DNA of 15,650 nucleotides from Fibrobacterales bacterium (GCA_051532055.1 JAOPTX010000115.1:6064-21713); one strand, 5' to 3'; shown: positions 1 through 15,650, counted from the stretch's first letter. Made by a program: numbers and translations. Notes: generated by a model not told the origin, from the sequence alone.

Positions 1-22
1 AAAAGTTACTCGGAACACGGTG

Positions 23-38
23 CCCCCCCCCCCCCCCC
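23..38 (+). repeat. C16 homopolymer (G16 on minus strand)
   Basis: 16 consecutive C read directly from the sequence. Confidence 0.9.
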
Positions 39-310
39 TTGTCTCAGGTCAAAATGTCCGCCGAATCCAGGCGAATATCAGAGGGCTGGATAAACCTGAA
101 TTCTGTGTACACCTCTGGACATGTTCTTGAACTTTTTGTATGCGGGGTGGCTTTTGCCCGAGTGATCCGGTAAGGGTAGGTTAGCACTGGAGGTTGCAGT
201 GTGCTCCTAGGGAGTGGTCAATGACGTACTCAGTATCTTTGTTTTTACCAGAGAAGTATGGAATGTTGGGTACTTCTCTCGGTGGTGGACATAGGAATGG
301 GATGTGTTCG

Positions 311-335
311 AACTGTCAAGTATTTCTTGACAGTT
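311..335. repeat. Perfect 10-5-10 palindrome, possible remnant of a RhuM-family gene or operator
   Basis: AACTGTCAAG-TATTT-CTTGACAGTT. The minus strand across it reads EATVKKYLTVRT, resembling the RhuM-family motif (EATxxKxxxVxxEG, from memory). The palindrome is certain; the RhuM origin is inference. Confidence 0.55.
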
Positions 336-661
336 GCTTCTCCTCGCCAATAGTTACCACTCTCCTTTGTATTCATCTGTCGATCCATCTTTTTATATTG
401 GTGTGGGTACAAAATTATTCTAACAACTGATTATGGAATCGGTGACCTCTCATTGCATCTGAGTCATAACCTCTATTCAGAACTTGAAAAAATACGCCTC
501 CCGAATGTTAGGCTATCGGTTAATGGTTATGGTGGCCCAAGAGTAACTTCATAAACATTAATACCTATTTTATATATTCCATGGGATGAAGGAAATATAT
601 GCATCTCGTATATACTCGTTATTTACGGACTTGTTTGAAATTTCCTATATCTATAGTTGGC

Positions 662-1744
662 TTAAGACTTTAAAATTGCCATTAAGGAATCATTGATAAA
701 AATATTCTCTTTACCAATTTTTGTTTTTGTGAGAAGTCCTAGGTCTGTCAGTTGATCTAGATGACGAGCTGCTGCTTTTCTTTCAACACCTGTATTTCTT
801 GTTATAAATTCAATCTTACAATAAGGGTTTTCGAATAATGTTTCAACAAGTTCTTTTGAATATATTCTAGGTTTTTCGGTTCTAATTTTCTCTATCATAT
901 CATCAAGAGTAATTTTTATTTTCTGGACTTTTTTAGTTGTCTCTTCTGAAACAACTTTAATGCCTTGCAAAATATAGAGAATCCACTGCTCCCACGTCTC
1001 GTTTATATTAACGTCATTTAATAGTCGATAATATTCAGCTTTATTTCTTGTAATAAACGAACTCAAATATAATATTGGAACATCAAGAAAATCCTTAGAC
1101 ATTAAATACAGGATATTCAAAAGACGCCCAGTTCGACCATTACCATCATAGTATGGGTGAATTGACTCAAATTGAAAATGTAGGATAGCAAGATTGATCA
1201 GAGTAGAATCACAAGTATTAAAAAACTCAATGACATTACTCACCATATTGGATAAATATTGTGGCTCTGGTGGTGTGTACACGATCTTATTGGTTGTATC
1301 ATTTATCAATTGTGCACCAGGAGTTTTCCGAATCCCTGCATTGTTCCCTATTAAAATTGATTGAATTTTATCTATGTCACTAGCGCGTAGGAAGCCTTTT
1401 TCTTTAATCATTTCAGCACCTGCAAAGAGAGCTTCGCGATACAGAATCACTTCCTTAGTTTGTGAATCACTGTTTTTTGAACCTGCAGAAATTCCTTGAT
1501 ACAGCTTATCTCGAGTTGTTATGATATTCTCAATTTCGGAACTAGCTTGGGCTTCTTGCAAAACAACAGCATTGATAAGAATCGATTGATTAGGAATAAT
1601 ACGAGCCATTCCCTTCAACTCTGCAAGTGCTGAACGTGCATCAGCTTCAGCTTTCCATATTTTAAGATTGGAGTAAGAGGCCTCCCCAGGAGGGATGTGC
1701 GGAAGGTCATTAAATGGTTTTTCTGGTACACATTGTATAGTCAT
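662..1744 (-). CDS. fic: Fic-family protein adenylyltransferase, SoFic (SO4266)-like, with N-terminal inhibitory helix and probable C-terminal winged HTH
   Basis: Fic motif HPYYDGNGRTGR; inhibitory motif SSEIEN; N-terminal ARSALAELKG..IPNQSILIN..LQEAQASSEIENI typical of SoFic; C-terminal ERKAAARHLDQLTDLGLL HTH-like. Confidence 0.95.
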   Translation of the reverse strand: MTIQCVPEKPFNDLPHIPPGEASYSNLKIWKAEADARSALAELKGMARIIPNQSILINAVVLQEAQASSEIENIITTRDKLYQGISAGSKNSDSQTKEVILYREALFAGAEMIKEKGFLRASDIDKIQSILIGNNAGIRKTPGAQLINDTTNKIVYTPPEPQYLSNMVSNVIEFFNTCDSTLINLAILHFQFESIHPYYDGNGRTGRLLNILYLMSKDFLDVPILYLSSFITRNKAEYYRLLNDVNINETWEQWILYILQGIKVVSEETTKKVQKIKITLDDMIEKIRTEKPRIYSKELVETLFENPYCKIEFITRNTGVERKAAARHLDQLTDLGLLTKTKIGKENIFINDSLMAILKS

Positions 1745-1769
1745 GTACCAATAATAGCATTATTGGTAC
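1745..1769. promoter_or_regulatory. Operator 1 upstream of fic (11-bp perfect inverted repeat) overlapping a putative extended -10
   Basis: GTACCAATAAT-AGC-ATTATTGGTAC abutting the ATG. Minus strand has TGcTATTAT (1759-1751) 6 nt before the ATG and no SD. Confidence 0.7.
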
Positions 1770-1783
1770 TCGAAAACTAGTAT

Positions 1784-1814
1784 TATGTACCGTTTTAATC
1801 ATTTTTGGTACATA
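1784..1814. promoter_or_regulatory. Operator 2 upstream of fic
   Basis: TATGTACC-N15-GGTACATA; same GTACC-N15-GGTAC geometry as operator 1. Confidence 0.65.
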
Positions 1815-1830
1815 TAGTTACTCGCAATAA

Positions 1831-2199
1831 CAACTCTCATTTTCTGATGGGCAAGCAGGGTTTAATACGCTCGATACAGAGTTCTACCCAATGAACAGAT
1901 ATTTGGTGGAACTCGCTGGGCATCACTACCTTAGAATGTTTAATGAAATGACGCAACTACGGTATGGGGTCTCGGCTCAGTACTTACCTTCGAATCATTC
2001 AGAGATTACACCCTACAATGTTTCACTCTTTGGGAGCTTTACCTATCCTTCGGGGCTCGGCTTGTTTGTAAAGGCAGAGAAGGGGCAAGACCTTTATAAC
2101 GTTCGGATGGTTGATGATATCTTTCGTGTGCTTAATGGGATATCCCTTACCTTTAGTGCAAGCCAACCGCCGTATCTTGAGGTTGGTTATCCTGAGTGA
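1831..2199 (+). pseudogene. Possible 3' remnant of an outer-membrane beta-barrel protein gene
   Basis: Frame is open from 1831 without a good RBS. It has alternating beta-strand-like segments and a GLFVKAEKGQDLYNVRM..RVLNGISLTF end reminiscent of OMPLA-like barrels. Weak. Confidence 0.25.
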
Positions 2200-2224
2200 T
2201 TTTTTTTTATTTATGATTAGTTCC

Positions 2225-2278
2225 CGGGGTCTTCTACCCCAGACCCCGACTCAAGAGTACGCCGAAGCGCGCACTCTT
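2225..2278. repeat. REP/MITE-like GC-rich double hairpin
   Basis: CGGGGTCT-N8-AGACCCCG (2225-2248) followed by AAGAGTACGC...GCGCACTCTT (2253-2278, 1 mismatch). Confidence 0.55.
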
Positions 2279-2466
2279 AAGGATCTCGCGCTTCTCTTGC
2301 AGAGAGCTGGAACACATGGCTACTTGGATATTGGCTCGGGGCTGGTCGCACACAAGTGTGCTGCTCGCCCAAGCAGCCTGGGGAGCGTAATCCCCCCTTC
2401 ATTTTAGTTTGGGTTAGATTGGGTGATATTAGTTTAGGGGATCAACGCGGATGTGTTGTGTTAAGC

Positions 2467-2546
2467 TGCTTCGCACTGGAGGTTCAGACGCAGGATTCTT
2501 TATAGAAGTTTTGCGTCTGAATAATCTTTTACCCATGTGCGAAGCA
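2467..2546. other. Long nested stem-loop (unknown structured element)
   Basis: TGCTTCGCAC/GTGCGAAGCA (2467-76/2537-46) enclosing TTCAGACGCA/TGCGTCTGAA (2483-92/2512-21), both perfect 10-bp stems. Confidence 0.7.
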
Positions 2547-2765
2547 CATATTACATTACAACCGCGGTCTTGCATAACGATACCATACAATGAAGTACAG
2601 ATTGTCCCATACACAACTGCAAGGTTAAAGCTATACCATGTGCATGATGATATTTTATGCTCAGAAAGGGAGCTACCAATTAACTCAAATTAGGTACAGA
2701 TCAGTGTAACCTGGTTCAGATGTACAAAGCATTTGTAATGAAGCTCTCAGCAGAGTGCCTTTTGT

Positions 2766-2818
2766 CCAGTCTTTTGGGCACCCAAAAGGTCTGGTCGCAT
2801 CCAGGGGCGACCCCCTGG
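2766..2818. repeat. REP/MITE-like terminal double hairpin
   Basis: CCAGTCTTTTGG-GCAC-CCAAAAGGTCTGG, then TCGCAT, then CCAGGGG-CGAC-CCCCTGG. Resembles ends of widespread intergenic palindromic elements and lies just upstream of the PLD truncation point. Confidence 0.55.
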
Positions 2819-2861
2819 GGACTAAATGAAAAGAAAAAAGAAAAAAATATTACCAGAAATT

Positions 2862-3050
2862 AAGTACACCGTGCTTGATGATGCGGTCACTATCTTTGGG
2901 TCGTTTAATTATACGGAGCCCGCTAACCGGACTAACGATGAGAATATTGTTATTGTGGGTGATGTGTTTGAGGGTAATGCGGTTGCACGGGAAAGGCAGG
3001 GGGAGGTTGCGGTTGCTTGTCGGGGGGAGATTGAGCGGTTTAATAGATAG
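2862..3050 (+). pseudogene. C-terminal fragment of a phospholipase D (HKD)-family protein
   Basis: KYTVLDDAVTIFGSFNYTEPANRTNDENIVIV matches HxKxxxxD-x6-GSxN...NDEN, but the catalytic His and everything upstream are replaced by an A-rich tract. Confidence 0.8.
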
Positions 3051-3102
3051 AGTTTTGTAAGTAGGGAGGGATTTTTTTGTCATAGTCAGCAATACCTTGC
3101 CC

Positions 3103-3172
3103 TCCCTGTCTTATCATCAAGCACTTGTCTTTCGGGATGGGTGCTTTATTATTTTGGGGTAGAATGGGGTAG
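3103..3172 (+). repeat. 70-bp direct repeat copy 1 containing an intrinsic terminator
   Basis: 63/70 identical to 4963-5032; stem AAGCACTTGTCT-TTCG-GGATGGGTGCTT followed by a T-rich tract. Confidence 0.9.
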
Positions 3173-3213
3173 GTCCTTTAGTGTCTAATTTATAAGGCAT
3201 GAGGCGAATTGTG

Positions 3214-3233
3214 AGCATTACTGACACAACTAG
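3214..3233 (+). mobile_element. attI-like site, degenerate copy
   Basis: AGCATTACTGACACAACTAG is 18/20 identical to the 5109-5167 site once the 39 bp between its two TTGCTGAC repeats are removed. Confidence 0.45.
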
Positions 3234-3437
3234 GTAAAGGGTATAATGATAGAGGTTGTCTAGAAGAATCAACTAAATAGCGTCATGAAGGATTATAAAT
3301 TACTTCCTATACTTCACCATCTTAGCGGCTTTAATTTTATTTCCGATATAGTTTTGAATAAGTTATATTACTTTGTCCTTACTTTGTAGAATATTGGTGA
3401 CAAAAATTTCATACTAATGAGTGTATCTTTTATATAT

Positions 3438-3456
3438 GCCTAATTAACAGTTGGGC
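3438..3456 (+). mobile_element. Candidate simple recombination site (7-5-7, attI-like) directly upstream of the first cargo gene
   Basis: GCCTAAT-TAACA-GTTGGGC; GTTRRRY core 19 nt before the ATG; GTTGG is complementary to CCAAC of the downstream attC-like site. Confidence 0.35.
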
Positions 3457-3468
3457 CAGGGATGTAAA

Positions 3469-4317
3469 ATGGATAAGAAAGTGTTATTTGAAATGTATAG
3501 ATATCAACTATTACCAATAGATAGATATCTACAGATGGATTTGTTAACGGATATCAAGTCAATTGAAGACCTTATAAATGAGAAAAATAACATTTTTGAT
3601 AGAGTTCTATCAGAGACGCATGAGTTTAAATATTCTAGGACGGAATTAGAGACGCAAAAAATATATGGAGAGGATGACTTTTTTCTTTTTCAAATAGCTG
3701 TCAATAAAAATGTAGTTATAGAAACCCGTGATTTTAAAGATAAAGTAGTTGATAGTTGGCCTAAGTTTTTTGTAGCTGTGTGGAATAAATCTGATAAACA
3801 GTATATAGCTGTACAAAAAAAATATACAGCATTTAAAGAAACTAAATCTGTTGTAAAACTAATATTTGAGTCATTAAAAGAATCATTGAAAAAACATCAT
3901 CTCACTACTGAAATAGAACCAATGTTTGAAAGTAAAATGTTTTGGGATATGGTTAATCGTCATGAAGGGAAAATTAAAAATGTAAAATTTGAATTTATAA
4001 CGCCTAATATGGCAAATATATCTTCTACATTAAGCGATGAATTAAAAAGTGTTGCAAAAATGACAAACTCAACACATAACAGTCTTAAACTTGAATCAAA
4101 CGATGAATCGTCGCTTAAAATTGATAAAGAAAATGAGTCTTTGAATGGCTTAATTGAATATAGTAGTGAAGGTGGTGGAGAAATATCCATTAAAGTTAAA
4201 GGAATGAGTAAGAGACTTAAAACAAGTAACACAGTTAAAGAAATATCCATAGACGAAGCAACTATTCAAGGAAACCCCGAAACAGTAGTAAACATATTGA
4301 AGGCAATAATGGAATGA
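3469..4317 (+). CDS. Uncharacterised soluble protein (282 aa), possibly DUF4747-like; first gene of a two-gene operon
   Basis: Long AT-rich ORF; AGGGA SD before ATG 3469 (preferred to TTG 3451); FW..I..VKFEFITPN and Y..EGGG motifs; ATGA overlap with the next gene. Confidence 0.85.
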   Translation: MDKKVLFEMYRYQLLPIDRYLQMDLLTDIKSIEDLINEKNNIFDRVLSETHEFKYSRTELETQKIYGEDDFFLFQIAVNKNVVIETRDFKDKVVDSWPKFFVAVWNKSDKQYIAVQKKYTAFKETKSVVKLIFESLKESLKKHHLTTEIEPMFESKMFWDMVNRHEGKIKNVKFEFITPNMANISSTLSDELKSVAKMTNSTHNSLKLESNDESSLKIDKENESLNGLIEYSSEGGGEISIKVKGMSKRLKTSNTVKEISIDEATIQGNPETVVNILKAIME

Positions 4318-4763
4318 TTAGGCAGATATTAAAAAATTCATTTTTATCACTTGGTGTGGGTTTCGTAGCGGCAATAGTCTGTTCTGCTATTGAATCAGAT
4401 TATTTACTTAAGTATTTAGAAGGTAATTTAATAACAGTTTTGGTTGCTTTATTAGCTATTAATACTACAACATTAGGTATCGTACTCGTAAAAATTAGAG
4501 ATATGGTAGATAGTAAAAATATCAATGAAGGGTCATTCGAAGAAACTAAGAAACAAATGAAATTATCTGTTACTGAACAAATAGGTTTGATTGTTTGTGC
4601 ATTAATATTTTTGGTAGCTCGAACCTCACAAGTACCATGTAGTATAACTCATATAAATCTATTGTTTGACTCAGCTATAATAGCTGTCTTTGTTTATGGT
4701 ATTACTATTCTGTATGATACAGCGAATAGTGTTTTTGTATTGTTAGAATTAGGAAAAGAATAA
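4314..4763 (+). CDS. Uncharacterised 4-TM membrane protein (149 aa), translationally coupled
   Basis: Four hydrophobic segments; 4-nt ATGA overlap with the upstream gene. Confidence 0.85.
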   Translation: MIRQILKNSFLSLGVGFVAAIVCSAIESDYLLKYLEGNLITVLVALLAINTTTLGIVLVKIRDMVDSKNINEGSFEETKKQMKLSVTEQIGLIVCALIFLVARTSQVPCSITHINLLFDSAIIAVFVYGITILYDTANSVFVLLELGKE

Positions 4764-4868
4764 CAGGGTAATACTCTGTTACTAATGTCACTCTGCCGTC
4801 CTGGGTTTCTTTCAATTTAGAAAATATTATAATGTATATCATTCCAAGGCATGATCATTGCAACGCTC

Positions 4869-4947
4869 TACCAACACCCGAAACACCCAGTATTTTTTCT
4901 ATGCGCTGAAGTGCAAAAATGCTGCGTACATTCTTCAGACGTTAGCG
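4869..4947 (+). mobile_element. attC-like site A (degenerate)
   Basis: TACCAAC...GTTAGCG. Arms match site B at 15/18 (CAACAsCCGAArCACsCA) and 18/22 (CTGCGTACrTTCnnCArACGTT). Internal stem CAGTATTTTT/AAAAATGCTG. Confidence 0.7.
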
Positions 4948-4962
4948 ACCGTCCTCCAGGCA

Positions 4963-5032
4963 TCCCTCTCTTATCATCAAGCACTCATCTTTCGGGATGA
5001 GTGCTTTTGTGTTTTGGGGTAGAATGGGGTAG
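4963..5032 (+). repeat. 70-bp direct repeat copy 2 containing an intrinsic terminator
   Basis: AAGCACTCATCT-TTCG-GGATGAGTGCTT then TTGTGTTTT. The three stem differences from copy 1 all swap Watson-Crick for G-U pairs, so pairing is preserved. Confidence 0.9.
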
Positions 5033-5106
5033 TGGTGTGGGGTATTTGTTGTGGGAGACTAGTACTTTTGGGCTATTGTGGGGGTGGGAATATATATTTA
5101 TGTTTA

Positions 5107-5173
5107 TCAGCATTGCTGACTTTCTATTGAATGGTGGATAAGGAAGCAGTTTTGCTGACACAAATAGTTGAGG
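5107..5173 (+). mobile_element. attI-like site: TCAGCA-T-TGCTGA palindrome, two TTGCTGAC direct repeats, 7-nt spacer, GTT crossover
   Basis: TTGCTGAC at 5113-5120 and 5152-5159, then ACAAATA-GTTGAGG. The GTT at 5167 is independently marked as a cassette start by a 22-bp inverted repeat with 7817-7838. Confidence 0.6.
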
Positions 5174-5257
5174 CTAATTTCAAAGGGCAGGTAAGTTTTC
5201 TAGTAATAATAATATTTATGGTTTATATATTTATAATAGGGTTTTATAGGTTTTCAT

Positions 5258-6343
5258 GTGAATAAAAGATTTATCCATAATACATTTAGTTTCATTTTTA
5301 CAATTATAATTACAGTAGCTTTAGGGGACTATTTATTTGCCCCCTTATGGGAGCTATGTAATCAATATTCAAGTCATGTGTTTATTGAACTTTTATTTGT
5401 TAATATTTCTAATCCGTTAAATTTACTAATTAGTATAGCGGTTTTAGTTTTGCTCATTTCTGCGGGATATATAAAATTCCTCGGCCTGTATAAAAAGGTG
5501 ATAATGACACCTTGGGGATTTAAAAACTGGCTACATGGTATTTTAGTTGGGTTTCCAATTATGTTGGGAATAATTGTATTCAATAATATTCATTATTTAC
5601 AGTCCGCTAAATACTTTAATGGTGACTATATAGTCTTTTCAGCTTTTGTATTTAGTATAATTTTAGCTTTACAAAAAAATTATTGCCGCATATTTAATAA
5701 AGAAGTATGCGAGAATAATGACGAGGATGAATTTATAGACTATAGCCAGATTGTTGATGAATTATATCAGAACATAAAATTGTCATTTAAAAATAATGGC
5801 GGTACAATTGGATTGTATGGAGTAAATGGAATTGGGAAAACATACACCTTAAAGCTACTAGAAGAAAAAATTCCAGAGCTTAAGGATAATATTCTTGTTT
5901 CGAAATTTGATCCATTTAATTACTCAAATGAAGTTGAAATGGTAAAAAATTTCCATCTTTCGATACTTAAAAGAATATCGGAAAATTATTTACTTCCCGG
6001 ATTTAATTCGCTAACAGATGATTTTCTGAAAATTATCTACGGTACAACAGCTAAATTTCCGAGTTTCAATTTTAATCTGAGTAGCATATTTGATAAATAT
6101 GGTTTGTCAAAAAAAGGGATTGAAAGTCATAGGCAGATTGTTGAAGATTACCTATCCAGTATGAATATAAAGATACTTGTAATAGTAGATGATATTGATC
6201 GTTGTAGTATGAAAAAGCGGTATGCACTTTTTCAGGCACTTGAAGTGCTAAGAGCAATTAAAAATGTGACTATAATTATATCTGCCTCTTCGGAAGAATT
6301 ATTTCAACAAAAAGACACAACTCCAATTTCAATAATTGAGTAA
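5258..6343 (+). CDS. KAP-family P-loop NTPase, N-terminal part with about 4 TM helices
   Basis: N-terminal hydrophobic helices; Walker A IGLYGVNGIGKT; FDPFNY (KAP FNPW-like); Walker B ILVIVDDIDRC. Confidence 0.88.
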   Translation: MNKRFIHNTFSFIFTIIITVALGDYLFAPLWELCNQYSSHVFIELLFVNISNPLNLLISIAVLVLLISAGYIKFLGLYKKVIMTPWGFKNWLHGILVGFPIMLGIIVFNNIHYLQSAKYFNGDYIVFSAFVFSIILALQKNYCRIFNKEVCENNDEDEFIDYSQIVDELYQNIKLSFKNNGGTIGLYGVNGIGKTYTLKLLEEKIPELKDNILVSKFDPFNYSNEVEMVKNFHLSILKRISENYLLPGFNSLTDDFLKIIYGTTAKFPSFNFNLSSIFDKYGLSKKGIESHRQIVEDYLSSMNIKILVIVDDIDRCSMKKRYALFQALEVLRAIKNVTIIISASSEELFQQKDTTPISIIE

Positions 6344-6346
6344 ATT

Positions 6347-7789
6347 ATGTTTACAAAAAAAGAAAGATATTTAGAGCGCTTCTTCGACTCTCAAATAACC
6401 ATACCACTATTAAGCGGTGAAAAATGGTATAACTACTTTAATAATAAGGCAGATAAGGTAATTAGAGAATACGAATTAGATTTATTGCCTTCAGATGTAA
6501 AAAATATAAGTGAAAGCCTGGAACCTTTTATTCAGTATATTTCAGAATTACTTAATACGCCTAGATTGATAAAATCTTTTATAAAACATTTTGAATATAA
6601 AATTTCTGGTATTTCTTCAGATGTAAGATTAAAAGAGCTTGTATGTTTGTCTGTAATTCATGCTTCTAATATTAAATTATTTGAATGGATACAGAATAAC
6701 CGAATTTTATTGATTGATCCCGGTTCTGCAAGTGATGAAATGTGGGCAGTACAGCAGTTGATCCACTCTTCCGAAGATTCCAATGATAAGGATACGATAA
6801 TTGAAAAAGAATTAAAAAAAATTAGGGCTAGCTCTATTGAAATTGAGTTTATCAAAAAAATATTTGGAAATGAAGTTAAGTCAATTGACGAAAACCTTGA
6901 ATATGCGAATTACGAAAAATCCATTTGTAATAGCCATATGTTTGCTTGTTATTTTTTCAGAAAATCGCTGCCTATATTATACACCAATTCTGGTCAAATA
7001 CAGTTTATTGAATTTCTAAAATCTAATAGAGGAAAAATAGACGAAATATATGAATATACAGAACAAGAGTATTTGAACTGTGAAAACCAAGCTGATAAAG
7101 ATTTAATTGCATCAAAATTACGGGAATTTATAACCACATTAGAACCAGCGAATGCAAAAGATGTTTGCATTATATTGGGCATATTAGCAAAGAAATATGT
7201 AAGTGAAAGTATTTTCCAAGCTGGGAAAAGATTTTTTGCCTATTCTACTTTTAGTTTTCTCAATAGAGAAGATGTAGATAACAATATGGCCATCAGTTTT
7301 TTAAATGAATTATTTAGAAATCCAGTATCCCATGACTTTTATGCTGTACTAGCGTTTTACTTTTTTAGAGCTGACGAAAAAAGGAAAGAAAAACAAATAA
7401 GAAAGAATTATGACCCTTCATTTACGCAAGAACTTAAAAAATTGTTTGTATATAAATGTAAGGATGTTTTTTATACTAACGAAACGCCAAATGATTTGTT
7501 TGATGAGAATGTCTCAGATTCTCCAATGCAAATGATATATAGGTGGAACGATCTTACGGATGATAATAAGCATCAAGACTATATTATATCTTTTATTGAA
7601 GTCAATAAAGACAATCTATCAAAGTTAATTGATAAAGTAAGGTCTGAAGAGCAGAGTTCACTTGAGTTATTATTGCCACTTAATGTATGGACAAAATACT
7701 TAGGGAAGTATAAACTGTATAATAATTTAACTGACCATCATGTAGATTTTCTGAGAAGGGTTTCCCAAGGTCAGTACTCTAAGTGGTAG
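6347..7789 (+). CDS. KAP-family NTPase, C-terminal part (same frame, after an in-frame TAA)
   Basis: YLERFFDSQITIP (KAP YLEK..Q...lP motif) and NTPRLIKSFI (NPR motif); junction reads GAG TAA ATT ATG. Confidence 0.82.
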   Translation: MFTKKERYLERFFDSQITIPLLSGEKWYNYFNNKADKVIREYELDLLPSDVKNISESLEPFIQYISELLNTPRLIKSFIKHFEYKISGISSDVRLKELVCLSVIHASNIKLFEWIQNNRILLIDPGSASDEMWAVQQLIHSSEDSNDKDTIIEKELKKIRASSIEIEFIKKIFGNEVKSIDENLEYANYEKSICNSHMFACYFFRKSLPILYTNSGQIQFIEFLKSNRGKIDEIYEYTEQEYLNCENQADKDLIASKLREFITTLEPANAKDVCIILGILAKKYVSESIFQAGKRFFAYSTFSFLNREDVDNNMAISFLNELFRNPVSHDFYAVLAFYFFRADEKRKEKQIRKNYDPSFTQELKKLFVYKCKDVFYTNETPNDLFDENVSDSPMQMIYRWNDLTDDNKHQDYIISFIEVNKDNLSKLIDKVRSEEQSSLELLLPLNVWTKYLGKYKLYNNLTDHHVDFLRRVSQGQYSKW

Positions 7790-7831
7790 AAATAATATTG
7801 GAAAAGTGTAGTGATAGCCCTTTGAAACTAG

Positions 7832-7903
7832 CCTCAACAGCCGAAGCACGCAAGCTTTTCTATAAAGATGAAAAAGCCTGCGTACGTTCGCCAAACGTTG
7901 CCA
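7832..7903 (+). mobile_element. attC-like site B
   Basis: CCTCAAC-AGC-CGAAGCACGCAAGCTTTT...AAAAGCCTGCGTACGTTCG-CCAAAC-GTTGCCA; imperfect hairpin with one extra base; 42 bp after the stop codon. Confidence 0.8.
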
Positions 7904-8142
7904 GAAATATTTCTAGCTTTACTTTAAGAGGGTAATGCGTTGAGCGAAGGTTGACTAGCAGTTGCTTTAGAACTCAGATGAATGTATCCTAGCAGGGAAA
8001 AGAGATAATCACCTTGACATTTAAGCTTAAAACCGCTACTTATGACTATAAATATATCTTGGCAGCCGATTTTTAAACTTTGAATTAAATCTATTAAGAA
8101 AATTATAAATCATAAAAAATATGATCGTGGTATGAGGTAAAT

Positions 8143-8850
8143 ATGAATGATATTTTAACTGTAGTAAGAGAGTTGTTTTTAGCTTGGAAAAATGGAGGAA
8201 CTAAGATACGTGTAGCTTTGATTGTTGCATTTGTTTTTTTATTCATAGCATTACTAAGTAATTTGGCTTCAGATATAGTTGTTGACTATAGATTAGCAAA
8301 TGCTGTTTCAATGATATTTCTCATCTTTGGAGGTGTTATTGGTATTCTTATTTATTTTATTCAAAAAGCCAAAGAAGAAGATAAGAATGAGGAAAGAGTT
8401 GAACAAGCTGAATTGCGTGTTCAGAATAATCCAAAAGAAACCCAAGCGGCATGGGATCTTGCTAGGATTAAATTGGAATCATATCTCAATAGAAACTTGA
8501 GTCAAGTCCGATCAATTTTTTGGTTAACATTATTGGTTATGTTGATTGGTTTTGGTTTTATTGGCGTAGGGGTTACTAAGGCTTTTGAAAATTCTGAAAA
8601 CTTCCAACCTGCACTTTTGTCAGCTGTCACAGGTGTGTTAATTAATTTTATAGGTGCAACATTTCTTGTTTTATATAAATCTACAATGAGTCAAGCAAAA
8701 GACTATGTTGCAATTTTGGAACGTATAAATGCAGTTGGTATGTCTGTACAAATTTTAGACAAACTAGAAGATGCAGATAGCGATTTAATACATTCGACTA
8801 CTGCAGACATTGCTAAGTCGTTGCTCGATTTATACAAGACAACAAAATAA
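8143..8850 (+). CDS. Membrane protein with a TRADD-N-associated 2TM-type domain (4 TM in total)
   Basis: GAGG SD. YLNRNLSQVRSIFW...G.LINFIGATFLVLY..T..QA..Y...LER matches the family pattern as I recall it. Confidence 0.75.
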   Translation: MNDILTVVRELFLAWKNGGTKIRVALIVAFVFLFIALLSNLASDIVVDYRLANAVSMIFLIFGGVIGILIYFIQKAKEEDKNEERVEQAELRVQNNPKETQAAWDLARIKLESYLNRNLSQVRSIFWLTLLVMLIGFGFIGVGVTKAFENSENFQPALLSAVTGVLINFIGATFLVLYKSTMSQAKDYVAILERINAVGMSVQILDKLEDADSDLIHSTTADIAKSLLDLYKTTK

Positions 8851-8984
8851 AGTCTTTTCCAAAACATTAATGGAACAGAATGATTCTTCAAGAATAAGAA
8901 TCGACTTTCTAACAAACCTTCATTACAAGACTGCAATGGAGTTGTATTACATTCGAAAGGGAATAAAGTAAAGAATTGATATTA

Positions 8985-9257
8985 TTACTTTAAAATCTCT
9001 TTTGTTTCCTTACCAGTGTCAATTGCAGCAATGTATTCTGTTCTTTCCCAAATCAGTATAAGTTCTTTTTTGCTAATGCCTTTAACTTTAATTATTTCAT
9101 TTTCTTTTGTTGTAATCAAAATATTGCGTATGTTCCGTGAATTGAGAAAAGCAACAATGACAGTAGCTAATGGAGGCCAGAATGAAGCATTTAATACCAA
9201 ATCAATTACTTCGGAGGAATTCCTAGGTACATTGATAGGTGGAGTACGCTTTGGACC
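8985..9257 (-). pseudogene. 5'-disrupted small membrane-associated protein, EACC1-like
   Basis: Frame open from 9257 (KRTPPINVPRNSSEVIDLVLNASFWPPLATVIVAFLNSRNIRNILITTKENEIIKVKGISKKEL); TGA at 9260-9258 and no good start. Confidence 0.45.
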
Positions 9258-9397
9258 TCACCCGATATAGTGGTCAATTAAGCAGCAAATTTTCTCATCA
9301 CAGCGTCCGCCTTAGCTGTATCAACCGGGCCACCTCATTACACAAACAGATTGGCTTGTCTCAATATACCGCTATTCTTATGTGTTCTGTGAAATTG

Positions 9398-11566
9398 CTA
9401 TTTATTAATATTCAGCAGAGCACTTCTTTTTTCAACGGGTGAATGCATGGTGACAACATATAAACCAGGCGTTACAGTACCAGGAATTTGTATAGTCTGA
9501 TGGCTTTTTTGAGCCTTAAGTTGATGATGATAGAGTAATTGTCCGTCGAGTGTAAAGAGTTGAATCTTGTATGGAATCGTTATGTTAGAAATGCGTATTG
9601 TGCGATTTATAGCTGTAAAGGTTAAAGAACTTTCGGATTCCATTACTCTCAGTGGAGTTGGGTGTTTGTTGACTGAATCAGTTGGGGAACTCTCAGGAGG
9701 TTCTTCATAAGGTCCCCAATAATGTTCTACTCGAGCAATATCAGTGCTTCCTTCAAATGTATACCACACAGCACTATCATCGAGTTGAAATGTTCTACTT
9801 ATTGTTTTTCCTTCGAAGGGTATTGTTTTATCGATTGTAGTAAAACCCCAAGGGGCGCCGGCTCCGGGATTAATATGCGCAGTTCTGTATGTTGAGTCAG
9901 AAAATATTCTTAGCATACCGTTGGTGTACTCAACTATTTCTCTAGGATTAAATGTAAAGTTCATTGTCTCCCTATCCTTATTAAATGAAGTTCCTTCAAA
10001 TGCTTTGATAAAATACTTGCCGCGTTTCCCGTGCCTACAAGTAAACCATAACGTTTGATCGCTCGTTTGTGTAATGGCCAACACTTCTTTGGTTTCTAGA
10101 TGGTGCGTCCATGTGCTGCCGTTGAACATCGATACTCCACTTTCATAGTCTGTATTGGCAAATTTCAGTTGACCAGTGTAGTCGATCCAAATATTTCCAT
10201 CATCAAAATCATAGAGCCAATTGATTGTACCTACCATTTCTTCAATGGTCTCAGTATGGGTACTCCAGAATTGCCCATCAAATCGTTTTAATATTCGTTG
10301 ACCTCTATTAAATACCCAATATTCACCAGACTGTGTTCTGTGTACCATTAATGTGCCATCGGGCATGGTCGGAATTTGAGTAATAAACTGTAGATCTGTT
10401 CCGGTGTATAAAAAGATTGAATCTTTTGCTCGAAAATAGTTCCCATCATTGTTAGTCATTAATACTTCATTGATAGATCTATTGTAAATAGTATCCCACG
10501 TTATTCCGTTAAACTTTAATATGCCATAGTCTCCAGTTTTTATTGTATTCTTTGAATAAAGGGCCGAAAGTCTATTTTCATGAGCAACCTTTTCAAATAT
10601 GGTGCCGTTAAACTTGTATACAGTGCCGTTTAGTAGTGCAGTTAATTCACCAGCATTATTTTTATTAAGAGTCACTTCTGACGCAGAAATACCACTTTTG
10701 TGTAGGTTAAAAGAGGACCATGTGACCCCATCAAATAGAGATATAGCTGCGCAAGTATCAGTGGTATTATAATAACTATACCAAAGGCTATCACCACCAC
10801 CATCAACCAGCATTGAGAGTTTAAGGTTTGTAGGGATTACCAACTCGGGATGTGATTCAGACGAAAACACCTGATAATCATTTTCACTCTTCTCAGGGGC
10901 AAATCGAATTAAGCTGTTATGATCATATGGATCTTTAAACCAGAGTGAACCATTTTTCTGCTCAAAGGGACATTTATAATCTGAAAAGGGCAAATAATAT
11001 TTATACCAAGTACTCCCATCAAAACGTGAATACCCATTTGCCGTAGAGTCACTGTTATTTTTAAAATGAAACCAGATGTCCTGAGTGGGTGGTTGATGAC
11101 TATTTGTCTGGCAATGAGTATTCCTCAAAAAACCGGGATTAATCATGGCATCACTATACATGGTGATGGTAGCTCTGTCAGCATAGAATAGTGACCGATT
11201 TATTTGTAAATACAACTGAACTTGAGCGAGTACAATGTCATTGTTGGTCGCAGTTATCGTAATGGTATCTACTCTTGAATTCGGGTACTCGATAATATCT
11301 GCAGTTACCGACAATCTTACGGTATCGGAGCTGTTCGGTGTTATATACTTCTGGGTCAGGCTTCCGCGATTAGTCGCTAAAGTAACATCACTTGAAAACT
11401 GTTTCCAGTCTATTGTAAATCCAAATTCAGCAGGGTCAGGTTTTTCTGTATCCAAATTAAAAATTATTGTATCAACAGCATTAATAGGTATTAAAGAAAT
11501 GAATTCTTGTGCTGTCACCCCAATAGATAATAGCATTAATAGAAGTAATAAATTGACGTTCTGCAT
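9398..11566 (-). CDS. Secreted beta-propeller (two-component-regulator-propeller-like) protein with T9SS-like C-terminal domain, 722 aa
   Basis: Signal peptide MQNVNLLLLLMLLSIGVTA-Q; repeated FDGSTW/FDGVTW/FNGITW/FDGQFW/FNGSTW; Pro/Ser linker; IQLFTLDGQLL...PGLYVV end; AAGGA upstream of ATG 11566. Confidence 0.85.
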   Translation of the reverse strand: MQNVNLLLLLMLLSIGVTAQEFISLIPINAVDTIIFNLDTEKPDPAEFGFTIDWKQFSSDVTLATNRGSLTQKYITPNSSDTVRLSVTADIIEYPNSRVDTITITATNNDIVLAQVQLYLQINRSLFYADRATITMYSDAMINPGFLRNTHCQTNSHQPPTQDIWFHFKNNSDSTANGYSRFDGSTWYKYYLPFSDYKCPFEQKNGSLWFKDPYDHNSLIRFAPEKSENDYQVFSSESHPELVIPTNLKLSMLVDGGGDSLWYSYYNTTDTCAAISLFDGVTWSSFNLHKSGISASEVTLNKNNAGELTALLNGTVYKFNGTIFEKVAHENRLSALYSKNTIKTGDYGILKFNGITWDTIYNRSINEVLMTNNDGNYFRAKDSIFLYTGTDLQFITQIPTMPDGTLMVHRTQSGEYWVFNRGQRILKRFDGQFWSTHTETIEEMVGTINWLYDFDDGNIWIDYTGQLKFANTDYESGVSMFNGSTWTHHLETKEVLAITQTSDQTLWFTCRHGKRGKYFIKAFEGTSFNKDRETMNFTFNPREIVEYTNGMLRIFSDSTYRTAHINPGAGAPWGFTTIDKTIPFEGKTISRTFQLDDSAVWYTFEGSTDIARVEHYWGPYEEPPESSPTDSVNKHPTPLRVMESESSLTFTAINRTIRISNITIPYKIQLFTLDGQLLYHHQLKAQKSHQTIQIPGTVTPGLYVVTMHSPVEKRSALLNINK

Positions 11567-11718
11567 GGTAGTGATTGTCCTTTTAAATGCTCTATCCAAA
11601 AGTAGGCAATAAAAATATGTTTACAGATATATTTTGAAATATAGGTGTTGTGGTGTTCACTAGTTGTGAACGCGGTGCTTTGGGCGGCCCCTTGTCCCAT
11701 GCCAAAACGCCCCCTTGA

Positions 11719-11776
11719 TCATCTAAAAGTATATATCAGCGCCTCAGAGCGTACCATCGGCTACTAAAATGTAACC
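11719..11776 (+). repeat. 58-bp direct repeat copy 1
   Basis: 51/58 identical to 13363-13420. Confidence 0.9.
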
Positions 11777-11894
11777 GTAAGACCAACCGCTGCTTCTCCC
11801 GTTAACGATCGTGGGCAATTACAGGTGATTGATGGATATCTCCATGATGAGCACGGTAATTCGGTACAGCTCCAAGGGGCGAGTCTTTTTTGGA
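11775..11894 (+). pseudogene. GH5 gene fragment (N-terminal part of the mature catalytic domain)
   Basis: 108/120 identical to 13770-13889; encodes VRPTAASPVNDRGQLQVIDGYLHDEHGNSVQLQGASLFW. Confidence 0.92.
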
Positions 11895-12116
11895 GCTACA
11901 AAATGGTCCAACTATGTAAAGGGTTAGGGGCAATTGTCCATAATTTACTGTTTACCATCAGCGAACAGTTATTTATACAAATACCAATACAAATAGTATC
12001 AACTATTGCTCTTTAATACCTTTAATAATCTGCTTGATAAACTTCGTGCAGTTAAAATATGCCATACATATTAGTAACACCTTAAAAATCAATTATTAAC
12101 TATTAAAAGGAATACT

Positions 12117-13289
12117 ATGAAACTATTTAAAATTGAAATAATATGTATGGCAATGGGTCTTGCATTTATAGGATGCGACCAAGTGGAGAATCCAGCTATT
12201 ACCGAAGAAGCATCTTCTATTAATGGCTCTATTTTACATTGTGAACCAATTAAGTATGAAGTGGCTGGCAAAGAAATTATACGGCCAATTAAACATGATC
12301 TATCTAAGATAAATAATAAACTTAATAAAATGCCTAAGCTACAGTCAGCACTAGGATTGGATCGTATAACAACGTGCAAAGAGGTATCTACGTATCGTGA
12401 ATTATACCCAATGTATTTAGAAGATGATGGTGTTAAAAAAGTAAGACCTGAAGGGGTACTAACTTTGGAACCTGAACCCCAAAATATTCCAATTGCTGCA
12501 AAGCAATCGAGTGATATATCCCTAAGAGGGGGGCATTCAAACTATTATAATCCAGGTACTGTACTTATTGAAATGGATTATGGAGGTGGTATGATAAATG
12601 CTTGTACGGGTAGTATGATAAACTCATATTCTATAATGACAGCAGCCCATTGTCTTGAGGACGAAGAAGGAACTCCATTCAAAGTATCTTATTTTGATCC
12701 TGATACAGATACAAAAAGGGTGGTTAAAAATTATACTACAATGGATCTCTTCATACCCGCTGCATATGACGGGGACGGTGATTGGGAGAACGATATTGGC
12801 ATTATGACCCTTAAAAACCGTAATGACAAATGGGACAACACTAGTTCTGGTGATTACGTGAGATTTTATAATGATAACCTCTCTGAATTGAATGGGATGA
12901 CTGCTCTTAACTTTGGGGCTGGTTATTATGATAGAAGTGTAGGTGATTTAGATGGTGAATTACGATATATGTACGTTACATTAAAAAATTATTCTGAACA
13001 CTATTTGTATTTTTATGCTCCTACAGGTGAATATAATTCCGGGCAAAACTGTATGAGGGACTCAGGTGGCCCTATTATACCAAGTGAAAGAGATTTGGGA
13101 CGGTGGAATGTTGTAGCGGGCGTACTTGCAGGAGCTGATGCATATGCGGATGGTAAATGCCTCCTGGTAGGGCAAAATACAAAGGTAACTTCACCTGCTT
13201 CACATGTAGGATTTATTGAGGAATCAATTGGTAAAACGTGTCGGGAGTGGCCGACTTCTAAGGGCCTTTGGTATAAGCGCTGCTGGTAA
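12117..13289 (+). CDS. Trypsin-like (S1) serine protease lipoprotein with pro-region
   Basis: AAGGA SD; lipobox FIG-C20; triad motifs TAAHC, DIGIM, RDSGGP. Confidence 0.92.
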   Translation: MKLFKIEIICMAMGLAFIGCDQVENPAITEEASSINGSILHCEPIKYEVAGKEIIRPIKHDLSKINNKLNKMPKLQSALGLDRITTCKEVSTYRELYPMYLEDDGVKKVRPEGVLTLEPEPQNIPIAAKQSSDISLRGGHSNYYNPGTVLIEMDYGGGMINACTGSMINSYSIMTAAHCLEDEEGTPFKVSYFDPDTDTKRVVKNYTTMDLFIPAAYDGDGDWENDIGIMTLKNRNDKWDNTSSGDYVRFYNDNLSELNGMTALNFGAGYYDRSVGDLDGELRYMYVTLKNYSEHYLYFYAPTGEYNSGQNCMRDSGGPIIPSERDLGRWNVVAGVLAGADAYADGKCLLVGQNTKVTSPASHVGFIEESIGKTCREWPTSKGLWYKRCW

Positions 13290-13292
13290 TGG

Positions 13293-13353
13293 TACTGAAT
13301 AATTGTACTGAATAATTATACTGAAAGCAGTGTGTAAGGCGCTGCTTTCAGTA
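13293..13353 (+). terminator. Stem-loop after the protease, preceded by a 13-bp-period tandem repeat
   Basis: TACTGAATAATT x2, then TACTGAAAGCAGTG-N7-CGCTGCTTTCAGTA (14-bp stem, one G-U); weak U tract. Confidence 0.65.
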
Positions 13354-13362
13354 AATACTTAC

Positions 13363-13420
13363 TCATCCAAAAGTATAGGTCAGCGCCATAGAGCCTACCA
13401 TCGGCTACTGAAATGTAACC
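13363..13420 (+). repeat. 58-bp direct repeat copy 2
   Basis: 51/58 identical to 11719-11776. Confidence 0.9.
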
Positions 13421-13714
13421 CCCATAACCCCAAACTCTTCTGAAAAATCTATAACGATTGGTTGTTGATCAGGCTGCATAATGACTCCCAATAAACTCAA
13501 ACGAGTTACCCTATACCCTTATAGTATCATGAGAAAAAGCTACCACCAAACAAATAACAAACACCACAAAACCATCGATTACAGCCTAAAACAGCTGATT
13601 CCACCACCATATGTCACCACAGGTCAACATTTGATCCCCTAAAGCCCATTGATTGTAATCTCCCTGCCACAATATAACATAGTTTATATAAGGGGAAATA
13701 ATGGGGGATCACAC

Positions 13715-15250
13715 ATGCATCGTATTCACACCGGTATACTTTTATTCGCTGTAATAGTACTTATACTATCCGTAAGACCGACTGCTGCTACTCCGGTTAA
13801 CGATCATGGGCAATTGCAGGTGATTGATGGATATCTCCATGATGAGCACGGTAATTCGGTACAGCTTAAAGGAGTAAGCCTTTTTTGGAATCAATGGTCG
13901 GGGAAGTACTGGAATGCTGAGCTCGTAGATTGGCTCGCTACAGAATGGCGTATTGATGTACTACGGGTACCTGTTGGCGCAGGGGATGGTGACGGAACCT
14001 ATTATTTTGATTTTGAAGAAGATGTTCCTCAGGCAGAGTTGGTTATTCAAGCCGCAATTAATGCAGGGATCTATGTGATGATTGATTGGCATGGACATCA
14101 CGCAACCGATCATGGTGATGATGCGTGGGCATTTTTCAGTTACTTTTCAGAAAAGTATGGAGACTACCCCAATATTATCTATGAAGTCTTTAATGAGCCT
14201 CTTGATCATTCATGGGGAGAGATAAAAAATTATACTGAAGGGCAGCTGGTTGCTATTCGTGCAAATGATCCCAATAATGTGGTTATTGCAGGGACTGGGT
14301 TTTATGATACCGAGCCTCATGAAGTGGTCGATCAAGATGCATGGGTGACCTATGATTATAAGGTAGACCCTAATGTAATGTATTCAATACACGTGTATGC
14401 CGGTAACAATATGCCTGATGATTCTGACCCTGCTTTTAGAAATTTTAATCATGCTATAAGTAATGGGCTCCCGGTTTTTATGACTGAATTTGGGGTGGAT
14501 AATCCTATTGTCTATCCTAATACTCCCGATTTACATCATGCAAATATGTGGGTCGATTGGATGAACCATCATCGAATCAGTTATGCGAGTTGGAGTATCA
14601 AAGATATTGATGATGCCAATAGAACGTCCAATTTCGTAATGCCCCATGCCTCTGAATTTGGTGGGTGGACAGATGATGACCTTTCGGTATCGGGAAAATG
14701 GGTCCGTGATCTAATGCTCAGCTCTCATCCTGACCCCTATGACCCTACAGGGAGACCAAATATCGATTGGGATGGTGATGGCGTTGGTGATGGTATTGGT
14801 GACGGCATTGGTGATGAGATTGTTGATACTCCTGCCCAATCAAGTGGAGCAGTGGTTGAACTCTCGTCTATGGAGGTGGATGAATCCTCTTCTGAAAAGG
14901 ATGGTAGTGAGAGCTCTTCTTCGAGTGATGCTATAGAACTGCCTGAATCTTCTTCGAGTGAGAGTGTAGTAATGCCGCCAACTTCTTCGGAGAGTATGAG
15001 TTCAGAAGAGAGCATTGCCCCATTAAACGAGGGATTGCAGGTGAGACCTACTCTTCACTCAGTGCCTTTTATTTATAGAGAGGGTACGGCGAATGTCGTT
15101 ACGCTTAATCCAGAGACACTGAAGTATAGCATTGTTTCTCCCGATGGTACCGTCTGGCAGTCTGGAGTGAATGCAGGGTCTGAAGCTGAGGGGGGAGTGG
15201 TACCGGTGCAGTCACTTCCTACTGGGTTGTATCTACTGATTCAAGAGTAA
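13715..15250 (+). CDS. Glycoside hydrolase family 5 (GH5_2-like endoglucanase) with Ser/Glu-rich linker and T9SS-like C-terminal domain, 511 aa
   Basis: GGGGGA SD before ATG 13715; signal peptide; GVSLFW, MIDWH, YEVFNEP (acid/base), FMTEFG (nucleophile), SYASWS; SSSE linker; LPTGLYLL end. Confidence 0.95.
   Translation: MHRIHTGILLFAVIVLILSVRPTAATPVNDHGQLQVIDGYLHDEHGNSVQLKGVSLFWNQWSGKYWNAELVDWLATEWRIDVLRVPVGAGDGDGTYYFDFEEDVPQAELVIQAAINAGIYVMIDWHGHHATDHGDDAWAFFSYFSEKYGDYPNIIYEVFNEPLDHSWGEIKNYTEGQLVAIRANDPNNVVIAGTGFYDTEPHEVVDQDAWVTYDYKVDPNVMYSIHVYAGNNMPDDSDPAFRNFNHAISNGLPVFMTEFGVDNPIVYPNTPDLHHANMWVDWMNHHRISYASWSIKDIDDANRTSNFVMPHASEFGGWTDDDLSVSGKWVRDLMLSSHPDPYDPTGRPNIDWDGDGVGDGIGDGIGDEIVDTPAQSSGAVVELSSMEVDESSSEKDGSESSSSSDAIELPESSSSESVVMPPTSSESMSSEESIAPLNEGLQVRPTLHSVPFIYREGTANVVTLNPETLKYSIVSPDGTVWQSGVNAGSEAEGGVVPVQSLPTGLYLLIQE
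14774..14821 (+). repeat. 4 x 12-bp coding tandem repeat (GDGV/GDGI/GDGI/GDEI)
   Basis: GGTGATGGCGTT GGTGATGGTATT GGTGACGGCATT GGTGATGAGATT. Confidence 0.85.
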
Positions 15251-15608
15251 GTGGGGAGCTGAACAGAGGAAATAATCCTTTTTTTAATACAAGCCTTGAC
15301 CTTAGTTTTGCCGTCCAGGGCTATACTCTCCAGAAGTGGTAATTATTATTGCAGCGAGTAGTAAACGTACTGTAAGTATAGTTAATGTAATTATGACAAA
15401 TAGATGCAATCTATTATGCTTTTACTGAATCTGAACATATATTAAAACTACAGACTCATGAAGGGCACAAGTGAGAAAGGCACACATTCTCAATTCTGTC
15501 TTTAGTATTTTATAACATAATAATTTAAAATGGCAGTCTACTGCGTATGAGTTTTCAGTCAGTGACAGATATACGGATTGAAAGGTACTCTTTGCATTAA
15601 GGAAAATT

Positions 15609-15650
15609 ATGATTCGTACCATAGTAAAAAAACTTCCCGGTATCGCGCTT
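15609..15650 (+). CDS. 5' end of a gene running off the window (signal-peptide-like start)
   Basis: AAGGA SD then ATG; MIRTIVKKLPGIAL open to the window end. Confidence 0.55.
   Translation, partial: MIRTIVKKLPGIAL

Follow-up and report, generated by a model that had tools for sequence, protein, structure and literature searches.

In the present study, we analysed a 15,650-nt stretch of DNA (hereafter the window) on contig C115 of a marine Fibrobacterales draft genome (G000), and its organization points to an integron-like gene-capture array that holds several copies of its landing site rather than one; the matching recombinase gene lies on a different contig (C46) and does not encode a classical integron integrase. 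Taken as a whole, it is probable that the window belongs to a hypervariable island of the chromosome that arose through an integron-like cassette system with multiple attI copies and a recombinase acting in trans. Such a multi-attI array would be a variation on the integron theme, known so far from one genus: the evidence comes from two draft genomes of that genus, the source and a sister (G001), and the co-occurrence of the parts is that of a single lineage.

The central part of the array lies on the plus strand and opens with module 1 (3051..3233), which comprises an inverted box (GTCAGCAA, 3085-3092), a terminator hairpin, a conserved GGGGTAGAATGGGGTAG motif and an attI-like core of the beta type, whose junction, TTACTGAC-ACAACTA-G, ends in TAG with its last base at 3233. 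Cassette A (3234..4941) follows, with two overlapping ORFs (3451-4317 and 4314-4763) to which no function was assigned, and closes with attC-A, from CAAC at 4872 to the G at 4941 (covariance model, 72.9 bits). Module 2 (4942..5167) again holds a terminator hairpin and GGGGTAGAATGGGGTAG, then a conserved middle part and two direct TTGCTGAC boxes 39 nt apart (5113-5120 and 5152-5159), the second of which is separated by the 7-nt spacer ACAAATA from the crossover 5167|5168, so that the junction reads TTGCTGAC-ACAAATA-G|TT. In cassette B (5168..7897), two ORFs (5258-6343 and 6347-7789) encode a PifA-like KAP P-loop NTPase, and the cassette ends in the attC-B core (7835-7897, 78.5 bits). Beyond it, in the plus-strand segment 7898..8850, lies a gene (8143-8850) whose product is a TRADD-N-associated 2-TM protein; this segment has no module in front, and no closing attC was found for it.

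Upstream, a diverged module of the alpha type (79..283, plus strand) was recognized through BLAST blocks and alignment with four copies on contig C24 of G001, two of which end in ...TAG|TTG and continue into different cassette starts. Its own junction at 281|282 is mutated (TCG|GTGG in place of TAG|TTGG), and the sequence after it resembles a cassette start, of the GGTGGACATAGGAATGGG family; the module looks decayed. Between it and module 1 lie a SoFic-like Fic-domain defence gene, which is cargo of the island (662..1744, minus strand; Pfam Fic_N, Fic and SoFic-like_C; PADLOC SoFic, 350 bits), and two plus-strand remnants of a repeated operon. The first (1855..2187) represents residues 268-378 of a 381-aa gene of that operon (tblastn, 94% over 111 aa; DNA 92% identical to C24 of G001), and the second is an ORF (2826..3050) for the C-terminal 61 residues of a PLD-type (NucT/DrmC-like) nuclease (Pfam PLDc_2; tblastn, 92% over residues 285-345). 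At full length this nuclease has 346 aa and matches PADLOC and NCBIfam models, and in full copies its gene precedes the module. The module flanks, on the 3' side, a repeated operon whose last gene encodes the PLD nuclease, and the free-standing landing pad envisaged by the first-pass annotation has to be given up.

That annotation had placed every element it listed correctly, and its modules 1 and 2 are real, the third, diverged module having escaped it. Its treatment of GTCAGCA at 3085 and GTTAGCG at 4941 as equivalents is mistaken, since the former belongs to a TTGCTGAC box in inverted orientation, also found in the recombinase-adjacent attI region of G001, and the latter is the R' end of attC-A. 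The idea that a non-coding module, made up of a terminator and an attI-like site, is reiterated within the array, each copy heading a cassette, was borne out. The reverse statement, that each cassette has a module of its own, was not: none stands after attC-B, and in the arrays of contigs C100 and C89, with five family sites each, cassettes start directly after attC.

The 70-nt repeat shared by the two modules (3103-3172 and 4963-5032, 90% identical) is a predicted intrinsic terminator hairpin of the plus strand, and a whole-genome search returned only these two copies and a 50-nt partial copy on contig C42. Each copy in the window has, on the plus strand, a stem of 12 pairs (3119-3146 and 4979-5006) followed by a T-rich tail, and a scan of 2700-8300 yielded seven terminator-like sites against 1.9 +/- 1.9 in shuffles. 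Pairing in the module 1 stem is kept through three T-G or G-T positions, which would become A-C mismatches on the other strand. As for a Pc promoter driving the cassettes from upstream of attI, a scan by sigma-70-type rules, which may not be those of this phylum, listed no site between terminator and crossover in module 2 and, in module 1, one 9-of-12 site (3221-3250) spanning the crossover at 3233.

We also asked whether the tandem modules might stem from a wrong repeat join, as the contig is of metagenomic origin and the unitigs break within the terminator repeat, where depth is several-fold higher and points to other copies in the sample. This is barely credible. Single unitigs of the source run span 4941|4942 (record 2, 4455-4999) and 5167|5168 (record 4, 5059-6757) with 0 differences, so at the junctions the joins are not assembly artefacts; a 119-nt unitig of matching depth connects the attC-A/module 2 unitig with the module 2/cassette B unitig, and the independently assembled congeneric genome has the same tandem module architecture.

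Contig C115 carries four attI-like sites (C115:2741, and 79-283, 3222-3233 and 5152-5167 in the window), and the orthologous island of G001 at least five intact ones, so that on neither does a single attI head a platform whose other junctions are all attC to attC. Module 2 looks intact. Module 1 is probably decayed, having one box where module 2 has two, no TTG after the G, and some 40 nt missing, a gap inferred by alignment with module c of G001. The compiled attI-like junctions of the two genomes number 13, of which two are recombinase-adjacent, and the others are homologous to these: in alignments fixed at the junction, modules 1 and 2 share 15 of the last 20 nt with the recombinase-adjacent attI of G001, a match that no more than 1 of 100,000 random genomic windows equalled, and a PLD-adjacent site in G001 is identical to the C46 attI at 51 of 60 positions. 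Box spacing is kept at 39-40 nt. The likeness of the modules to the recombinase-adjacent attI is limited to boxes and core, and an HMM built from the four beta modules did not recover the G001 recombinase-adjacent attI at E values up to 10. The palindromic empty target TTGCTGAC-N7-GTCAGCAA that had been predicted had no match, at up to two substitutions, anywhere in the 5.17-Mb genome, and an Xer/dif-type core of two inverted arms around a 6-8-bp spacer was rejected on this ground; the right half of the landing site is GTTG plus cassette-specific sequence.

At the other end of the cassettes, attC-A and attC-B are homologous, each cut at G|TT, and a genome-wide search for such sites, as the first-pass annotation had advised, made both members of a family (class 2) with 29 sites in G000 (nhmmer and covariance model) and CAAC...GTTG ends; the covariance model found nine sites in G001. 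The family has imperfect inverted repeats, R''...AAC and GTT...R' ends, and a structure conserved over sequence, and its hairpins covary: in 22 aligned sites, 92.7% of cells are paired (slid controls, 35-44%), compensatory changes occupy 52 cells versus 17.1 in shuffles (0 of 500 as high), and RNAalifold reported covariation at 7 of 11 pairs. No Rfam family matched. Moreover, cassette B bears a 22-nt terminal inverted repeat (5167-5188 and 7817-7838, 95%), which extends the R'/R'' pairing; cassette A shows only weak inverted complementarity between start and end. At 10 of 12 attI-like junctions the first 26 nt of the cassette recur in inverted form 1.2-6.5 kb downstream, abutting an attC core, the other two having no such partner at up to six errors. 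Among consecutive attC pairs, 6 of 14 have at least 18 of 26 bases complementary, versus 3 of 182 non-cognate pairs. At position 11 of the extended repeat, all eight cassettes with a recognizable repeat have, by eye, A at the start and C at the end. The top strand then has a mismatch there (A-C), and the bottom strand, which folds better by 3.4 kcal/mol, has a pair (T-G). This is at most an indirect hint of recombination through the folded bottom strand of attC; folded single strands would presumably be the substrate.

ORF-less cassettes are known from integrons, and module 2 (4942-5167), flanked by G|TT crossover points at both ends, could be taken for a small non-coding cassette, with a terminator or regulatory RNA as its content, that was inserted between A and B. 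We hold this to be very improbable: its 3' end is not an attC, the covariance model finding only A and B in the window, and instead is the box-spacer core common to the recombinase-adjacent attI sites, and leftward its homologs run into the PLD gene rather than into an attC.

The candidate recombinase is encoded on C46, on the minus strand (364 aa), and is followed by an attI ending in ...TAG|TTG and two cassettes with family-type hairpin ends, only the second of which, at the contig end, was matched by the attC-family search. In G001, contig C3 carries a 56% ortholog in syntenic chromosomal context; next to it come ...GCTGACACAACTAG|TTGG and a cassette that bears the same attC. In both genomes, then, an attI lies beside the recombinase gene and its first cassette is joined at G|TT. 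The description of the array as integrase-less holds for C115 and fails for the system, as a recombinase is present on C46 together with a related attI and attC sites of the same class. The candidate for the co-occurring tyrosine recombinase that had been postulated is a XerA-like protein, and service in trans is plausible because the sites resemble the attI adjoining its gene. It scores 230 bits as XerA-like (cut-off 220) and 184 bits with the IntI model TIGR02249 (cut-off 265), and it lacks the IntI-specific additional domain (I2 helix region), an insertion of about 36 residues present in the proteins of C108 and C44. This domain is described as serving the single-stranded attC pathway (PMC4792948). 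We infer that the XerA-like protein is the acting enzyme; the true IntI or the IntI-like protein that both genomes encode might act on class-2 sites. The attC model matched in 2 of 151 genomes of the class and the module in 2 of 208 genomes, and close recombinase orthologs are confined to the same genus, the next best match being 38% identical.

The presence of true IntI in both genomes raises the thought that this enzyme (C108, 372 bits) placed cassettes at attG-type secondary sites, the attI likeness being incidental. Cassettes inserted elsewhere than at att sites, at a GWT consensus, are described, as are isolated cassettes (SALINs) (10.1101/2022.09.11.507474), and the left edge of module 2, where homologous modules have GTT, is the G|TT of attC-A and looks like one secondary-site event. 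As an account of the whole array it is nonetheless quite improbable: the junction sites agree with the recombinase-adjacent attI far beyond GWT (13-17 of the last 20 nt, and as many as 51 of 60) and have a second box at fixed distance besides the core. The canonical IntI has an array and a distinct attC class of its own (121 nt, at least 13 copies), and C108 and C44 hold none of the 29 class-2 sites.

Cargo differs at homologous sites. C115 and C24 of G001 have common flanks (96% and 94%) and almost no shared interior, and because these orthologous islands of congeneric genomes share almost no cargo, the turnover is placed after the module duplications. In the G001 island the same module stands before different cassettes, always cut at ...TAG|TTG, as the first-pass annotation had anticipated; simple local duplication of a module with identical cargo does not fit. 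The four beta modules have identical ends and then four different cassette starts, and after module a of G001 two attC matches follow with no module match between them.

Given their close association with the PLD operon, the attI-like sites may simply have been copied along with it, in which case operon, downstream attI and first cassettes would have been duplicated by ordinary recombination and later trimmed by deletions, leaving a frozen array of unused sites. Each module or homolog does sit after the operon or a fragment of it; the duplications are old, since identity between paralogous copies of the operon is only 82-86%; the cores of module 1 and of the 79-283 module are damaged; attC-A has diverged further than any other family member and has GTTA at its end rather than GTTG; and no credible excision joint or empty-site joint was found in the contigs of one source DNA run. 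We still regard this history as unlikely. The box-spacer-G core is near intact in the four beta modules despite diverging flanks, each is joined to its different cassette precisely at G|TTG, the cargo of the two islands has almost nothing in common, and which core type, alpha or beta, is recombinase-adjacent and which PLD-adjacent is reversed between G000 and G001. The extra landing sites may still be active.

In the gene-capture system that we favour, cassettes terminate in a 70-nt hairpin site (CAAC...GTTG) and would be cut and joined at G|TT, and in the circular cassette the first 22-26 nt would pair with the 22-26 nt preceding its own CAAC, forming a longer hairpin. In the landing site, two TTGCTGAC or TTGCGTAC boxes in direct orientation, spaced by about 39 nt, are followed by 7 nt and G|TTG; the site exists in many paralogous copies, one adjoining the XerA-like recombinase gene and most others placed after the terminator of the repeated operon with the PLD-nuclease gene last. 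Several copies stand in tandem within a single island, each able to head its own short array, and the recombinase, expressed from its own locus, would serve them in trans. The terminator would stop transcription derived from the operon or, for module 2, from the preceding cassette.

By its parts, C115 would be called a CALIN, the term for clustered attC sites without a neighbouring integron integrase, with two attC matches in the window and three on the contig and no TIGR02249 match there; the label describes the contig and not the system. The definition of a CALIN involves only attC sites, and attG sites are described as having no more than GWT in common (10.1101/2022.09.11.507474), whereas the short arrays here begin at a conserved multi-box site homologous to a recombinase-adjacent attI; on the same junction identity, the attG class was rejected. 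The attI1 of class 1 integrons consists of a core site and the direct-repeat accessory binding sites DR1 and DR2, and here too the crossover is preceded by two direct boxes, putative accessory sites, to which some versions add another in inverted orientation; the two differ in that they have no evident sequence similarity and that the present site has multiple genomic copies. In the pdif modules of Acinetobacter plasmids, short Xer sites bound discrete gene modules, much as in the present system with its Xer-type candidate enzyme; the 11-6-11 palindromic site of Xer/dif is absent here, however, all sites have one orientation, and one partner is a 70-nt covarying hairpin. Sedentary chromosomal integrons combine IntI, one attI and attC-bounded cassettes, and some store anti-phage defence genes. 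Our array shares with them the tyrosine recombinase gene divergent from attI and followed by co-oriented cassettes, the imperfect closing hairpin with ...AAC and GTT... ends and G|TT crossover, the complementarity of a cassette's first bases to its own R'', the fast content turnover between close relatives and the defence-type cargo (here SoFic, the PifA-like KAP NTPase and ParE/Phd), but it departs from them in a recombinase that is XerA-like, below the IntI cut-off and devoid of the IntI insertion, in a multi-copy attI, and in R'/R'' pairing of 22-26 bp instead of 7.

The elements that the first-pass annotation had named were all found where it had placed them in the window, among them two landing-site modules, each a terminator followed by an attI-like site (module 1, 3051-3233; module 2, 4942-5167). 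Both modules contain a copy of a 70-nt direct repeat (3103-3172 and 4963-5032, 90% identity), which is among the two longest repeat families of the window and which has one further copy, a 50-nt partial one on contig C42, in the whole 5.17-Mb draft genome of 181 contigs. Each copy holds one plus-strand terminator stem-loop (3119-3146 and 4979-5006) with a 12-pair stem and a T-rich tail, and a terminator scan of 2700-8300 gave seven terminator-like sites, against 1.9 +/- 1.9 in shuffles. As read from the repeat alignment, three T-G or G-T positions in the stem of module 1 pair solely in the transcript of the plus strand. Directly 3' of the terminator (3155-3172 and 5015-5032) stands the motif GGGGTAGAATGGGGTAG, composed of two GGGGTAG units, which is kept in four modules and recurs as a variant upstream of the attI-like site of contig C72 (about 19640); it may serve as a promoter or binding site. 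A sigma-70-type scan, whose range does not include the rules of this phylum, listed nothing between terminator and crossover in module 2 and a single 9-of-12 site in module 1 (3221-3250), which spans the crossover; no promoter could be called from it.

The reads examined were those of a single DNA run and of a small metatranscriptome from its sample, both as contigs. Since unitigs of the public DNA run span 4455-4999 and 5059-6757 with 0 differences, the joins between the first cassette site and module 2, and between module 2 and cassette B, are present in the reads and were not made by the assembler. Three joints considered as traces of excision, 3147>5057 (with 11 foreign letters), 5088>5149 and 5191>7813, were rejected, their shorter side being 22-27 letters and lying at repeats. 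RNA contigs on cassettes A and B, at a depth of 2-7 against about 470 for DNA, were likewise not accepted as showing transcription.

The two cassettes close in the sites attC-A (4872-4941) and attC-B (7835-7897), which are homologous to each other and belong to a family of hairpins, here called class-2 attC, with 29 sites on 13 contigs by iterated nhmmer (many at contig ends) and the same count by a covariance model. In the alignment, CAAC is kept at the 5' end and ...CGTTG at the 3' end, while the inner arms of the subtypes vary jointly. A covariation test on 22 aligned sites with 18 named pairs and 500 shuffles found 92.7% of cells paired, against 78.9% in shuffles, and 52 cells changed on both sides, against 17.1, with none of the 500 shuffles equalling the observed value; sliding the partners by 1-3 columns left 35-44% of cells paired. 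RNAalifold alone recovers the central stem, of whose 11 pairs 7 show compensatory change. Rfam gave no family for these sites or for the window at E up to 1, except a chance microRNA match.

Pairing extends beyond the hairpin itself. Cassette B (5168-7897) opens with a 22-nt stretch, the G at 5167 being its first base, whose inverse complement recurs at 95% in the last 22 nt up to and including the CAAC of attC-B. Among consecutive class-2 attC pairs, the sequence after one site and that before the next CAAC were complementary at 18 or more of 26 positions in 6 of 14 cases, against 3 of 182 non-cognate combinations; widely spaced pairs probably conceal undetected sites. Likewise, of 12 attI-like junctions examined in this genome and in its sister genome of the same genus, 10 are matched, 1.2-6.5 kb downstream, by an inverted copy of the cassette start that immediately precedes CAAC and an attC core; for the other two there was none with up to 6 errors allowed. 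As a circle, cassette B would fold into one long hairpin of -36.2 kcal/mol in the bottom strand and -32.8 in the top (the circle junction being one base off), as compared with -19.5 and -14.3 kcal/mol, respectively, for attC-B inside the array. By eye, the start copy of the extended repeat has A at position 11 and the end copy has C in all eight cassettes with a recognisable repeat (5177 and 7828 in the window), and therefore T-G is possible in the bottom strand where the top strand has A-C. This imperfection may be a strand-marking feature. One cassette family has a one-base bulge at positions 10-11.

As to cargo, neither of the two proteins of cassette A matched Pfam, NCBIfam or PADLOC. The PifA-like KAP NTPase of cassette B (5258-7789) is interrupted by a stop (6341-6343) and restarts with an ATG at 6347, giving two ORFs of 361 and 480 aa, which match positions 11-102 and 240-678 of the PADLOC PifA model; either the gene is broken or the protein naturally consists of two parts.

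A candidate enzyme lies on contig C46, where a 364-aa XerA-like tyrosine recombinase is encoded on the minus strand (14354-15448). Its NCBIfam scores, 230 bits for XerA (cut-off 220) and 184 bits for the integron integrase, lie above the threshold in the first case and below it in the second. In alignment, the catalytic residues R, K, H, R, H and Y are all in place, and the insertion of about 36 residues seen in the proteins of contigs C108 and C44 is absent. The gene is followed by about 190 nt ending in ...TTGCGTAC-TCTTTTA-G|TTG, an adjacent attI; the boxes of the landing sites, TTGCTGAC or TTGCGTAC, are predicted recombinase binding sites. Behind it stands a first cassette with a start/end repeat as in cassette B and different genes, and then a second that closes in a class-2 attC at the contig end.

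A true IntI is also present. The C108 protein (454 aa, with a long N-terminal extension) scores 372 bits against the TIGR02249 cut-off of 265, and the cassettes beside it carry a distinct 121-nt attC class (R'' ...CATAAC, R' GTTATG...) with at least 13 copies on seven contigs, namely in the canonical integron itself (C108:7906-10767) and on C32, C30, C157, C31, C74 and C130. None of the 29 class-2 sites lies on C108. Two cassette systems therefore coexist in this genome. A third, IntI-like protein of 401 aa (C44:9986-11191) has the IntI-type insertion, scores 194 bits, under the family cut-off, and is conserved in both genomes (sister copy at C36:137226-138104). Since the sister genome too encodes a true IntI and an IntI-like gene, the genomes by themselves cannot decide which enzyme acts.

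The orphan landing sites were compared with those beside the XerA-like recombinase in this genome and in the sister, the one other genome of the family available, which encodes a 56% ortholog of the C46 protein in a matching gene neighbourhood. Its recombinase-adjacent attI has one GTCAGCAA box, inverted, and a direct pair of GCTGAC boxes at a distance of 40 nt, of which the second reads ...GCTGAC-ACAACTA-G|TTGG and leads into a cassette that ends in a class-2 attC; its core is of the beta type, as in the window modules. Searched against the genome and the sister loci, an HMM of four beta modules reported only module 2 at E < 0.01 and missed the recombinase-adjacent attI. The similarity is thus confined to the boxes and the core, and for this reason we adopted a junction-anchored comparison of the last 20 nt (or 60) up to the crossover G. 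Modules 1 and 2 match the sister's recombinase-adjacent attI at 15 of 20 nt, a level reached by at most one in 100,000 random genomic windows, and three beta modules of the sister genome match it at 13-15 of 20. The alpha-type orphan sites (on C3, on C72 and at C115:2741) match the C46 attI at 14-15 of 20, and one sister site adjacent to a PLD-nuclease operon matches it at 51 of 60.

The module is not a simple local duplication with identical cargo, the alternative that would have weighed against the first-pass reading, as its copies in the sister genome head different cassettes. Contig C115, from which the window is taken (6064-21713), and sister contig C24 share their ends (272 nt at 96%, and 2.2 kb including a GH5 cellulase gene at 94%), and between them, in 19 kb here and 31 kb in the sister, only modules, attC sites, PLD-operon fragments and one other repeat are alike. 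The three beta modules of sister C24, in one orientation, end ...TTTTGCTG(A/G)CACA(A/T)ATAG|TTG and run into three different cassette starts; module 2 of the window runs into a fourth. Repeats of 63 and 123 nt (86-89%; 11714-11894 versus 13358-13420 and 13767-13889), present in sister C24 too, stand upstream of a trypsin-like gene (12117-13289) and at the start of the GH5 cellulase gene (13649-15250), and appear not to be related to cassette sites.

Parts of the first-pass picture are not supported. A module for every cassette is contradicted by attC-B, after which there is none (nor was a closing attC found after the gene at 8143-8850), by contigs C100 and C89, each with five class-2 attC and no intervening module in the flanks, and by module a of the sister genome, followed by two attC matches with no module match between them. 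The palindromic empty target, moreover, has 0 matches in the genome with up to 2 substitutions.

Most landing sites away from the recombinase stand behind a repeated operon, in which a small gene and a 381-aa gene are joined by the gene for a two-HKD PLD protein of 346 aa whose matches are NucT/DrmC-like. Upstream of module 1, this PLD-type nuclease gene is present as its last 61 codons (2862-3044), and farther upstream is a fragment of the 381-aa gene (1855-2187). Full operons lie directly before attI-like sites on C3 here and on C24, C13 and C23 of the sister genome, with fragments before other modules; the paralogs are 82-86% identical, their homology beginning at the start codon of the small gene. 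For the 381-aa protein the ESM Atlas returned hypothetical proteins only, with recognition under a useful level. Behind the full operon on C3 (131679-138243), a Phd/ParE toxin-antitoxin pair, an RDD protein and a DUF4145 protein lie between two detected attC, an interval that probably contains more, undetected sites. Module 2 carries no PLD remnant; its homology to other copies starts a few bases at most from the G|TT of attC-A, where two sister homologs also read GTT. We infer from this that the operon may have been lost by one recombinase-mediated join at a secondary GTT. Module 1, compared with sister module c, is missing about 40 nt between the boxes and has no TTG after the G. A third module of the window (79-283) belongs to a family with four copies on sister C24, its own junction being mutated; a homopolymer of about 17 C (23-40) lies just upstream.

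The system is narrowly distributed: the class-2 attC model was positive in 2 of 151 genomes of the class (29 sites here, 9 in the sister) and the module in 2 of 208, and within the class the best relative of the recombinase after the sister ortholog is 38% identical. Searches of genome and metagenome contigs gave 36 and 52 recombinase-relative loci, with identities, beyond the sister (56%), of at most 42% for full-length and 56% for short partial matches. At these 88 loci no class-2 attC was found at E up to 0.1, save a weak match of E 0.064 in locus L157. Screening each of the 36 genome loci against itself gave scattered repeats; in Flavobacterium and other Bacteroidota, some of them lay downstream of the gene. 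At L084, L086, L089, L095 and L100 (Chitinophagales, Flavobacterium and Spirosoma), homologs of 36-37% are followed by 55-140-nt direct repeats, which are either gene duplicates or another site array.

An integron is defined by one integrase, one attI and cassettes joined attC to attC, and arrays that have no integrase are usually read as debris or off-target insertions. To our knowledge, attI sites beyond the clinical classes are hardly known, and searches of one full-text library found no description of a reiterated natural attI or of such a pairing of recombinase and array. The anatomy of the sites, their covariation, the homology of orphan sites to those beside the recombinase, and cargo turnover are directly supported by the two draft genomes; activity is predicted from them. 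In the mechanism proposed for the system, the XerA-like enzyme would bind the boxes and an L-type arm (TGCGTAC or TGCTGAC), found also in the 3' arm of attC. Strands would be exchanged at G|TT, with the landing site double-stranded and the cassette site folded, and any copy of the landing site could serve; module 2 when empty would read ...ACAAATAG|TTGCC.... The terminator before each copy would stop the transcript of the PLD operon, or for module 2 the read-through from cassette A, so that each short array would be transcriptionally separate. According to the available part of PMC4792948, the single-strand pathway is served by a domain particular to integron integrases, which is the main argument against an enzyme that lacks it. 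The same part reports that attI x attI exchange occurs, which points to possible excision of whatever is flanked by two landing sites.

Going further, we tentatively propose, giving it appreciably less than an even chance, a second kind of integron, whose tyrosine recombinase is of the Xer type, has never had the IntI-specific domain and acts on folded, attC-like hairpin sites, and whose landing site has been multiplied and scattered behind a defence operon as a distributed platform. If this is true, one enzyme feeds many short, terminator-insulated arrays, stretches flanked by two landing sites could travel as super-cassettes, and the system would be a living example of a stage with hairpin sites before the specialised domain, the chicken-and-egg problem raised in the available part of PMC4792948. 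The arrays seen here each start at a conserved landing-site copy, which supplies a concrete origin for some 'CALINs' and offers a genome the means of keeping many independently transcribed capture points. Should the Xer-type neighbour be the catalyst, this would bear on the evolution of integron integrases from Xer-like ancestors and would add a new compact recombination system, with a 20-nt core and boxes facing a 70-nt hairpin partner.

Among known systems, the sedentary chromosomal integron is alike in its working; the system described departs from two of its defining features, having more than one attI and an adjacent enzyme without the IntI domain. From CALIN/SALIN arrays and attG insertions, as far as the accessible part of 10.1101/2022.09.11.507474 describes them, it is set apart by its conserved multi-box landing sites.
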